Of a DNA stretch of 56,661 nt, positions 1 through 56,661 are shown in pieces. The DNA is taken from positions 1-56,661 of IMG/VR virus record IMGVR_UViG_3300025131_000044. One strand, 5' to 3'. This DNA is from a virus. Taxonomy: Duplodnaviria > Caudoviricetes. Within the stretch, counting starts at the first letter, position 1; each line of letters begins with the position of its first letter. Both the position numbers and the translations under genes were made by a program. The notes under the pieces were generated by a model. It worked only from the letters and a program-made list of their open reading frames with translations, ran no database searches and was not told where the DNA came from.

Positions 1-3000
1 TTGATAGTGTATAACATGCATTACTATTGTCATTCATTATAACTATTATTCTTGCTTCTGAATCAACTTTATAGTGACAGAAATCATCAGCTTCACCTCC
101 ACAAGGCATATTTTTATTTGGTCCTCCAGAACATATGTCACCAAGAGGTGGGCCTGCAGGATTTAAATTGTTTCCACCTATCACTAAGTATTCAACATCT
201 AGACAATGCCATCCTTCTAAAGCAGGAGCTCCTGTAGCGTAATCCACTGGTCCATAGGCACCAATACCTGGTATTATTCGTGTAAATGGATTCCCTCCAC
301 ATGGATGTGCTTCTTGTGCACTCCAATCTACATAGTCTACAATACTGTCATCACTTGCATCAATTAAATATATAGCATCGTCCTTGCCTAATTTAAATTC
401 TACTCTAATTACTGATAATGGATTTCCATTCAAATCTTGGTATAGTTGATTAGTGCCGTTTGCACCGTTATTTATCTGTATATTTGCTTCGTCTCCTAAC
501 CAATTAATTCCACTACTAATACAACCATCCGGGTCGTTTGTTTTGTCACAACAGTGATTAGCTGTGTTTCTTAACCAACCTTCTTCATCATTTGCATTCC
601 ATTCAACATTACACCCATCTGCAACAATTATTGCATATCCTCCATTCGGTATAATAAATGATTCGGTTAATTGTAACCATTCTCCACTTTCATGCCAAGC
701 TGCATCTGCAATTTTATAATCTTTTAAATCTATAGAATCACCACTGTTATTAAATATTTCTACCCAATCAGCTTTACCATACTCGTCACCAAGCGGATTT
801 GTTACAGTACTTGTGATACCATGACCTTTAGTAGCAAAACCGTTAATAAAAATTCCTTCTCCAGGAGGTATATCTTCAGACCCAGTCCAATAATCGTCAT
901 ACATATTTACACACTCAGGTGTTGGTATAGTCCAAGCAGCATCATAACCTCCAGTTCTTGGTTTATCTATAATTCTCCAATAACCGTCTGATAGATTTAT
1001 TGTGTCTGGGCTATTATTATATAATTCTATCCAATCATCAAACATTCCTGGAGTTGTTTCAGTATTATCATTAGAAGCCATCACTTCATTTATTAACAAA
1101 GTTTCAGGACCACTTGTTATCTCTCCTGATAAAAACGAGCTATGTAAAATTTCTTTTTTAGGTTGTAAAAAATAAATACCTCTATATTCTTTTTTAATAT
1201 CTGTTCCTGCATTATATTCTGGATATTCATCGCTGAAAAATAATTCAACATACAATCCTTTATTAGATGGATTAGTATTATTCATGGAATATAACAAATC
1301 ATTAGCAAAATCATCCTTTATAAATGTTTTGTCATTTATAACAGGTTTAAGAGTAAAAGTATCACCAGTAAGTGAAAAATAATCTAATTCTTGTAATGTT
1401 TTTATTGTACTATCACTGTAAGTAAATTGATATTCATTATGAGATATATATTGACTGTTATCTTCAAATGATTTTACATCTAAACTATCGTAATCTAAAT
1501 TTATTGTAAGGGAATTCCATTCTGATTCTGCATTTGTTATTCTATTTTTAACTCCTGCAGGTCTATTAAATACTTGTAATTTTGCTGTTCCTTCATCTTG
1601 GTCTGGATGTATGGTTAGATTTAATAATGGTAAATCTGATTCATTAAATATTTTTTCGTAATTATAAAAATAATCATATAACAAAGTAGTTATTTCAGGA
1701 TTAACTACTATTTCTCTCATTTCATTGTCTTGTATTATTGAGTCACCATCTATTTCTTGTAGGATATATTTATACTTTATCAGTGAATTAATAGTCATTC
1801 CGAATGATTCTAAATCACCTAAAGAAAAATAAAAATGAAAATAATCTTTATACATATCTTCATTAGTATACCCTTCATTGTTATCAATCAAACTATCTAT
1901 TTCACTAGTGTAAAAATCACTACTAAAATTATACATATTTACTCTCGATATTTCAGTGTCATTTTTATTATATAATATTAACTCTACATTATATGAGTTT
2001 CCATCTTCTTTTCTAAATATTTCGTTTCCAGTCGAATCAACCCAATTACTCTCTAGATTATTAAATTTATCTAAATTAAATATAATACCACCTCTATCCA
2101 GAGAATCTCTAATTGTAGTCAACCCACCAGTATCATCTATAACTGCATAAGTACATGTAGCACTAAAAACTGCACTAGGTGAATAATCTAATGCCTTATC
2201 ATCTTGGCATCCTTGCCCTTCAAATAAACATGCTCCATCATCATCAATCATATATTGTAAAACATTATCACCTGCCATGTTGTGCCCATAGTTTAATGCA
2301 TTTTCATAAGTACATCCACCAGTAAGTAAAGGTATATTATTTAAATTAAAGTCATTATAAGGCCCTAAATCAATAAGATTATATTTGTCTAAATCAGAAG
2401 TATTAAAATAATCTAAAAAAGATGTAAAATAAGGAAGTGTATATGGGGTAAAGTCTGTTCCACCAGGTACACTACAAAAATTACCTATAGTCTGTAGACC
2501 ATCACAAGTATTTGAATTTCCACCTAAAATTGTACTGTAACAAATTTTTCTTGTTGCAAAATCATAACACTTTTGACTATTAAGATTACTTTGATAACAA
2601 TGGTCTGAAGATGGTTCATCATAATAATGTACATCAGCACAATCATTGTTTTGCCCAGTTATTGCTTCCCAATTTTTTGTCCATCTACTTGCATCAGTAG
2701 CTTCTCCTTTATTATAAAATATGTCTTTATAATCCATTTCAAGAAGTCCAGTATTACAAAAACTTCTTAAATTATCATAACAAGCATCGCCAGGGTTACT
2801 ATAAGTGTGAGGAATATTGTTCCAATTATCATATCCGTCAAACATACAACCGTCTATATAATCATAAGCATATGCATTTATATCTTGACCACTATTAGTA
2901 TATCTTTTTTCTACTCTACTAGACTCTACTTGGTTACTAACATTATAAATTTCATTAGTATATATTGTAGGAACTCTATCCACCCATACACATGCTGAAT

Positions 3001-4192
3001 CTGTAGTACAATCTTCGGCTGTTAAATTTCCAACACACTGGTTATGCCAATAGTTATTAGTAAGGTCTTCTCGATTTGCTCCATGAGTTAAACCATTTGG
3101 ATTGCAATCCGAGGGTGGTGGTATATATCTTGGTAACCCATCTGCACCTTTATATGGAGTATCTTTATGAACACAATAACGAAGTGGTTCTACTTTAAAA
3201 CTTCTAAATTTAAATGTTGTAGTTCCACCCGAAGGTATATTATTGCAAGGGTCACAATAAGCCCTTCTCCATACCCATTTTGTAGTATTGAATGTATATT
3301 CATCAGTGTATGTATTACCAGGAGGATGCGGAATAGTAAGTGGCTCGTGAGGAGGTTTAGATGGTATCTTACCTGCAGGAAGTTCGTTGTCTATTTCATA
3401 TTGAAGAAACTGCAGCTCATCCCACGGTGGACCCAACGCATTTTGCAAATCGCTATGATATCTATATTGCCACGAAGTATGGTATTGATTAATAGGTGGA
3501 GTGTTAGCTCTCATTCTCCCTGTTTCTCTCCACGATGCATTTTGATTAGGAGGTGTCATGTCATCATCTGACTGGTAAAATACATTCACCATATCTAGAG
3601 GCGCTCTAAAGTTATGGTCATCATGAAGCTCATGAAATTTTCCCACAAAATTAGTGCTTCCTTCCCAGAAATCATCCGGAACTATAACATATGCACTTGG
3701 GTCTCTGAATAAATAAGGGATATCATATTCTAATGGGAATGGTGTTAAGAAATAAATTTCATTATTCCAAAAGACTGTAGTATTAGTAGTACCATTATAT
3801 ATACCATCTTTGGAAATCAAGTCAGCACTAGCATTTGAATTAATGTCAAAGCCTTGACATTGAAATTTTGGCCAGCCAGTAGCATTCGCTTGATGGTCAC
3901 CACTACCACCGTCAATTTGCCACATACCCCACGGATAATCTTTCCATGTATAATATTGGTCACCAGGAGAAGGTGCCTTTTCATTGAATGTTCTAGACCA
4001 AGGATACATTGTTATTGGTGCTGTATGACCGTCAGAAAAAGTATGTACATCTACCCATTTGTTCCATACCCAATAATTTAGTGAATAACCATTAAGGTAT
4101 TGTGAAGCTGGCCAATCATAAAAGTCTCCCTCACTATCTACAGAGTGTTCATTCCAGTGTCGAATTTGTCCGCATTTATTAATACCTGGCAT
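1..4192 (-). CDS. Large putative virion/adhesin protein (>=1397 aa, truncated by window edge) with two lamin-tail domains and Cys-rich GCxDxxAxNY-type repeats
   Basis: ATG at 4192 (MPGINKCGQIRHWNEH...). I read the frame by hand and found no stop codon. It contains LLINEVMASN...DDWIELYNNSPDTINLS and ADWVEIFNNSGDSIDLKDY (lamin tail domain signatures) plus GCTYENALNY and GCQDDKALDY. Probably missing from the ORF track because no stop lies in the window. Confidence 0.85.
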   Translation of the reverse strand, partial: MPGINKCGQIRHWNEHSVDSEGDFYDWPASQYLNGYSLNYWVWNKWVDVHTFSDGHTAPITMYPWSRTFNEKAPSPGDQYYTWKDYPWGMWQIDGGSGDHQANATGWPKFQCQGFDINSNASADLISKDGIYNGTTNTTVFWNNEIYFLTPFPLEYDIPYLFRDPSAYVIVPDDFWEGSTNFVGKFHELHDDHNFRAPLDMVNVFYQSDDDMTPPNQNASWRETGRMRANTPPINQYHTSWQYRYHSDLQNALGPPWDELQFLQYEIDNELPAGKIPSKPPHEPLTIPHPPGNTYTDEYTFNTTKWVWRRAYCDPCNNIPSGGTTTFKFRSFKVEPLRYCVHKDTPYKGADGLPRYIPPPSDCNPNGLTHGANREDLTNNYWHNQCVGNLTAEDCTTDSACVWVDRVPTIYTNEIYNVSNQVESSRVEKRYTNSGQDINAYAYDYIDGCMFDGYDNWNNIPHTYSNPGDACYDNLRSFCNTGLLEMDYKDIFYNKGEATDASRWTKNWEAITGQNNDCADVHYYDEPSSDHCYQSNLNSQKCYDFATRKICYSTILGGNSNTCDGLQTIGNFCSVPGGTDFTPYTLPYFTSFLDYFNTSDLDKYNLIDLGPYNDFNLNNIPLLTGGCTYENALNYGHNMAGDNVLQYMIDDDGACLFEGQGCQDDKALDYSPSAVFSATCTYAVIDDTGGLTTIRDSLDRGGIIFNLDKFNNLESNWVDSTGNEIFRKEDGNSYNVELILYNKNDTEISRVNMYNFSSDFYTSEIDSLIDNNEGYTNEDMYKDYFHFYFSLGDLESFGMTINSLIKYKYILQEIDGDSIIQDNEMREIVVNPEITTLLYDYFYNYEKIFNESDLPLLNLTIHPDQDEGTAKLQVFNRPAGVKNRITNAESEWNSLTINLDYDSLDVKSFEDNSQYISHNEYQFTYSDSTIKTLQELDYFSLTGDTFTLKPVINDKTFIKDDFANDLLYSMNNTNPSNKGLYVELFFSDEYPEYNAGTDIKKEYRGIYFLQPKKEILHSSFLSGEITSGPETLLINEVMASNDNTETTPGMFDDWIELYNNSPDTINLSDGYWRIIDKPRTGGYDAAWTIPTPECVNMYDDYWTGSEDIPPGEGIFINGFATKGHGITSTVTNPLGDEYGKADWVEIFNNSGDSIDLKDYKIADAAWHESGEWLQLTESFIIPNGGYAIIVADGCNVEWNANDEEGWLRNTANHCCDKTNDPDGCISSGINWLGDEANIQINNGANGTNQLYQDLNGNPLSVIRVEFKLGKDDAIYLIDASDDSIVDYVDWSAQEAHPCGGNPFTRIIPGIGAYGPVDYATGAPALEGWHCLDVEYLVIGGNNLNPAGPPLGDICSGGPNKNMPCGGEADDFCHYKVDSEARIIVIMNDNSNACYTLS

Positions 4193-4204
4193 TATCGACC
4201 CCTT

Positions 4205-5860
4205 TTAAGTTGATGATTTAAAACCGCGAGCTCGCAATAAATCTGATTTAGAAATAATTTCAACTTTTGCTTGAGTACCAAAACCTGAACGATGTGTATA
4301 ACCTGTAATCGTTTCATTTATATTTCCTCCCCACCAGTCATTATAAATATCACAAGTACCGGCTGAACCTCCAGAATCAGGACACAAATCTCCTGTTTTT
4401 GTATATGAATTATTTTCATCAATAGCAGGGTCGAATGTTGCAACAATAAAATACCACTCATCGAAATCTATCGGTACATTAGTGTAGGATAAAAATTGGC
4501 CTTCATATGCAGCGTCTATCGTATTTGTTTCACCTAATTCTGGTATAATACCTGGTGTACTATTTCCATAGTTTCTGGGAAAGGTTGTTGAAACTGCATT
4601 GTTTTTTAAACTTCTATGTGAACTTCTTAATTTTTGGTCTTTATCAAAAACTGTTAATCTTAAAAATCTTGCACTTTCATTTTCTGAAAAGTAATCTAAA
4701 TCGTATGTAGTTGCCAAGTCACCCCAAGTAGAACTACCTGCAGGGTCATTGCCGTTTAATATAACTGTATCTAAAGTAAATCCTTTTGGACTTTCTGCTC
4801 GTGTTGGATTTCCATAATTAAATAAAGTTCCAGAACTAACTTTATCTAGAAATTTTACCCACATTGTTACTGTAAAACCTTGATAAAGATAACTAGGACC
4901 AGTACCTAAAGCAGTCGTAACCTCCTTCTCTAACCCTACATCATCTGATTCTTCATTTCTAACAATTATTGCTTGATTTAAATTTCGTATTTTTAAATAA
5001 CCATTTGATATTTCTTGATACTCTGGTCTGTCATCAACAAACTCAACATTTTGAGCATCAACATCTAACAAATATCTATTTAAATCGTCCCTTAACCATT
5101 GTAATGTTCTTGTTTTATTTAAATTACTTGTTTGTGGAGTGCCATCTAATCTGTTATTTATTCTTGGTATATATCCCGCCTCTGGTGTAGATTGATACTC
5201 TACATTATATATATTACCATATTCTACCTGTTGGTCTGTTGTTAAATAATTTTCTAAGTTGTAATCCCATCCTGGTAGTTCTGGTGGTTTTAAATTTGCA
5301 TAATCTTGGAAAAATTTTTCTATTTTTGCTTGTTTAGTATCAGTTGCACCCAATAATTCATAAATTGTATTATCTAATATTTGGTCAGCTTGGTCCACAT
5401 CTACTTGTGTAAGTGTGTTTTCTAACGAAACAAATTGAGTAAAATTACCAACACCAGAAATTGCAGTATCATATGGTACAATCACAGTACATTCTGCGCT
5501 AAATTGGTCACTTACTGTATATGTAAATTGACCAGGATTAGGTACATTAACCCAAGTAATTGCACCTTGTGGATAACTATTATAAATCTCAGGGTTTACA
5601 GTAACTAAACATTGAGCTGCTTGAGTCATAAAATTATCAAAGACTGAATCTGTTTGTGCTGCAGTATCGTTATCAAAAACTACAACTGGTGCCGTACCTG
5701 GGTCTATTGTACCTGTTGCTTGACCACCTTGTATAATAGTTTGTACATTATCAACTGCATGTCCTATAGGAGTGCCATTTTGAAATGTATTTGTGGAATC
5801 TAAAAATACACTAACAAAATCTTCTATGATTGCTGTTTTTACCTCTTGAAATGTTGCCAT
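4205..5860 (-). CDS. Putative virion protein with C-terminal LamG/concanavalin-like domain
   Basis: 551 aa; GFTVTMWVKF...WYFIVATFD pattern typical of LamG-like folds; lies in the baseplate block. Confidence 0.6.
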   Translation of the reverse strand: MATFQEVKTAIIEDFVSVFLDSTNTFQNGTPIGHAVDNVQTIIQGGQATGTIDPGTAPVVVFDNDTAAQTDSVFDNFMTQAAQCLVTVNPEIYNSYPQGAITWVNVPNPGQFTYTVSDQFSAECTVIVPYDTAISGVGNFTQFVSLENTLTQVDVDQADQILDNTIYELLGATDTKQAKIEKFFQDYANLKPPELPGWDYNLENYLTTDQQVEYGNIYNVEYQSTPEAGYIPRINNRLDGTPQTSNLNKTRTLQWLRDDLNRYLLDVDAQNVEFVDDRPEYQEISNGYLKIRNLNQAIIVRNEESDDVGLEKEVTTALGTGPSYLYQGFTVTMWVKFLDKVSSGTLFNYGNPTRAESPKGFTLDTVILNGNDPAGSSTWGDLATTYDLDYFSENESARFLRLTVFDKDQKLRSSHRSLKNNAVSTTFPRNYGNSTPGIIPELGETNTIDAAYEGQFLSYTNVPIDFDEWYFIVATFDPAIDENNSYTKTGDLCPDSGGSAGTCDIYNDWWGGNINETITGYTHRSGFGTQAKVEIISKSDLLRARGFKSST

Positions 5861-5868
5861 AACCTAAC

Positions 5869-6993
5869 CTACCTTCTTACTTTAAATTCAAAATCATTAT
5901 CAAATATTCTTTCTTGGCCATCATCATATTTTAATTTTAATAATATTTTATATACTCTATCAGGTGTAAATGTGTCCATCCATTGTATAAAATATGGTGA
6001 TGTTGAATCACAACTCATTGAAGTATATGCACTAAATGGAACTATTGTTTCACCTGTAGCTATATCCATAATAGAATAAGAACCACTACCTTCAGGTATA
6101 TATGAACCTGATATAGTTTGTACAGAAGTTGAAAATGATTTTTGAATGTATTGTTTTCTTGCACCAAATCTAAATTTAACTTTTTCATTTTCTTTATAAC
6201 TTTCTGCCAAATATTTCGGATAAAGATATATATCTGAAGCACCTGTCAAGTCTAGTGCAGAAAGACTTCCTGTATTTGACCCTGTACAAGGTAAATGGTC
6301 GTCCCATCTGACTTCGAGTTTAGGAGCATAAATTGTATTCGTTTGTTTAGAAAAAAACTTGAACCCACCAAAAGTAGATTCATCTGTTTCTTGACTTCCA
6401 CTGAATCTTAATAAAAATCCATGATTATTACCACTATTAATAGTACCATCAAACCAACCATTTACAATATCAGTAACATTCATATTGATGTCAGGTGTCT
6501 CGTATGAAAATGACTGAGATTCTTCAAAAGTACTACCAGTTGCAATTGCACCACCATATAGTTGTACTCCTGCATTACTACTCCAAGTGACTGCATTACC
6601 ACTGTCAGGATAACTACGATTTTCCCAACTACAACCATTTGTTACTTTTGGATTATCACCAAACTTACCTCTTCCTTCGTCCCAAGATTGTGATATCGGG
6701 AATGCTGCAAGTTTATATTCTGTTGAAATGTTAGAGTTACCTTGTGCCTCATACAATCTTAAAAAATATTTAGGATTTGTAATACTACCTTTAACAACTG
6801 AAGCACTAACTTCAGATAAATCAAATTGTACAAGTACTCGGGTCTGATATTTAAAAGTATCATTTTCGAAAACTTTCTTTAGGTCTAATATTTCATCTTG
6901 GCCAAAGTTTTGGTCTAATTCAGTTATTCCAGTTATAGGATTTGAACCACTTGAAATCCAGCTGTCTTTTGATGGATAAATAAAATAATGCAT
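5869..6993 (-). CDS. Baseplate-associated structural protein (DNRLRE-like beta-sandwich)
   Basis: 374 aa; KDSWI...NFG...RVLVQFDLS...LRLY...SWDEG...PKLEVRW pattern; coupled to the baseplate wedge gene. Confidence 0.55.
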   Translation of the reverse strand: MHYFIYPSKDSWISSGSNPITGITELDQNFGQDEILDLKKVFENDTFKYQTRVLVQFDLSEVSASVVKGSITNPKYFLRLYEAQGNSNISTEYKLAAFPISQSWDEGRGKFGDNPKVTNGCSWENRSYPDSGNAVTWSSNAGVQLYGGAIATGSTFEESQSFSYETPDINMNVTDIVNGWFDGTINSGNNHGFLLRFSGSQETDESTFGGFKFFSKQTNTIYAPKLEVRWDDHLPCTGSNTGSLSALDLTGASDIYLYPKYLAESYKENEKVKFRFGARKQYIQKSFSTSVQTISGSYIPEGSGSYSIMDIATGETIVPFSAYTSMSCDSTSPYFIQWMDTFTPDRVYKILLKLKYDDGQERIFDNDFEFKVRR

Positions 6994-9182
6994 TATTTAA
7001 CTACTCCTATTATATTTTTATTAGGTTCTTTAAGTTCGAATACAGCAGGTTCAACGGATGGAAGCAATATACCATCATTAAATGCATCTTCAAAGTTATA
7101 TTTATATCCATACCCAGATTTACCACCACCTGTGGTGAATGTTCCACTACTATCGTCAAATTGAGTGTTCCATAATGGTGGTGTAAAATGCTGAGTACTA
7201 TCACCACTTCTGTAATCTGAATCTTGTGTAATAGTAATATGGTTTACACCTCTTACTCCATCTACATTCATCAACTCATATTCAATTTGACTTGTATATA
7301 AAGCTTGTCTGAATTGCATTTTATCTATATTAAAATATTCTCTAATTTTTTCAATACATCTTAATTTTATGTCTTCTTTATTTGCACCTCTACTTGCATA
7401 AACTTCAAATACTACACCAAAGTTAATAACTTTACCATTTTGTATTATAAGTTCATCTGTAAGTATTTTATATTGACTTAGATAATTTTGAATGTTGTTT
7501 TTTAACGGGTGTATAATTGTATTGTCAACAGCTGTTGTAAGTGTAGTTAAATTTTTATTTATATCATAAGTTAACAAATGAACTTTAAGTGTTCCCATAT
7601 CTACACTTGCTAAACCAGTACCTGATGAAAAAGCTCCTAAACTAGTCATGAGCTCACCCAAAGAATTAGCTATGTCTTGTAAAGTGAAACCGAGTAAATT
7701 ACCTTCTGTGTATGGTAAATCTGCACCTAGAGCTTTAAGATATCCAGCAGTAGACTCTAACTCAGTTATTTGTGCTCCTACACCAGAAGCAATATCAGCA
7801 ATACCTCCTGCAAATGCATCATCTAAAGATACTGAAAAAGAATCTTCTCGTTCAACATAAACTTTTGCTATAACACCAAATCTAGCATCCATATTCATTA
7901 TTCTTGCTTCATAGTCTTCTTTTGTAACTGCTCTATTTTGAGATGCAAAATGTGCTAGTGCTTTGTGTCTTATTTCTTCTATCGATTCACCGCTTGACCC
8001 ACCTTGTGCAGGAGTATTGTTAGTAACAGTTAGATTACCATCAACAACTGATGACAAGTCGCCTGAAGGTAGATTTGCTCCTATCCCTCCTCCAACTCTA
8101 TATGATACAGTCATAATAACATGTGCAGGAGCCTCTCCTAAAGTTGAAGTATTATCACCAAGTAATGGATTCACGGCCATATCCAATTCAGATGGGTTAC
8201 CAGGAATAGTATAACCTGCTTGTTCTATATTAGAATATGCACTACCTAAAATTTGTCCTGTTCTTAAAATACCGTTACCAAAAACTAAAGAAGTAGTATT
8301 ATCTTCATCTACTTCAACAACAAATCTTTTTGATGTTTGTAAATATGATAATGTATATGGTACTGGCATCTCTACTTCATCTGTTCCTGCTACACCACCT
8401 ATAGGTAAATATGCATTAGTACCTCGAGTTGGGTCATCTTGATAATGTGTATTGATTGGAACCTTATCTTGTGCTAAATAATCAACCGCATACCACTTAT
8501 TACCGTTAGAATCTGTACAACTTAAAATCTCTACTATATCATTATCTGGTAAATTTAGCTTTAAAAATTTTGTAGGTGTTCCTATATTAAATGTAGTTTC
8601 TTTTGTTTTACCAGATACTGCCCTAGTTTGTCTAGTTAAAATAAATTCATTAACAACACCATCAGAATCAAATCCAGATTGTACAGGTGGTAAAGAATTT
8701 GAACTGCTTATTGTAAAATCTACTACTCCTAAAGTTTCAAAAACTTGAGAGGGGTCTGATATAGAAGTAATTTGCGTTGAAGTAGGTACTATTGCTGTAC
8801 CTATGCTACTATAATTTGGTATCTTGTTTGTTATTGGTCCTGTTGCACCAACAGTTTGTGTAATAGTTATATTTGCAAAAGCAGGTGTATTTGGTTTTAC
8901 TTTATATCCCAACATTTTAGCAATGTTAATAACATTTCTTCTTTCTTCTGCTAATGGTAACAACATCTCTTTATATTGTTGGTCTATGTAAAATGAAAGA
9001 ACATCGCCTACATAAGCAGACATCTCTATCAACATCATACCAGGAGATGTTTCATTAAAATCTTTATAAGTATTTGGAAAATATGCTTTTGCATACTCAA
9101 CTAAAGTATTTTTTAAACTGTCGAAATCTTTATTTAAATAATTTACATTTGATATTTTAAATTCTTTTTCTGAATAAGGCAT
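6993..9182 (-). CDS. Baseplate wedge protein (T4 gp6 / baseplate J-like)
   Basis: 729 aa; NYLNKDFDSLKNTL, LVFGNG, GGSSGESIEEIR...QNRAVTKEDY motifs. Confidence 0.9.
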   Translation of the reverse strand: MPYSEKEFKISNVNYLNKDFDSLKNTLVEYAKAYFPNTYKDFNETSPGMMLIEMSAYVGDVLSFYIDQQYKEMLLPLAEERRNVINIAKMLGYKVKPNTPAFANITITQTVGATGPITNKIPNYSSIGTAIVPTSTQITSISDPSQVFETLGVVDFTISSSNSLPPVQSGFDSDGVVNEFILTRQTRAVSGKTKETTFNIGTPTKFLKLNLPDNDIVEILSCTDSNGNKWYAVDYLAQDKVPINTHYQDDPTRGTNAYLPIGGVAGTDEVEMPVPYTLSYLQTSKRFVVEVDEDNTTSLVFGNGILRTGQILGSAYSNIEQAGYTIPGNPSELDMAVNPLLGDNTSTLGEAPAHVIMTVSYRVGGGIGANLPSGDLSSVVDGNLTVTNNTPAQGGSSGESIEEIRHKALAHFASQNRAVTKEDYEARIMNMDARFGVIAKVYVEREDSFSVSLDDAFAGGIADIASGVGAQITELESTAGYLKALGADLPYTEGNLLGFTLQDIANSLGELMTSLGAFSSGTGLASVDMGTLKVHLLTYDINKNLTTLTTAVDNTIIHPLKNNIQNYLSQYKILTDELIIQNGKVINFGVVFEVYASRGANKEDIKLRCIEKIREYFNIDKMQFRQALYTSQIEYELMNVDGVRGVNHITITQDSDYRSGDSTQHFTPPLWNTQFDDSSGTFTTGGGKSGYGYKYNFEDAFNDGILLPSVEPAVFELKEPNKNIIGVVK

Positions 9183-9194
9183 TTATACTCTCCG

Positions 9195-9641
9195 TTAAAG
9201 ATTTAAATTAACTGTTTCTAACATCGTGTCATTTTGTCGAATATTAAATGTAATTTTTACATTAATATTATTTTTTAAAGAGGATGAATCTGAACCTTCT
9301 TCTACTGCCGTAATTAATAATTGTTTTATATCAACGAAAGGAAGCCATAATTCAATCGTTTCTTTTATCCTTGACTCTATTTTAAATATTAAGTCATCAT
9401 CAATAGGTTCAAATAAATAGTCTTCTAACCCGATTCCTAAAACTGGTTGCATTAATCTTTCACCTCTTTTAGTTTTTAATAAATTTTTTATATTTTCTTT
9501 AACTGCTAAAAGTGTAGTTGATGTAGATTCAAAATATCCTTCCTGCCCACTTGATAGCTGTAAGGGTAATTTAAGACCAACAAAAATATTTTCATCTTTG
9601 TCGTTAAGAAATTTTGTTTTTTTTATATCTAATACTGCCAT
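9195..9641 (-). CDS. Baseplate wedge / sheath initiator (T4 gp25-like)
   Basis: NIKNLLKTKRGERLMQPVLGIGLEDYLFE...IELWLPFV is the GPW/gp25 signature. Confidence 0.92.
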   Translation of the reverse strand: MAVLDIKKTKFLNDKDENIFVGLKLPLQLSSGQEGYFESTSTTLLAVKENIKNLLKTKRGERLMQPVLGIGLEDYLFEPIDDDLIFKIESRIKETIELWLPFVDIKQLLITAVEEGSDSSSLKNNINVKITFNIRQNDTMLETVNLNL

Positions 9642-9651
9642 TTTTTATCCC

Positions 9652-10182
9652 TTATAAATTTTTTACATCATTTAAGCCAACAGAAGAACTTTCAACACCA
9701 GTTTCTTTAGTTTTGCCTTGCACATTATGTTGGCCACAATATGTATAACCTTGAGCTTTTAACCCCTTTGATTTACTTAATTTAAAAGGTAAACTTGCTC
9801 CTGCAGAAGAAACTGCTTGCACAACCTTTTTTAATTTTCCTTCTATTGCAGATATTACGCCGCTGGCACCTGGTATCTTTTTTATCCCAGACAATAATGG
9901 GCCATATGGCCCTAATAAAGTATTTGGTGCTACATCTACTGGTAAATCCTTTTCTACACCGACCTCTTCCAGTTCAGTTACTGCTTTAAGTTTATTTATC
10001 TTTAAATCCTGATTTTGAATAAAAATTGCTATTGCTTTTGCCATATTTTTATGTTGTCTTTTCATTGCATCTTTATCCTTTACATCTTCTTCTTTTATTC
10101 CTAAACCATCTAGAGTGGCATTCATTAAATCTTCTGAAAGACTTTTTCCTTTTATTACTTTATCAGTAGGTATTTTTGCCAT
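9652..10182 (-). CDS. Hypothetical protein (structural block)
   Basis: 176 aa ORF with AAGGGA RBS, in operon. Confidence 0.7.
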   Translation of the reverse strand: MAKIPTDKVIKGKSLSEDLMNATLDGLGIKEEDVKDKDAMKRQHKNMAKAIAIFIQNQDLKINKLKAVTELEEVGVEKDLPVDVAPNTLLGPYGPLLSGIKKIPGASGVISAIEGKLKKVVQAVSSAGASLPFKLSKSKGLKAQGYTYCGQHNVQGKTKETGVESSSVGLNDVKNL

Positions 10183-10187
10183 TCTAT

Positions 10188-10619
10188 TTACCTACTAGAT
10201 GGTCTTTTTTCTTGACTTTTTTTGAGTATTAACCTATAATCCTTATTAAATAAATTTTTAACATCTGGTGACGCTTGAGGTGCTATAATATCACTATTGT
10301 CCATTTCTCCTTGCATCATATTACCATATTGTGATGACATAACTTCTTCCATTTTACTAGAATCATAAGTCCCTCCACCCATAGTTTTCCATTCATCACC
10401 AGCAGCTGTTTCATTTAAAACATCATTCAATACTGAATTATTTGAGAATTTTTTCTTCTCAACTATTTTCTTTTTTGATTTTGTTTTAGAAGTCTTACGC
10501 ATTGGTTGTGATGATAGTGATGGTTGTTTTAACTCATTCACCACTTCACTGATTGCCATAGCTACTTCTTCTCTAACTATTTTTCTTATCATTGTTTTTA
10601 ACTTACTTACTTTACTCAT
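10188..10619 (-). CDS. Hypothetical phage protein
   Basis: Start moved to MSKVSKLKTMIRKIVREEV behind GGAGG RBS. Confidence 0.7.
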   Translation of the reverse strand: MSKVSKLKTMIRKIVREEVAMAISEVVNELKQPSLSSQPMRKTSKTKSKKKIVEKKKFSNNSVLNDVLNETAAGDEWKTMGGGTYDSSKMEEVMSSQYGNMMQGEMDNSDIIAPQASPDVKNLFNKDYRLILKKSQEKRPSSR

Positions 10620-10629
10620 ATGACCTCCA

Positions 10630-11970
10630 TCATCTTGAATTTGGTTTATTATCTTCATTATTATTTTCTATGTAATGATATCTACTAACAAAATTATTCG
10701 CACCTGTTTGGTCCCAACTACCTTCTACCATTGCCCCTAAACTATCAATTAAAGGTTGTAATGCAAATCCTAAAGACCCTGGCATAGAACTATCTGGTAC
10801 AGTACCACCTCCTTCATCTGCAACTGCCATAGGCCCTGCTTGACTTACATATTTAGATTTACCAATTATTGTTAATGCTTCAGCTAAAAATTTAGCTATT
10901 TGATTACCTAACACTATTGGTTCTGCTCCTGTAGATGTCGTTGTACCATCATTTTTGTCTCTAGGTTTTGAAGCTTGTTTTCCTAAATAAATATTAGCAG
11001 ATTCAATTATTGTTTCATTTTCAGAAGTAATTAAAAGTTTATCTCCAGCTCCTATAAGTATATTTGTGCCTGCAGTAATTATATTATCTTGTCTAGAATC
11101 TGTTATTATCCTATCAGATATTTGTATATTTTGTGGTCCACTATATTCATATAAGTAGTTTTTAGTATTTAAAGATACAATGTTATTTACTCCCTGTGTT
11201 GCTTCAACTTCTAATTTAGCATGTTTAGCTAAACTTTCAATAGTTCTTACTGCAGGGTTTTCTAAAGTTTTATTTCTGTCTGATGAAAATTGATATGCAT
11301 ATGAATCAGCATTAAAAAATTCATTTAATTTACCGTTTTCTATATATGCAATTAAATTAGCATCAAGTAAACTTTCTTCTGCATTAGTAAAGCTTCTCCC
11401 ATTTGAAATAATAATATTGGGATTATCACTTCTGTATCCCAGTCTTATACTATTACCATATCTACCTTCTAATATAAAATCACCATTATTTTCTTTCATC
11501 ACATTAACAGGTATATTTTTTGATTTACCATAATCTAGTTGTGGCTTAGGGCTTTTTTGTAATCTTCCTATATTTGTATTAGGTATAAAAGTTTTTGATT
11601 TATATTGACTAGTACCTAAAGTATTAATATTAAAATTAGGACTATTCATAGTATTTATAGGTCCTATATAAAAATTTTCATTAAAAAAACTACACAATAA
11701 AACAGGGTCACCTATCACTGGTGTATCTGTTATACCTCTGAATAGTGGAAAATAAACCTTTGGTCCTGTAGCTCCATCACTACTATCTACAACATCAGGT
11801 ACAGCTAGTATAGAATTTATTCCGGTATAACTACCTTCTGATACTGCTGAAGTATTTACTTTTGCTACCGTACCAGGTACAAATTGTAACCAAACAGGTT
11901 GAGGTCTCTTTGCACCAAATACAGATGTTTGGTCCATATGACTTGGCATAAATGTAAAGCAAGAACCCAT
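10630..11970 (-). CDS. Baseplate hub/central spike protein (gp5/gpV-like)
   Basis: 446 aa; YFPLFRGITDTPVIGDPVL, GDFILEGRYGNSIRLG, IYLG...EPIVLGN; next to gp25. Confidence 0.65.
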   Translation of the reverse strand: MGSCFTFMPSHMDQTSVFGAKRPQPVWLQFVPGTVAKVNTSAVSEGSYTGINSILAVPDVVDSSDGATGPKVYFPLFRGITDTPVIGDPVLLCSFFNENFYIGPINTMNSPNFNINTLGTSQYKSKTFIPNTNIGRLQKSPKPQLDYGKSKNIPVNVMKENNGDFILEGRYGNSIRLGYRSDNPNIIISNGRSFTNAEESLLDANLIAYIENGKLNEFFNADSYAYQFSSDRNKTLENPAVRTIESLAKHAKLEVEATQGVNNIVSLNTKNYLYEYSGPQNIQISDRIITDSRQDNIITAGTNILIGAGDKLLITSENETIIESANIYLGKQASKPRDKNDGTTTSTGAEPIVLGNQIAKFLAEALTIIGKSKYVSQAGPMAVADEGGGTVPDSSMPGSLGFALQPLIDSLGAMVEGSWDQTGANNFVSRYHYIENNNEDNKPNSR

Positions 11971-11971
11971 A

Positions 11972-12373
11972 TTAAGTTTCCTCTATATTTATTTTTGATT
12001 TATTTTTGATTTTTTCAATCTTATCACTTTCTATTTGCAAATCAGAGGTAGTATCTTGTAATGCATTTAATAAATCTTCTTTTTCTTGTTCACTGAGCAA
12101 CATTGATTCATCTGAATCGCCTGTTGAGCGAGTTATAATTCTTTGTAATACACCAGCAAGCTTAACAAGATGTTCATCATTTTTAACTGATACTTCCATA
12201 TATTCTTTTATCAATGGAGCAACTAAAACTACATCATCAATTGTCGTGATAAACCCATGTATCTCTGATATTAATAAATCTATCTGTTTTTTCTTATTAA
12301 CAGCATTCTGATATATATCTTGAGTTAAATCTTGAAATGATTTTCCTTCAAATATTTCATTTTTATCTGCCAC
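11972..12373 (-). CDS. Conserved-type helical phage protein
   Basis: 133 aa, GTG start with AAGGAG RBS and upstream TATTTATA motif. Confidence 0.7.
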   Translation of the reverse strand: MADKNEIFEGKSFQDLTQDIYQNAVNKKKQIDLLISEIHGFITTIDDVVLVAPLIKEYMEVSVKNDEHLVKLAGVLQRIITRSTGDSDESMLLSEQEKEDLLNALQDTTSDLQIESDKIEKIKNKSKINIEET

Positions 12374-12436
12374 AATTTCTCCTTAGGTGTACTTATTCAT
12401 ATATAAATATAAATTTTGTTAGTTTTAGTTAAAAAT

Positions 12437-12462
12437 AAAAAAGCCTCATATAGAGGCTTTTT
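12437..12462. terminator. Intrinsic terminator, probably bidirectional
   Basis: AAAAAAGCCTC-atata-GAGGCTTTTT. Confidence 0.8.
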
Positions 12463-12488
12463 ATTAATTTGTTATATTTCCGTTGTAT

Positions 12489-13241
12489 TTAGAAGAATGA
12501 GGATTTTTTAGTAGTCAAAGTACCTTGGCTTTCGTAAGTTTTAAGTATATTCCTATAATGTTTTTTAAATATATTAGTAACTTTAGTAATGTGTGTTGTT
12601 TCAACATTAGTCATTTCTCGAATCAATACATACAAAGCTTTTTTATTAAAGTTTTCTATCTCATCCTTCTTTTTTATTAATTCTAATATAGCATAAGCAA
12701 CATTTAAATCTTTCTTTTTCTTAAACATTGTAGGTATATTAGTTTCAAAATATTGAACTAATTCAAGAACAAAATCTTCTAAATCCTTATTCTTTTCTGG
12801 TAGAACTAATTGTAGAGTCGCTATATCTTTATGTGCCTTTAATTTTTTATAATTAGCATTATTATGTAATATCAAATAGTTTTTTGCTACGACTGAAAAA
12901 TAACTAAATGCTTTAGAACCTTTATTATGGTCATATTTATGCATATTCATTACCATGAAAGCAACAACTTCATGTTTAATATCCTCAAATCCATAATCAA
13001 AATAAGTAAACTTAAAAGTATTAATAATATTTTCTGCTAGTTTATCAAACGCTCTATGAATCTCTGCTTCATATATCCTATTTTTAATACCACTTTTTTC
13101 AGCTGTATTGTATCTCACAATTGCATCCTGAACATCCATTCCAAAATAAATTCTTTTATTTTTTTTCTTTTTAGCTACTTCAAGTTTAGCTGCAGCAAGT
13201 TTTGCAGCCGCGTCTTGATTTTTTTTATTATTTTGTCTCAT
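12489..13241 (-). CDS. Phage sigma factor for late transcription (T4 gp55-like, sigma70 region 2)
   Basis: EDIKHEVVAFMVMNMHKYDHNKGSKAFSYFSVVAKNYLI resembles sigma region 2.2-2.4 / gp55; start moved to MRQNN behind GAGGGGG. Confidence 0.7.
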   Translation of the reverse strand: MRQNNKKNQDAAAKLAAAKLEVAKKKKNKRIYFGMDVQDAIVRYNTAEKSGIKNRIYEAEIHRAFDKLAENIINTFKFTYFDYGFEDIKHEVVAFMVMNMHKYDHNKGSKAFSYFSVVAKNYLILHNNANYKKLKAHKDIATLQLVLPEKNKDLEDFVLELVQYFETNIPTMFKKKKDLNVAYAILELIKKKDEIENFNKKALYVLIREMTNVETTHITKVTNIFKKHYRNILKTYESQGTLTTKKSSFF

Positions 13242-13506
13242 TGTTATCCCCCTCTTGTGTTTCGAAAATTTCATTTAATAGTTTTTGAAGATTTTTAACT
13301 TCTTCAAAAAAGAAACCTACTTCATCGTCAGATTCAAACGAACCTTTATTATCTAAAGCTTTTACTTTTAAATCAATAAACTGAACTAAATCAGATATAT
13401 TTATTATTAACCGTTCATAATTATTTATTCGTCTTAATGCATAAAATGTTATCACTGAAGAAAATATACTAACTAATAAAAATATTATAAATAAAAAAGT
13501 CCACAT
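13228..13506 (-). CDS. Single-pass membrane protein
   Basis: N-terminal hydrophobic helix then coiled segment, FESDDEVGFFF. Confidence 0.7.
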   Translation of the reverse strand: MWTFLFIIFLLVSIFSSVITFYALRRINNYERLIINISDLVQFIDLKVKALDNKGSFESDDEVGFFFEEVKNLQKLLNEIFETQEGDNNETK

Positions 13507-13508
13507 AA

Positions 13509-14261
13509 TTAACTCGTAAAAAGTTCATCAAAAGCTTTTTGCATATTTTTTACTTTCGTAACTTCTTCTTTATTTTTAGGTTTAGATTTTTTAACAGTAG
13601 TACTTTGAGTTTCTTGGTTGTCATATTTCCAATTTTCATATTCTATTCTTGATGCTAACATATCAGCCTGATGTAATAAAATTGATAAATTACTTTTAAC
13701 TTTATTCTCATCTAAATATTGCATTAGATATGTTTTATTTGCTTCTTCATACATACCATCAGTCAGTCTTAGAGCTAAATATTCATTCTCTGACATTGTT
13801 AAACCAAAATGATTTAGTAAATAAATTGCTCTATCAGTAACAGTCATAAAATTTAAATCTTTACCTCTTTTATAAAACTTACCTTGATTTTCAATATGCC
13901 ATCTAGAATCATTCGGTTCATAATAATCATTTTCTAAATCTCCGACTTTACCTAAGTCGTGATGTAATGCAGCAAAAATAACCTCTTCTTCAGTATAGTC
14001 TATATGTGCTCCTAACTCTTTATAAAGTTTAAATAATTTTTGAGATATCTCAGTGATGTGTAAAACATGCGCTACATATCCACCGACAAAACAATTATGA
14101 AAATGTTCTGTTCCAGATGCTGGTGCAAACATCATTCTTTCTTCAAAATAATAATACATTTTCAATAGATTATCTTTCCTCAAACCTGAGAATGTATTAT
14201 TAACAATCGATATTAATTTATCCCAATTTTCTTTTAATGTTGTTTCATTTAATGTTTTCAT
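13509..14261 (-). CDS. HD-domain phosphohydrolase (YhaM/Cbf1-like)
   Basis: APAS...HFHNCFVGGYVAH...AALHHDLGK...LLHQADM. Confidence 0.85.
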   Translation of the reverse strand: MKTLNETTLKENWDKLISIVNNTFSGLRKDNLLKMYYYFEERMMFAPASGTEHFHNCFVGGYVAHVLHITEISQKLFKLYKELGAHIDYTEEEVIFAALHHDLGKVGDLENDYYEPNDSRWHIENQGKFYKRGKDLNFMTVTDRAIYLLNHFGLTMSENEYLALRLTDGMYEEANKTYLMQYLDENKVKSNLSILLHQADMLASRIEYENWKYDNQETQSTTVKKSKPKNKEEVTKVKNMQKAFDELFTS

Positions 14262-14307
14262 ATTTCTCCTATTTAATTATTATATTATATATTATATTAT
14301 TATTATA

Positions 14308-14640
14308 TTATATATTAATTATTAATATTAATATAGATAACAATATACTAATAATTGTTGTTGTATCTAATCCTTCATTTAAAACAAAGTAAGTTAAAAA
14401 TGGAAACACTAAGTAACTAACTGCATAAATAACCATTCTTACTGCCCATAAACTACCTAGACCTTCATAACCAAATTCAGTGACTTTAAAAAAGATGTAA
14501 CTTATTGGCATGCCTAACAAACATAGTAAAAAAATATAATCTTTCATTATTGGCCATCTTATCTGGCCGTTTAACTGGAACCATACTAAAATATTACCAA
14601 AAAATCCAAGTATTATACTATACAATACATACTTATTCAT
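14308..14640 (-). CDS. Small four-helix membrane protein (SMR/DMT-like topology)
   Basis: 110 aa with about four hydrophobic segments. Confidence 0.6.
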   Translation of the reverse strand: MNKYVLYSIILGFFGNILVWFQLNGQIRWPIMKDYIFLLCLLGMPISYIFFKVTEFGYEGLGSLWAVRMVIYAVSYLVFPFLTYFVLNEGLDTTTIISILLSILILIINI

Positions 14641-14882
14641 TAGTTTTTTTTATTTTTCCTTAAATGTCTTTTTGTTGATTTAGACATCTTATTAGATTTT
14701 TTTTCTTTAAGTTCTAAATTACCTGTTTCTTGATTTACTTCGGGTTCTCTGTTTACATCACGAACTTGTTCCTTCCACATAGATTTAGGTACAAAATGAA
14801 ATCCTTCGTGCTGCATTATTTCAGCTTTTTCTTCACTGACACGAACTACTACAGATTCGTCTTGATTTGCCATTGTTTTCAT
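14640..14882 (-). CDS. Hypothetical basic protein
   Basis: 80 aa ORF, GFHFVPKSMWK, Lys-rich tail. Confidence 0.65.
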   Translation of the reverse strand: MKTMANQDESVVVRVSEEKAEIMQHEGFHFVPKSMWKEQVRDVNREPEVNQETGNLELKEKKSNKMSKSTKRHLRKNKKN

Positions 14883-14908
14883 ATAACTTTCCTTCCTATA
14901 TTTTATTT

Positions 14909-15433
14909 TTAATTAACTGAAGATATTATAAAATCATCAACATATTTATACATAGTAATATTGTTGTATTTAAATCTACTATCTGTTGTAAGTATATCTA
15001 CTCTATTAGTAAATCTTGGATTCATTGTATCTCTTACTTGATAGATACCATCCCATTTACCTGTACCTTCTATTATAATATAATCACCATAATCAAATGG
15101 TCCTCCCCAACGAGAAAGTAAATCTCTTGAAAGTGCAACATAACGATATTCAGTTGCTCTCCAAGTTTTTATCCTTGTACCATCTGCGGTAATGTTAGGT
15201 GTATCATCTGTTTGACTACGAGTTGGATTATAAGTAGTGACTGTTACTTTATATGATATTTTATTAGTATGTTCTATACCACATTGTTCTTCTAATTCCC
15301 AAATTTTTTCATGTAAAGACATTATTTCTTCTTGTCTTTCATCTAACATCTGGCTCGCATAGAAAGTTATTACAACAGCCGGTAAAATAACAACTATTAT
15401 TTGTAAGTAATCTTTTATCATATTATTCTCCAT
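14909..15433 (-). CDS. 3D (Asp-Asp-Asp) domain peptidoglycan lytic transglycosylase with N-terminal membrane anchor
   Basis: VTVTTYNP..QTDDTPNITADG, YVALSRDLL, YQVRDTM...RVDIL. Confidence 0.85.
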   Translation of the reverse strand: MENNMIKDYLQIIVVILPAVVITFYASQMLDERQEEIMSLHEKIWELEEQCGIEHTNKISYKVTVTTYNPTRSQTDDTPNITADGTRIKTWRATEYRYVALSRDLLSRWGGPFDYGDYIIIEGTGKWDGIYQVRDTMNPRFTNRVDILTTDSRFKYNNITMYKYVDDFIISSVN

Positions 15434-15445
15434 TATATACTATAT

Positions 15446-15487
15446 AATATACAACTTCCTTGATATATAAGTCAAGCTTTTTTTTTA
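15446..15487 (-). promoter_or_regulatory. Sigma70-type early promoter
   Basis: A-tract-GC-TTGACT-N18-TATATT. Confidence 0.8.
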
Positions 15488-16345
15488 TTTTTTTATATAA
15501 ATGTATTTTTCAGAACTTAAAGAACCATCAGTTGGTGAATCCAACCCCTCTTCATGTATCCACATTGAGATAGTTTTCTCAGCTGAGATTTCATCTATTA
15601 TATTAAATGATTCTCTATATCTTTTAAGTAATCGTTTAACTAGTGAATGTCTAACAATATCTTTTTCTTTAAATGATGCTAAACCTACACCATGAACACC
15701 AGCGAATCTTTTAATAGCATCTTCTAAACCACTTTGATGTCTCTTAATATCAGATTGTTCCAAGTCACCAGTGATAATATATTTACTATTCTGACCGATT
15801 CTTGTTACGAACATCTTGATTTGTTCAGGTGTTGCATTTTGTGCTTCATCAAGTATGACGAATTTATTGGCTAGAGTAATACCTCTCATAAATGCTAGAG
15901 GTATAACTTGAATTGTATTACCTTCCTTTAGGACTTGTAACCTTTGTTTACCAATAATCTGTTCCATATTATAATAAAACGACATCATAAATGGTGCTGT
16001 CTTTTCTTCTACATCACCTGGTAGATATCCTAACTTTTCACCAGCAGCTTCTACGAGAGGTTTGACGATAACGATACCATCTATTTTGGATTCTTTATCA
16101 CCTAACTCTCTTAAAGCTCTATGAACTGATAGATATGTTTTACCACATCCAGCAGGACCAATACAAAATGTTATATCTTTTTTTGATATAGTTTTGTAAA
16201 ATCTTCGTTGTGCTGGATTCTTATATTGTAATTCATCAAAGTTTAACATCTTTAAATCCTTTAATGCTTGTCGTTTATTACTTATAGAATGATTATTTAA
16301 CTCGGAAAGGGTAACCTTTTTTTGAGAACTTTTTATTTTACTCAT
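15485..16345 (-). CDS. phoH: PhoH family ATPase
   Basis: GPAGCGKT, LGYLPGD, AFMRGITL, ILDEAQN, IITGDLEQSD, DIVRH. Confidence 0.95.
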   Translation of the reverse strand: MSKIKSSQKKVTLSELNNHSISNKRQALKDLKMLNFDELQYKNPAQRRFYKTISKKDITFCIGPAGCGKTYLSVHRALRELGDKESKIDGIVIVKPLVEAAGEKLGYLPGDVEEKTAPFMMSFYYNMEQIIGKQRLQVLKEGNTIQVIPLAFMRGITLANKFVILDEAQNATPEQIKMFVTRIGQNSKYIITGDLEQSDIKRHQSGLEDAIKRFAGVHGVGLASFKEKDIVRHSLVKRLLKRYRESFNIIDEISAEKTISMWIHEEGLDSPTDGSLSSEKYIYIKK

Positions 16346-16430
16346 AGTAACTATTCTCCTATATTAACCTAAAATGATAACGGTTTACTATAAATATAAT
16401 ATATATTTTGGTTTCCTTAGAATTAAATAT

Positions 16431-16462
16431 AAAAAAATGGAGCTGCCGAAACAGCTCCATTT
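16431..16462 (-). terminator. Intrinsic terminator
   Basis: AAATGGAGCTG-ccgaaa-CAGCTCCATTT with U-tract on the minus strand. Confidence 0.85.
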
Positions 16463-16481
16463 ACTATTGTGATTTAAATCA

Positions 16482-16712
16482 CTACTTATTGCCCCATAAT
16501 CCACATAGAACAACAAGCGTAATCAATCCAGTTAGTCCAGCACCTAGAAAGCCATTAACGATACCGGTAATATTACCAATAACATCAATACCTAACCAAC
16601 CTGAACCAAATACGATTTGTGATAGTACACCAACAGATACTAGACCACCTAGTACACCTGCTAGTCCACCTAAAACATCACCAATCTGTCCGAAAATGCT
16701 CTTAATATTCAT
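16482..16712 (-). CDS. Small Gly-rich membrane protein
   Basis: 76 aa hydrophobic, AGGAGG RBS, co-transcribed with the porin. Confidence 0.8.
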   Translation of the reverse strand: MNIKSIFGQIGDVLGGLAGVLGGLVSVGVLSQIVFGSGWLGIDVIGNITGIVNGFLGAGLTGLITLVVLCGLWGNK

Positions 16713-16741
16713 AAGATATCTCCTCCTAGTTTAAGTGTTAA

Positions 16742-17614
16742 TTAGAATGAATAACTTGCTCTGAATGAAATACTACTTCCTTCTTCATCATCAGATGAGA
16801 ACTCTGTAATAACTTTCATATTATCAGAACATTTATACCCAACTCCGTATAGCACTTCTTCATCGGAGTTATATCCGAATAAAAGATAAGCGCCTTTAGC
16901 AAACTCCGGCGATACAGAACTTCTTAACCAATAAGAAGCTTCCTTTTCACCCTCATCATTCTCAGCTGCTAAATCATACTCAAATGATACATCATATGGA
17001 AATCCTAAAACACTTCCACCTGATGATACATCAATAAGTTGAGCCTCGTTACTATTTAATGATAGTCCAATCTCAGAATCTACCCCAAACAGAGATAGTC
17101 CATAAGATACTCTTGTTGCCCAATGTTGTGAACCTTCTTCAGTTACAACACCTTCGTCATCAAGAACATCTTCTGTGCTACCACCATAAAAGAAATTAGC
17201 TCCAACACCGTATTTATTTACACTCACTCCAAGACCATTCGTAACTGTATGCTCTCTTGGTGATGAAACAAATGAGTTGTTAGATGGTCTATGTAAGCCC
17301 CACGCCAATCCATATGGTTCTGCTTGACTACCAAATGTTAAAGCAACATCGTCTGTAATCGACCAGCTATATTTAGCTTCTTCGATGTTAACCATACCAT
17401 CTGATAGGTTTGTACTTAATACCCAACCATCTCCACTTAATGTAAGACCAGAATATGGACTTTCAAAAGTTACAGCATCTCCAAAAGTGATATCAGTACT
17501 GAACTCACCAGAGATAGTGGTAACACTTTCTTCAGAAGCTACTGCTTCCTGCCCAAAAGTAATTCCACATAGTAACATAGTAGTAATCATTAGATTTCTC
17601 ATACTATTCTTCAT
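16742..17614 (-). CDS. Outer-membrane beta-barrel porin-like protein
   Basis: Signal peptide, alternating beta-strand pattern, C-terminal beta-signal ISFRASYSF. Confidence 0.8.
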   Translation of the reverse strand: MKNSMRNLMITTMLLCGITFGQEAVASEESVTTISGEFSTDITFGDAVTFESPYSGLTLSGDGWVLSTNLSDGMVNIEEAKYSWSITDDVALTFGSQAEPYGLAWGLHRPSNNSFVSSPREHTVTNGLGVSVNKYGVGANFFYGGSTEDVLDDEGVVTEEGSQHWATRVSYGLSLFGVDSEIGLSLNSNEAQLIDVSSGGSVLGFPYDVSFEYDLAAENDEGEKEASYWLRSSVSPEFAKGAYLLFGYNSDEEVLYGVGYKCSDNMKVITEFSSDDEEGSSISFRASYSF

Positions 17615-17974
17615 TTAGTTTTCTCCTCAAGTATTAACTTGCTCGTTTTGTTTTGTTTTAACTACATAAAAAAATACACAATTATCCCTAAGGATTTAAA
17701 ATAACATCTATAGTAACTTGGGGATTTTAGAGTCGAGAACCGATTCTATTTTTGTGTATTTTCTTTATATAATTTCTTGTAACCATTTTATATAAGTATA
17801 AAAGTATCCTATAAAACCATCATTTTTTTATTATGATGTCTATAACTCCTTTATTATAATCTATTAAAATTTTTATTTAAAGTAATTTCTAAGTATTCCT
17901 ATAAAACAAAATTAATAAAACCACTATTATTAACCATGTTAAGTCTTCCATAGTGATACTCCGATTATATGTTG

Positions 17975-18274
17975 TGGAGATGGCGGGAGTCGAACCCGCG
18001 TCCTAACAGTTTCAATATAAAGTCATTCACAAGTTTAGTTGATTTCTTTCCTATCAACAAAGTCCGTATTCTTAAATTGTTTTACATCCAATTATGATTT
18101 ACCAATCACGATGGTTCTTTCCGATTATGACACCACCTTATCTTCTATCGGAGTCAAAGGGTGATGAACCTACGCGTTACGCGTAGGCTATTTGTGTATT
18201 ATAATTGTCAGTTAACAATTATGAGTTACTTGCACTCCATATTAAAGGTCTACTAGTCGAAACCAAGCATCCCC
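17975..18274 (-). ncRNA. ssrA: tmRNA (one-piece, about 300 nt), tag (A)DNYNTQIAYA*
   Basis: 5' GGGGATG...TTCGAC pairs with 3' CATCTCC-A including the G3:U alanine determinant; T-arm GCGGGTTCGACTCCCGC; tag ORF 18209-18177 after TAACT, with TAA in the loop of CCTACGCG/CGCGTAGG. Confidence 0.93.
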
Positions 18275-18277
18275 ATA

Positions 18278-18628
18278 TTACGCTTCACCTATCATACCAG
18301 GTGTAATTTTATCTTTCAGTTTTCTTATTTCTTTTTCAAACTGCAATAAATCTGATTTATTAGTCATATATTCTTCTATTAACTCATTAAGTTTTTTTAT
18401 TTTGTCTGAGTTAGTTTCATTAATATCTGGTAATATAGATAATCCTCCAGTAAAATCATCAGTCATATCTTCAACATCAATTTGTTGTAGAAAATTCACT
18501 ACTTGATTAGACTGCTTTACAAGTTTAACTAATATCTCTCTATGGTCTAAAATTGCGTCTTCTATATGTTTTAATCTAAAATCTAAATCTTCTAGAAGTC
18601 GTGACATTTTTAACTTATCTTTTGACAT
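18278..18628 (-). CDS. Hypothetical coiled-coil protein
   Basis: 116 aa, AAGGA RBS, upstream TATTTATA. Confidence 0.7.
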   Translation of the reverse strand: MSKDKLKMSRLLEDLDFRLKHIEDAILDHREILVKLVKQSNQVVNFLQQIDVEDMTDDFTGGLSILPDINETNSDKIKKLNELIEEYMTNKSDLLQFEKEIRKLKDKITPGMIGEA

Positions 18629-18775
18629 AATTTTTCCTTGGTTATCTTACCTATAAATATCATTGAACTTGTTATTTTTAGTACTAAAAAACAAATTATC
18701 ATGGTAAAGGACATAAATAAAATACATATGATGTAAGGCATAATAAAAATATAATCATATATCTTCAGTATATAA

Positions 18776-19393
18776 TTATTCAGCATATGCCTCCAGTTGC
18801 CATTCACCACTTACTATAAGTGGCTCTGCTTTTTTATATTTAAGTGTTTTACTTTCTGTACCATTAGTTATCTGTACTTTATCATTCCTACCTATTTTTG
18901 GATTTCTACGAACAGCAGGTTTTTGTTTTAATTCTCTTTCAAACATTGTAATACCATCAAGATGGTCTATTTCATGCTGTACGCATGCACACTCATATAT
19001 ATGTGACAAATCTGAATCCTTACCTACAGGTTTTGACGCTTCAAAATATAATTTTCCAGTATGATTATCAGCTTCTACCGTAACAGATTTATGTCTCATT
19101 GTCTTTACTAGTCTACCTGGAAATGAAAGACAACCTTCCATAAATCCAAACATTTCTTCAGAACTTTCCACTATTTTTGGATTAATTAAAATAATAGGTT
19201 CGGTATTATTTGTAGTTGGTACATTAATTACACAAACTTGTTTATTAATGCCTATTTGTGGAGCAGCTATCCCTATCCCGTTTTGAGAATTTGTTAATTC
19301 TTTTAACAGTCTTGCTGCAATTTCTTCACCTTCTTCTACTGAAGAACAAGGTTCACACTTTTGTTTTAACTCTGTTTTATCTGTTATTATCAT
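18776..19393 (-). CDS. def: Peptide deformylase
   Basis: All three motifs: GIGIAAPQIG, EGCLSFP, QHEIDHLDG; C-terminal KIGRND extension. Confidence 0.95.
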   Translation of the reverse strand: MIITDKTELKQKCEPCSSVEEGEEIAARLLKELTNSQNGIGIAAPQIGINKQVCVINVPTTNNTEPIILINPKIVESSEEMFGFMEGCLSFPGRLVKTMRHKSVTVEADNHTGKLYFEASKPVGKDSDLSHIYECACVQHEIDHLDGITMFERELKQKPAVRRNPKIGRNDKVQITNGTESKTLKYKKAEPLIVSGEWQLEAYAE

Positions 19394-19803
19394 TTATGCT
19401 TCCTTTTAGCTTTTAATCTTTTTTTATGGGCTTTAACTCTTTTAAATAATTTCTCATCTGCTGATAACTTCTTTTTCTTTTTTCTTGGTTTCACTTTAGT
19501 AGGTTTAAGAGTTCCCTTTAATTCAGGTTGTTCTTTTCCTTTGTGAAACACATTACCATCTTTATCAACATATTCTGCCATCCAATGCCAACCAGCAGGT
19601 CTACCAGTTTTTTTATGTTTTTTAGCGAAAAACTCATCCATTGGTTTTAATGCTAAAGTTTTTTTAATAACACACCCAGAACAAGTAACTGCTCGAATAC
19701 CAGTATCTACCTCAACATATTCAGATTGGCATATTTTACATATCATAAATGTTTTACCATTCTCTTTATATGTCATCCATTCTTTTTTTTGTTTTTTTGA
19801 CAT
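19390..19803 (-). CDS. Zn-ribbon protein with basic C-terminus
   Basis: CKIC...AVTCSGC; GRPAGWHWMAEYVDKDGNVFHKGKEQPELKGTL. Confidence 0.75.
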   Translation of the reverse strand: MSKKQKKEWMTYKENGKTFMICKICQSEYVEVDTGIRAVTCSGCVIKKTLALKPMDEFFAKKHKKTGRPAGWHWMAEYVDKDGNVFHKGKEQPELKGTLKPTKVKPRKKKKKLSADEKLFKRVKAHKKRLKAKRKHK

Positions 19804-19817
19804 TTTCCTTACCGTTT

Positions 19818-19860
19818 AATTTAAGTATTTTCCTATATATATGTCAAGCTTTATTTTTTT
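19818..19860 (-). promoter_or_regulatory. Sigma70-type early promoter
   Basis: AAAGC-TTGACA-N18-TAAATT. Confidence 0.7.
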
Positions 19861-20105
19861 CTTTTGGGTTTTTTTGTTTTTATTTTTTTACCGAGTAGAG
19901 ATTTCTCTATAACTATACCATTTGTATGAGAGTTAAAGTAAACAAAGTGTGGATGATTTATCTCACAATATTTTGGGCATTGATATTTTTTATAAACATT
20001 TACTATAGAACCTTCATAATGATAAAGACGAGGTCCTGTGGCATCATCAATGTAACCGATAGCAAAGGCTAAAACTACCATTATCAAATCCGATTGCGAA
20101 ATCAT
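19851..20105 (-). CDS. Hypothetical protein
   Basis: 84 aa, AAGGAG RBS, CPKYC...H motif. Confidence 0.55.
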   Translation of the reverse strand: MISQSDLIMVVLAFAIGYIDDATGPRLYHYEGSIVNVYKKYQCPKYCEINHPHFVYFNSHTNGIVIEKSLLGKKIKTKKPKRKK

Positions 20106-20457
20106 TATTCTTCTCCTTTGGTTTCCACAACTTATCTATTAAAAAAGCTACTCCTATTCCTGCCATATCGTAGTATAAATCATATTTAGAAAATCCATCT
20201 CCACCCCATCTACCATATTTTTCGTAGGGTAATATTGCGTCTATACATTCTTTTCCTAATCCTAAATAAAAAGAGTATAATACAGATTCTTTATCTGTAT
20301 AACCCTTATGTTTAAAAAAGAAATAAGCCCCACCACTTCCTACGAAGTGAGCTTCCTTGTCCATTGTAAATTCTGATGTGTCATCTGCCCATCTCCATTT
20401 ACCAAACTCTTGAGTAAAACCGATTGACAAAACCATTAACATTATTAAGTAATACAT
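20047..20457 (-). CDS. YfiM/VanZ-like membrane protein
   Basis: DKEAHF...GLGKECID...GFSKYDLYYDMAG. Confidence 0.7.
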   Translation of the reverse strand: MYYLIMLMVLSIGFTQEFGKWRWADDTSEFTMDKEAHFVGSGGAYFFFKHKGYTDKESVLYSFYLGLGKECIDAILPYEKYGRWGGDGFSKYDLYYDMAGIGVAFLIDKLWKPKEKNNDFAIGFDNGSFSLCYRLH

Positions 20458-20480
20458 TTGTCATCTCCATACCCCTGCTA

Positions 20481-21311
20481 TTAATTTTCTTCTTTTTCTT
20501 TTTTTGGTTTTTGTTTTTTATCACGAGCCTTTTTACACTCTTCAATCGAAAATTTAGAATCATAAATAAACTGAAAATCATTATCTTCAAGTAATTGATA
20601 AACTCTATCGATTGGAATAAAGTATCCCATGTGAGTTATAGCATCAGCTGAAAATCCCATTGGTTGAATTGATATCCGTGATGGTATTCCAATGTATTCA
20701 TACCTTTTTCTATTATCAGACCATCTATAAACTGCTCCTCCACTATTACCAAAGATAGTTGGAGCCGATGACATCCAATACTTAAAATGTTCTATCTCAT
20801 CATCCATATAAGTAATCATTCCTTCAGAAGCAACTGGAGGGTGACCTAGTGACGCACCAACTGCATATGTCTGGTCAAAAATATGAACATTATCTATATC
20901 TTTAAGTGGAAACATATTGGCCACATAATCTGCACAATTCTCTTTATCTCTAACTCGTAGTAGTGCCCAATCTTGGCCACCTTGAACTTCAGAGTAAGCT
21001 ACTATATCAGCTTCAACAGCAAATGAACCAACTGTATGTGAATAATTATTAAATTTGAAGAACTCTACATTAACTGTATCAAGAATTTCTTTATCAGCTT
21101 TTCGTTTAAGTACCGGGTCCCATTTCTTTTCCAGATGAACACTATCTTGAATAACATGGTGATTAGTTATAACATATGTGTAAACTTCTTTTTTATATTT
21201 TTTTGAATATACTACTGTACCACTTCCACCAGCTTTTTTAGTTCTAACCCTAACTGTAGGATAGAACATCTGTTCATGTTTTTGTATTATTTCTTTACTT
21301 GCTTTTGCCAT
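20481..21311 (-). CDS. Trypsin-like serine protease
   Basis: GSGTVV, ITNHHVI (His), QDWALL (Asp), IFGNSGGAV (Ser). Confidence 0.9.
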   Translation of the reverse strand: MAKASKEIIQKHEQMFYPTVRVRTKKAGGSGTVVYSKKYKKEVYTYVITNHHVIQDSVHLEKKWDPVLKRKADKEILDTVNVEFFKFNNYSHTVGSFAVEADIVAYSEVQGGQDWALLRVRDKENCADYVANMFPLKDIDNVHIFDQTYAVGASLGHPPVASEGMITYMDDEIEHFKYWMSSAPTIFGNSGGAVYRWSDNRKRYEYIGIPSRISIQPMGFSADAITHMGYFIPIDRVYQLLEDNDFQFIYDSKFSIEECKKARDKKQKPKKEKEEN

Positions 21312-21637
21312 CACTGACCTCCCACTTGGTTTATGTTTCTAAATAAATTTTTTGGATTGGTATATTGTTGGTTCATTCTTTTGAAGTTATCTGCTCTCCA
21401 ATTACCATATGGAAATGAAATAACCATTTCAATTCCAGTCTTTCTATCCACTACCACTAAATGAACAAAGTTATAATCTGCAAATGCAACTCCTTGACTC
21501 ATATCTAATTCTTGTATTTGACCTATTGTTTTAAATTCAGTAGAAACTCTAAACCAAATATTTTCATGATGTTTACATACGCATTCTTCAGAGAAGATGA
21601 AACTAAATAAAGTAACAAGTAGTAAAATAAATTTCAT
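21311..21637 (-). CDS. Hypothetical secreted protein
   Basis: Signal peptide, GAGGAG RBS, upstream TATTTATA. Confidence 0.7.
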   Translation of the reverse strand: MKFILLLVTLFSFIFSEECVCKHHENIWFRVSTEFKTIGQIQELDMSQGVAFADYNFVHLVVVDRKTGIEMVISFPYGNWRADNFKRMNQQYTNPKNLFRNINQVGGQ

Positions 21638-21673
21638 AATAAATCTCCTCTATATATAAATATATAATTTTTC

Positions 21674-21746
21674 AAAAAATCAGAGAGGAGTATGAGTCAG
21701 CGGGATTAACTCATATCCCTTGTTCTCTGACTCTTTATTATAAATA
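21674..21746 (-). ncRNA. Candidate small RNA (promoter motif + hairpin + U-tract)
   Basis: TATTTATA motif, then TCAGAGA..GGATATGAGT-loop-ACTCATACTCC-TCTCTGA-TTTTTT; no ORF. Confidence 0.4.
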
Positions 21747-21764
21747 CTTTGCATGCAACAGAAA

Positions 21765-21797
21765 CAAAAAAGGTTTCGTAAACACGAAACCTTTTTG
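21765..21797. terminator. Intrinsic terminator after the hsp20 operon
   Basis: CAAAAAAGGTTTCGT-aaac-ACGAAACCTTTTTG. Confidence 0.8.
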
Positions 21798-21824
21798 TGA
21801 TGAAGATAACATAATATAACCTAT

Positions 21825-22004
21825 TTAAATGTCTTCAAATTCTGCATCTATTATTTCATCTAAAATAAAATAAATATTTTGAGAACTTTTTATAACCATA
21901 TCTGCACCATAATTTTCTTTTAAGGAGTTTGGGTCCTCAACGCGTTTCCCCTCAATCTTGCTGAGAACCCTCCACTTCTTATTTTGAAAATCAATTATTT
22001 CCAT
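21825..22004 (-). CDS. Hypothetical 59-aa protein
   Basis: MEIIDFQNKKWRVL...IDAEFEDI; TAATG overlap with the hsp20 stop; below ORF-track cutoff. Confidence 0.65.
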   Translation of the reverse strand: MEIIDFQNKKWRVLSKIEGKRVEDPNSLKENYGADMVIKSSQNIYFILDEIIDAEFEDI

Positions 22005-22465
22005 TAAGTTATTTTAATAGAATGTTTTTTAGGTTGTTCTGGTTCTTTCTTGGGAATAGATATCGATAACATACCATCTTTAAATTTAGCTGATACATTA
22101 TCACCATCTAAATATTCTCCAAGATTGAAAGACCTTTTGAAGGCTGATTGTTTTAATTCCCGTGTGATACATTTACCACCATCTGAATCAAATCCATGTT
22201 TATCACCTGATATAATAAGAACTTGCTCTTCTACATCAACAGTTACATTCTTCTTATCCAATCCTGGAATTTCAGCGACGATACCAATTTTGTCATCGTA
22301 CTCATAGACATTCACTTTAGGATAAGCTCCTTGATTGAAAGATACTCCAGTTTCCTCTTTAAAGTTTGGAAACGATTTATCTATCAATTGGTCAAAGATT
22401 TTATCGAATGGTGTTAAAAATTCATCTCGGTTGAGATGTGCTGGGTTTACAAATATTTTTGTCAT
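22004..22465 (-). CDS. Small heat-shock protein (Hsp20/alpha-crystallin)
   Basis: YPKVNVYE, AEIPGLDK, FKRSFNL, AKFKDGMLSISIPK. Confidence 0.95.
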   Translation of the reverse strand: MTKIFVNPAHLNRDEFLTPFDKIFDQLIDKSFPNFKEETGVSFNQGAYPKVNVYEYDDKIGIVAEIPGLDKKNVTVDVEEQVLIISGDKHGFDSDGGKCITRELKQSAFKRSFNLGEYLDGDNVSAKFKDGMLSISIPKKEPEQPKKHSIKIT

Positions 22466-22570
22466 TTTATTTCTCCGTTGTTTAATTAACTATTTAGTCT
22501 AACTAATTTGATTGTCCTCAGTTGAGCGACAATCTCTACTATATATAGTACAATAATCGTACTACGGAGA

Positions 22571-23134
22571 TTAACCGAATACTTTTGTCATAATATCTGA
22601 CAATCTGTCTATAGATACTGAATTTTCCTGACACTGTTGATTCCAAGATTGTTTATAACAAACAGCAGAGCCATAATTAACGCTTCTATCAGAAAATTTT
22701 TCTAATTTTTCTGGAGAGTCATCAATCAATACATCAACATCAACTAATTGTTTATATTTAGTATAATGTTTTTCATCAAAATCAAAACCATATTTTTCTA
22801 ACCACGCATCTGTTGGCTCTTCACAATGTGGTCGTTGAGCTGAAACTAAAACTAATTCGTGGTCATTCTCGATAGCCCAGGCTTTTAGTTTCTTCCAATC
22901 CTCAACTGATTCTTTTATTGGTGGACATTCAGGTCCAAAGAAATCTAAATAGTTATCTTCGAAAACATATTTCTCCGTTTCTTCTTCCGTCCAGAATGGT
23001 AACCATTGTTCCCAATCCCAAGATGTTGGTTCAAGAATTTTATCCGCATGTTCTGGATGAGTTTCTTTAATACTATCTATAAGTGCTGGAATAAAATCTC
23101 TTAATACTCCATCACAATCAATTCCTATTCTCAT
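22571..23134 (-). CDS. 5'(3')-deoxyribonucleotidase (HAD, NT5C-like)
   Basis: IGIDCDGVLRD, VLVSAQ, DVLIDDSP, SWN. Confidence 0.85.
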   Translation of the reverse strand: MRIGIDCDGVLRDFIPALIDSIKETHPEHADKILEPTSWDWEQWLPFWTEEETEKYVFEDNYLDFFGPECPPIKESVEDWKKLKAWAIENDHELVLVSAQRPHCEEPTDAWLEKYGFDFDEKHYTKYKQLVDVDVLIDDSPEKLEKFSDRSVNYGSAVCYKQSWNQQCQENSVSIDRLSDIMTKVFG

Positions 23135-23283
23135 TAGTGACCTACCTTATCTCTTATCTCTGTCATTTTAATTTTCATAAAATGATAACATAATCCCAAT
23201 AAAGGTACTAACACCATAGAACATAAACCTATAGCTATTATAAAAGCCCACATCCAAGTTATTATATCATTCATATTTTATCC

Positions 23284-23430
23284 TTATTTATTTTTACAAT
23301 TACAACATGTTTCTCTTTCCAATCCTATCGTTGGAAAATCAGAATATTGAATTATTGTTTTACCACCATCCATCTCATAAACTGTCTCACAATTTAAACA
23401 ATATTTTACTGGAAAATTTTCTTGTTCCAT
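23284..23430 (-). CDS. Small Zn-finger protein (48 aa)
   Basis: MEQENFPVKYCLNC...ETCCNCKNK with AAGGAG RBS. Confidence 0.6.
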   Translation of the reverse strand: MEQENFPVKYCLNCETVYEMDGGKTIIQYSDFPTIGLERETCCNCKNK

Positions 23431-23440
23431 ATTAACTCCT

Positions 23441-23689
23441 TTACGCATTAATGTTACTGTTATATTTTTTCCACAACGAATTTGCTTTTAACATCTCGTT
23501 TTTATTTAAAATTCTATCATCGGTTTGCCAATACTCTACTCTAGCTGAAACAAATCTCAAATCTAAATCATCAATATTAGGATTAGTTGATTCAATTTTA
23601 GTGAGTAACATACTCATCCTACTAAACATCTTATTCCAAAATTCTATAGTCTTGTTATCCATTTTTTCTCTGTTTTCACTACTCTTCAT
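23441..23689 (-). CDS. Hypothetical protein
   Basis: 82 aa ORF in operon. Confidence 0.6.
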   Translation of the reverse strand: MKSSENREKMDNKTIEFWNKMFSRMSMLLTKIESTNPNIDDLDLRFVSARVEYWQTDDRILNKNEMLKANSLWKKYNSNINA

Positions 23690-23914
23690 TTATACATCTC
23701 CCCTTTCGTGATGAAATTCATATCCATCCCACTCATCATACTCAACCCTAACAGAATTTATATAGCGTGATAAATGTTCAGTTATAAAATCAGATGCATC
23801 TTGAACATTCATTTTATTTTCATCTATATCAAAGAGCAATTCTCTTTTCATCTTACGAATTAATTCTTTCTGTTTATCTGTTACTGGAGAATTTGGATAT
23901 TTAAATTTAATCAT
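23690..23914 (-). CDS. Hypothetical protein
   Basis: PVTDKQKELIRKM...ASDFI motif; coupled to the VWA gene. Confidence 0.65.
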   Translation of the reverse strand: MIKFKYPNSPVTDKQKELIRKMKRELLFDIDENKMNVQDASDFITEHLSRYINSVRVEYDEWDGYEFHHERGDV

Positions 23915-26034
23915 TACTTACTTAAAAACTTTTCATTCATTGTCTTAGCAACCTGCATCATATTAGTTGGGTTAATGAACTCAGCATCTTTCCCATACAT
24001 ATTTGTGAAAGCCTCATTATATCTATCAGAACCATAGTCACTAATAAAGTAGCTTAAAACACTGATTCCCATAGCTCTCATGTTTGAAACCATTTTGTTA
24101 GTATGTCTCTCAGCGTCTCTACCTTGATAACTAATTTCTTTATTACCAAAGTAAGGTTGACCGTCAGAGTAATTCACAAAGTAACTATCTTGATTAGAGT
24201 TACCTGGAATCAATTCTTTTTGAATCGCCTCAAAACACAAACCCTCTGGAGTAGTTCCACTCACATCAAGAGCTGGAAAAAGATTTTTTACTTTTTGAAG
24301 TTTATCAACTCTCGAATCATAACAAACCACAATCAAAGGAACATCAACACTACCTCTTGAATTACCATGAGTAGTTCTGATTGAAACAACAACATCAATG
24401 TTACCAGCCATATCACAAGCTTTAATCATTGCAACTGCTGATGTCATTGCCTTGTTCCAAGGTTTCCCACACATAGAACCAGAAGCATCAATTGAAATAT
24501 GTAAGTAAGCTTTATTATATCTTTCAGTAAAAGTAGTTTGAAAAACATTAGAATTACCAAAACCTAATTCAGAAATCAATCTCTTGTCAATCTTACCACT
24601 ATCTTGTCTTGTAAATTTAAGTTGAGACTCCTCACCTCTAACTTGAAGTTTTCTACCCAACACAGTTCCAAGTCTTAAACCTTCTTCAACAAAGTTATAA
24701 TTTCTACCTCTATAAGAATCTTTATTACTATAACTTTCTTGATTCCAACTTGAAGCACAGCTAAATTGGTCTGAATCAATAAGTGATTGAGTTAGTTTTC
24801 TAACAACCAAGCATTTAGTACCTTTACCAACTAAAGCACCATCCCAAGAATATTTAGGAATATCTTTACCAACAGTTTCATAACTAGCACCTGACTCTTC
24901 AATAGATTGAATATCTTTTGATTCTTTTTTATTTAATTTAGTTTTTTGAACATCACCATCAAGAAACTTTTCTTGTTTCTCAAAATGTTTTTTCAACATA
25001 TTTTTTTGTCTATCTGAAAGTTCAACACAATCTGAACCATCATCGTTACCTAAGTTTTCATCAGGAGTAGTTGGAGATTCAAGTGAATCAGAATCAATCA
25101 TATCTTGAAGTTCTTCATCAGAGATAGTATTACTACTACCAGAACTATTTTCCTCTTTAGAATCATCATTTCCAGAAGAATTATTACTATTCTGTGATTG
25201 AGTTTCTTTATCATCTTCGACTTTAATAGGGTCGATAGATTTAAGAATAACATTCATAACATTACAAGCCACTTTAAAACAATCTTCTGTATTTTTTAAT
25301 CTTGGTATCGAACCTAAATTAATTAAAGAATAAATTTCTTTAAGCCCTTTAAGAGAACCTAACTGTCTATTTTTATTATGAAGATTAATAATTCTAAACA
25401 TATAAGACTCGATAGTTTCAGTTCTGAACTCCGATGACAATAAACCTTTATCTACATTCTTTGAGTAGAAATACTTGTCATACATAGAGTGGTAATAAGA
25501 TTTATATCCGGGAGAAGTTCTGAAAATATATGAATCAATTCTTCTGTCTTCTACATAATTTAATAAATTCTTCACAGTTGAAAGAACTTCGTTTCTATTA
25601 ATACCAACACCCTCAGCCAAAACATAAAGTTCAGCGGGAATGTTAGTTTCTAAATGTCTTAAAAAATCAAAATCAGAAAGTTTAATATGTGACCCTTCGT
25701 GAAGAGCTAAACCAACCGCCACATCAAATTTCTTATCATCAATACTAGAACCGATAACAACTTTCTTACCATCAGTATAACTTTCATCATTACTATTAAA
25801 CACAACAGGTATATTTTGTTCAGTAACAATATTAACAAAGTTACTTATAGCTCTTTTATAACCAGCCAAAGCAACTAAATCTTTTCCTTTTTTAGTATCG
25901 GTATCTAAACCTAAAAACTCATCAACATCTGTATCATCATTATTCATCCAGAAGTGAGAATTTTGTTTGACTTGTGATTTAGCAGGACCAGAACGAAAAG
26001 TAAACCCTTTCCAATCTTTCGAATTAAAACTCAT
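23914..26034 (-). CDS. CobT-like protein: N-terminal HExxH domain, acidic linker, C-terminal VWA domain
   Basis: LHEGSH...NYVEDRRID; SGKID; MIDAS DASGSM, GTTPEG, YSDGQP; start moved to MSFNSK behind AAGGAG. Confidence 0.88.
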   Translation of the reverse strand: MSFNSKDWKGFTFRSGPAKSQVKQNSHFWMNNDDTDVDEFLGLDTDTKKGKDLVALAGYKRAISNFVNIVTEQNIPVVFNSNDESYTDGKKVVIGSSIDDKKFDVAVGLALHEGSHIKLSDFDFLRHLETNIPAELYVLAEGVGINRNEVLSTVKNLLNYVEDRRIDSYIFRTSPGYKSYYHSMYDKYFYSKNVDKGLLSSEFRTETIESYMFRIINLHNKNRQLGSLKGLKEIYSLINLGSIPRLKNTEDCFKVACNVMNVILKSIDPIKVEDDKETQSQNSNNSSGNDDSKEENSSGSSNTISDEELQDMIDSDSLESPTTPDENLGNDDGSDCVELSDRQKNMLKKHFEKQEKFLDGDVQKTKLNKKESKDIQSIEESGASYETVGKDIPKYSWDGALVGKGTKCLVVRKLTQSLIDSDQFSCASSWNQESYSNKDSYRGRNYNFVEEGLRLGTVLGRKLQVRGEESQLKFTRQDSGKIDKRLISELGFGNSNVFQTTFTERYNKAYLHISIDASGSMCGKPWNKAMTSAVAMIKACDMAGNIDVVVSIRTTHGNSRGSVDVPLIVVCYDSRVDKLQKVKNLFPALDVSGTTPEGLCFEAIQKELIPGNSNQDSYFVNYSDGQPYFGNKEISYQGRDAERHTNKMVSNMRAMGISVLSYFISDYGSDRYNEAFTNMYGKDAEFINPTNMMQVAKTMNEKFLSK

Positions 26035-26069
26035 AAAACTCCTTTTTTTATCATTTCTCATTACACTAT

Positions 26070-26135
26070 AATATAAGGAGGATTTTGTTATAAAGTCAAG
26101 CTTTTTCTTTAATTTAATTGTAACAGTATGTAACA
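26070..26135 (-). promoter_or_regulatory. Early promoter with upstream TGTAACA-N3-TGTAACA direct repeat
   Basis: TTGACT-N18-TATATT; repeats at 26119-26125 and 26129-26135. Confidence 0.8.
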
Positions 26136-26161
26136 AGTATTAAAGTAATACTTTAAGTAGA

Positions 26162-26767
26162 TTATTTTTTAGGGTCGGATTTATCGGGAAAATCTATATT
26201 CAAATCTTTCATTATCTGGTCTAAGGGTTTTGCTCCCTTTGCCTGTTTTGCTAGTTCTTTTCTTTTTTTGATTCTTTCTCGCTCATCATAATACAATTCA
26301 AATCGTTCATAATCTGTTAGTCCAGGGTCATCCTTTAGAAATTCTTCTATTTCACCAAGATTCATATATTCGGCAACATCATCTATATGAGGTTTATTAA
26401 AAGTATCTTTTCGTGGTTCTTTTTTTATTTTTCTATTAGGATGTTTTTTTAGGTATTCTTGCTCCCAGCTGCGTAAGAAAGCATCAAACTGGTCTACAAG
26501 TTTTTCATACTCTTCATCATTCATTTCAGGTAGATTCCAATCCATAAATGTTTCATCTACATAATCTTCTCTTTTTTTCTTTTTTGGTTCTTCCTTTAGA
26601 TAACCATCATATGAATTAAGTAACTCACTTATAGCCCAATTACAAAAATTAATTTTTTGCATTGACTCTGCGTTACTACTATCAGTTGCTGCATCAAATT
26701 GTATTTCATCTAAAAACTCGATTAGATTTTTCTGTAAATCTTTCGATATGATTTTATACTTTTTCAT
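26162..26767 (-). CDS. Hypothetical charged protein
   Basis: Start moved to MKKYKI behind GAGGAG; upstream TATTTATA. Confidence 0.7.
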   Translation of the reverse strand: MKKYKIISKDLQKNLIEFLDEIQFDAATDSSNAESMQKINFCNWAISELLNSYDGYLKEEPKKKKREDYVDETFMDWNLPEMNDEEYEKLVDQFDAFLRSWEQEYLKKHPNRKIKKEPRKDTFNKPHIDDVAEYMNLGEIEEFLKDDPGLTDYERFELYYDERERIKKRKELAKQAKGAKPLDQIMKDLNIDFPDKSDPKK

Positions 26768-26821
26768 AATTGTTCTCCTCATAACTTACTCTATATATAA
26801 ATATTAATTAAACTTGCAAAA

Positions 26822-27193
26822 CTAACCATTATTCTTGCTCATCCAACCATGACCTTTAGGTAAACCATATTTATTCACTCGAACATAAACAATCTTATCG
26901 ATTGTTAATACAACCTTATCTGCATGAAGACTTCTTACTTCACATGCTAAAGTCACTGATGATTTACCTATCTCCAATGTCTGTATTCCTATTTCTACTA
27001 CATCACCAAGTATAACAGGAAACTTAAAGTTAATCTCTGACATCATCTTCGTTACTATAAGTCCTGTATTCAATTCTAACCCAGCGTGTATCCCACCTTC
27101 TTCATCAATCCATTTAAGTAGCTGTCCACCATGTAAATAACCCCTTGGGTTTAAATCTTCATGTGTAACTAATTTTCTTGTTAAGAACTTCAT
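26822..27193 (-). CDS. Acyl-CoA thioesterase (hotdog fold, YciA-like)
   Basis: EDLNPRGYLHGGQLLKWIDE...INFKFPVILGD...IGKSS. Confidence 0.88.
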   Translation of the reverse strand: MKFLTRKLVTHEDLNPRGYLHGGQLLKWIDEEGGIHAGLELNTGLIVTKMMSEINFKFPVILGDVVEIGIQTLEIGKSSVTLACEVRSLHADKVVLTIDKIVYVRVNKYGLPKGHGWMSKNNG

Positions 27194-28089
27194 TCATATT
27201 TCCCTATTTTAAAATTAATAAAACTTATAATTTCTTCTGCTACATTTTTCTTTGTATAATTTTCCATTCCCTCAAATCCTGGATTAGAATTAACTTCACA
27301 TATTTTGTATCCATCACCACTAAATAATAAGTCAACACCAGCTATATCCAGATTTAGTGCTTTAGAAGCTTCAGTTGCTAACCATTCTATTTGTTCATTC
27401 ACCTCATATGGAAATCCCTCACCACCACGAGATATGTTTGCTCTGAAATCATCATCTTGTGATTGTCGCATCATACAACCAACTACTTTATTATTTACAA
27501 CTAATACTCTCAAATCTTTTCCCCAAGTATCTTTGATAAATTCTTGTATAATAATATTGTAACTTGGTTTAGTTAATTCTGCCATTGTTAGTAGTTGTTT
27601 AAATTGTTTTTTAGTTTCTGCTAAGAATACACCTCTACCATAACTACCACTTATTGTTTTTACGATGGCTGGAAATCCAATATGTTTTGCTACAAACTCT
27701 ATATCAATTGGATGTTTTAATAACATTGTTTTTGGAATATCAAGATTTGATTGTGCAAGTATTTGATGTGAATATAACTTATCTTTTGTATTATCTATAG
27801 CTTCACTACTATTAATAACAACTACACCCATTCTCTCAAAGTGTCTGATAACTGCTTTGATGTGATATGTTGTTCCACTACCTGTTCTTGGAAATACAAA
27901 TTTAGGTAATGGTAGTGATTCTCCATTAACTAATATAGATTGTCTATTTTCTTTATTAACAAAAATATCTATTAGATTTGGGTCAATTAGTTCAATACTA
28001 ATATCATGATTTTTAAACTCTTCACATAATCTATTAGTTTCATAAGACTCATGAAATTTTGGTTTTACTAATATCCAACCCTTATTCAT
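27190..28089 (-). CDS. rimK: RimK-family ATP-grasp ligase
   Basis: DKL, FPAIVK..SGSYGRGV, IIQEFI, DLRV, FRANISRGG, AGVDLL, ICEVNSNPGFEG. Confidence 0.9.
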   Translation of the reverse strand: MNKGWILVKPKFHESYETNRLCEEFKNHDISIELIDPNLIDIFVNKENRQSILVNGESLPLPKFVFPRTGSGTTYHIKAVIRHFERMGVVVINSSEAIDNTKDKLYSHQILAQSNLDIPKTMLLKHPIDIEFVAKHIGFPAIVKTISGSYGRGVFLAETKKQFKQLLTMAELTKPSYNIIIQEFIKDTWGKDLRVLVVNNKVVGCMMRQSQDDDFRANISRGGEGFPYEVNEQIEWLATEASKALNLDIAGVDLLFSGDGYKICEVNSNPGFEGMENYTKKNVAEEIISFINFKIGKYE

Positions 28090-28279
28090 TAAAACCCTTT
28101 TTCAATTCTTGATAATATTTTAATCCTGCAATAGATAATACTTTCAGTACATCGTCTGATAATTGTTCTATAGCATTCAGATTATTTAAATTTTTATCTT
28201 TATATTTTTCAATTAACATTTCCACCAATTTAAATTTGGTATAGTTATGTACTGATTCGTATATGTTATCTTCACTCAT
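28082..28279 (-). CDS. Hypothetical protein
   Basis: 65 aa, overlaps neighbours in operon. Confidence 0.6.
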   Translation of the reverse strand: MSEDNIYESVHNYTKFKLVEMLIEKYKDKNLNNLNAIEQLSDDVLKVLSIAGLKYYQELKKGFNE

Positions 28280-28490
28280 TATTTCTCCAACTTAAAAATC
28301 CATATACATTCATACCCAACACAAACAAACTCATAGCAATTTGTGGTGGTGCACTTATCATTAATGCATAAACCATAAATAATATATTACCTAATCCCCA
28401 TATAAAAAAACAATTTATGTTTTGTTTAGCATTAAGATAATATCCTAAAAGTATAAAAATAAAACCTATCCAACCTATCATTTCAATCAT
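28272..28490 (-). CDS. Small three-helix membrane protein (PnuC-like half)
   Basis: IGWIG...GYYLNA...FFIWGLGN...NVYGFLSW. Confidence 0.65.
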   Translation of the reverse strand: MIEMIGWIGFIFILLGYYLNAKQNINCFFIWGLGNILFMVYALMISAPPQIAMSLFVLGMNVYGFLSWRNNE

Positions 28491-28702
28491 TTGTCAATCT
28501 CCTCTATTATAGTTATTTGAGATGGTTTAAAACTTTCATAGTTTATATTATGTCTATCTAAAACTTTTATCACAATCTCTCTCATTCTGTCTGAGTTTCC
28601 TGTTATTATACGAAGAGGTGGATTATTAAGTAGAACAAAGTTTTCTACTAATCTATCCACTTCCCCATGTCTTATTCCGTGTAAGTCTAATTTATTAATC
28701 AT
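28487..28702 (-). CDS. Stand-alone Smr domain protein
   Basis: KLDLHG...LRIITGNS is the Smr/MutS2 signature. Confidence 0.8.
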   Translation of the reverse strand: MINKLDLHGIRHGEVDRLVENFVLLNNPPLRIITGNSDRMREIVIKVLDRHNINYESFKPSQITIIEEIDK

Positions 28703-28772
28703 ATTTCGTGTTAAAGAATTTTTTTTTTTGCAAAACCTCTAGCAGTTGTTAAGTCGTTTCGTCATAGTATAT

Positions 28773-28808
28773 AACTTACAACATATTCTGTATTAATGTC
28801 AAGCTTTT
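28773..28808 (-). promoter_or_regulatory. Sigma70-type early promoter
   Basis: AAAAGC-TTGACA-N18-TAAGTT. Confidence 0.7.
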
Positions 28809-29001
28809 ATTTACCAGTCATTCTGAAAATACACATTATCCACAATACAAACCATACATTATTTATAACCATCCCATTGGATGAAAATAAACCTATTGAA
28901 CATAGTATCAATAAACCACTATCTACAGCACCTTTTAAAAATGCTAAAAATCTATCTATTCTAGAATCTTGTGTCATATCAAATTGTTTGTCCATTGTCA
29001 T
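28807..29001 (-). CDS. Small membrane protein
   Basis: 64 aa, AAGGAG RBS, two hydrophobic segments. Confidence 0.6.
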   Translation of the reverse strand: MTMDKQFDMTQDSRIDRFLAFLKGAVDSGLLILCSIGLFSSNGMVINNVWFVLWIMCIFRMTGK

Positions 29002-29087
29002 TCTCCTTATTTTAGTTATTATATATTTTAAATAAACATATGAATGAAATTATTACTACTGTAAACCATATATAATCCAACCACATG

Positions 29088-29363
29088 CTATCGTAACCTT
29101 GCTAAATTTCCTATTTCTCTTTCTTCCCAATACTTATCTCTAGCTCGCTTCTCAAAGTAATTGTCATCTTTACAATCTTTCTTTAGTCTGTAGCTCATCA
29201 TACCATTATTGTTAGTATAGTATTCATAATCATCTCCGGCCCAATTACATACTAAATGCATATCTTCATTGTCTCCGGTCAATGGTATATTGTTACAATG
29301 ATATATTTCATCTATCGTATGTAATGGTATTATTAATGCCAAATATATTTCTATCGGTATCAT
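29088..29363 (-). CDS. Hypothetical protein
   Basis: 91 aa, GAGGGG RBS. Confidence 0.6.
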   Translation of the reverse strand: MIPIEIYLALIIPLHTIDEIYHCNNIPLTGDNEDMHLVCNWAGDDYEYYTNNNGMMSYRLKKDCKDDNYFEKRARDKYWEEREIGNLARLR

Positions 29364-29364
29364 A

Positions 29365-30642
29365 TTATTCCCCTCTTACTGATTCTCTAAATATTTCAAG
29401 TTTACCTTCTTTATTAGTTATTAAACTACCGTGTAATACTTTTACATCTAGTCCTTGCAAGGCACTTAAATGTAGTTTTTTAGGACCGTGTGCTCCTAAT
29501 GTCCAAGTATTCTCTGGAATGTAAACGAATCCGACCCAAAACATTTCAAAGGTATCATTACTTGATACTAGTATATGATATCCAATTTTCTCAGAACCAG
29601 ATGTCCAGTATGTACTACCGATGTTATGTTTAGTTTCAATATCAAAAGGTTTAAAGTTAGTAGCATCTTGAGCTGGAGATTTTATATCCATATGAGAATT
29701 ATCATCTGGAGCTTCAGCTTTTATACCTCCTAATTTTAACATGCCTGCAGGTAAAACTTTGGTCACATAATTGTGACACAGAGTAGATAATGCTGCAGCA
29801 TCAAATGTCTTACCAGGATATATATCACCACTATTAAATGGGTCAACTGAAATATTCAGCATTTTATTCATCCAACCTTTCATAGTACCTAGAATTGGTT
29901 TAACCATATCAGTAGTAATCAAGTTATCGTGACATGGTAGTTTAGGCAATACAAGTCCTAAATCTCTGTTAGCATCACTCTTCTGAGTCTTAGAAGCCCA
30001 TGCTAAACTTTTGTTACCTTTTACAATATCATTCCAAAGTTCTGGTCTTGGTGGTAAATTTCTAGATGGGTCACCATCTACTAAAGTTTTATACTTACAA
30101 TATTTCTTATAAGAAAACCCTGCAGTACTACCATACACTTTTAAACCATAAGAACCGTTCACCGGCACAGTATCTACATTAAATTGTGACTTATGACTTT
30201 TTATAAATGCTTGTAATGCACAAAATTTGTCATACTCTGTTTCTTCAGGCCTCATATTATCATTAGCCATAATCTTCATTAATTCTACTGGTTTGTCTTT
30301 AAAGTCTTCCCAGGTATAATCTTTATCGTGAACTCTAACAGGTACATGCGACACACCTAAATGTTTAAGGGAACGCTTTCTATGATGACCACCTATCAAT
30401 AATAGAACATCACTAAAAACAATAGGAACTTTTTGTAATCCTTCTCCTTCTATTAAACTAGCTAATTCATTAATGTAATTACCGTGGTACTTACTCCAGT
30501 TTTTATATAATGTAAGATTATATTTGTTTTCATGCAATTCATCAATTGGTACGAGGGCGTCATATCTTAACCCCTTGTATATTTTTTGAGAAAGACTACA
30601 AGTATCTTTCAATGTTATGTTTGTATAATGTGTAATATCCAT
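29365..30642 (-). CDS. ParB/Srx N-terminal domain protein with possible C-terminal nuclease-like domain
   Basis: INELASLIEGEGLQKVPIV...LIGGHHRKRSLKHLG..VPV; start moved to MDITHY behind AAGGAG. Confidence 0.75.
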   Translation of the reverse strand: MDITHYTNITLKDTCSLSQKIYKGLRYDALVPIDELHENKYNLTLYKNWSKYHGNYINELASLIEGEGLQKVPIVFSDVLLLIGGHHRKRSLKHLGVSHVPVRVHDKDYTWEDFKDKPVELMKIMANDNMRPEETEYDKFCALQAFIKSHKSQFNVDTVPVNGSYGLKVYGSTAGFSYKKYCKYKTLVDGDPSRNLPPRPELWNDIVKGNKSLAWASKTQKSDANRDLGLVLPKLPCHDNLITTDMVKPILGTMKGWMNKMLNISVDPFNSGDIYPGKTFDAAALSTLCHNYVTKVLPAGMLKLGGIKAEAPDDNSHMDIKSPAQDATNFKPFDIETKHNIGSTYWTSGSEKIGYHILVSSNDTFEMFWVGFVYIPENTWTLGAHGPKKLHLSALQGLDVKVLHGSLITNKEGKLEIFRESVRGE

Positions 30643-30718
30643 TACCACTCCTTTGTTTGCGGTTGACATCCAAACTATTTGTTTGGGTTTCCCACATGGG
30701 AAATTTATCTTACTCTTT

Positions 30719-30773
30719 AATGTAAGGACTATTTGACAGAATTACAATACCTAAATTGTAACAGTTTGTAACA
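30719..30773 (-). promoter_or_regulatory. Promoter with TGTAACA-N3-TGTAACA direct repeat
   Basis: TTGTAA-N17-TACATT; repeats at 30757-30763 and 30767-30773. Confidence 0.65.
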
Positions 30774-30889
30774 GAATAGGGATACTGGTCAACCACTCGC
30801 TACCCACCACTTATCTTGATGTCTTTTTTCCAGATTCTTTCGAATCAACATCGAAGTGCCTAAGCCTTGTCCGTTGTGTATCCCTATTC
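30774..30889 (-). ncRNA. Candidate structured RNA (116-nt rod)
   Basis: Perfect 12-bp closing stem GAATAGGGATAC/GTATCCCTATTC, nested helices and a GAAA tetraloop. Confidence 0.5.
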
Positions 30890-30908
30890 ATATTAGGGGT
30901 GCAACTCC

Positions 30909-31229
30909 CTAATTATTAAATGTTCCATTAACATATTCATACCAATTTGGTCCTTTAACATACCAACATTTTTTATAAGCACCCATCCACTCACTTTGTA
31001 ATTCTACTATTCCAGATTGTCTGATGGCTGAAAAAAATGTAGAGTTGTGACCAGGTGAGTAATCTTTTTTTATAATCTTATAAAATCCTCTTTTAGTAGC
31101 TTTCATATTATATTGTTCCGCTGACCTAATATATTTCATAAATAACTTAGTTAAATAGCCTGCTTTATTAATATCACTAAATGTCATATTACCTGCAAAA
31201 TATCTTTTTTTCTTTTTAGTTGGTTTCAT
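30909..31229 (-). CDS. Hypothetical basic protein (possible winged-helix)
   Basis: 106 aa; ...FFSAIRQSGIV...WYVKGPNW. Confidence 0.6.
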   Translation of the reverse strand: MKPTKKKKRYFAGNMTFSDINKAGYLTKLFMKYIRSAEQYNMKATKRGFYKIIKKDYSPGHNSTFFSAIRQSGIVELQSEWMGAYKKCWYVKGPNWYEYVNGTFNN

Positions 31230-31237
31230 ACCACCCC

Positions 31238-31456
31238 TTATCTCTCTAAATCTATTACATCACCAAATGCTTCATCAAACACCTTGATTAAATTTTCATA
31301 ATTACCAGACTTCATATCTGGTAATATCATATCTACATCTAAATCTAATTGTCCACATAACTTACTCGCTAAACCTAATAGATAAAATGCATTACCTTGA
31401 GGACCTGTTAAATCTATTACTTGTTTTCTTGTTGTATCTTTACTTATTATAGCCAT
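31238..31456 (-). CDS. Conserved-type small phage protein
   Basis: IDLTGPQGNAFYLLG...MKSGNYENLIKVFDEAFG; start moved to MAIISK behind AGGAG. Confidence 0.75.
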   Translation of the reverse strand: MAIISKDTTRKQVIDLTGPQGNAFYLLGLASKLCGQLDLDVDMILPDMKSGNYENLIKVFDEAFGDVIDLER

Positions 31457-31920
31457 TAAAAATCTCCTTTTGCTACTTGAAATGTGGTAAGACCATTTTG
31501 TCTCCACATATCAACTACTTGATTTCTGTCATCAAATACCATATCAATATTATCTTTACCAATACTATCTAACCACATTTTTTTTAAATCTGAATCTTTC
31601 ATATAAAGATGATTTTTTGGTCTCATAATTAGATGGTCAAACCATATATCGTGTTTATTTAACCAATCAATCGTAGCTTGATGTGTTACATCAGAACGAC
31701 CTGATAGTATCCATATTGAATGTGTAGTACTTAGTAATTTTGCCACTTGAACAACAGCATCATTAGGTATATCTAAATCAATATTATCAGGATTAAAGAA
31801 AACATCCCAATCCATTTTACCATTCTTAGTAGCTAAATCTCTTCGTTTATCTATAAGAGCTAGTGTACCATCTAAATCAAATATAACTGTTTTTTTGTTC
31901 AAAATAACTCCTTTATTCAT
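31456..31920 (-). CDS. HAD phosphatase similar to the 3'-phosphatase domain of T4 polynucleotide kinase (PseT)
   Basis: IFDLDGTLA, ILSGR, LIMRP..D..LK, FDDRNQVVDMWR..GL..FQVA.GDF; true start may be TTG at 31902. Confidence 0.88.
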   Translation of the reverse strand: MNKGVILNKKTVIFDLDGTLALIDKRRDLATKNGKMDWDVFFNPDNIDLDIPNDAVVQVAKLLSTTHSIWILSGRSDVTHQATIDWLNKHDIWFDHLIMRPKNHLYMKDSDLKKMWLDSIGKDNIDMVFDDRNQVVDMWRQNGLTTFQVAKGDF

Positions 31921-31925
31921 ATCTT

Positions 31926-31964
31926 AATATACGACGCTTTTATCTTATTGTCAAGCTTTTTTTT
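31926..31964 (-). promoter_or_regulatory. Sigma70-type early promoter
   Basis: A-tract-GC-TTGACA-N17-TATATT. Confidence 0.8.
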
Positions 31965-32004
31965 AATTATTTTAAAGTTTTTTTCTCTTATATTTATATG
32001 TGAT

Positions 32005-32166
32005 ATGATATATAAAATTCTAAAGAAAATACTTAATAGATTATTCGGATATAAATGGATATGTGAACATTGTGCTCGTATTGAATATTGTTCTCAACAA
32101 CCATTTTGTAAACATTGTTGTCATATACATAGAGCTAATGTAAAAATGTTTAGGATTAAAAAGTGA
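32005..32166 (+). CDS. Small Cys-rich (Zn-binding) protein
   Basis: MIYKILKK...CEHC...CKHCCH; TATTTATA at 31991-31998 upstream. Confidence 0.55.
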   Translation: MIYKILKKILNRLFGYKWICEHCARIEYCSQQPFCKHCCHIHRANVKMFRIKK

Positions 32167-32522
32167 TTAAATTAAAAGACTTATTAATAGAAGCTGATTA
32201 CTTAAAAGATGCTATGAATAATGGTAAAAAAATATTCAAGCAATTACAGAAGATGTATCCAGATATACCAAAGTTTCCATTAGTATTTAAAAATTTAAAA
32301 GGTAGAGGAACTGGATTTATAACTACAAGAAGAATTGGTGATAAAGATATTCCAATAAAGATGACAGTTGATAGTTCTGGTATGTCATCATATGATGCTG
32401 ATTATGGAGTATGTCACGAATTTGCTCACGCAATATTAGGATATACAAAAGGAAATTTAGGTCATAATAGAGCACACGATAATTTAACATATAAATTAGC
32501 AAAAAAGTTTGGATTGGCATAA
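32163..32522 (+). CDS. Small zincin-like (HExxH) protein with MIKLKDLLIE leader
   Basis: VCHEFAHAILG...GHNRAH. Confidence 0.75.
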   Translation: MIKLKDLLIEADYLKDAMNNGKKIFKQLQKMYPDIPKFPLVFKNLKGRGTGFITTRRIGDKDIPIKMTVDSSGMSSYDADYGVCHEFAHAILGYTKGNLGHNRAHDNLTYKLAKKFGLA

Positions 32523-32523
32523 G

Positions 32524-33633
32524 ATGATACATCTAACTACATTACTAGCAGAATCTAAACTCAAACTTAACATACCTTCCGATATAAAAAAACTCTATAA
32601 ATTATTTAAGAAGAATCGAAAACAACTATTCGTAGTTGGTGGTGCAGTTCGTGATGCTATATTAGGTAAGTCACCAAAGGACTTTGACTTAGCAACCGAT
32701 GCTAAGCCAGAAGAGGTAGAAGCTATAGCTAAACAGGGTGGATTTAAAACAGTTGATGTTGGTAAATCATTTGGTGTGGTTATAGTTAATGGTCACGAAA
32801 TAGCTACATTCAGAAAAGATATTGGTAAAGGTAGAAGACCTGACTCTGTAGATTACACTGATATTAAAGGTGATGTGATGAGAAGAGATTTAACTATTAA
32901 TGCTTTATTCTATGATTTAGGTAAAGGTGAAATTGTAGATTTAGTTGGTGGTATAGCGGACTTAAAGAAAAAGAAAATTAGAACTGTAGGTTCCCCATCT
33001 CAGAGGTTTGATGAAGACCCGCTCCGCAAGCTCCGGGCCGTTAGGTTCGCTGGTAGTGTTGGTGGTAAGATGACTAAAGATACATGGGCCGCATTAAAAA
33101 AAAATTCTGATATATCAGGTGTTAGTGGTGAAAGGATAAGAGATGAGTTTATAAAAGGTATTAAGAAAGCTAAATCAGTTCCAAACTATTTTAAAATGTT
33201 AAAAACATTAGGAATGTTCAAACAAATATTTCCTGGTTTGAGTGTTCTACATGGAAGTCTAAAAACAAATGATTATAAATTACAGATAGCTTATATGTTA
33301 CAAACTAATGGTGCTGATAAAGTTAAAAAGAAATTAAATAGTTTGAAGTATACCAATCAAGAAAATAATGACATATGGTTCTTAATTAAAATATCAAATG
33401 TAAGAGAAGTAATTGATAACTTACCTTCGATTAAAAATCTACAAAAGAATACTAAGTTAACTACATCACAAATTAAAGAATGGGCAAAGATAAACTCTAG
33501 TAAACATATTCTTAAAGTATGGAATTGGAAATTATCTGTTACTGCAGCTGATGCTAAAGCTGAAGGTTGGGTAGGTCAAGGTATTGGAAAATATATGAGA
33601 GAGAAAGAAGAAGAGTTGTTTAATAAGTCTTAA
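32524..33633 (+). CDS. cca: Class II tRNA nucleotidyltransferase (CCA-adding / poly(A) polymerase family)
   Basis: VVGGAVRD, KDFDLAT, EIATFRKD, RRDLTINAL, RFDEDPLRKLRAVRF, SGERIRDEF; start moved to MIHLTTLLAE. Confidence 0.9.
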   Translation: MIHLTTLLAESKLKLNIPSDIKKLYKLFKKNRKQLFVVGGAVRDAILGKSPKDFDLATDAKPEEVEAIAKQGGFKTVDVGKSFGVVIVNGHEIATFRKDIGKGRRPDSVDYTDIKGDVMRRDLTINALFYDLGKGEIVDLVGGIADLKKKKIRTVGSPSQRFDEDPLRKLRAVRFAGSVGGKMTKDTWAALKKNSDISGVSGERIRDEFIKGIKKAKSVPNYFKMLKTLGMFKQIFPGLSVLHGSLKTNDYKLQIAYMLQTNGADKVKKKLNSLKYTNQENNDIWFLIKISNVREVIDNLPSIKNLQKNTKLTTSQIKEWAKINSSKHILKVWNWKLSVTAADAKAEGWVGQGIGKYMREKEEELFNKS

Positions 33634-33881
33634 TACGAATCTCTCTTAGACATAAAATCAGCAAATAAAAAAATCAGTAACAATAGTATTACTGATATAC
33701 CTATTGATATACCTATTGATATACTTAATCTTATCCACAATACATATTCTAAAAAACTTGACAATACATATATCATATAAGTAATACCTATAGGACTCAT
33801 AATCATAACGAATTTCTCAATGTAACTCATACCAGAAAAGAAAGGCACTTTTTTAGATGTATCGTTATGTCTTTTTATCAT
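33630..33881 (-). CDS. Small membrane protein
   Basis: Two hydrophobic helices, AGGAG RBS. Confidence 0.65.
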   Translation of the reverse strand: MIKRHNDTSKKVPFFSGMSYIEKFVMIMSPIGITYMIYVLSSFLEYVLWIRLSISIGISIGISVILLLLIFLFADFMSKRDSY

Positions 33882-33893
33882 TTTGTTCTCCTA

Positions 33894-34103
33894 TCACTCC
33901 TCTATTTTATCATCATTTTTAAAGTAATCAGCCATATCTAATAGTCCTGAAAAACAAGTTGGACAAAAAGATACAGGTATCATACCAATCATACCTACTT
34001 GTAGCCCACCCTCCTGTTCACTAAATGTACAATCACAAATACTACATTTGAATTGAGGTATTTCTGATTCTTTTCCTGTATGTATGTCTATTATAGTAGC
34101 CAT
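33894..34103 (-). CDS. Small Zn-finger protein
   Basis: CSICDC...FCPTC. Confidence 0.7.
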   Translation of the reverse strand: MATIIDIHTGKESEIPQFKCSICDCTFSEQEGGLQVGMIGMIPVSFCPTCFSGLLDMADYFKNDDKIEE

Positions 34104-34534
34104 TAGTTTACGATAAAGTTTATTGTTGAATTGATTTCTTCGTTAACATATCCTGTAATACTTAATGTATCACCTAAAAAATCCTGATATAAATAAATAA
34201 ATGTCTGACCAGTAGAATCAGCTCTCGTGTATGTAGAAAAGTTAACAATAGGTTCAGTAACAGGGAAACCCATATGATATACAGTAAACGAATCAACACT
34301 AGTCCAATACACACGCGTCCACGGTAAAGACTCATAGTATATAGCCGTGTACGAATTGCTTTCTAAGTCGGGATAATCAATTAAATAATAGCCATTAGAG
34401 TCTTGTGTAGTATCCATATACAAAGTCAGGAAGTTGTTATCAATCGTATTATCTGTATTATATAGTATACTATCAGAACAACCACATAACAATAACAACA
34501 ATAACAACAATATAAGTATTCTCATATATAACAC
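34103..34534 (-). CDS. Putative lipoprotein
   Basis: Poly-Leu signal peptide ending LCGC; AGGAG RBS. Confidence 0.7.
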   Translation of the reverse strand: MLYMRILILLLLLLLLCGCSDSILYNTDNTIDNNFLTLYMDTTQDSNGYYLIDYPDLESNSYTAIYYESLPWTRVYWTSVDSFTVYHMGFPVTEPIVNFSTYTRADSTGQTFIYLYQDFLGDTLSITGYVNEEINSTINFIVN

Positions 34535-34720
34535 TCCTATATTAAGTTAAGATGACTATAATTAAACTTATTAATTAGCCTGTTAGCTTCTGTAACATTA
34601 TACTCTATATATAAGTAGGTATAGATAAACAATAACTTAGTGGATTCTCGTGTATTGCCTTCGTGTTCCAACTCATCTATATAGTTCCATAAATCTATAT
34701 CATTCATTTACATACTCCTT

Positions 34721-34802
34721 GCTATCTCGACTGGATAGCGTTTATTACTCTTATAGTGAAAAAGCCTGCTGCAATTCGGCTGTCACTCCGAGCTCGATAA
34801 AC
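34721..34802 (-). ncRNA. Candidate structured RNA / cis-element
   Basis: Nested helices GTTTAT/ATAAAC, CTC/GAG, AGTGA/TCACT, AGCC/GGCT, then a GCTATC/GATAGC hairpin next to an RBS. Confidence 0.35.
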
Positions 34803-34840
34803 CATTTTTTTTAAAGCATGATTAACCGTTTCAAGTCATC

Positions 34841-34870
34841 AAAATAGAGGGGCCGGTTAAGACCCCTCTA
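34841..34870 (-). terminator. Intrinsic terminator after the AAA+ gene
   Basis: TAGAGGGGTC-ttaacc-GGCCCCTCTA-TTTT. Confidence 0.75.
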
Positions 34871-34884
34871 GTACCACACTCTCC

Positions 34885-36081
34885 CTAACTCGCTGACTCA
34901 GCCGCCTCTGCCATCTCTTCTTCATTAAATAAATCATCAGTTGACCCATCATCACAGAACTTCTGGACAATCTGCTTCACAAAAGTTCTCTCAGAGTCAA
35001 CACCACCAGTAGCGTCATACTGTGGATAGATACTAACCTCACTAGCCTCTTCTAATGAGAAGCCATCAAATAATAGTCCACACAATTCAACAGTTGTTCT
35101 TGTGGAAATACCACTACTAATCCTAGCAGTTTCACTATTAGACTCTGTTCTAGTTAATGTCGCTATCTTAGCCACACTACTAATAACACCACTATCGACA
35201 TTAGGAAACATATATGTAAGTAAGGAGTTTTCGTCTTCCTCTGATAGTATGTCCATCTCTACTATAGTGAATCTATCCATTAGAGCCTTATCCATCACTC
35301 TTGTTGATGTATACTCATTTCCAATGTTTGCAGTTGCTACGAAAGTAACACCATCAGCTACTTTAATAGTCTTCTGTTCATTCTGTTCATCTAACCTCAA
35401 GTATCTCTGACCATAGTCTAATACTGTCATTAAGATGTTCCAAGCATCTGGATGCGCTCTAGATAACTCATCTAGTAGTATCACTGCATTTGGAGTCTGG
35501 ATAGCTTTAACAAAAAGGGACTCAGAGAAATAAGTACCACTTTCACTATTAAAGTGAGTGTTACCGATTAAAGTAGCTCGTGGGTCTTGAGTCGCACCTA
35601 AGTTAAAGTAGTAGTCAGGTCTATCTAAAGCATTAACACAACACTTCGCTGCCATTGTCTTACCACAACCAGCAGCTCCTGTCATCATTATATTCTTACC
35701 TCGAACAGCAGACCTAACAAGGTATTTCCACTTCAATTCTTTCATCATCAAACCCTTAGGCTTTAGACTATATGAAGAATGTATAAAATTTAAAACCTCT
35801 TGATGCCCAGTGGGAACATCAACAGTAGGGGTAGAAGTAGTCTTATCTTCTGAAACTATGTTTGCAGTATCAAATAGAGAAGCATCTACTAGTGTTAAGC
35901 CACCATCAGTGGTAACTGCGATACATTGACCAGTATCAAAAGCTTTTTGACGAAGTGGTTTGGGAATGAACTTCGCAGGAACTTTGTTTCCAGTCCTGTC
36001 GAAAGCTGTGTATATAGTTGACATCTTGCCGAAGAGATTCTTCTCTGACGATTCAACCCTAAATATATTTTTGTAATTCAT
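34885..36081 (-). CDS. MoxR/CobS/NorQ-like AAA+ ATPase
   Basis: GAAGCGKT (Walker A), ILLDELSRA (Walker B), FVATANIGNEY, DKALMDRF. Confidence 0.92.
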   Translation of the reverse strand: MNYKNIFRVESSEKNLFGKMSTIYTAFDRTGNKVPAKFIPKPLRQKAFDTGQCIAVTTDGGLTLVDASLFDTANIVSEDKTTSTPTVDVPTGHQEVLNFIHSSYSLKPKGLMMKELKWKYLVRSAVRGKNIMMTGAAGCGKTMAAKCCVNALDRPDYYFNLGATQDPRATLIGNTHFNSESGTYFSESLFVKAIQTPNAVILLDELSRAHPDAWNILMTVLDYGQRYLRLDEQNEQKTIKVADGVTFVATANIGNEYTSTRVMDKALMDRFTIVEMDILSEEDENSLLTYMFPNVDSGVISSVAKIATLTRTESNSETARISSGISTRTTVELCGLLFDGFSLEEASEVSIYPQYDATGGVDSERTFVKQIVQKFCDDGSTDDLFNEEEMAEAAESAS

Positions 36082-36115
36082 AAAAACTCCTTTTTATCAT
36101 TTTTTCTTACATTAT

Positions 36116-36181
36116 AATATAAGGAAGAAAACCCATATAAGTCAAGCTTTTTCTTAGAAAAAATTGTAACAATATGTAACA
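36116..36181 (-). promoter_or_regulatory. Early promoter with upstream TGTAACA-N3-TGTAACA direct repeat
   Basis: TTGACT-N18-TATATT; repeats at 36165-36171 and 36175-36181. Confidence 0.8.
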
Positions 36182-36204
36182 AGAGTTAAAGTCCAATACA
36201 TTAT

Positions 36205-36378
36205 ATAAAGCAGACCCCGCGAGAAAGGAGTAATGAAAAACGCGGGGCCTACATAGTGTACATACACTATTTATCTGTAACCATTAAAATCGTGAGGAGA
36301 GAACCGGGAGGGACTGAACTATTATACCATACACCCGGAGGGAATCGTGGTACAAGTTAAGTATGCCGGTTGCTCTCA
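36205..36378 (-). ncRNA. Candidate multi-hairpin small RNA with anti-Shine-Dalgarno loops
   Basis: GC-rich, three hairpins, CCCTCC twice, and loop TTTTTCATTACTCCTTTCT on a 12-bp stem. Confidence 0.5.
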
Positions 36379-36382
36379 GTTC

Positions 36383-36490
36383 TTATTCTACAAAATCATC
36401 AAAATCAAACTCTTCTATACTGTTCTCTATAGAGGCCAATTCTTCATCAGTAGGCTCTATATCTATTTTATCATTTGGGTCAAATATCAT
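36383..36490 (-). CDS. 35-aa highly acidic peptide
   Basis: MIFDPNDKIDIEPTDEELASIENSIEEFDFDDFVE; AAGGA RBS. Confidence 0.6.
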   Translation of the reverse strand: MIFDPNDKIDIEPTDEELASIENSIEEFDFDDFVE

Positions 36491-36499
36491 ATACTTTCC

Positions 36500-36598
36500 T
36501 TATTTACAAAATTTCATATCTATCCAGGCCCATAGTGCTATACCTAGAAAGAAGTAAGTTACCCAAGCAAACGGATTCAAAACAAAAAATTCATACAT
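36500..36598 (-). CDS. 32-aa membrane peptide
   Basis: MYEFFVLNPFAWVTYFFLGIALWAWIDMKFCK; AGGGAG RBS right after an early promoter. Confidence 0.6.
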   Translation of the reverse strand: MYEFFVLNPFAWVTYFFLGIALWAWIDMKFCK

Positions 36599-36625
36599 AA
36601 AAACTCCCTTTTTTAATTACACTAT

Positions 36626-36858
36626 AATATACGACGCTTTAGCTATATAAGTCAAGCTTTTTTTTCAATTATTTTAACTTTTTTTACTCTTTTGGCCGGC
36701 CATGCTAGGGTAACCGGCTCTCTATATAATATACGACGCTTTTACCATACAAGTCAAGTAAAATCGGCAAATATATCATAACTATTTTGTAACATTCTTG
36801 GGCCCCGCGGTATCCAGCCCACTATATAATATACACACGCTTACCCATATAAATCAAG
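36626..36858 (-). promoter_or_regulatory. Three tandem early promoters at about 100-bp spacing
   Basis: TATATT at 36626, 36728, 36828, each 18 nt from TTGACT/TTGACT/TTGATT. Confidence 0.8.
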
Positions 36859-37000
36859 TCTTTTATGTGTTTATTTATAGCAAAAATCTTTTTTCTTGAT
36901 ATGTATGTGTAGTATATTGCTATCCCCCAAATACATTATATCCTTGTCGGCAAACACTCCATATAGTATCAAATCCCGTACATTCCAGGGAAAGGTATAA

Positions 37001-37249
37001 CTAGGACTTGTCCTTGTGTGTATCAGTGTTAAACAAAGTATCACGAAGTTCTCCGTACTCTCGCTTATTAGTAACTAGTCGTATCATACCACTGCTTACA
37101 CCTCTAACTTGACTTATTGCACTTAATATCAGTACTAATGCAATCAATATTGCTGTCTTCCACCATTGTATTCCCATACCACATAACATAAACACTATAA
37201 TACCCCAAGTAACAGTTTGTGCTATTTGTAACCATTTATCTGCTTTCAT
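37001..37249 (-). CDS. Small membrane protein
   Basis: Two hydrophobic helices. Confidence 0.65.
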   Translation of the reverse strand: MKADKWLQIAQTVTWGIIVFMLCGMGIQWWKTAILIALVLILSAISQVRGVSSGMIRLVTNKREYGELRDTLFNTDTHKDKS

Positions 37250-37493
37250 CTATCACTCCCATACTTGACTTAACACTTGTTTCAACACTTGTTTCATTCA
37301 CATCATTCTGTATCTTATCTGCTATCATCTGTTTAGCTTCCATCTCTATCTGTTGTGTTATTGCTAGTTTAGATATCATTCTTCTCTTATTACTACCGGC
37401 TCTCCATGCAGAATCGCTTACAATCATCTTAGGTTGATTTAACCCTTTTCTTTTTTTGAACTTGTGATGTTTACTTCTTGCCATTTGTATCAT
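37236..37493 (-). CDS. Hypothetical basic protein
   Basis: 85 aa, GAGGAG RBS. Confidence 0.55.
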   Translation of the reverse strand: MIQMARSKHHKFKKRKGLNQPKMIVSDSAWRAGSNKRRMISKLAITQQIEMEAKQMIADKIQNDVNETSVETSVKSSMGVIDESR

Positions 37494-37854
37494 TCTCCTC
37501 TATAAATTGTTTAACATACTTATCTTCTTTACTTACCCACTCTAACAACAACTCTGGTCGTTCAAGGGCATCCCATTTGTATTTGTAGTGAAATCCATCG
37601 TGACACCATTTACACAATACAACTCCGTTATTTCTATCATATCGCTTGTTCTTAAACTTATCCCATGAAGCAATATGATGAGCGTGGAGGACTCGTGTTG
37701 TCTTTCTTTTCTTCCCACACTTTACACACACATAGTACCGCCCGACTCCGTACCTTATCCGATTCAACTCAAATACATTCTTTCTCCAAGACTTGTATCT
37801 GACTTTTCCCCTACTACTCTTCCAACGAGGTGTGTTTTTGAATCTCTTCATCAA
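37471..37854 (-). CDS. HNH endonuclease
   Basis: CVKCG...LHAHHI...NGVVLCKWCHDGFH. Confidence 0.88.
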   Translation of the reverse strand: MMKRFKNTPRWKSSRGKVRYKSWRKNVFELNRIRYGVGRYYVCVKCGKKRKTTRVLHAHHIASWDKFKNKRYDRNNGVVLCKWCHDGFHYKYKWDALERPELLLEWVSKEDKYVKQFIEENDTNGKK

Positions 37855-38020
37855 ACAAGTCCATTATTTCATTTACCGCAGTGTCGTGCATTCCTTCCCA
37901 AGGTACTTGGATTTTTACACATTCGTGACCCTCTCTAACAATCTTTCGGATTTTACTCTTGAGTTCATCTCGTTCTGCTTGTTCTGTCACATCAACTATT
38001 TCTAATCCCGGACCACACAT
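37814..38020 (-). CDS. Hypothetical protein
   Basis: 68 aa ORF in operon. Confidence 0.55.
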   Translation of the reverse strand: MCGPGLEIVDVTEQAERDELKSKIRKIVREGHECVKIQVPWEGMHDTAVNEIMDLFDEEIQKHTSLEE

Positions 38021-38021
38021 T

Positions 38022-38273
38022 TTATTGTTCCTCTTTTTTTGGATTCATCACAATAAAAGGTGGTGACTCCAAGAAAATCTTTTCTTCCTCATGATGATGT
38101 TTTATGGCAACCATTTTTGCAACATCAATGGATTGTAAATGGTCTGTCTGTTTCACTTCTATCTTGTATTCCCGCACTTTCACACCTGATGTTAATGAGT
38201 ATTTACCCATAACATATTTGGTCATTTTAGTGTCGTGGAGTATAGCTTTTGGTATTCTTTTTCCTCTCGGCAT
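38022..38273 (-). CDS. Hypothetical protein
   Basis: 83 aa, AGGGGG RBS. Confidence 0.6.
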   Translation of the reverse strand: MPRGKRIPKAILHDTKMTKYVMGKYSLTSGVKVREYKIEVKQTDHLQSIDVAKMVAIKHHHEEEKIFLESPPFIVMNPKKEEQ

Positions 38274-38283
38274 GTTTATCCCC

Positions 38284-38493
38284 CTATACCATTACATTTT
38301 TTGCGACTGGACCTCTGTCACTTTCTCCAACTTCATAACTAACTTTTTGATTATCTGTAAGAGTTTTGTAACCTTCCATCATTATACTACTCATATGTAC
38401 GAATAAATCTTTATCACCGTTTTCTGGTGTTATGAATCCGTAACCTTTTTTATTGTCGAACCATTTAACGGTTCCTGTTTGTGTCTGTGTCAT
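38284..38493 (-). CDS. Cold-shock protein (CspA family)
   Basis: GTVKWF..KKGYGFI (RNP1), DLFVHMS (RNP2), RGPVAKNV. Confidence 0.95.
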   Translation of the reverse strand: MTQTQTGTVKWFDNKKGYGFITPENGDKDLFVHMSSIMMEGYKTLTDNQKVSYEVGESDRGPVAKNVMV

Positions 38494-38593
38494 TTTACTT
38501 TTTTACCTTTTGTTGTTTGTTTATCTTGTGTCATCGTATGTCTGTCACACGACCTCTTAAAATTTTCCTACACGAATCATTATAAAATTTTTT

Positions 38594-38992
38594 TCACGAA
38601 ATCGTCCATTGGTTCTCTAACATTTCCTGTCTACTATCAACTGCATTTTTTGCTTCTTTAAGACTACAATTATGTTTTGCTCTGTATTCTTTGATAGCAT
38701 TTATCTTCTTACCTTCTTTTATAAGGACATCTATACCGTCCCATTCACTAATTATCACGCCATCTTTTTTATACTTATTGTAAGTCCTCCACACTCTGTT
38801 TAAACTAGTCATATTGTGACTATCTATCTCATCGTAATCAGTTGTAGCAAATCTCACCATCATACCCCAATCAGAATCAAACAAATTGATTTGTTCAAAT
38901 TCCTCTATGTGTTTTTCCTGTAAGTCAAAATATAGTTTGCATACTTTTTCTATTTTGTGTTTTACTATAATATCAAATGTTTTTTTATCCAT
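38594..38992 (-). CDS. Protein with C-terminal ribosomal L7/L12-CTD-like domain
   Basis: GKKINAIKEYRAKHNCSLKEAKNAVD. Confidence 0.7.
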   Translation of the reverse strand: MDKKTFDIIVKHKIEKVCKLYFDLQEKHIEEFEQINLFDSDWGMMVRFATTDYDEIDSHNMTSLNRVWRTYNKYKKDGVIISEWDGIDVLIKEGKKINAIKEYRAKHNCSLKEAKNAVDSRQEMLENQWTIS

Positions 38993-39107
38993 TACCCGAC
39001 CAACTTCCATATCCAATATAATATTATGATTACAATCATAATTAACATACTACCACCTACCATCTTCTCACTAAATTCTATTTGGTCTTTTCTTTTACCT
39101 TGCCAAC

Positions 39108-39518
39108 TCATTTTAAATAATCCTGAATCTCTTCACTCTCTTGTGTCTCCCAAGGATATACTATCCACTCATCTGTTTTTTCATAGCAGAAAAATTCTGG
39201 TTTTACGATTGAATCCTTGTGATAATGCATGGTACATATTATGTTGTGTGGACTATCAAAATCTTTCAATGTATGTCCAGTATCAGCTATATCATCTACA
39301 ACCAATATTTTCTTTCTCGTTACTACTTTTCTATCATAGTAATTCATCAATAATGGCAGTCCTAAACTATGTGATAATGATACTGCTATCGGTAATCCAC
39401 CTCTTGGTAATCCATAGATAGCTCCTATTTCTTCCGTATTTATGTGCTTGACATAGACTGCTATCTTATTAATCATATCATCGTATTCGTCCCAAGATAT
39501 AAATTTTTTATTTACCAT
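39108..39518 (-). CDS. Type I phosphoribosyltransferase (xanthine/hypoxanthine PRT-like)
   Basis: GLPRGGL, ILVVDDIADTGHTL, WIVYPWE. Confidence 0.9.
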   Translation of the reverse strand: MVNKKFISWDEYDDMINKIAVYVKHINTEEIGAIYGLPRGGLPIAVSLSHSLGLPLLMNYYDRKVVTRKKILVVDDIADTGHTLKDFDSPHNIICTMHYHKDSIVKPEFFCYEKTDEWIVYPWETQESEEIQDYLK

Positions 39519-39796
39519 TATTTTTTCCTTTTTTCCCTTTTTTTCAGTTCGTCTATAACTCTTCCTATTCTATCTTTTTCTAACTGTGCCAGTACCAGTC
39601 CCCACCTTACACCTAATATTCTTTGAGTTATTCCAATTATGTATAGACATACACTAACAGCAAATAAAGCTCTCCAATTTAAATATTGATATGTAATAAT
39701 AAAAATAAGTATACATGCTAACACTTGTAGTCCATATAAGTTCCAATGATTAGATAAAAAGTCTTCCATGAACCTACTCATAACTGTTATCCTCAA
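39518..39796 (-). CDS. Small membrane protein
   Basis: Two hydrophobic helices; start uncertain. Confidence 0.6.
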   Translation of the reverse strand: MRITVMSRFMEDFLSNHWNLYGLQVLACILIFIITYQYLNWRALFAVSVCLYIIGITQRILGVRWGLVLAQLEKDRIGRVIDELKKREKRKK

Positions 39797-40052
39797 ATAA
39801 ATCTATCTGTCTTGAATTTTCATACTTCATTCTACTTGTTTCTCCAGCGCGTCTCCTGTAAACAGTTTTACCTCCATCTGGTGATTCATATATCCAAGGT
39901 TGTTCACCATAGTCCTCTGGATTACCAACCTCTAATCCATCCGTTGGTGTCCCGAATGTTAATTTTAATTTTAATTGTTCAATCTCTTTTTCTAAATCAG
40001 AGATTTTAGTAATGGCTTTACCTAATTCTATTTTATAAAATTCATTATTCAT
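39774..40052 (-). CDS. Hypothetical phage protein
   Basis: WIYESPDGGKTVYRR motif; AGGAG RBS. Confidence 0.7.
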   Translation of the reverse strand: MNNEFYKIELGKAITKISDLEKEIEQLKLKLTFGTPTDGLEVGNPEDYGEQPWIYESPDGGKTVYRRRAGETSRMKYENSRQIDLFEDNSYE

Positions 40053-40302
40053 TCATATCTCCTTTTTGTGATAAATCACGAATGTCTTTCCAGTACAAAT
40101 GTCTTATTTTACTACCTAACTGCATATCATTTGGATATTCTTTTACTAACTTTGACATTTTTTCTAATTCAGCTTCTAACAAATTTATCTTGTCTTCTAA
40201 CTCTTTGTGTCTTTCCATAAATTTTTCTAATTGACTGTCAACCCATAAAAATTTATCATTTTTGTTGTATTTTGATTTTAAATCATTTGGTATTCTGCTC
40301 AT
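40045..40302 (-). CDS. Hypothetical phage protein
   Basis: LVKEYPNDMQLGSKIR motif; GGAGG RBS. Confidence 0.7.
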   Translation of the reverse strand: MSRIPNDLKSKYNKNDKFLWVDSQLEKFMERHKELEDKINLLEAELEKMSKLVKEYPNDMQLGSKIRHLYWKDIRDLSQKGDMNE

Positions 40303-40320
40303 ATATCCTCCACTTGTTTA

Positions 40321-40503
40321 TTAAGAATAATCTCTCATAGAAAAATTATCTAAACTGTCATCACTAAAATTATAAGGTGTTTCATCCTCTATCTCAATAA
40401 TTATATCATCCAATCTTTCTACTACTGCACTAGTAGTTAGTTCTTCAACCTCTATATCATCCTTTAATGATTTTATCCTACTTACAATTTCACCAATACT
40501 CAT
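40321..40503 (-). CDS. Small acidic protein
   Basis: 60 aa, AGGAG RBS. Confidence 0.6.
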   Translation of the reverse strand: MSIGEIVSRIKSLKDDIEVEELTTSAVVERLDDIIIEIEDETPYNFSDDSLDNFSMRDYS

Positions 40504-40717
40504 TTAATCTCCTGTTCTTTCATTTTAGGTTTACCTGCTAAAATCCAACATATGTAATTCCAAACTACTGTTCTGAATGGTATTCCTACACAACTTATCA
40601 GATTTTTTTTCTTAAATAAAAATGTTTTTCTACATTTCATTAATTATTTTCCCCACAATTTATACATTACACACATACAAAATATTACTAAAAATAACCA
40701 TATCATATCAATCATAT

Positions 40718-40900
40718 TTATCCACTCTCTCTGTTAAATTGTTCTTTGATTTTGTCCTCTGCTCGCCTACCATAGTTAATTTTATTTTCTATTATGTCAT
40801 TTTCTAAATCGTGTCGTAGTAAATCTAAATCTTGTGATTCAGTATCTACATCTTGATACAGAACATTCTGTATTCTATCTAATATTTCTTGTTTAGTCAT
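40718..40900 (-). CDS. Hypothetical protein
   Basis: 60 aa, AAGGAG RBS. Confidence 0.6.
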   Translation of the reverse strand: MTKQEILDRIQNVLYQDVDTESQDLDLLRHDLENDIIENKINYGRRAEDKIKEQFNRESG

Positions 40901-40966
40901 ATTTTTTGCTCCTTAAATAACGAAACAATTCTAATGTAAGGATTTTATTATATATCCATCTTATTA

Positions 40967-41374
40967 TCATAAATAATTTGGTCCGGTCCAAGAGAAACTC
41001 TTATGAAACTCCGAATCAAAGATACTACCTCTACTATGTTTAGCAACTGCTCTCCAACTCTCAGCTTTCATAATATCACCAACCTTAATTGGAGCACCTT
41101 TATGTTCACCATCAACTAATGATATAAATCCCCATACACTATTATCGTGTATTACCTTAATAAATTTTCTACCTGGTTTAAGTGATAAGTCAAGTGTTTT
41201 GCTCATCCTATTACCACACCAAGAATCATAATTCTCTTGTATCTTAACAAGTAAATTATCCATAGCTTCATCAAACGATAAACCATTCGTTGAAGGTTTC
41301 TTCGGTGTTGGTGTTTTATCTGATACTATCGGTTTAATTCCATTTATCATATGATGGGTCTCCTTTTTTTCCAT
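40967..41374 (-). CDS. Conserved-type phage protein
   Basis: GRKFIKVI..SVWGFI...GDIMKAESWRAVAKHSRGSI..WTGPNYL. Confidence 0.75.
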   Translation of the reverse strand: MEKKETHHMINGIKPIVSDKTPTPKKPSTNGLSFDEAMDNLLVKIQENYDSWCGNRMSKTLDLSLKPGRKFIKVIHDNSVWGFISLVDGEHKGAPIKVGDIMKAESWRAVAKHSRGSIFDSEFHKSFSWTGPNYL

Positions 41375-41726
41375 ATCTGTAACCTTCTTTATAAGACTTG
41401 ATATCCTTCGGAACTATAACCCAACCAGTTCGTTGCATTTTATCATTAACATCAAGATAACTGAACACTCTTCGAGCCATATCCCAATACGACTCTTTTA
41501 CAATTTCCATGTGCATTTCTTCTAATCGTGAACATACAATATCATAGTCTTCTATTTGTTCTCGAATACACTCAGCAATCAATTCACGCTGATTTGATGT
41601 AACAACCTGTCGTGTAACAGACTTGTTATACTTTTTAGTTCCTGGATTATAATAAGAGTCTTTGTAGACAATACCACCGTCAACTGAAAAACTCTTAATT
41701 TTACTGAAATCTAATCCTTTACTCAT
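41334..41726 (-). CDS. Hypothetical protein
   Basis: 130 aa ORF in early operon. Confidence 0.65.
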   Translation of the reverse strand: MSKGLDFSKIKSFSVDGGIVYKDSYYNPGTKKYNKSVTRQVVTSNQRELIAECIREQIEDYDIVCSRLEEMHMEIVKESYWDMARRVFSYLDVNDKMQRTGWVIVPKDIKSYKEGYRYGKKGDPSYDKWN

Positions 41727-41855
41727 TTATAATACCTCTACTTCCAGTTGTGGAATGTCTATCATACTACACCTCCAACAAGTTACCGCTGTAACATCGT
41801 CATCACAACCGATAACTTCGTCACAACCTTCTGTTTTACAATTTAATTCATTCAT
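41727..41855 (-). CDS. 42-aa Zn-ribbon peptide
   Basis: MNELNCKTEGCDEVIGCDDDVTAVTCWRCSM...; AAGGAG RBS after an early promoter. Confidence 0.65.
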   Translation of the reverse strand: MNELNCKTEGCDEVIGCDDDVTAVTCWRCSMIDIPQLEVEVL

Positions 41856-41882
41856 ATTTATTTCTCCTTTTATTTACTTTAT

Positions 41883-41922
41883 AATATACGAAACTTTTTA
41901 TATTAATGTCAAGCTTTTTTTT
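41883..41922 (-). promoter_or_regulatory. Sigma70-type early promoter
   Basis: A-tract-GC-TTGACA-N18-TATATT. Confidence 0.8.
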
Positions 41923-42370
41923 CATCTTTTTTAAATAAATCTTCACTTACCCTTTTATATACCTTATTGAGTGCATCCATCTGTTTTTTAGTAATTCTTA
42001 AATTTTCTCTGACATATTCTTTTACTTTCTTTACAAAATCAACTGCTCTGTCATTTTTTTGTTCTGCTAACATAAGTACCATATTTATCTTTTCAACTAT
42101 AGGAGTTAATGTTTCCATCCTTTCTTTTCTCTTAGATTCATCATAACGAGGGTCATTATTCATTGCATTACGAACTGATTGAATCATTTTATCTGACATC
42201 CTACGACTACCTGTTATTAATATCTGATACATATCTACTAAAAATTTGTTGTTTTTGATTACATCAAGATTTTCTTTTAACCATTGTATTTCTTTTGAAT
42301 AGAGGTTTTTGTTTGTGTCTCTATTAAGTTTCATAGTTTCTGGTTTTGGTTTACGATAGAATTTATTCAT
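41909..42370 (-). CDS. Hypothetical protein
   Basis: Start moved to MNKFYRK. Confidence 0.65.
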   Translation of the reverse strand: MNKFYRKPKPETMKLNRDTNKNLYSKEIQWLKENLDVIKNNKFLVDMYQILITGSRRMSDKMIQSVRNAMNNDPRYDESKRKERMETLTPIVEKINMVLMLAEQKNDRAVDFVKKVKEYVRENLRITKKQMDALNKVYKRVSEDLFKKDEKKA

Positions 42371-42602
42371 ATTTTTTCCACAACCCATTACAACAATGAC
42401 CATCTTCAGGTGCCAATGTTTTAAACTCATGTTTTCTGATATCATTTATCAAAGTCATAACATAATCCTTATCAGTTTTTGTATCATGATAATTATAACT
42501 TCCATCACCACGAAAAGCATCATTTATGCGATACTTTAATTTTAATAATTTTTCAATTATAGGATTTTTGATTTTTGCTGGTTTCTCTTCAGTTGGTTTC
42601 AT
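42363..42602 (-). CDS. Hypothetical protein
   Basis: 79 aa, GAGG RBS. Confidence 0.6.
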   Translation of the reverse strand: MKPTEEKPAKIKNPIIEKLLKLKYRINDAFRGDGSYNYHDTKTDKDYVMTLINDIRKHEFKTLAPEDGHCCNGLWKKYE

Positions 42603-42711
42603 TATTTATACCTCTTTTTGTTGAATACATTTCTGTCTAACCACCTTACAACTATTGCTACTACAACAAAAAATAAAAGTGTAAGACCTACATTTACAAA
42701 TTCGTTAACTA

Positions 42712-42897
42712 CTATTTCCATTTATTTCCCCTTATACTTATTGAAGTTAATCTTAAACCCTCTTCACCAGAAGCTTTATCGTCTAAGTCGTCTAATTTTT
42801 CTAATTCTTTACAATTATATCGTTGCGTTTCACAAGCATAACAATCTTTATCTCCACAATGTACTCCATAAATATGTCCTTCTTTTATTGAACTCAT
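42712..42897 (-). CDS. Small Cys/His protein
   Basis: MSSIKEGH..HCGDKDCYAC; AAGGAG RBS. Confidence 0.6.
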   Translation of the reverse strand: MSSIKEGHIYGVHCGDKDCYACETQRYNCKELEKLDDLDDKASGEEGLRLTSISIRGNKWK

Positions 42898-42939
42898 ATT
42901 TTCTCCTTTTTTAATATTTATTCTCTCAATCACTACTAT

Positions 42940-42979
42940 AATATAAGAAGGTTTATACCACAATGTCAAGCTTTTTTTT
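42940..42979 (-). promoter_or_regulatory. Sigma70-type early promoter
   Basis: A-tract-GC-TTGACA-N18-TATATT. Confidence 0.8.
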
Positions 42980-43027
42980 CACTTTTTTTATCTTTTTTTT
43001 AAATATTTATTAACAAAGAGAGATATT

Positions 43028-43438
43028 ATGGCAAATCAACAAAGAACACGATTAATTGAACAAATGTTAGATTATTATGACCTTGACACTGAGGTTATAT
43101 TTTTACCTTCAATACCTCGTCTATTAAATAATATCAACCGTTCTAAAAGAATTAGAAACACTGAGGGAAGTATAACATATGCTGAATATTTATTTGATAA
43201 CGATGTCATATATTTAAATGAAAGTGCTGTGAACTCTAACAGACAATTTATTTTAACTGTACTTCATGAAATTGACCATGCTATAGAAGCTGACGAAAGA
43301 AGTGCTGAACAATTTGAACAAGAATACTTTAATGAGACTGCAACAACTGGATACTATAACAATATATATGAAATTCAAGCTGAAAGATTTGCTGAACAAA
43401 ACTATAATTTCTGGTCAGAAAAACTTAAAAGACTTTAA
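43028..43438 (+). CDS. Zincin-like metallopeptidase domain protein
   Basis: TVLHEIDHA...YYNNIYEIQAERF. Confidence 0.8.
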   Translation: MANQQRTRLIEQMLDYYDLDTEVIFLPSIPRLLNNINRSKRIRNTEGSITYAEYLFDNDVIYLNESAVNSNRQFILTVLHEIDHAIEADERSAEQFEQEYFNETATTGYYNNIYEIQAERFAEQNYNFWSEKLKRL

Positions 43439-43845
43439 AACAATTCCATTTTTTTAAATTTATTATACCATTTCTTCCAATTCTGCTGCCCAAACTCTTC
43501 AGCCTCTATCTCATACTTATTATCTTTATACTCATGTTTATTTTGAGATATTTGATAATTCATTTCCCATTCATACATAGCCTTGAATCTTCTCCAGCCA
43601 TATTTCTTTGAATCCATAGCGTGTCTTATTTCGTGAATTATTGTGATTAGAAAGTCTTTTGTTTGACTTTTCTTTATTACTTTATACCGTGTAGATAATT
43701 CCAATGTTCCGGCATCAACATTGTAATGTGCATGGTCTTTCATTGATTTCTGTTTTACTTTGACACTACTTACTTTGTAATGTTTAAATAAAATTGAAAC
43801 CATTTGCCATTTATTTGATTCTGATATAAATTCTTTAATCAACAT
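43435..43845 (-). CDS. Zincin-like metallopeptidase domain protein with MLIKEFISE leader
   Basis: TIIHEIRHA...YKDNKYEIEAEEF. Confidence 0.8.
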   Translation of the reverse strand: MLIKEFISESNKWQMVSILFKHYKVSSVKVKQKSMKDHAHYNVDAGTLELSTRYKVIKKSQTKDFLITIIHEIRHAMDSKKYGWRRFKAMYEWEMNYQISQNKHEYKDNKYEIEAEEFGQQNWKKWYNKFKKMELF

Positions 43846-44074
43846 CTTTTTTTATTTTTAATTTAGGTGGTGGGGGGTTATTGATGATGACTTGTTTCCA
43901 CCCGTTACCCTCTGGTATTCTATCATCTATAAATGGACTATCCTCATGTACTACAATTGTACTACCACTTATTTCAGATGGATTTTCCTGATACTCTTCT
44001 AGAACATCTTTAGCGGACTTAATCATATCATCTGCCAATTTTTGTAACTCTTTATTTATTTTTTTTTCTGACAT
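43835..44074 (-). CDS. Hypothetical protein
   Basis: 79 aa ORF in operon. Confidence 0.6.
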   Translation of the reverse strand: MSEKKINKELQKLADDMIKSAKDVLEEYQENPSEISGSTIVVHEDSPFIDDRIPEGNGWKQVIINNPPPPKLKIKKDVD

Positions 44075-44134
44075 TTCTTTTTTTCTTTTTAGGTGCTTCT
44101 ATATGTGTTGGATATTCTGAATCCCAATAATCCA

Positions 44135-44389
44135 TTATTTTTTCTCCCTAAATTCACCAGCTTTTTTCATAGCTCTATCCAAAGCATTTCGTTCTTTCTT
44201 ACTCATCACATTTTTCTTTGGTGCTTTACCACCTACCCAAGCTTCATTAAAATCTTTAGTAGATTTATCATCTGCTCTATATCTACCTTTTGTTCTTGCT
44301 CGCTTTGGTTTAGGTCTTCGTTCTGTTCCGAATATCATTTCCCATATATCATCAACTAATTCGTTAAATCTTTCTAAATCCTTATTCAT
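44135..44389 (-). CDS. Hypothetical basic phage protein
   Basis: KRARTKGRYRADDKST..NEAWVGGKAP motif. Confidence 0.65.
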   Translation of the reverse strand: MNKDLERFNELVDDIWEMIFGTERRPKPKRARTKGRYRADDKSTKDFNEAWVGGKAPKKNVMSKKERNALDRAMKKAGEFREKK

Positions 44390-44398
44390 GTTTTGTCT

Positions 44399-44608
44399 CT
44401 ATTGTAATTTTATGTCATATTCATTTACATACCAAATAGTATCATTTTCATCAATGACTCTATAATCTTTATCTGGAAAACCTACTGCACCAATCTTGAC
44501 AACAGTATCTTTATAAAGTATTCCTTCTTTAGTCTGTAAATTTGCTAAGACTTTTGCTTTTTTTCCTCTTAACTCTTCTGGCTTTTGGAGGTGTTGATTT
44601 TTTTTCAA
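44399..44608 (-). CDS. Small SH3-like beta protein
   Basis: 69 aa, TTG start, YRVIDENDTIWYV. Confidence 0.55.
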   Translation of the reverse strand: MKKNQHLQKPEELRGKKAKVLANLQTKEGILYKDTVVKIGAVGFPDKDYRVIDENDTIWYVNEYDIKLQ

Positions 44609-44849
44609 TGTTTATTCCTTCTTCTTCATTTTTTTCAACATTATGTTGAGCAACTATTCTTTTGTTTCTTTCATCTACAGTTTCCTGTATTTTTGCACAC
44701 TCTTCTTTACTGAAAACATTGTCATAACCCTCATCCAGACAAATTCTTTCTGTTATATCAGAAATTATTTTATCTCTGACTTCTTTTGCATATAAGTTTA
44801 GACCACCACTTGATTCTAAAACTATATCTATTATGTCTTTAATATTCAT
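44529..44849 (-). CDS. Hypothetical protein
   Basis: 106 aa, AGGAG RBS. Confidence 0.55.
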   Translation of the reverse strand: MNIKDIIDIVLESSGGLNLYAKEVRDKIISDITERICLDEGYDNVFSKEECAKIQETVDERNKRIVAQHNVEKNEEEGINIEKKSTPPKARRVKRKKSKSLSKFTD

Positions 44850-44858
44850 TTTTTTCTC

Positions 44859-45353
44859 CTATTTACAAAATGTTTTTGATGATGTGAAACTTCCATTAAA
44901 AGATAAATAACAATTTGGACAAAGTAATCTTAAATTTTCGTATTTATTGTTTTTATTATCCCCGTCCACGAAGTCTACCGTTAAACAAACTTTTTCAGTT
45001 AAAAGATTTGCTTCATTATAATTACAATTGGAACATTCTTCTTGAAAATATCCTTCTTCTATCAATCTCTTTTTAAACATTCCTAAACTGTACTTAGATT
45101 CTATTTTCCCTGAAAAAATATCTTCTAACGATATTTTATAAGTTGCCCAGCCTTTCTTAACTCCTACACCTGACTGATTCTTATGTCCTTCAAATAAGTT
45201 ATACATCTTAGCATATTTTTTATATGTATTATAACTCACTCCTAACCATCTGGATGCTTCTGCATTAGATTTAGTATTTTCAATAGCATTTTCTACCATT
45301 TTTTTAGTAAGTACAAATCTTCTACCTGGTATATGAAGTGGTCTGTTAATCAT
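44859..45353 (-). CDS. HTH + HNH-fold protein (degenerate active site)
   Basis: SNAEASRWLGVSYNTYKKY (HTH); CSNC...VDFVDGDNKNNKYENLRLLCPNCY. Confidence 0.8.
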   Translation of the reverse strand: MINRPLHIPGRRFVLTKKMVENAIENTKSNAEASRWLGVSYNTYKKYAKMYNLFEGHKNQSGVGVKKGWATYKISLEDIFSGKIESKYSLGMFKKRLIEEGYFQEECSNCNYNEANLLTEKVCLTVDFVDGDNKNNKYENLRLLCPNCYLSFNGSFTSSKTFCK

Positions 45354-45565
45354 TGGTCTTTTATATAGACTTCCCTTGTAGAACTTATTTCTACATACTG
45401 TTTAGCCACTAGATTCAGGGCCTTTTTTTCATCAATTTTTCGATGTACTGGATTGAGTTCACTACCATACTTTTTATTTAACCAAAATAAATCATCACCA
45501 TCTATTTCATGAAATCTGTACATTGTCCACTCAATTGAACGAGCATCTATCGGTGTATCAGCCAT
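45350..45565 (-). CDS. Hypothetical protein
   Basis: 71 aa ORF. Confidence 0.6.
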   Translation of the reverse strand: MADTPIDARSIEWTMYRFHEIDGDDLFWLNKKYGSELNPVHRKIDEKKALNLVAKQYVEISSTREVYIKDQ

Positions 45566-45682
45566 TATTTTTTCTTTCCACTTTTTGAATTATTGTTTAA
45601 ATTACTTATTGAACTTTTAATTTCATTTAAAGATGTAAATATGTTCTCTAATAGATTTAACATTGTGTCATCTCTTTTGATT

Positions 45683-45907
45683 TCATTCTCTGTTCTTGCC
45701 ATTTTTTGTTTCCTCCTGTAATAAAGTTTTTATTGTTTTTTCACTTTCTTTAGCATCATTGTCAGATGCATGTTTACGGACAAATTCTTCAATGTCCATA
45801 TTTAATCTTCTTAGTTCTGATAATGCTAAGTCTCTTACAAAACCTTCTTCCTCAGAATCAACGACAGTTGTCATTAATTTCTCTATGTACGAACCTAATT
45901 TGGTCAT
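45683..45907 (-). CDS. Hypothetical protein
   Basis: GAGGAG RBS, upstream TATTTATA. Confidence 0.65.
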   Translation of the reverse strand: MTKLGSYIEKLMTTVVDSEEEGFVRDLALSELRRLNMDIEEFVRKHASDNDAKESEKTIKTLLQEETKNGKNRE

Positions 45908-46094
45908 AATTAAAGTCTCCTCTTATACATATATAAATATACATATATATTTATTACCACTTGTTTTTTTTACTTTTTCTTTGTTTTTTTAATTTTTCTT
46001 TAAGTTGTTTTTTCTTCTTCAGTCTTTTATTTTTTTTTCTTTCAGTTCTCTCTTCAAAATCGTTCCAACTCTTTGGGTCTATTTTAGACATTCT

Positions 46095-46952
46095 TTATTT
46101 CTCCTCTTCTACTACAGCTCTACCCTTTAAATCTTTCCAATCTTGTTCTGGTCTTACTTGTAAATTAGTTTTCCAAGCCCCATTAATTGTATTGGTTTTT
46201 ACACCAACACTTTTACAAAAAGACATAAAGGCATTGATATCTTTCGGGAAACAACTACCACCGAAACCCATTTTCCCATCAGGTCCTGGTACATTTAAGT
46301 GTGAATCTCCGATACGCCCATCCGCAACAAATCCTTCTAGTGCTTTTTCCCAGTCAGCACCAATAGTGTCACAAATCAATTTCATTTCGTTTGCAAATGA
46401 AACTTTTACTGAAAAGAATATGTTACAGAAATATTTAATCATTTCTGATGTTTTATAATCTGTCTGGATTATATGACAATATTTAAATCTTTCATTAAAT
46501 AATTCTGCTACCTGTGATGTATGTATTTTATTACCACCTAATACTATTCTTGTTTGATTGATAAAATCTAACCTAGCTGACTTTTCAGTTAAAAACTCTG
46601 GATTAAATACTATATTCAAGTTAGGAAATTTTGTTTGTAATTTTTCTGTCGTTCCTGGAACAACTGTTGATTTTAATATGATAACATTGTTATCATTTTT
46701 GTTTACATCATCAATCTGTTTAAAAGCTTCATTGATAAACTTTAAGTTTATAGAACCATTTTTATTCATCGGTGTAGGTACAGAAACAAACACAAAATCT
46801 GATTCATTTACTGTTTCTTCCAATGTATTCATTGACCTCTCAGGTAAAATATCATAAACTTTTACATCACATGTTCCTGTGGCTGCCGGTGAAAATCCGT
46901 GTGCTATAGCCCCACCAACATATCCATTACCTACTATTCCTATTCTATACAT
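46095..46952 (-). CDS. UDP-glucose/GDP-mannose 6-dehydrogenase family, short form
   Basis: GIVGNGYVG, VSVPTP, KSTVVPGTT, FNPEFL, GFGGSCFPKD. Confidence 0.9.
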   Translation of the reverse strand: MYRIGIVGNGYVGGAIAHGFSPAATGTCDVKVYDILPERSMNTLEETVNESDFVFVSVPTPMNKNGSINLKFINEAFKQIDDVNKNDNNVIILKSTVVPGTTEKLQTKFPNLNIVFNPEFLTEKSARLDFINQTRIVLGGNKIHTSQVAELFNERFKYCHIIQTDYKTSEMIKYFCNIFFSVKVSFANEMKLICDTIGADWEKALEGFVADGRIGDSHLNVPGPDGKMGFGGSCFPKDINAFMSFCKSVGVKTNTINGAWKTNLQVRPEQDWKDLKGRAVVEEEK

Positions 46953-47832
46953 CTTTACCTCTCCTATTTTCCTTCACCCAGGCCTGTACATAATCTTTTA
47001 CATTTTTTGTAGGTATCCATCCTAAATCGTTTTTAATCTTTGAATAATCACATAATGTCATTTCGTACTCTCCAGGTCTAGCAGGTATATATGTGGTATC
47101 AGTTTCAAACATGTTTGCTATTTCATTTATAGAAAAGTTTTCTCCTCTACCTAATTCATATATTTCACCAGCAAATCTCATATCAACTTCACCGTGCATA
47201 GCTCTCATACATCTAACTAAACCGTCAACTATATCATCTACATGTGTAAAATCTCGTCTTTGTTCTCCATCACCAGTTATTGTTAATGGATTGTCATCCA
47301 TGTACTGTTGTTCAAATATTCCTAAAACTGTAGCATAGTTTCCTGTTCTAATGTGATGTTGTCCGTAAACATTATAGAATCTACAAATTATAGTATTTAA
47401 ATCATAAACTTTACCATACAATTTACACAACTCTTCACCACCATATTTAGACCAAGCATAAGGACTACCATATAATCCGTGATGCACTGAACTTGAACCT
47501 GCATATACAACAGGAATGTTATCATTTTTACGAGCATATTCAAGTACATTCATAGTTCCCATTACATTTGTCTCTAATGCAGGACCAGGATTTTTTATTG
47601 ATGGTTGTATTCTAGCTAATGCAGCTAAATGAAATATTATATCAACATCCTCATTCCAATTTCTAAAATTATCTCTAACATCTATATCTCCATATCGACA
47701 TCCTTCTACTTGATTTTCTCTAAAACCTGTACTATAATTATCAAAAACAACAACTTCATGACCATCATTTAATAATCTTTTGACTAAATTTGTACCTACA
47801 AATCCGACACCCCCTGTTACTAACGCTCGCAT
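46945..47832 (-). CDS. NAD-dependent epimerase/dehydratase
   Basis: VTGGVGFVG, HLAA, SPYAWSK (YxxxK), RFYNVYG, RDFTHVDD. Confidence 0.93.
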   Translation of the reverse strand: MRALVTGGVGFVGTNLVKRLLNDGHEVVVFDNYSTGFRENQVEGCRYGDIDVRDNFRNWNEDVDIIFHLAALARIQPSIKNPGPALETNVMGTMNVLEYARKNDNIPVVYAGSSSVHHGLYGSPYAWSKYGGEELCKLYGKVYDLNTIICRFYNVYGQHHIRTGNYATVLGIFEQQYMDDNPLTITGDGEQRRDFTHVDDIVDGLVRCMRAMHGEVDMRFAGEIYELGRGENFSINEIANMFETDTTYIPARPGEYEMTLCDYSKIKNDLGWIPTKNVKDYVQAWVKENRRGKDV

Positions 47833-49019
47833 TTAATTAGTTCCTCCTCATATGTTTTTATTTTATTAATTCTTATTTTAAATATTCCTATTTCAAAGTC
47901 ACCATCTTCAAGTTCTACATCATTAGCAAGTATTTCCGGCAATTGAGATATGATGTTAAAATGTTCTTGTGTCAGTTCTTTTGCATCAAATTCAACTACT
48001 ATATCATTATCAGGTTTGTTTCCTAACGATGACTTAATTCTTTTAGTTAAATCATAAATAGTATTTTCTTTTTCTGTCTCAATATAAGCTTTCCAACCCC
48101 AATCAGAATATAGTGTTGAACACCAAGGTTCTAAAATATGATTTAGCTCATGAGTACAGTTCTTGACAACAAAACCTATATTATATTTTGGCGGTATAAT
48201 CGGTTTCATTAACTCGTCATGTTTTACTGGGTGACCCCATTTACGGATGAAGTTTCTCATATTCTTTGTGGTAGTATGTAACCATTCAGGTGAATCTTTA
48301 CCCGGTGCACCTCCTGCCATTGGATTAAATCTACTACCACGACTTGTCATATGATACACAAACCCTCTCCAAGTCTGAACAAACTTACAACCATTCAATT
48401 GTAGTCTGTTAAATATATCTGAATCTTCTTTTGATTGTGGAGCGAATAACTTATCGTGGCCACCTACTGCCCAATAATCATCCTTGTATATAGCCCATGG
48501 TGCGAATATACCTTCTGTTGTTTCTTTACCTAACTTTGAATGTGTAAGTTCAGGAAATGAACTTAACCAATTTAATAGTTCTTGTTCTTTAAATTCTTCA
48601 GGCTCAATACCATAATCCATTAGTATCTTTTCAGGACCGTCTGGATGTAACGATGGTTCTATTCTTGTAGCACTGACCACTACACCTGGCTTTATATGTT
48701 TTAATATTTCTTCATCTAAACCAGGAGTAACATACATATCAGCATGTAAAAACATAACTATTTCATTTGATGATTGCTCACATAAATAATCATACCAATA
48801 AACAATACCTTTTCTTTCATTAGTGTTGTTTTTAAATATTTTTACATTTGGGTCGGCCTTCTGAATCTCTTGTAACCATTCCCAAGTACCATCCTGAGAA
48901 CAATCATCTGCCAAAAGTATTTCATGTCTGTAACCTACATTCTTTCTGATAGAATTATACATCCATTTTAAATAAGATATATTGTTTCTACTTGGTGAGA
49001 TAAAACTAATTGTTTTCAT
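47820..49019 (-). CDS. Glycosyltransferase family 2
   Basis: ISFISPSRNN, LADDCSQDGT, LHADM, GGHD..F...EDSD. Confidence 0.88.
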   Translation of the reverse strand: MKTISFISPSRNNISYLKWMYNSIRKNVGYRHEILLADDCSQDGTWEWLQEIQKADPNVKIFKNNTNERKGIVYWYDYLCEQSSNEIVMFLHADMYVTPGLDEEILKHIKPGVVVSATRIEPSLHPDGPEKILMDYGIEPEEFKEQELLNWLSSFPELTHSKLGKETTEGIFAPWAIYKDDYWAVGGHDKLFAPQSKEDSDIFNRLQLNGCKFVQTWRGFVYHMTSRGSRFNPMAGGAPGKDSPEWLHTTTKNMRNFIRKWGHPVKHDELMKPIIPPKYNIGFVVKNCTHELNHILEPWCSTLYSDWGWKAYIETEKENTIYDLTKRIKSSLGNKPDNDIVVEFDAKELTQEHFNIISQLPEILANDVELEDGDFEIGIFKIRINKIKTYEEELIKCER

Positions 49020-49974
49020 TTATAACCTTTTTTATTATTTCATTCATTCTATAAATATATTCTTTTTCACTAAAAAATACATTAAAGTTATTCTTAGCAG
49101 TTGCACTCTGTGTTTCATAAAAACCGCTATCATTCTTTAATTTATTTGCTAACTCTCTAGCGTGCCGTAAGTCATTCATCTCAATTGTTAATTGTGGATG
49201 ACAATGTTGTTGTGTATCTAACCCTTCATAACCAATACAAGGTATTCCGTGATAAGCACAATTCAATGCAAATGTACCGGCCGCATGTGTTGGCATTAAA
49301 TGAACAGCGTATTTAAATCTTGATAAATTATTTACCCACTGTACCCAATTCATGTAAGGTAAGTGATTAATATCCATCTCATCTTCTCTTTCTATCTTCC
49401 TGCCCATTGAAGGGGCATAAATACTTTCATCAAACTCCTGAGCTACAATATAAGAATCAAATCCACCATACCATCTTACCATATTACCACCAATAAGAAC
49501 ACCACTTCTATCTACAGGTTTGGTAGTTGGTTTTATCTCATCTGTAATCATCAAAGACCTGTTTTGATAAACATGTTGTTTTTGAGTAAGTCCTTTGAAA
49601 TATTCTACATCAGCTTTGTTATGACCAAATATCACATCCATTTCCATTAGTGCATTGTAATACCATATCTGCTGTTCCATTGGATAATCTTGAAAGTACC
49701 AATACGGACCTTCTTGCATATAACCTATTTTCTTACAGACTCTTTTCATTTCTTCAATCATAGGAAATTTCATTAACTGGTCTATTTTTGTTTTAGGTAT
49801 GATAACTATACCTAAGTCATATTTTTTATCCTTTAATTCTGGTAATTTACCTATATGATGATGTGTAGAATTAAGTGCAACATACCAAGCATATTCTGTT
49901 CTCATGTTTTCAAAATTTCTTGATATTTTACCCTCAAAACCAGACTCACTGAAAAAAGCTATTTTATGACTCAT
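49006..49974 (-). CDS. Putative GT-B glycosyltransferase
   Basis: C-terminal AGTFALNCAYHGIPCIG; start moved to MSHKIAF. Confidence 0.6.
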   Translation of the reverse strand: MSHKIAFFSESGFEGKISRNFENMRTEYAWYVALNSTHHHIGKLPELKDKKYDLGIVIIPKTKIDQLMKFPMIEEMKRVCKKIGYMQEGPYWYFQDYPMEQQIWYYNALMEMDVIFGHNKADVEYFKGLTQKQHVYQNRSLMITDEIKPTTKPVDRSGVLIGGNMVRWYGGFDSYIVAQEFDESIYAPSMGRKIEREDEMDINHLPYMNWVQWVNNLSRFKYAVHLMPTHAAGTFALNCAYHGIPCIGYEGLDTQQHCHPQLTIEMNDLRHARELANKLKNDSGFYETQSATAKNNFNVFFSEKEYIYRMNEIIKKVINENN

Positions 49975-50980
49975 CAAATACATCCTCCCAAGTAAATATT
50001 TTAGACTGATTAAACATATTATAAGCATTGTGTTCACACGCTTTATTAGCGCGTTCATACCAATCATTACTTCTTCTCTTTTCATTCATGGTACCATCTT
50101 TTTGTTCACCTTTAATATACATTCTTTTCTTTGGATGATTTCTATTGTGTACAAGTAAGATATTCTTAATTACATATTGTGGTACTGAATTATCAAATAA
50201 TTTAATCATACTATTTTGAAATGCAGTATCTTCATGCACAAAAAATACAGATTTTGGTATGTTAGCTCCAGATTTTATGACATCTGATGATATTACTAAT
50301 CCACAACCGTTAAATTTAAAGTTGTTTAAAGTAACAATTTCTAATTCTTCAACCTTTTCATTTATCTCATACATTTCATCTGCAGTCATTGTATATTTTA
50401 AACTCCACCAATTATCGTAATCATTTTCAATAAAAGGTTTATCTGTAAAGTCAGTATGTTCTACAGGTTTCCAAGACTCATCCCACATCTTACAGGTACC
50501 AAAGAAAGATACATATTTAGGTGTTGTTTCTTTTACACCACTGTGTAAACTATCTAGTATCTGAAATGTTTGTTTAGGTAGAATAGAATCTGTTTCTCCC
50601 CACATTAAGACATCAACCTTTTCACAATATTTATCATTAAACTCTCTACGATAATCTGCTATAGTATATGGTTTAATCTTTTTATTTGTTGCAGCTTCAT
50701 CTATGGATGCAGGATAAAAAATTACATTATGTCTAATGCCAAGTGTCGTTAAATTTCTTTTGATATCAAGGAATCTTTGAAATATTTCTTTAAGTTCTAT
50801 CTGTTCTTCATCTACTTGTTCTAGACTCTGTGACATATTGACGACTACATCTACCAATACATTGTTTCTATCTATATCAACCAATGCCTTTTTTAAACTT
50901 TCAAAATATTCTTCTATTATTTCAATTTCATACCATTGAACTAAACATCCTATTGCAAATGTATTATTTAATTTAACCAT
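49964..50980 (-). CDS. Putative glycosyltransferase-like protein
   Basis: WGETDS and VHEDTAF motifs, cluster context. Confidence 0.55.
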   Translation of the reverse strand: MVKLNNTFAIGCLVQWYEIEIIEEYFESLKKALVDIDRNNVLVDVVVNMSQSLEQVDEEQIELKEIFQRFLDIKRNLTTLGIRHNVIFYPASIDEAATNKKIKPYTIADYRREFNDKYCEKVDVLMWGETDSILPKQTFQILDSLHSGVKETTPKYVSFFGTCKMWDESWKPVEHTDFTDKPFIENDYDNWWSLKYTMTADEMYEINEKVEELEIVTLNNFKFNGCGLVISSDVIKSGANIPKSVFFVHEDTAFQNSMIKLFDNSVPQYVIKNILLVHNRNHPKKRMYIKGEQKDGTMNEKRRSNDWYERANKACEHNAYNMFNQSKIFTWEDVFDES

Positions 50981-51746
50981 CTAATCCTCCATAAAAGTGT
51001 TCGTATGTTTTTTTCATCCAATGTAAAGTCATCACTGATTTTTCATTGTTAGGTATACAATTATAATGATAAATCCATCCTATCTTTGTCATAGTCAGTT
51101 CTTCATCCAGTATTTCTTTTCTTGGCATATCAACCATATTAAATTCATATGGTAAAAGTTTAATATCAATGTTATGAGTCTTTAACAAGAAGTTTAAGGG
51201 TGTTTGGTCTGTACCTGTGTGAAATGTATTTTGCATTTCCTTGAGATGATTTTCATTCTGAAAATAGAATCCTACAACATCTTGAAAAAACTGTTTGTGT
51301 TTGCCATTAACTATCTGAAAACCACCATTAATATATTTCCACCATTCAATTGTTTCACCATCAAAAATGTATTTAGAATAATTTTCAATACTTCGTAATA
51401 CCCAATCATAGCTACCTTCATTATGTACACCTACATACTTATGTTCAGTCTTCTCAAAAAAATTAGGACACTCTGGGTGTACTATCGTATCAGAATCTAC
51501 CATAAGAACTTGGTCATAGTCTATTCCATTAGATTCTAATATATCAAACAAATAATATCTTTGCCAACAAATTGACATTCTCTCTTTTTCAATAACTAAA
51601 TCATTAAGTACAAAAAGTTCACAATTATTTTTATCGCACCATTTTTTCCAACTATCTATTGAATACTTATAAGGTAATCTCCTATCACTGGAATATCTAC
51701 CGTCACCTTTTAAATCTATGTCACTCATAAAAACTATATTTTTCAT
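50973..51746 (-). CDS. GT-A glycosyltransferase (GT8/GT34-like)
   Basis: VLMVDSDTIV (DxD), YINGGF, TDQTPLN, IYHYN. Confidence 0.8.
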   Translation of the reverse strand: MKNIVFMSDIDLKGDGRYSSDRRLPYKYSIDSWKKWCDKNNCELFVLNDLVIEKERMSICWQRYYLFDILESNGIDYDQVLMVDSDTIVHPECPNFFEKTEHKYVGVHNEGSYDWVLRSIENYSKYIFDGETIEWWKYINGGFQIVNGKHKQFFQDVVGFYFQNENHLKEMQNTFHTGTDQTPLNFLLKTHNIDIKLLPYEFNMVDMPRKEILDEELTMTKIGWIYHYNCIPNNEKSVMTLHWMKKTYEHFYGGLDG

Positions 51747-52213
51747 TTATTATCCTCCCATATACTATTACTAGAGTCATACTGTTGTATAAAATCACTA
51801 CATATTCCTGCACTACCATGTGCACTCTGCTTACGCCAGTCAGGTAAAAGTTCTGGTAATACACAAATTGATTTATGAGTTAAGGGCTTTCCTGGATAAG
51901 TCCAAATATATCCTTTTGAAGTCAATGTGTGTTCATCTTCCTGATGCCAGAAACAATTTATTTCTTCATTTTGAATCATTTCCCTCAAAGCTGCAACATT
52001 TTTTGTTTGACACCAAAAACCATCTCTCAACAGATATTCAAACTCTATGGAAAACTGAGGTTTTTCATTACCTAAGAACCAACCTTTATCAGTTAACCAA
52101 ACATCTATTTTTACATCATAACCCATATGTCTTACATCATCACACGCCATAGGATTATTTTCCATTAAAGGATTTTTACCATTTAGATTTCCGTTATTTG
52201 ATATTAAAAACAT
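51743..52213 (-). CDS. Glycerophosphodiester phosphodiesterase-like protein (degenerate)
   Basis: Paralog of 56079-56522; GYDVKIDVW, GICSDFI. Confidence 0.7.
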   Translation of the reverse strand: MFLISNNGNLNGKNPLMENNPMACDDVRHMGYDVKIDVWLTDKGWFLGNEKPQFSIEFEYLLRDGFWCQTKNVAALREMIQNEEINCFWHQEDEHTLTSKGYIWTYPGKPLTHKSICVLPELLPDWRKQSAHGSAGICSDFIQQYDSSNSIWEDNK

Positions 52214-54298
52214 TTATTTTTGTTCCTCTACTATTTGTTTTATGTCTTCAACAAGTTTTTCGTCTTGCCATTTTTTTGCTTTAAAATGTAAAATTTTAGA
52301 TTTATGATTTCTTATTAAATCCATCCATGCACCATTATGTGTATGTTCACAATTATAAACTCTACCATCTAAAGGCATTATCTTGTACTGATTAGGACCA
52401 TTTATATCTTGCATAGTTAAATCGTGTAATGAAGTCTGGTCATATGCTACACCCCAATGGTCAGCTGACCAATCTTTATTTACTCTGTGGTCTTCTTGAA
52501 GATTTTTCCAATCATTTAAAAATCTTTTAGATATTTTGTTTTTAGTTACAAATACATTACCTGCACTGACCGTTTTACCTTGCATATCAATACGAGTTAA
52601 TCCTAGTGTTTTATTTTTTTCAAATATTTCTGATATATCTGAAGTTATGTAGTTATCAACATCTAAAAAACAAAAATTACTAACAGATTCATCTCTATCC
52701 CAATAATCTAATATGCAATCTAGTTTTTTACCTACATTATTTATCCAGCTAGTATCTTTTTCTGTAATATCTATAAATTCTATTCTGCCATCCCTTGTAT
52801 CATCTTCCCAACCATCAGTGTAAATATAAATTTTTCTAGCTTTAGTTGCCAACCAAGATTCAATTGAAAAATCATAGCAAGCTTTATAATTTTCTGAACA
52901 AAATCCTAAAATGTCATACTGTGTATTTTTATTCATATTGCAAATAACACCTTCCATATCAAAAAATTTAGTTCCTGCTGCATGTACTAAGTCTTCTGGT
53001 TTTTCTCCAATAAATTTATCTATCGTTAACACACCTTCTTTCACTTTTTCATCAATTGCATTTTTTACTGCACCTGGTGGTAAACCATAGTCATCAAATA
53101 CAAATATAGGTTTGTCAAAGTGTTTTACACAATTTTCTATGTCACTCTTAACATTATCGTAGGTATGTCCAGCGTCTATGAATACCACATCAGGTTCAGG
53201 TAAATTCCATTCTTCTCCATATAAATCTGTTTTTATAAATTCTATATTATCTCTACCTTCACAATGTTTCTTTGCTTGTTCTATGTTCCAATCGTCCCAT
53301 TCTACAGTTACAACTTTCTTAAACACATAACTTAACATCCTTGTACTCATTCCTTGTGATGTACCTAGTTCTAGTATTGTTTTATCCTTGTAATCATCAT
53401 TTAAAAATGTTTCTAAAATATCTGTTTTAAACTTTCTACTTGTTGTATATTTTGCCGTATCTTTGTGTTTTACTTCGTTTAATATATCTTCATACATTAT
53501 TTTTTTATCTTTATAATTATCTTTAATAAAGTCCCATGTTTGTTGCATTAATTGAGTCCTTTGGTCTTTTGGTATACCATTAAAACTATAATTGTAACCG
53601 TATTTTATTATAAATGGTGTTTTGTCCTCATTTAATTGCCAGTTGTAACTAAACATATCTTTCCTGTGAAGATGTGTCAATTTAAAAGGTAATGGTAAAT
53701 CTATTTTTACATCTACATCATTAACTTGTAACCAGTAATTCATAGGTGTCTGCTCAGTACCTTTTTTCACTACCTCATCTTGTAATTTACAAAGCTCTGC
53801 TATATTATCCAAGTAAAATCTTTTAAACCCTTGAAATAATTCTTTGTGTTGTTCATTAAATATCATGAATCCAGAATTAACATATTTACCTATGTCTAAT
53901 TTAAAATCATCAAATATATTCTTATATCCTTGAACACTGTCATACACCCATTTCAAATTATCCGTGTCTCTAAATGCCGTAAATCTTCTATCTGTTAATT
54001 CAAAAAAGTTTGGAGCATCCCATCTAATCATAAATGAACTATCAACTAAAGCTATTTGGTCATATTCTATTCCCATCCTCTCCAACTCATCAAATAAAAA
54101 TATAGCTTTTTGCCAATTAACTCTATATGTTTTTAAATCTTCTTCGACTGGCACTTCAAAAGGCACAAATAAACAATCATTTTTTCTACACCAGTATTCC
54201 CAAGTATTTCTTGAATACTGAAAATATTCATAACTACCATATTTGTCTTTATGTGCTTCATTGATTACTGCTGGCCACCATATTACATTTTTTTTCAT
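52214..54298 (-). CDS. Fusion: GT-A glycosyltransferase + SAM-dependent methyltransferase + second GT-A domain
   Basis: LVDSS..YVNSGF..TEQTPMN; ILELGTSQG..VFIDAGHTY..VFDDY; CFLDVDNY..YDQTSL..ILHFK. Confidence 0.82.
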   Translation of the reverse strand: MKKNVIWWPAVINEAHKDKYGSYEYFQYSRNTWEYWCRKNDCLFVPFEVPVEEDLKTYRVNWQKAIFLFDELERMGIEYDQIALVDSSFMIRWDAPNFFELTDRRFTAFRDTDNLKWVYDSVQGYKNIFDDFKLDIGKYVNSGFMIFNEQHKELFQGFKRFYLDNIAELCKLQDEVVKKGTEQTPMNYWLQVNDVDVKIDLPLPFKLTHLHRKDMFSYNWQLNEDKTPFIIKYGYNYSFNGIPKDQRTQLMQQTWDFIKDNYKDKKIMYEDILNEVKHKDTAKYTTSRKFKTDILETFLNDDYKDKTILELGTSQGMSTRMLSYVFKKVVTVEWDDWNIEQAKKHCEGRDNIEFIKTDLYGEEWNLPEPDVVFIDAGHTYDNVKSDIENCVKHFDKPIFVFDDYGLPPGAVKNAIDEKVKEGVLTIDKFIGEKPEDLVHAAGTKFFDMEGVICNMNKNTQYDILGFCSENYKACYDFSIESWLATKARKIYIYTDGWEDDTRDGRIEFIDITEKDTSWINNVGKKLDCILDYWDRDESVSNFCFLDVDNYITSDISEIFEKNKTLGLTRIDMQGKTVSAGNVFVTKNKISKRFLNDWKNLQEDHRVNKDWSADHWGVAYDQTSLHDLTMQDINGPNQYKIMPLDGRVYNCEHTHNGAWMDLIRNHKSKILHFKAKKWQDEKLVEDIKQIVEEQK

Positions 54299-54300
54299 TC

Positions 54301-55374
54301 TTATCCCTTCTTTAAAATATTTTTTAATTCTTTTATATCAACTTCCCAAGTTGAGTTCATACCACCAGATATAGATAGTGCATTATCACTAGTAACAACT
54401 CCACTTCTTTTATTTACAAATTCAGTATGATTAAACATATTAAGATTTGTATGATTAAGTGAGTGTTTTAATCTATCATTGATAGGAAAAAACTCTGGAC
54501 TATTTATAGAAATAACTTTTGTATCTGGTGAACAAAATAAAACATTTGACATTCCACCACCAATACAACCTGCAACATATTTGGCAGACCTAAATAATCC
54601 TACCTTTTCTCTCATTGACAGATTTTCACAAAAGACTTCCTTATATCCATAACTTTTGAAAAGTTCAACAACCTCATCCTCATTCATACACATTCTTTCT
54701 TTTGTATAATCAGTTCCAATATTATCAGATTTAGTTTGTGTCCAAGTTCGTCTTGAAACATATATCTTTTCTTCTTTGATAGAATCATCACCATCCATAG
54801 AATCAATTAAAGAAAATACTCCGCTATGTGGAGATTCTAATGTCATTCTATTATGTGTTAATGATGATGCTACAATAATAGTTTCATATTTAGTTTTTGA
54901 ATCAAGAAACACTAAATCTTCCTTCGTGATTCCTAATAACTCTAAAGTCTCATATACAAATGGATACAAATCATCTTTACCCTCTGGTACATTTATTAAT
55001 ATTTTTAAATCATTGGTTTTCTTTTTTAATTCAAAATATGAGTATAGATATGGAACTGTATCGTAAATCCAATGAAAATAATTTGCACAATTATATACAA
55101 AATAAAACACTGGAGTAGTTTCTACTTTAGTTGTATTTATATTTTTACAATCCCACTGCATAGTTTCTTCATATAGTGTCCCTCTATCAAGAGACATAAA
55201 TCTTTCTATTGTAGGAAGAAGTAGCTCATCATTTGACTTAATAAGTGGTTGTGGATAATGAGTATTGATACCTTCAATCACACAATCTTTAAAATAACCA
55301 ACATTTATATTTCTTTCATCTGAAATATTATAAATTTCAGCTTTATCTGATTTATCCCAGTATTTAATTTTCAT
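54301..55374 (-). CDS. Glycosyltransferase family 61
   Basis: NYFHWIYD, KIYVSRR, NEDEV, LFRSAKYVAGCIGGGMSNVLFC. Confidence 0.85.
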   Translation of the reverse strand: MKIKYWDKSDKAEIYNISDERNINVGYFKDCVIEGINTHYPQPLIKSNDELLLPTIERFMSLDRGTLYEETMQWDCKNINTTKVETTPVFYFVYNCANYFHWIYDTVPYLYSYFELKKKTNDLKILINVPEGKDDLYPFVYETLELLGITKEDLVFLDSKTKYETIIVASSLTHNRMTLESPHSGVFSLIDSMDGDDSIKEEKIYVSRRTWTQTKSDNIGTDYTKERMCMNEDEVVELFKSYGYKEVFCENLSMREKVGLFRSAKYVAGCIGGGMSNVLFCSPDTKVISINSPEFFPINDRLKHSLNHTNLNMFNHTEFVNKRSGVVTSDNALSISGGMNSTWEVDIKELKNILKKG

Positions 55375-56086
55375 AATTCTTTAAATCCTTTGGTGTTCCC
55401 CAACAATGATATTTGTCTACATCAAATATTTTTATATCTAAATTTGTTAATGTATTGAAAATGTTATCAATATAAAATTCACCATTACTTCTTATATCAT
55501 CTTCATATATTTTTTTAACTCCATCTACAAAATACTTTGCTTTTTTGAAATAAAAAGTTCCAACTATAGCGTGATTGTTATAAGAATCTTCAAACACTTC
55601 TTGTTTAACATATGTTTTCAATAACTTATCACCGTCGACATCTAACCAACTATAAGAACTTGGATTACTTGAAAAAGCTTCATTATGTATTGTAGTCCAA
55701 ACTATTACATCAGCATCTAACGAATCATATTTATCTCTATCCCATTCAAGACCATAATCACAAGAACTAATCAGTAGAGGTTTTTCTAAATTAATTGTAT
55801 TTGAACTTGTTATTCCATACTCTGCCGTACATGCTTGCCCTTCAGTAACTTCGTCTAAGTAAATAATTTCAGAATTTGGATGTTTTTCAAATAATATATC
55901 ATCAATTTTATATTTGTCGACATGCTCTCTAAGACATACAAAAACATATTTATCTGATGGTGGTAAACACTTTATAGCCTCTTCGAACATATAATTACCA
56001 TTAACTCTAATTAATGGTTTCGGTGTATCATAACCCTCTTTTGAAAAACGATGCCCTTTACCTGCCAATGTTATCAAATTAATCAT
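55364..56086 (-). CDS. Sugar-phosphate nucleotidyltransferase family protein
   Basis: LAGKGHRFSKEGYDTPKPLI, TEGQACT, NGEFYI, WGTPKDL. Confidence 0.88.
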   Translation of the reverse strand: MINLITLAGKGHRFSKEGYDTPKPLIRVNGNYMFEEAIKCLPPSDKYVFVCLREHVDKYKIDDILFEKHPNSEIIYLDEVTEGQACTAEYGITSSNTINLEKPLLISSCDYGLEWDRDKYDSLDADVIVWTTIHNEAFSSNPSSYSWLDVDGDKLLKTYVKQEVFEDSYNNHAIVGTFYFKKAKYFVDGVKKIYEDDIRSNGEFYIDNIFNTLTNLDIKIFDVDKYHCWGTPKDLKNYEN

Positions 56087-56522
56087 TTAGTAATCCTATA
56101 TAATCTGAACATACACCATAAACTTGTGTTGGTGTCCAATTCATAATATCATTTTTATCTATCAATGGGATAATACATTTTTTATTTACATTTTCTAAAT
56201 TGTGTGCCCAAATATGTTTATCACTTATTATAGTATAATCTTCCTGTAAATGATAAAACACTTTTAAATCAGTATCTACCAATTCAGATAGTGATTCAAA
56301 ATTCTTACAATGTATCCATAAATTATCTTTTCTGTCGTGTAACCAATCAAATTCAACTTCATAATCAGGACCATCGTGTCCTAACCAAAATTTATTATTA
56401 ATATAACGAACATCAATCTCTACATCATAACCTAAATCAATGGCCTGTTGGATATATGATTTAGTATTTTCTTTTTCAAGATTAACACCATCTACATTTC
56501 CTCTATGTGATATTAAAATCAT
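56079..56522 (-). CDS. Glycerophosphodiester phosphodiesterase-like protein
   Basis: ISHRGN...ENT...GYDVEIDV...LGHD...WIHCKN...GVCSDY. Confidence 0.8.
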   Translation of the reverse strand: MILISHRGNVDGVNLEKENTKSYIQQAIDLGYDVEIDVRYINNKFWLGHDGPDYEVEFDWLHDRKDNLWIHCKNFESLSELVDTDLKVFYHLQEDYTIISDKHIWAHNLENVNKKCIIPLIDKNDIMNWTPTQVYGVCSDYIGLLND

Positions 56523-56661
56523 AATTCTTCTATCCGTTTAGCTCTGTCATCTATTATTAAATCATATAATGGTTTTTCACCAACACTCACATAATGATAT
56601 TTACAACCCCACTCATCTAATTGTTTTGTTGTCATTTCTGAATAATCTTCTCCCGACAGAG
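56519..56661 (-). CDS. C-terminal part of a HAD-type capsule-biosynthesis phosphatase (partial)
   Basis: ...EMTTKQLDEWGCKYHYVSVGEKPLYDLIIDDRAKRIEEL*. Confidence 0.7.
   Translation of the reverse strand, partial: LSGEDYSEMTTKQLDEWGCKYHYVSVGEKPLYDLIIDDRAKRIEEL

What the first reader, a model, noticed from the sequence alone, without database searches (positions are those of the whole stretch)
36205..36378. Candidate early small RNA whose loop is a perfect antisense copy of a translation-start site
Seen: a GC-rich non-coding island lies directly 3' of two early micro-ORFs. On the transcribed (minus) strand a 12-bp stem GUAGGCCCCGCG/CGCGGGGUCUGC presents the 19-nt loop UUUUUCAUUACUCCUUUCU, the exact complement of AGAAAGGAG-UA-AUG-AAA-AA (Shine-Dalgarno + start codon). 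The upstream hairpin (36297-36377) carries CCCUCC twice, followed by CUCUCCUC. Known: CU-rich loop sRNAs (cuckoo RNAs, RNAIII, RsaE) block ribosome-binding sites. Inference: a phage sRNA that silences host mRNAs, or re-times phage mRNAs, by occluding initiation sites. Alternative: on the plus strand the same bases form an RBS plus a 7-codon minigene (MKNAGPT) or GGA-rich CsrA decoys.
Basis: partly seen in the sequence, partly recalled or inferred. Interest (0 to 1): 0.8.

Follow-up and report, generated by a model that had tools for sequence, protein, structure and literature searches.

The report
Marine phage small RNA with anti-ribosome-site loops
This is a real, uncatalogued small RNA gene shared by a lineage of uncultured ocean phages; it holds out loops that copy the ribosome's mRNA-docking sequence and so probably blocks ribosome landing sites on messages, though no transcript or target has been seen.

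Summary
On the minus strand, 36378-36203 folds as described (z -4.75; plus strand -2.39). It belongs to a conserved RNA family with 118 unique copies in viral and marine metagenome contigs, one copy per phage genome, and no Rfam 15 match.

The family has two parts:
- A 5' core (window 36378-36275) with a covarying helix P1 and an invariant internal loop CAU/CCCUC, followed by CUCUCCUCA.
- A terminator hairpin whose large loop always contains ACUCCUUU, while 86 different stems close it. This hairpin is present in 100 of 111 copies with enough flank.

G.U pairs, U-runs and adjacent promoters all place the RNA on the minus strand.

The anti-SD core is conserved. The anti-AUG part (CAU) occurs in this lineage only (1 of 101 loops), and the plus-strand minigene therefore also exists only here.

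Best reading (about 0.5): an SD-occluding RNA like LhrC or RNAIII. It matches best the AAAGGAGU sites of the phage's own GTTACA-box early genes. No RegA or RegB homologue was found in a 95%-complete relative. Expression and targets are unproven.

This scan had already noted the same family on other DNA (e1-5780550).

The parts
36626..36655 (-). sigma-70-type promoter-like site (TTGACT, 18 nt, TATATT). It is the nearest one upstream of the micro-ORFs and the RNA.
   Evidence: The same cassette recurs at 36757, 36857 and 36145. Use as a promoter is inferred.
36500..36598 (-). micro-ORF 1 (32 aa, hydrophobic), behind AAAGGGAGUUUUU-AUG
   Evidence: No Pfam match. Not conserved next to the RNA in relatives.
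36383..36490 (-). micro-ORF 2 (35 aa, acidic)
   Evidence: No Pfam match.
36275..36378 (-). Module 1, the conserved structured core. P1 pairs 36377-36366 with 36307-36297 and has one bulged base. The internal loop is CAU (36365-36363) opposite CCCUC (36312-36308). The variable hairpin P2 spans 36362-36313. The single-stranded tail CUCAC is at 36296-36292.
   Evidence: Covariance model R1 scores 74.0 bits, E 2.7e-17. Covariation. Single-sequence folding gives the same structure.
36253..36270 (-). Short middle hairpin (7 bp, loop AUGU). In 47 relatives this position holds a hairpin with a UUAUUCCUUUCU-type loop.
36210..36252 (-). Terminator-type hairpin: 12-bp stem with 2 G.U pairs, and a 19-nt loop at 36240-36222 that contains the family-invariant ACUCCUUU (36231-36224).
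36200..36209 (-). U-rich tail UUUAUAUAAU. It is weak here. In relatives there are at least 5 U in the 8 nt after the stem in 77 of 101.
36165..36180 (-). GTTACA-N4-GTTACA direct repeat just upstream of the next promoter. One of 3 such boxes in the window.
   Evidence: Also seen behind the RNA in most relatives.
36116..36145 (-). Promoter-like site of the downstream AAA+ (CobS-like) gene
34885..36081 (-). AAA+ ATPase (AAA_5; CobS-like). Its ribosome site AAAAAGGAGUUUUU-AUG contains the 8-nt complement of the loop. This is the conserved downstream neighbour of the RNA.

Best explanation
What it is. Window 36378-36203 (minus strand) is one copy of a conserved, single-copy small-RNA gene of an uncultured marine T4-like myovirus lineage. 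Here it forms the 3' end of the transcript that starts at the promoter-like site at 36655 and carries two micro-ORFs, or it is processed from that transcript. In some relatives it has its own promoter.

Anatomy. The RNA has a structured 5' core (module 1) followed by one or two hairpins. The large loops of these hairpins copy the last bases of a typical 16S rRNA 3' tail: CUCCUUU(CU), the anti-Shine-Dalgarno sequence, as recalled from knowledge. The last hairpin doubles as the intrinsic terminator.

Proposed mechanism (inferred, not shown). The exposed loops, and possibly the CCCUC and CUCAC stretches of the core, base-pair with extended Shine-Dalgarno sites (AAAGGAGU) of mRNAs. They compete with the 30S subunit and lower or re-time translation, as LhrC, RNAIII and RsaE do.

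Likely targets. The best-matching sites are the phage's own genes behind GTTACA-box early promoters: the CobS-like ATPase, the CobT-like VWA protein and the ParB-like protein. The RNA would then be a translational shut-off or timer for that early regulon, a role that RegA and RegB proteins play in T4.

Confidence by step. That this is a real, conserved RNA on the minus strand: about 0.95. That it acts by SD pairing: about 0.5. That the targets are the box-regulon mRNAs: about 0.3.
For: Family and structure:
- 7 of 11 loci found through the neighbouring ATPase alone carry the same element.
- A pattern scan added 5 viral contigs and 120 metagenome contigs. Together with the window and those 7 loci that is 132 copies, 118 of them unique.
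- Model R1 finds one copy in each of 5 relatives' genomes, one of them 95% complete.
- P1 is 96.3% paired in 99 distinct sequences, with 6 pairs changed on both sides in 208 cells. No shuffle of 500 reached this, and slid controls gave 34-48% paired.
- RNAalifold finds P1 unaided.

Loop:
- 100 of 111 copies with at least 150 nt of flank have a hairpin of 6 bp or more with CTCCTTT in the loop.
- There are 86 distinct 5' stems among 101 hairpins.
- Median stem length is 10 bp, against 5 bp with permuted partners.
- ACTCCTTT is invariant in a 73-sequence alignment.

Strand and transcript ends:
- 61 of 101 terminator stems contain G.U pairs, and there are 28 G.U pairs at one P1 position.
- 77 of 101 hairpins are followed by a U-run.
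- A consensus -10 box lies 6-22 nt before module 1 in 9 of 108 copies.

Rarity: the motif occurs once on the sense strand of the window, against 13 complements. In G001 the count is 3 against 8.

Targets:
- All 6 perfect 8-nt complements in the window sit at or near ribosome sites. They include all 3 GTTACA-box genes.
- Box genes rank 5, 10 and 15 of 78 in the window (p 0.012).
- Box genes rank 2, 5, 7, 43 and 44 of 184 in G001 (p 0.001).

No RegA or RegB family match in 5 relatives, with T4 as positive control.

Precedent: the terminator loop of LhrC binds an SD region (PMC4132741, passages read).
Against: - No transcript is shown. The only RNA run was oligo-dT, with depth about 3, and its contig crosses the terminator and the promoter. 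It may be DNA carry-over or read-through.
- The loop does not covary with the ribosome site of the downstream ATPase. The loop keeps ACUCC where that site reads GGAGA, GGAGC or GGAA.
- An anti-SD loop fits most strong SD sites, so the target ranks are weak evidence. The box-gene leaders are also duplicated cassettes, not independent observations.
- SD pairing does not explain the invariant CAU/CCCUC internal loop or the invariant GAGA/CUCUCCUCA of the core.
- The two modules occur apart. The core stands alone in front of a nucleotidase-like ORF in 7 unique copies and between two tRNAs in one copy. The hairpins occur without a detectable core in L016/L017.
- The U-tract in the window itself is weak.
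- The host is unknown, so its SD usage is unknown.
Confidence: 0.5

Rival explanations
1. Protein-binding or decoy RNA. The invariant core is a protein recognition site. The 16S-tail-like loops would then imitate the ribosome's 3' end to soak up a factor that acts on it, such as a nuclease, an rRNA-maturation enzyme or an S1-like pyrimidine binder, rather than pair with mRNA.
For: - Sequence is invariant where SD pairing would not need it: CAUACUU, CAGUCCCUC, and GAGA paired with CUCUC without any covariation in 99 sequences.
- The loops share 7-9 letters with a typical 16S 3' end (recalled).
- The core works as a separate unit, flanked by tRNAs in L261.
Against: - No partner protein has been identified.
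- The neighbouring VWA protein looks CobT-like, not Ro60-like.
- The exact complementarity of the loop to the phage's own AAAGGAGU sites is explained more simply by pairing.
Confidence: 0.2
2. Cis-acting element only. It would be a terminator or processing and stability structure at the end of the upstream unit. Its conserved loop would be a signal for regulated read-through into the CobS-like gene, or a leader element where it precedes an ORF.
For: - It sits in a constant position directly upstream of the box, promoter and ATPase gene in most relatives.
- In the variant lineage the core sits between the CobT-like gene and a nucleotidase-like ORF. Its tail provides that ORF's AAAGG ribosome site.
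- An RNA-run contig crosses the terminator (weak).
Against: - A plain terminator needs neither a 12-19-nt invariant loop nor a 100-nt covarying core.
- This loop is not used by other terminators. There is one sense-strand copy in the window and 3 ACTCCTTT in the 169-kb G001.
- 9 copies have their own promoter directly in front.
- 100 of 111 copies have no ORF behind the core.
Confidence: 0.15
3. Ligand-sensing core. Module 1 would be an aptamer whose small conserved internal loop binds a metabolite. Binding would control the downstream ORF in the variant lineage, or the availability of the anti-SD arms.
For: - It has the look of a small riboswitch: a covarying stem around an invariant internal loop.
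- 7 unique copies lie directly before a nucleotidase-like ORF.
- In some relatives it is chained behind a manA-like domain.
Against: - No expression platform is evident.
- Most copies precede no ORF.
- It matches no Rfam riboswitch model.
Confidence: 0.08
4. Plus-strand readings from the first reader: an RBS plus the 7-codon minigene MKNAGPT, or GGA-loop CsrA decoys.
For: The plus strand of the loop reads AGAAAGGAGUAAUGAAAAA, and the hairpin would also form on that strand.
Against: - The ATG exists only in this lineage: 1 of 101 loops carries CAU.
- The plus-strand fold is weaker, z -2.39.
- G.U pairs become A-C mismatches on plus.
- U-runs and promoters fit the minus strand only.
- The flanking genes all lie on the minus strand.
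Confidence: 0.02

Closest known systems
LhrC sRNAs of Listeria monocytogenes (PMC4132741; passages read)
   Same: A small RNA with a redundant CU-rich motif (CUCCC...UUUU) in a hairpin loop, in a single-stranded stretch and in the terminator loop. Each copy can bind the SD region of lapB mRNA.
   Different: LhrC is bacterial, multicopy and stress-induced, and its motif is UCCC. Here the RNA is phage-encoded and single-copy. Its motif is ACUCCUUU, an extended anti-SD. It also has a separate 100-nt covarying core that LhrC lacks. There is no sequence or Rfam relationship.
C-rich-loop SD blockers of Firmicutes: RNAIII, RsaE, SprD (S. aureus) and FsrA/RoxS (B. subtilis). Named in the LhrC paper's passages; RoxS seen only in search listings.
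   Same: Unpaired pyrimidine-rich loops pair with SD sequences and block initiation.
   Different: Those are host regulators of metabolism or virulence. No homology to them was found. Binding and repression are untested here.
Terminator-loop-dependent regulation by SdsR, RseX and ArrS in E. coli (PMC11979758; abstract and section headings seen)
   Same: The loop of the sRNA's own intrinsic terminator is the functional element.
   Different: By that paper's section heading, the action is likely without base-pairing and needs Hfq and RNase E. Here the loop is a clear anti-SD complement.
T4 RegA (PF01818) and RegB (PF10715) (roles recalled from knowledge)
   Same: The proposed role: shutting off translation of early mRNAs at their ribosome sites. 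RegB cuts within GGAG.
   Different: Those are proteins. Neither family was found in 5 relatives' genomes, including a 95%-complete one, while T4 scored 247 and 230 bits. The analogy is an inference.
manA RNA (Rfam RF01745; PMC2864571 passages; cryo-EM preprint 10.64898/2026.07.01.735769 passages)
   Same: A marine-phage structured RNA. In relative L012 a sub-threshold manA-like domain (34.7 bits against a cut-off of 55.2, E 3e-7) lies 77 nt upstream of module 1 on the same strand.
   Different: It is a neighbouring module, not this RNA. The window has no manA match.
T4 small stable RNAs rnaC and rnaD
   Same: Stable non-coding RNAs of a T4-type phage that sit among tRNA genes. One family member here (L261) is flanked by tRNAs.
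   Different: There is no similarity. The best R1 hit in the T4 region scores 12.6 bits and lies elsewhere.

Membership tests
CU/C-rich-loop, SD-blocking trans sRNAs (LhrC / RNAIII / RsaE type; a functional class) | A discrete small non-coding transcript with its own terminator, and a promoter or processing site | tested here: inconclusive
   By sequence only. A U-run follows the last hairpin in 77 of 101 copies. A -10 box lies 6-22 nt upstream in 9 of 108 copies. In the window the nearest promoter is 250 nt upstream and the U-run is weak. No RNA data are available.
CU/C-rich-loop, SD-blocking trans sRNAs (LhrC / RNAIII / RsaE type; a functional class) | Two or more unpaired pyrimidine-rich motifs in loops or linkers, conserved while the stems vary | tested here: met
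   ACUCCUUU sits in the terminator loop in 100 of 111 copies, with 86 distinct stems. A second UCCUUU loop is present in 47 copies. CCCUC and CUCA are invariant.
CU/C-rich-loop, SD-blocking trans sRNAs (LhrC / RNAIII / RsaE type; a functional class) | Complementarity to the SD region of target mRNAs | tested here: met
   There are 6 perfect 8-nt complements at or near ribosome sites in the window. Predicted duplexes are better than with shuffled sites: 12 against 2 at -12 kcal/mol or below in G001. The fit is generic and is not proof of targeting.
CU/C-rich-loop, SD-blocking trans sRNAs (LhrC / RNAIII / RsaE type; a functional class) | Demonstrated pairing and repression of translation | not testable with these tools
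   Needs gel shift, toeprinting and reporter assays.
Any Rfam 15 family (by homology) | A score at or above the family's gathering cut-off | tested here: not met
   In the whole window only tmRNA passes. For 36050-36900 at E up to 10, the best hit is CopA at 19.5 bits against a cut-off of 60. In 10 relatives' loci only tRNAs pass.
Intrinsic (Rho-independent) terminator | A G+C-rich stem, a short loop, then a U-run | tested here: inconclusive
   The stem is met (12 bp). The loop is far larger than the 3-8 nt that the scan allows, so the scan reported only an inner 5-pair version. The U-run is strong in relatives (77 of 101) but reads UUUAUAU in the window.
Riboswitch / cis-regulatory leader | A conserved aptamer consistently in the 5' UTR of an ORF, with an expression platform | tested here: not met
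   Only 7 unique copies of 111 directly precede an ORF. 100 of 111 are followed by ORF-less hairpins.
manA RNA (RF01745) | A match to the covariance model | tested here: not met
   No match in the window. The sub-threshold match in relative L012 is a separate upstream module.

The most novel reading that the evidence does not exclude
The RNA could be a modular phage 'anti-ribosome-site' device rather than an ordinary sRNA. In this reading, hairpins that mimic the 16S tail are the working ends. They are tethered to an exchangeable sensing or scaffolding domain. That domain is the invariant CAU/CCCUC core here and a manA-like domain in some relatives. By a 2026 preprint, manA RNAs self-assemble into cages of 10 to 60 subunits. 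Such an assembly would sequester strong-SD messages multivalently or conditionally, and would give these phages an RNA-only switch of early translation in place of RegA and RegB.
Probability: 0.15. Interest if true: 0.9.

Novelty: new variant of a known kind. Interest (0 to 1): 0.7.

Why it matters
Virulent-phage small RNAs with a known job are few, and none that I found in print belongs to marine T4-like phages. The searches were made; paper supplements were closed. It is supported by covariation and has a clear, testable hypothesis: a trans-acting copy of the ribosome's anti-SD that tunes translation of the phage's own early regulon. If true, it would show an RNA solution to the early-gene shut-off that T4 solves with proteins. 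It would also add a new structured core of unknown partner to the list of orphan phage RNAs.

Tried and rejected
- Phage-collection DNA search of 35900-36900: no match. Protein search with the ATPase: no close cultured relative. The best hits were an uncultured phage and Microcystis phage Mel-JY01 at about 51-52% identity.
None of the 120 matched model R1 at E up to 0.01, so I treat all as chance. This gave no host clue.
- Two of the 14 viral pattern hits (L026, L033) lie in coding-looking sequence and have no R1 hit. I dropped them.
- RNA evidence: of 24 runs, one is RNA (oligo-dT), holding 0.05 of the sampled words. Its contigs have depth about 3, are under 95% alike, and one spans 36140-36287 across the terminator and promoter. 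This is uninformative for expression, ends or strand.
- Ro60/Y-RNA idea (RNA next to a VWA protein): the 740-aa protein has no Pfam, NCBIfam or PDB sequence match. By the Atlas it looks like CobT-type VWA proteins. Idea dropped; no fold was run.
- T4 rnaC/rnaD kinship: none.
- Pairing of the loop with the phage tmRNA: no complementary site in it.
- Covariation between the loop and the downstream gene's ribosome site: none seen in 66 pairs.
- Early, late and other gene classes in G001 by simple promoter patterns: only 7 early and 4 late genes were classed, too few to use.
- Single best predicted target in the window (gene at 33881, -17.2 kcal/mol, many G.U pairs): treated as a possible chance hit among 87 sites.
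- A column-wise pair count on the terminator alignment A3 was not attempted, because loop lengths shift the register. A per-sequence stem measure with permuted partners was used instead.
- Literature: no paper on this RNA in five searches. Supplements were closed and may list such motifs.
Full report
**What is in the window**

Genes around the finding all run on the minus strand. Read 5' to 3' on that strand, the order is as follows:
- three tandem sigma-70-type promoter-like cassettes, with -35 boxes at 36857, 36757 and 36655
- two micro-ORFs (36598-36500 and 36490-36383)
- the flagged non-coding stretch, 36378-36203
- a GTTACA-N4-GTTACA direct repeat (36180-36165)
- another promoter cassette (36145-36116)
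- an AAA+ (AAA_5, CobS-like) ATPase gene (36081-34885)

The window is an IMG/VR virus record of 56.7 kb, estimated 31% complete. It has T4-type baseplate genes and a one-piece tmRNA.

The minus strand of 36190-36395 folds into three elements:
- a long interrupted hairpin
- a 7-bp hairpin
- the 12-bp stem with the 19-nt loop UUUUUCAUUACUCCUUUCU

The energy is -62.6 kcal/mol against -45.5 +/- 3.6 for shuffles (z -4.75, 0 of 200). The plus strand gives z -2.39. The terminal stem has two G.U pairs that are mismatches on the plus strand.

CTCCTTT occurs once on the sense strand of the whole window, in this loop. Its complement AAAGGAG, the phage's usual extended Shine-Dalgarno, occurs 13 times there.

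No tRNA and no Rfam 15 family matches the stretch. Contigs of two other DNA runs reproduce it.

**It is a conserved RNA family**

Searching viral contigs with the downstream ATPase gave 12 loci. I read the upstream sequence of 11 of them:
- Seven (L008-L014) carry the same element in the same place.
- L016 and L017 carry the hairpins but only a degenerate core.
- L015 and L018 carry nothing recognisable.

A 17-letter pattern from the core found 14 viral stretches. Seven repeat the loci above. Five are new members (L020 and L024 alike, plus L023, L031, L032). Two are chance hits in coding sequence.

All of those tested match the covariance model: 88 metagenome loci among the 100 matches, and 19.

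By contrast, none of 120 prokaryote-genome pattern hits matches the model.

In total there are 132 copies, 118 of them unique. The model finds exactly one copy in each of five relatives' genomes, one of them 168.8 kb and 95% complete. The DNA runs that hold the window's stretch are labelled marine metagenomes.

**Module 1, the core (window 36378-36275)**

The 5' and 3' ends pair as P1: GAGAG with CUCUC, a bulged base, then six further pairs. P1 encloses an internal loop, CAU on the 5' side and CCCUC on the 3' side. Next comes a hairpin P2 that starts ACU.../...AGU and is otherwise variable in length (20-67 nt) and sequence. A single-stranded CUCAC and an A/U-rich linker follow; the linker often reads AAUUAAAUAGGUUA.

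On 12 sequences the structure is 96.4% paired with 5 compensatory pairs. On 99 distinct sequences:
- 96.3% of cells are paired.
- 6 pairs are changed on both sides, in 208 cells.
- 0 of 500 shuffles reach this.
- Paired cells fall to 34-48% when partners are slid.

RNAalifold predicts P1 on its own, and single-sequence folding recovers P1, the internal loop and P2 in nearly all members.

One caution applies. CAGTCCCTC, CTCTCC and, for the metagenome set, CATACTT were part of the search patterns, so their invariance is partly by ascertainment. However:
- They are also invariant in the 7 loci found through the protein alone.
- GAGA at the 5' end and UCA after CUCUCC were in no pattern, and are invariant in 97-100 of 100 sequences.

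**The hairpins**

Of 111 unique copies with at least 150 nt of downstream sequence, 100 have a hairpin with a stem of 6 bp or more and CTCCTTT in its loop. Further counts:
- There are 86 different 5' stems among 101 such hairpins.
- The commonest loops are UUUUACUCCUUUCU (18), UUUAACUCCUUUC (14) and UUUACUCCUUUU (12).
- 77 of 101 are followed by at least 5 U in 8 nt.
- 47 copies have a second hairpin, nearly always upstream (45 of 47). Its loop is of the type UUAUUCCUUUCU.

Real stems have a median of 10 bp, and 95 of 101 reach 8 bp. With permuted partners the median is 5 bp and 16% reach 8 bp. 61 of 101 stems contain G.U pairs. In a 73-sequence alignment ACTCCTTT is the only invariant block.

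The window's 19-nt loop is unique: 1 of 101 loops carries the extra letters that create CAU. The closest relative (L008, ATPase 87% identical) has the 14-nt loop UUUUACUCCUUUCU.

The conserved feature is therefore an anti-SD, not an anti-start-site.

The loops share CUCCUUU(CU) or UCCUUUCU with the 3' end of a typical bacterial 16S rRNA. That comparison is recalled from knowledge, not tested against the unknown host.

**Transcription unit**

In 9 of 108 copies with enough upstream sequence, a consensus -10 box ends 6-22 nt before the core. In L031 and L237 the sequence reads TATATT-ATATAT-AGAGA... In these phages the RNA is a stand-alone gene running promoter, core, hairpin(s), U-run.

Elsewhere the core follows other units:
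- ORFs, as in the window and L013.
- tRNAs, in L261, where a tRNA ends directly before AGAGAC and the next tRNA starts 6 nt after CUCUCCUCAC.
- Other structured modules. In L012 this is a sub-threshold manA-like domain 77 nt upstream (34.7 bits, E 3e-7).

The modules are separable:
- In a variant lineage (7 unique copies) the core alone sits between the stop of the CobT-like gene and a nucleotidase-like ORF. The core's tail supplies the AAAGG of that ORF's ribosome site.
- In L016/L017 the two CU-loop hairpins follow a tRNA-Glu without a detectable core.

**How it most likely works**

The exposed, invariant ACUCCUUU is the exact complement of AAAGGAGU. In the window that 8-mer occurs six times on sense transcripts, each at or near a ribosome site. 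These include all three genes behind GTTACA boxes: the CobS-like ATPase, the CobT-like VWA protein (named by Atlas look-alikes only) and a ParB-like protein.

With RNAduplex the box genes rank as follows:
- 5, 10 and 15 of 78 in the window (one-sided Mann-Whitney p 0.012)
- 2, 5, 7, 43 and 44 of 184 in the near-complete relative G001 (p 0.001)

In G001 the RNA island itself lies behind one of the seven boxes.

Real ribosome sites pair better with the loop than shuffled ones: 12 against 2 at -12 kcal/mol or below.

Neither RegA (PF01818) nor RegB (PF10715) is detectable in five relatives' genomes, whereas T4 scores 247 and 230 bits.

I therefore propose an SD-occluding RNA that tunes or shuts off the phage's own early box regulon. 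The architecture, with redundant CU motifs in a loop, a linker and the terminator loop, is that of Listeria LhrC, where each site binds the lapB SD region (PMC4132741).

Every step after 'the loop is complementary' is inference.

**What speaks against it**

- There is no transcript evidence.
- The loop does not covary with the ATPase ribosome site. Where that site reads GGAGA, GGAGC or GGAA, the loop still reads ACUCC.
- Any anti-SD fits most strong SD sites. The box-gene leaders are also duplicated cassettes, so the rank tests are not independent observations.
- The strict invariance of the core's internal loop and of GAGA/CUCUCCUCA is not explained by SD pairing. It suggests a protein, a ligand or a tertiary contact.

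I therefore keep a protein-binding or decoy reading (0.2), a purely cis reading (0.15) and a ligand-sensing core (0.08) as rivals. The plus-strand minigene and CsrA-decoy readings are contradicted (0.02).

**Relation to earlier notes of this scan**

A look-up by sequence with the relative L012 showed that the scan had already described this family on other DNA.
- e1-5780550 reads: 'Modular phage RNA with manA-like domain ... core at the back whose hairpin loops imitate the ribosome's anti-Shine-Dalgarno sequence'. I confirmed its manA lead.
- e1-6025673 mentions an uncatalogued last module common in ocean metagenomes.
- Several other notes report CU-loop RNAs in other marine phages. I did not test those.

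All of these are unchecked AI notes. They are not independent support.

**Novelty and verdict**

This is a real RNA family that is absent from Rfam 15. I found it in no paper in the held library (supplements closed). It is abundant in marine viral sequence.

Its likely mode of action is a known kind, SD occlusion by CU-rich loops. The setting is new in four ways:
- a virulent T4-like marine phage
- a terminator loop that copies the 16S tail
- a separate invariant core
- modular chaining with other RNAs

I rate it a new variant of a known kind, with interest 0.7.

Noticed in passing
window 17972-18274 (-): A one-piece tmRNA gene with predicted tag DNYNTQIAYA. It scores 105.6 bits against the Rfam tmRNA model. 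A paper on marine myophages says most marine phage tmRNAs are two-piece (PMC9004378 passages), so a one-piece gene here is unusual.
   Followed up: partly
window 36620-36860 (-): Three promoter cassettes about 100 bp apart. The first two are followed at once by short G+C-rich hairpins and no ORF.
   Followed up: no
window 36180-36165, 30772-30757, 26134-26119 (-); G001 at seven + strand sites: GTTACA-N4-GTTACA direct repeats just upstream of the -35 box of the CobS-like, ParB-like and CobT-like genes. They look like the operator of an unknown regulator. In the relative G001 there are 7 boxes, and one precedes the RNA island.
   Followed up: partly
L012:2423-2632 (+), relative of the window: A sub-threshold manA-like RNA domain (34.7 bits, cut-off 55.2, E 3e-7) directly upstream of the family core. 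L009, L011 and L032 show a similar long module by eye.
   Followed up: partly
L010, L014 (twice), L016, L023 upstream of the core: A further repeated module of about 75 nt of the form UUGCGG...AAGAGAGA...GGGGCAGUUCC...CCGCUC, seen by eye. It has no Rfam match at gathering cut-offs.
   Followed up: no
L163, L185, L240, L246 downstream of the core: Another large unassigned structured insert between the core and the terminator hairpin, starting UUGCCCGACUAAAGACG... It was seen by eye only.
   Followed up: no
L024, L195, L220, L225, L227, L263, L231: A variant lineage. The core alone lies between the CobT-like gene and a nucleotidase-like ORF (MRIGIDCDGVLRD...). In two of these loci a DnaK-like gene follows (MAKTIGIDLGTTNSCV...).
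   Followed up: partly
window about 21690-21650 (-): A second sense-strand CU-rich site, CAUACUCCUCUCUGAUUUUUUG, behind an imperfect hairpin.
   Followed up: no
L008:2600-2720 (+): tRNA-like T-arm sequences (GGTTCGACTCC, GGTTCGATTCC) just upstream of the core. ARAGORN calls no tRNA there. They may be tRNA remnants or mimics.
   Followed up: no
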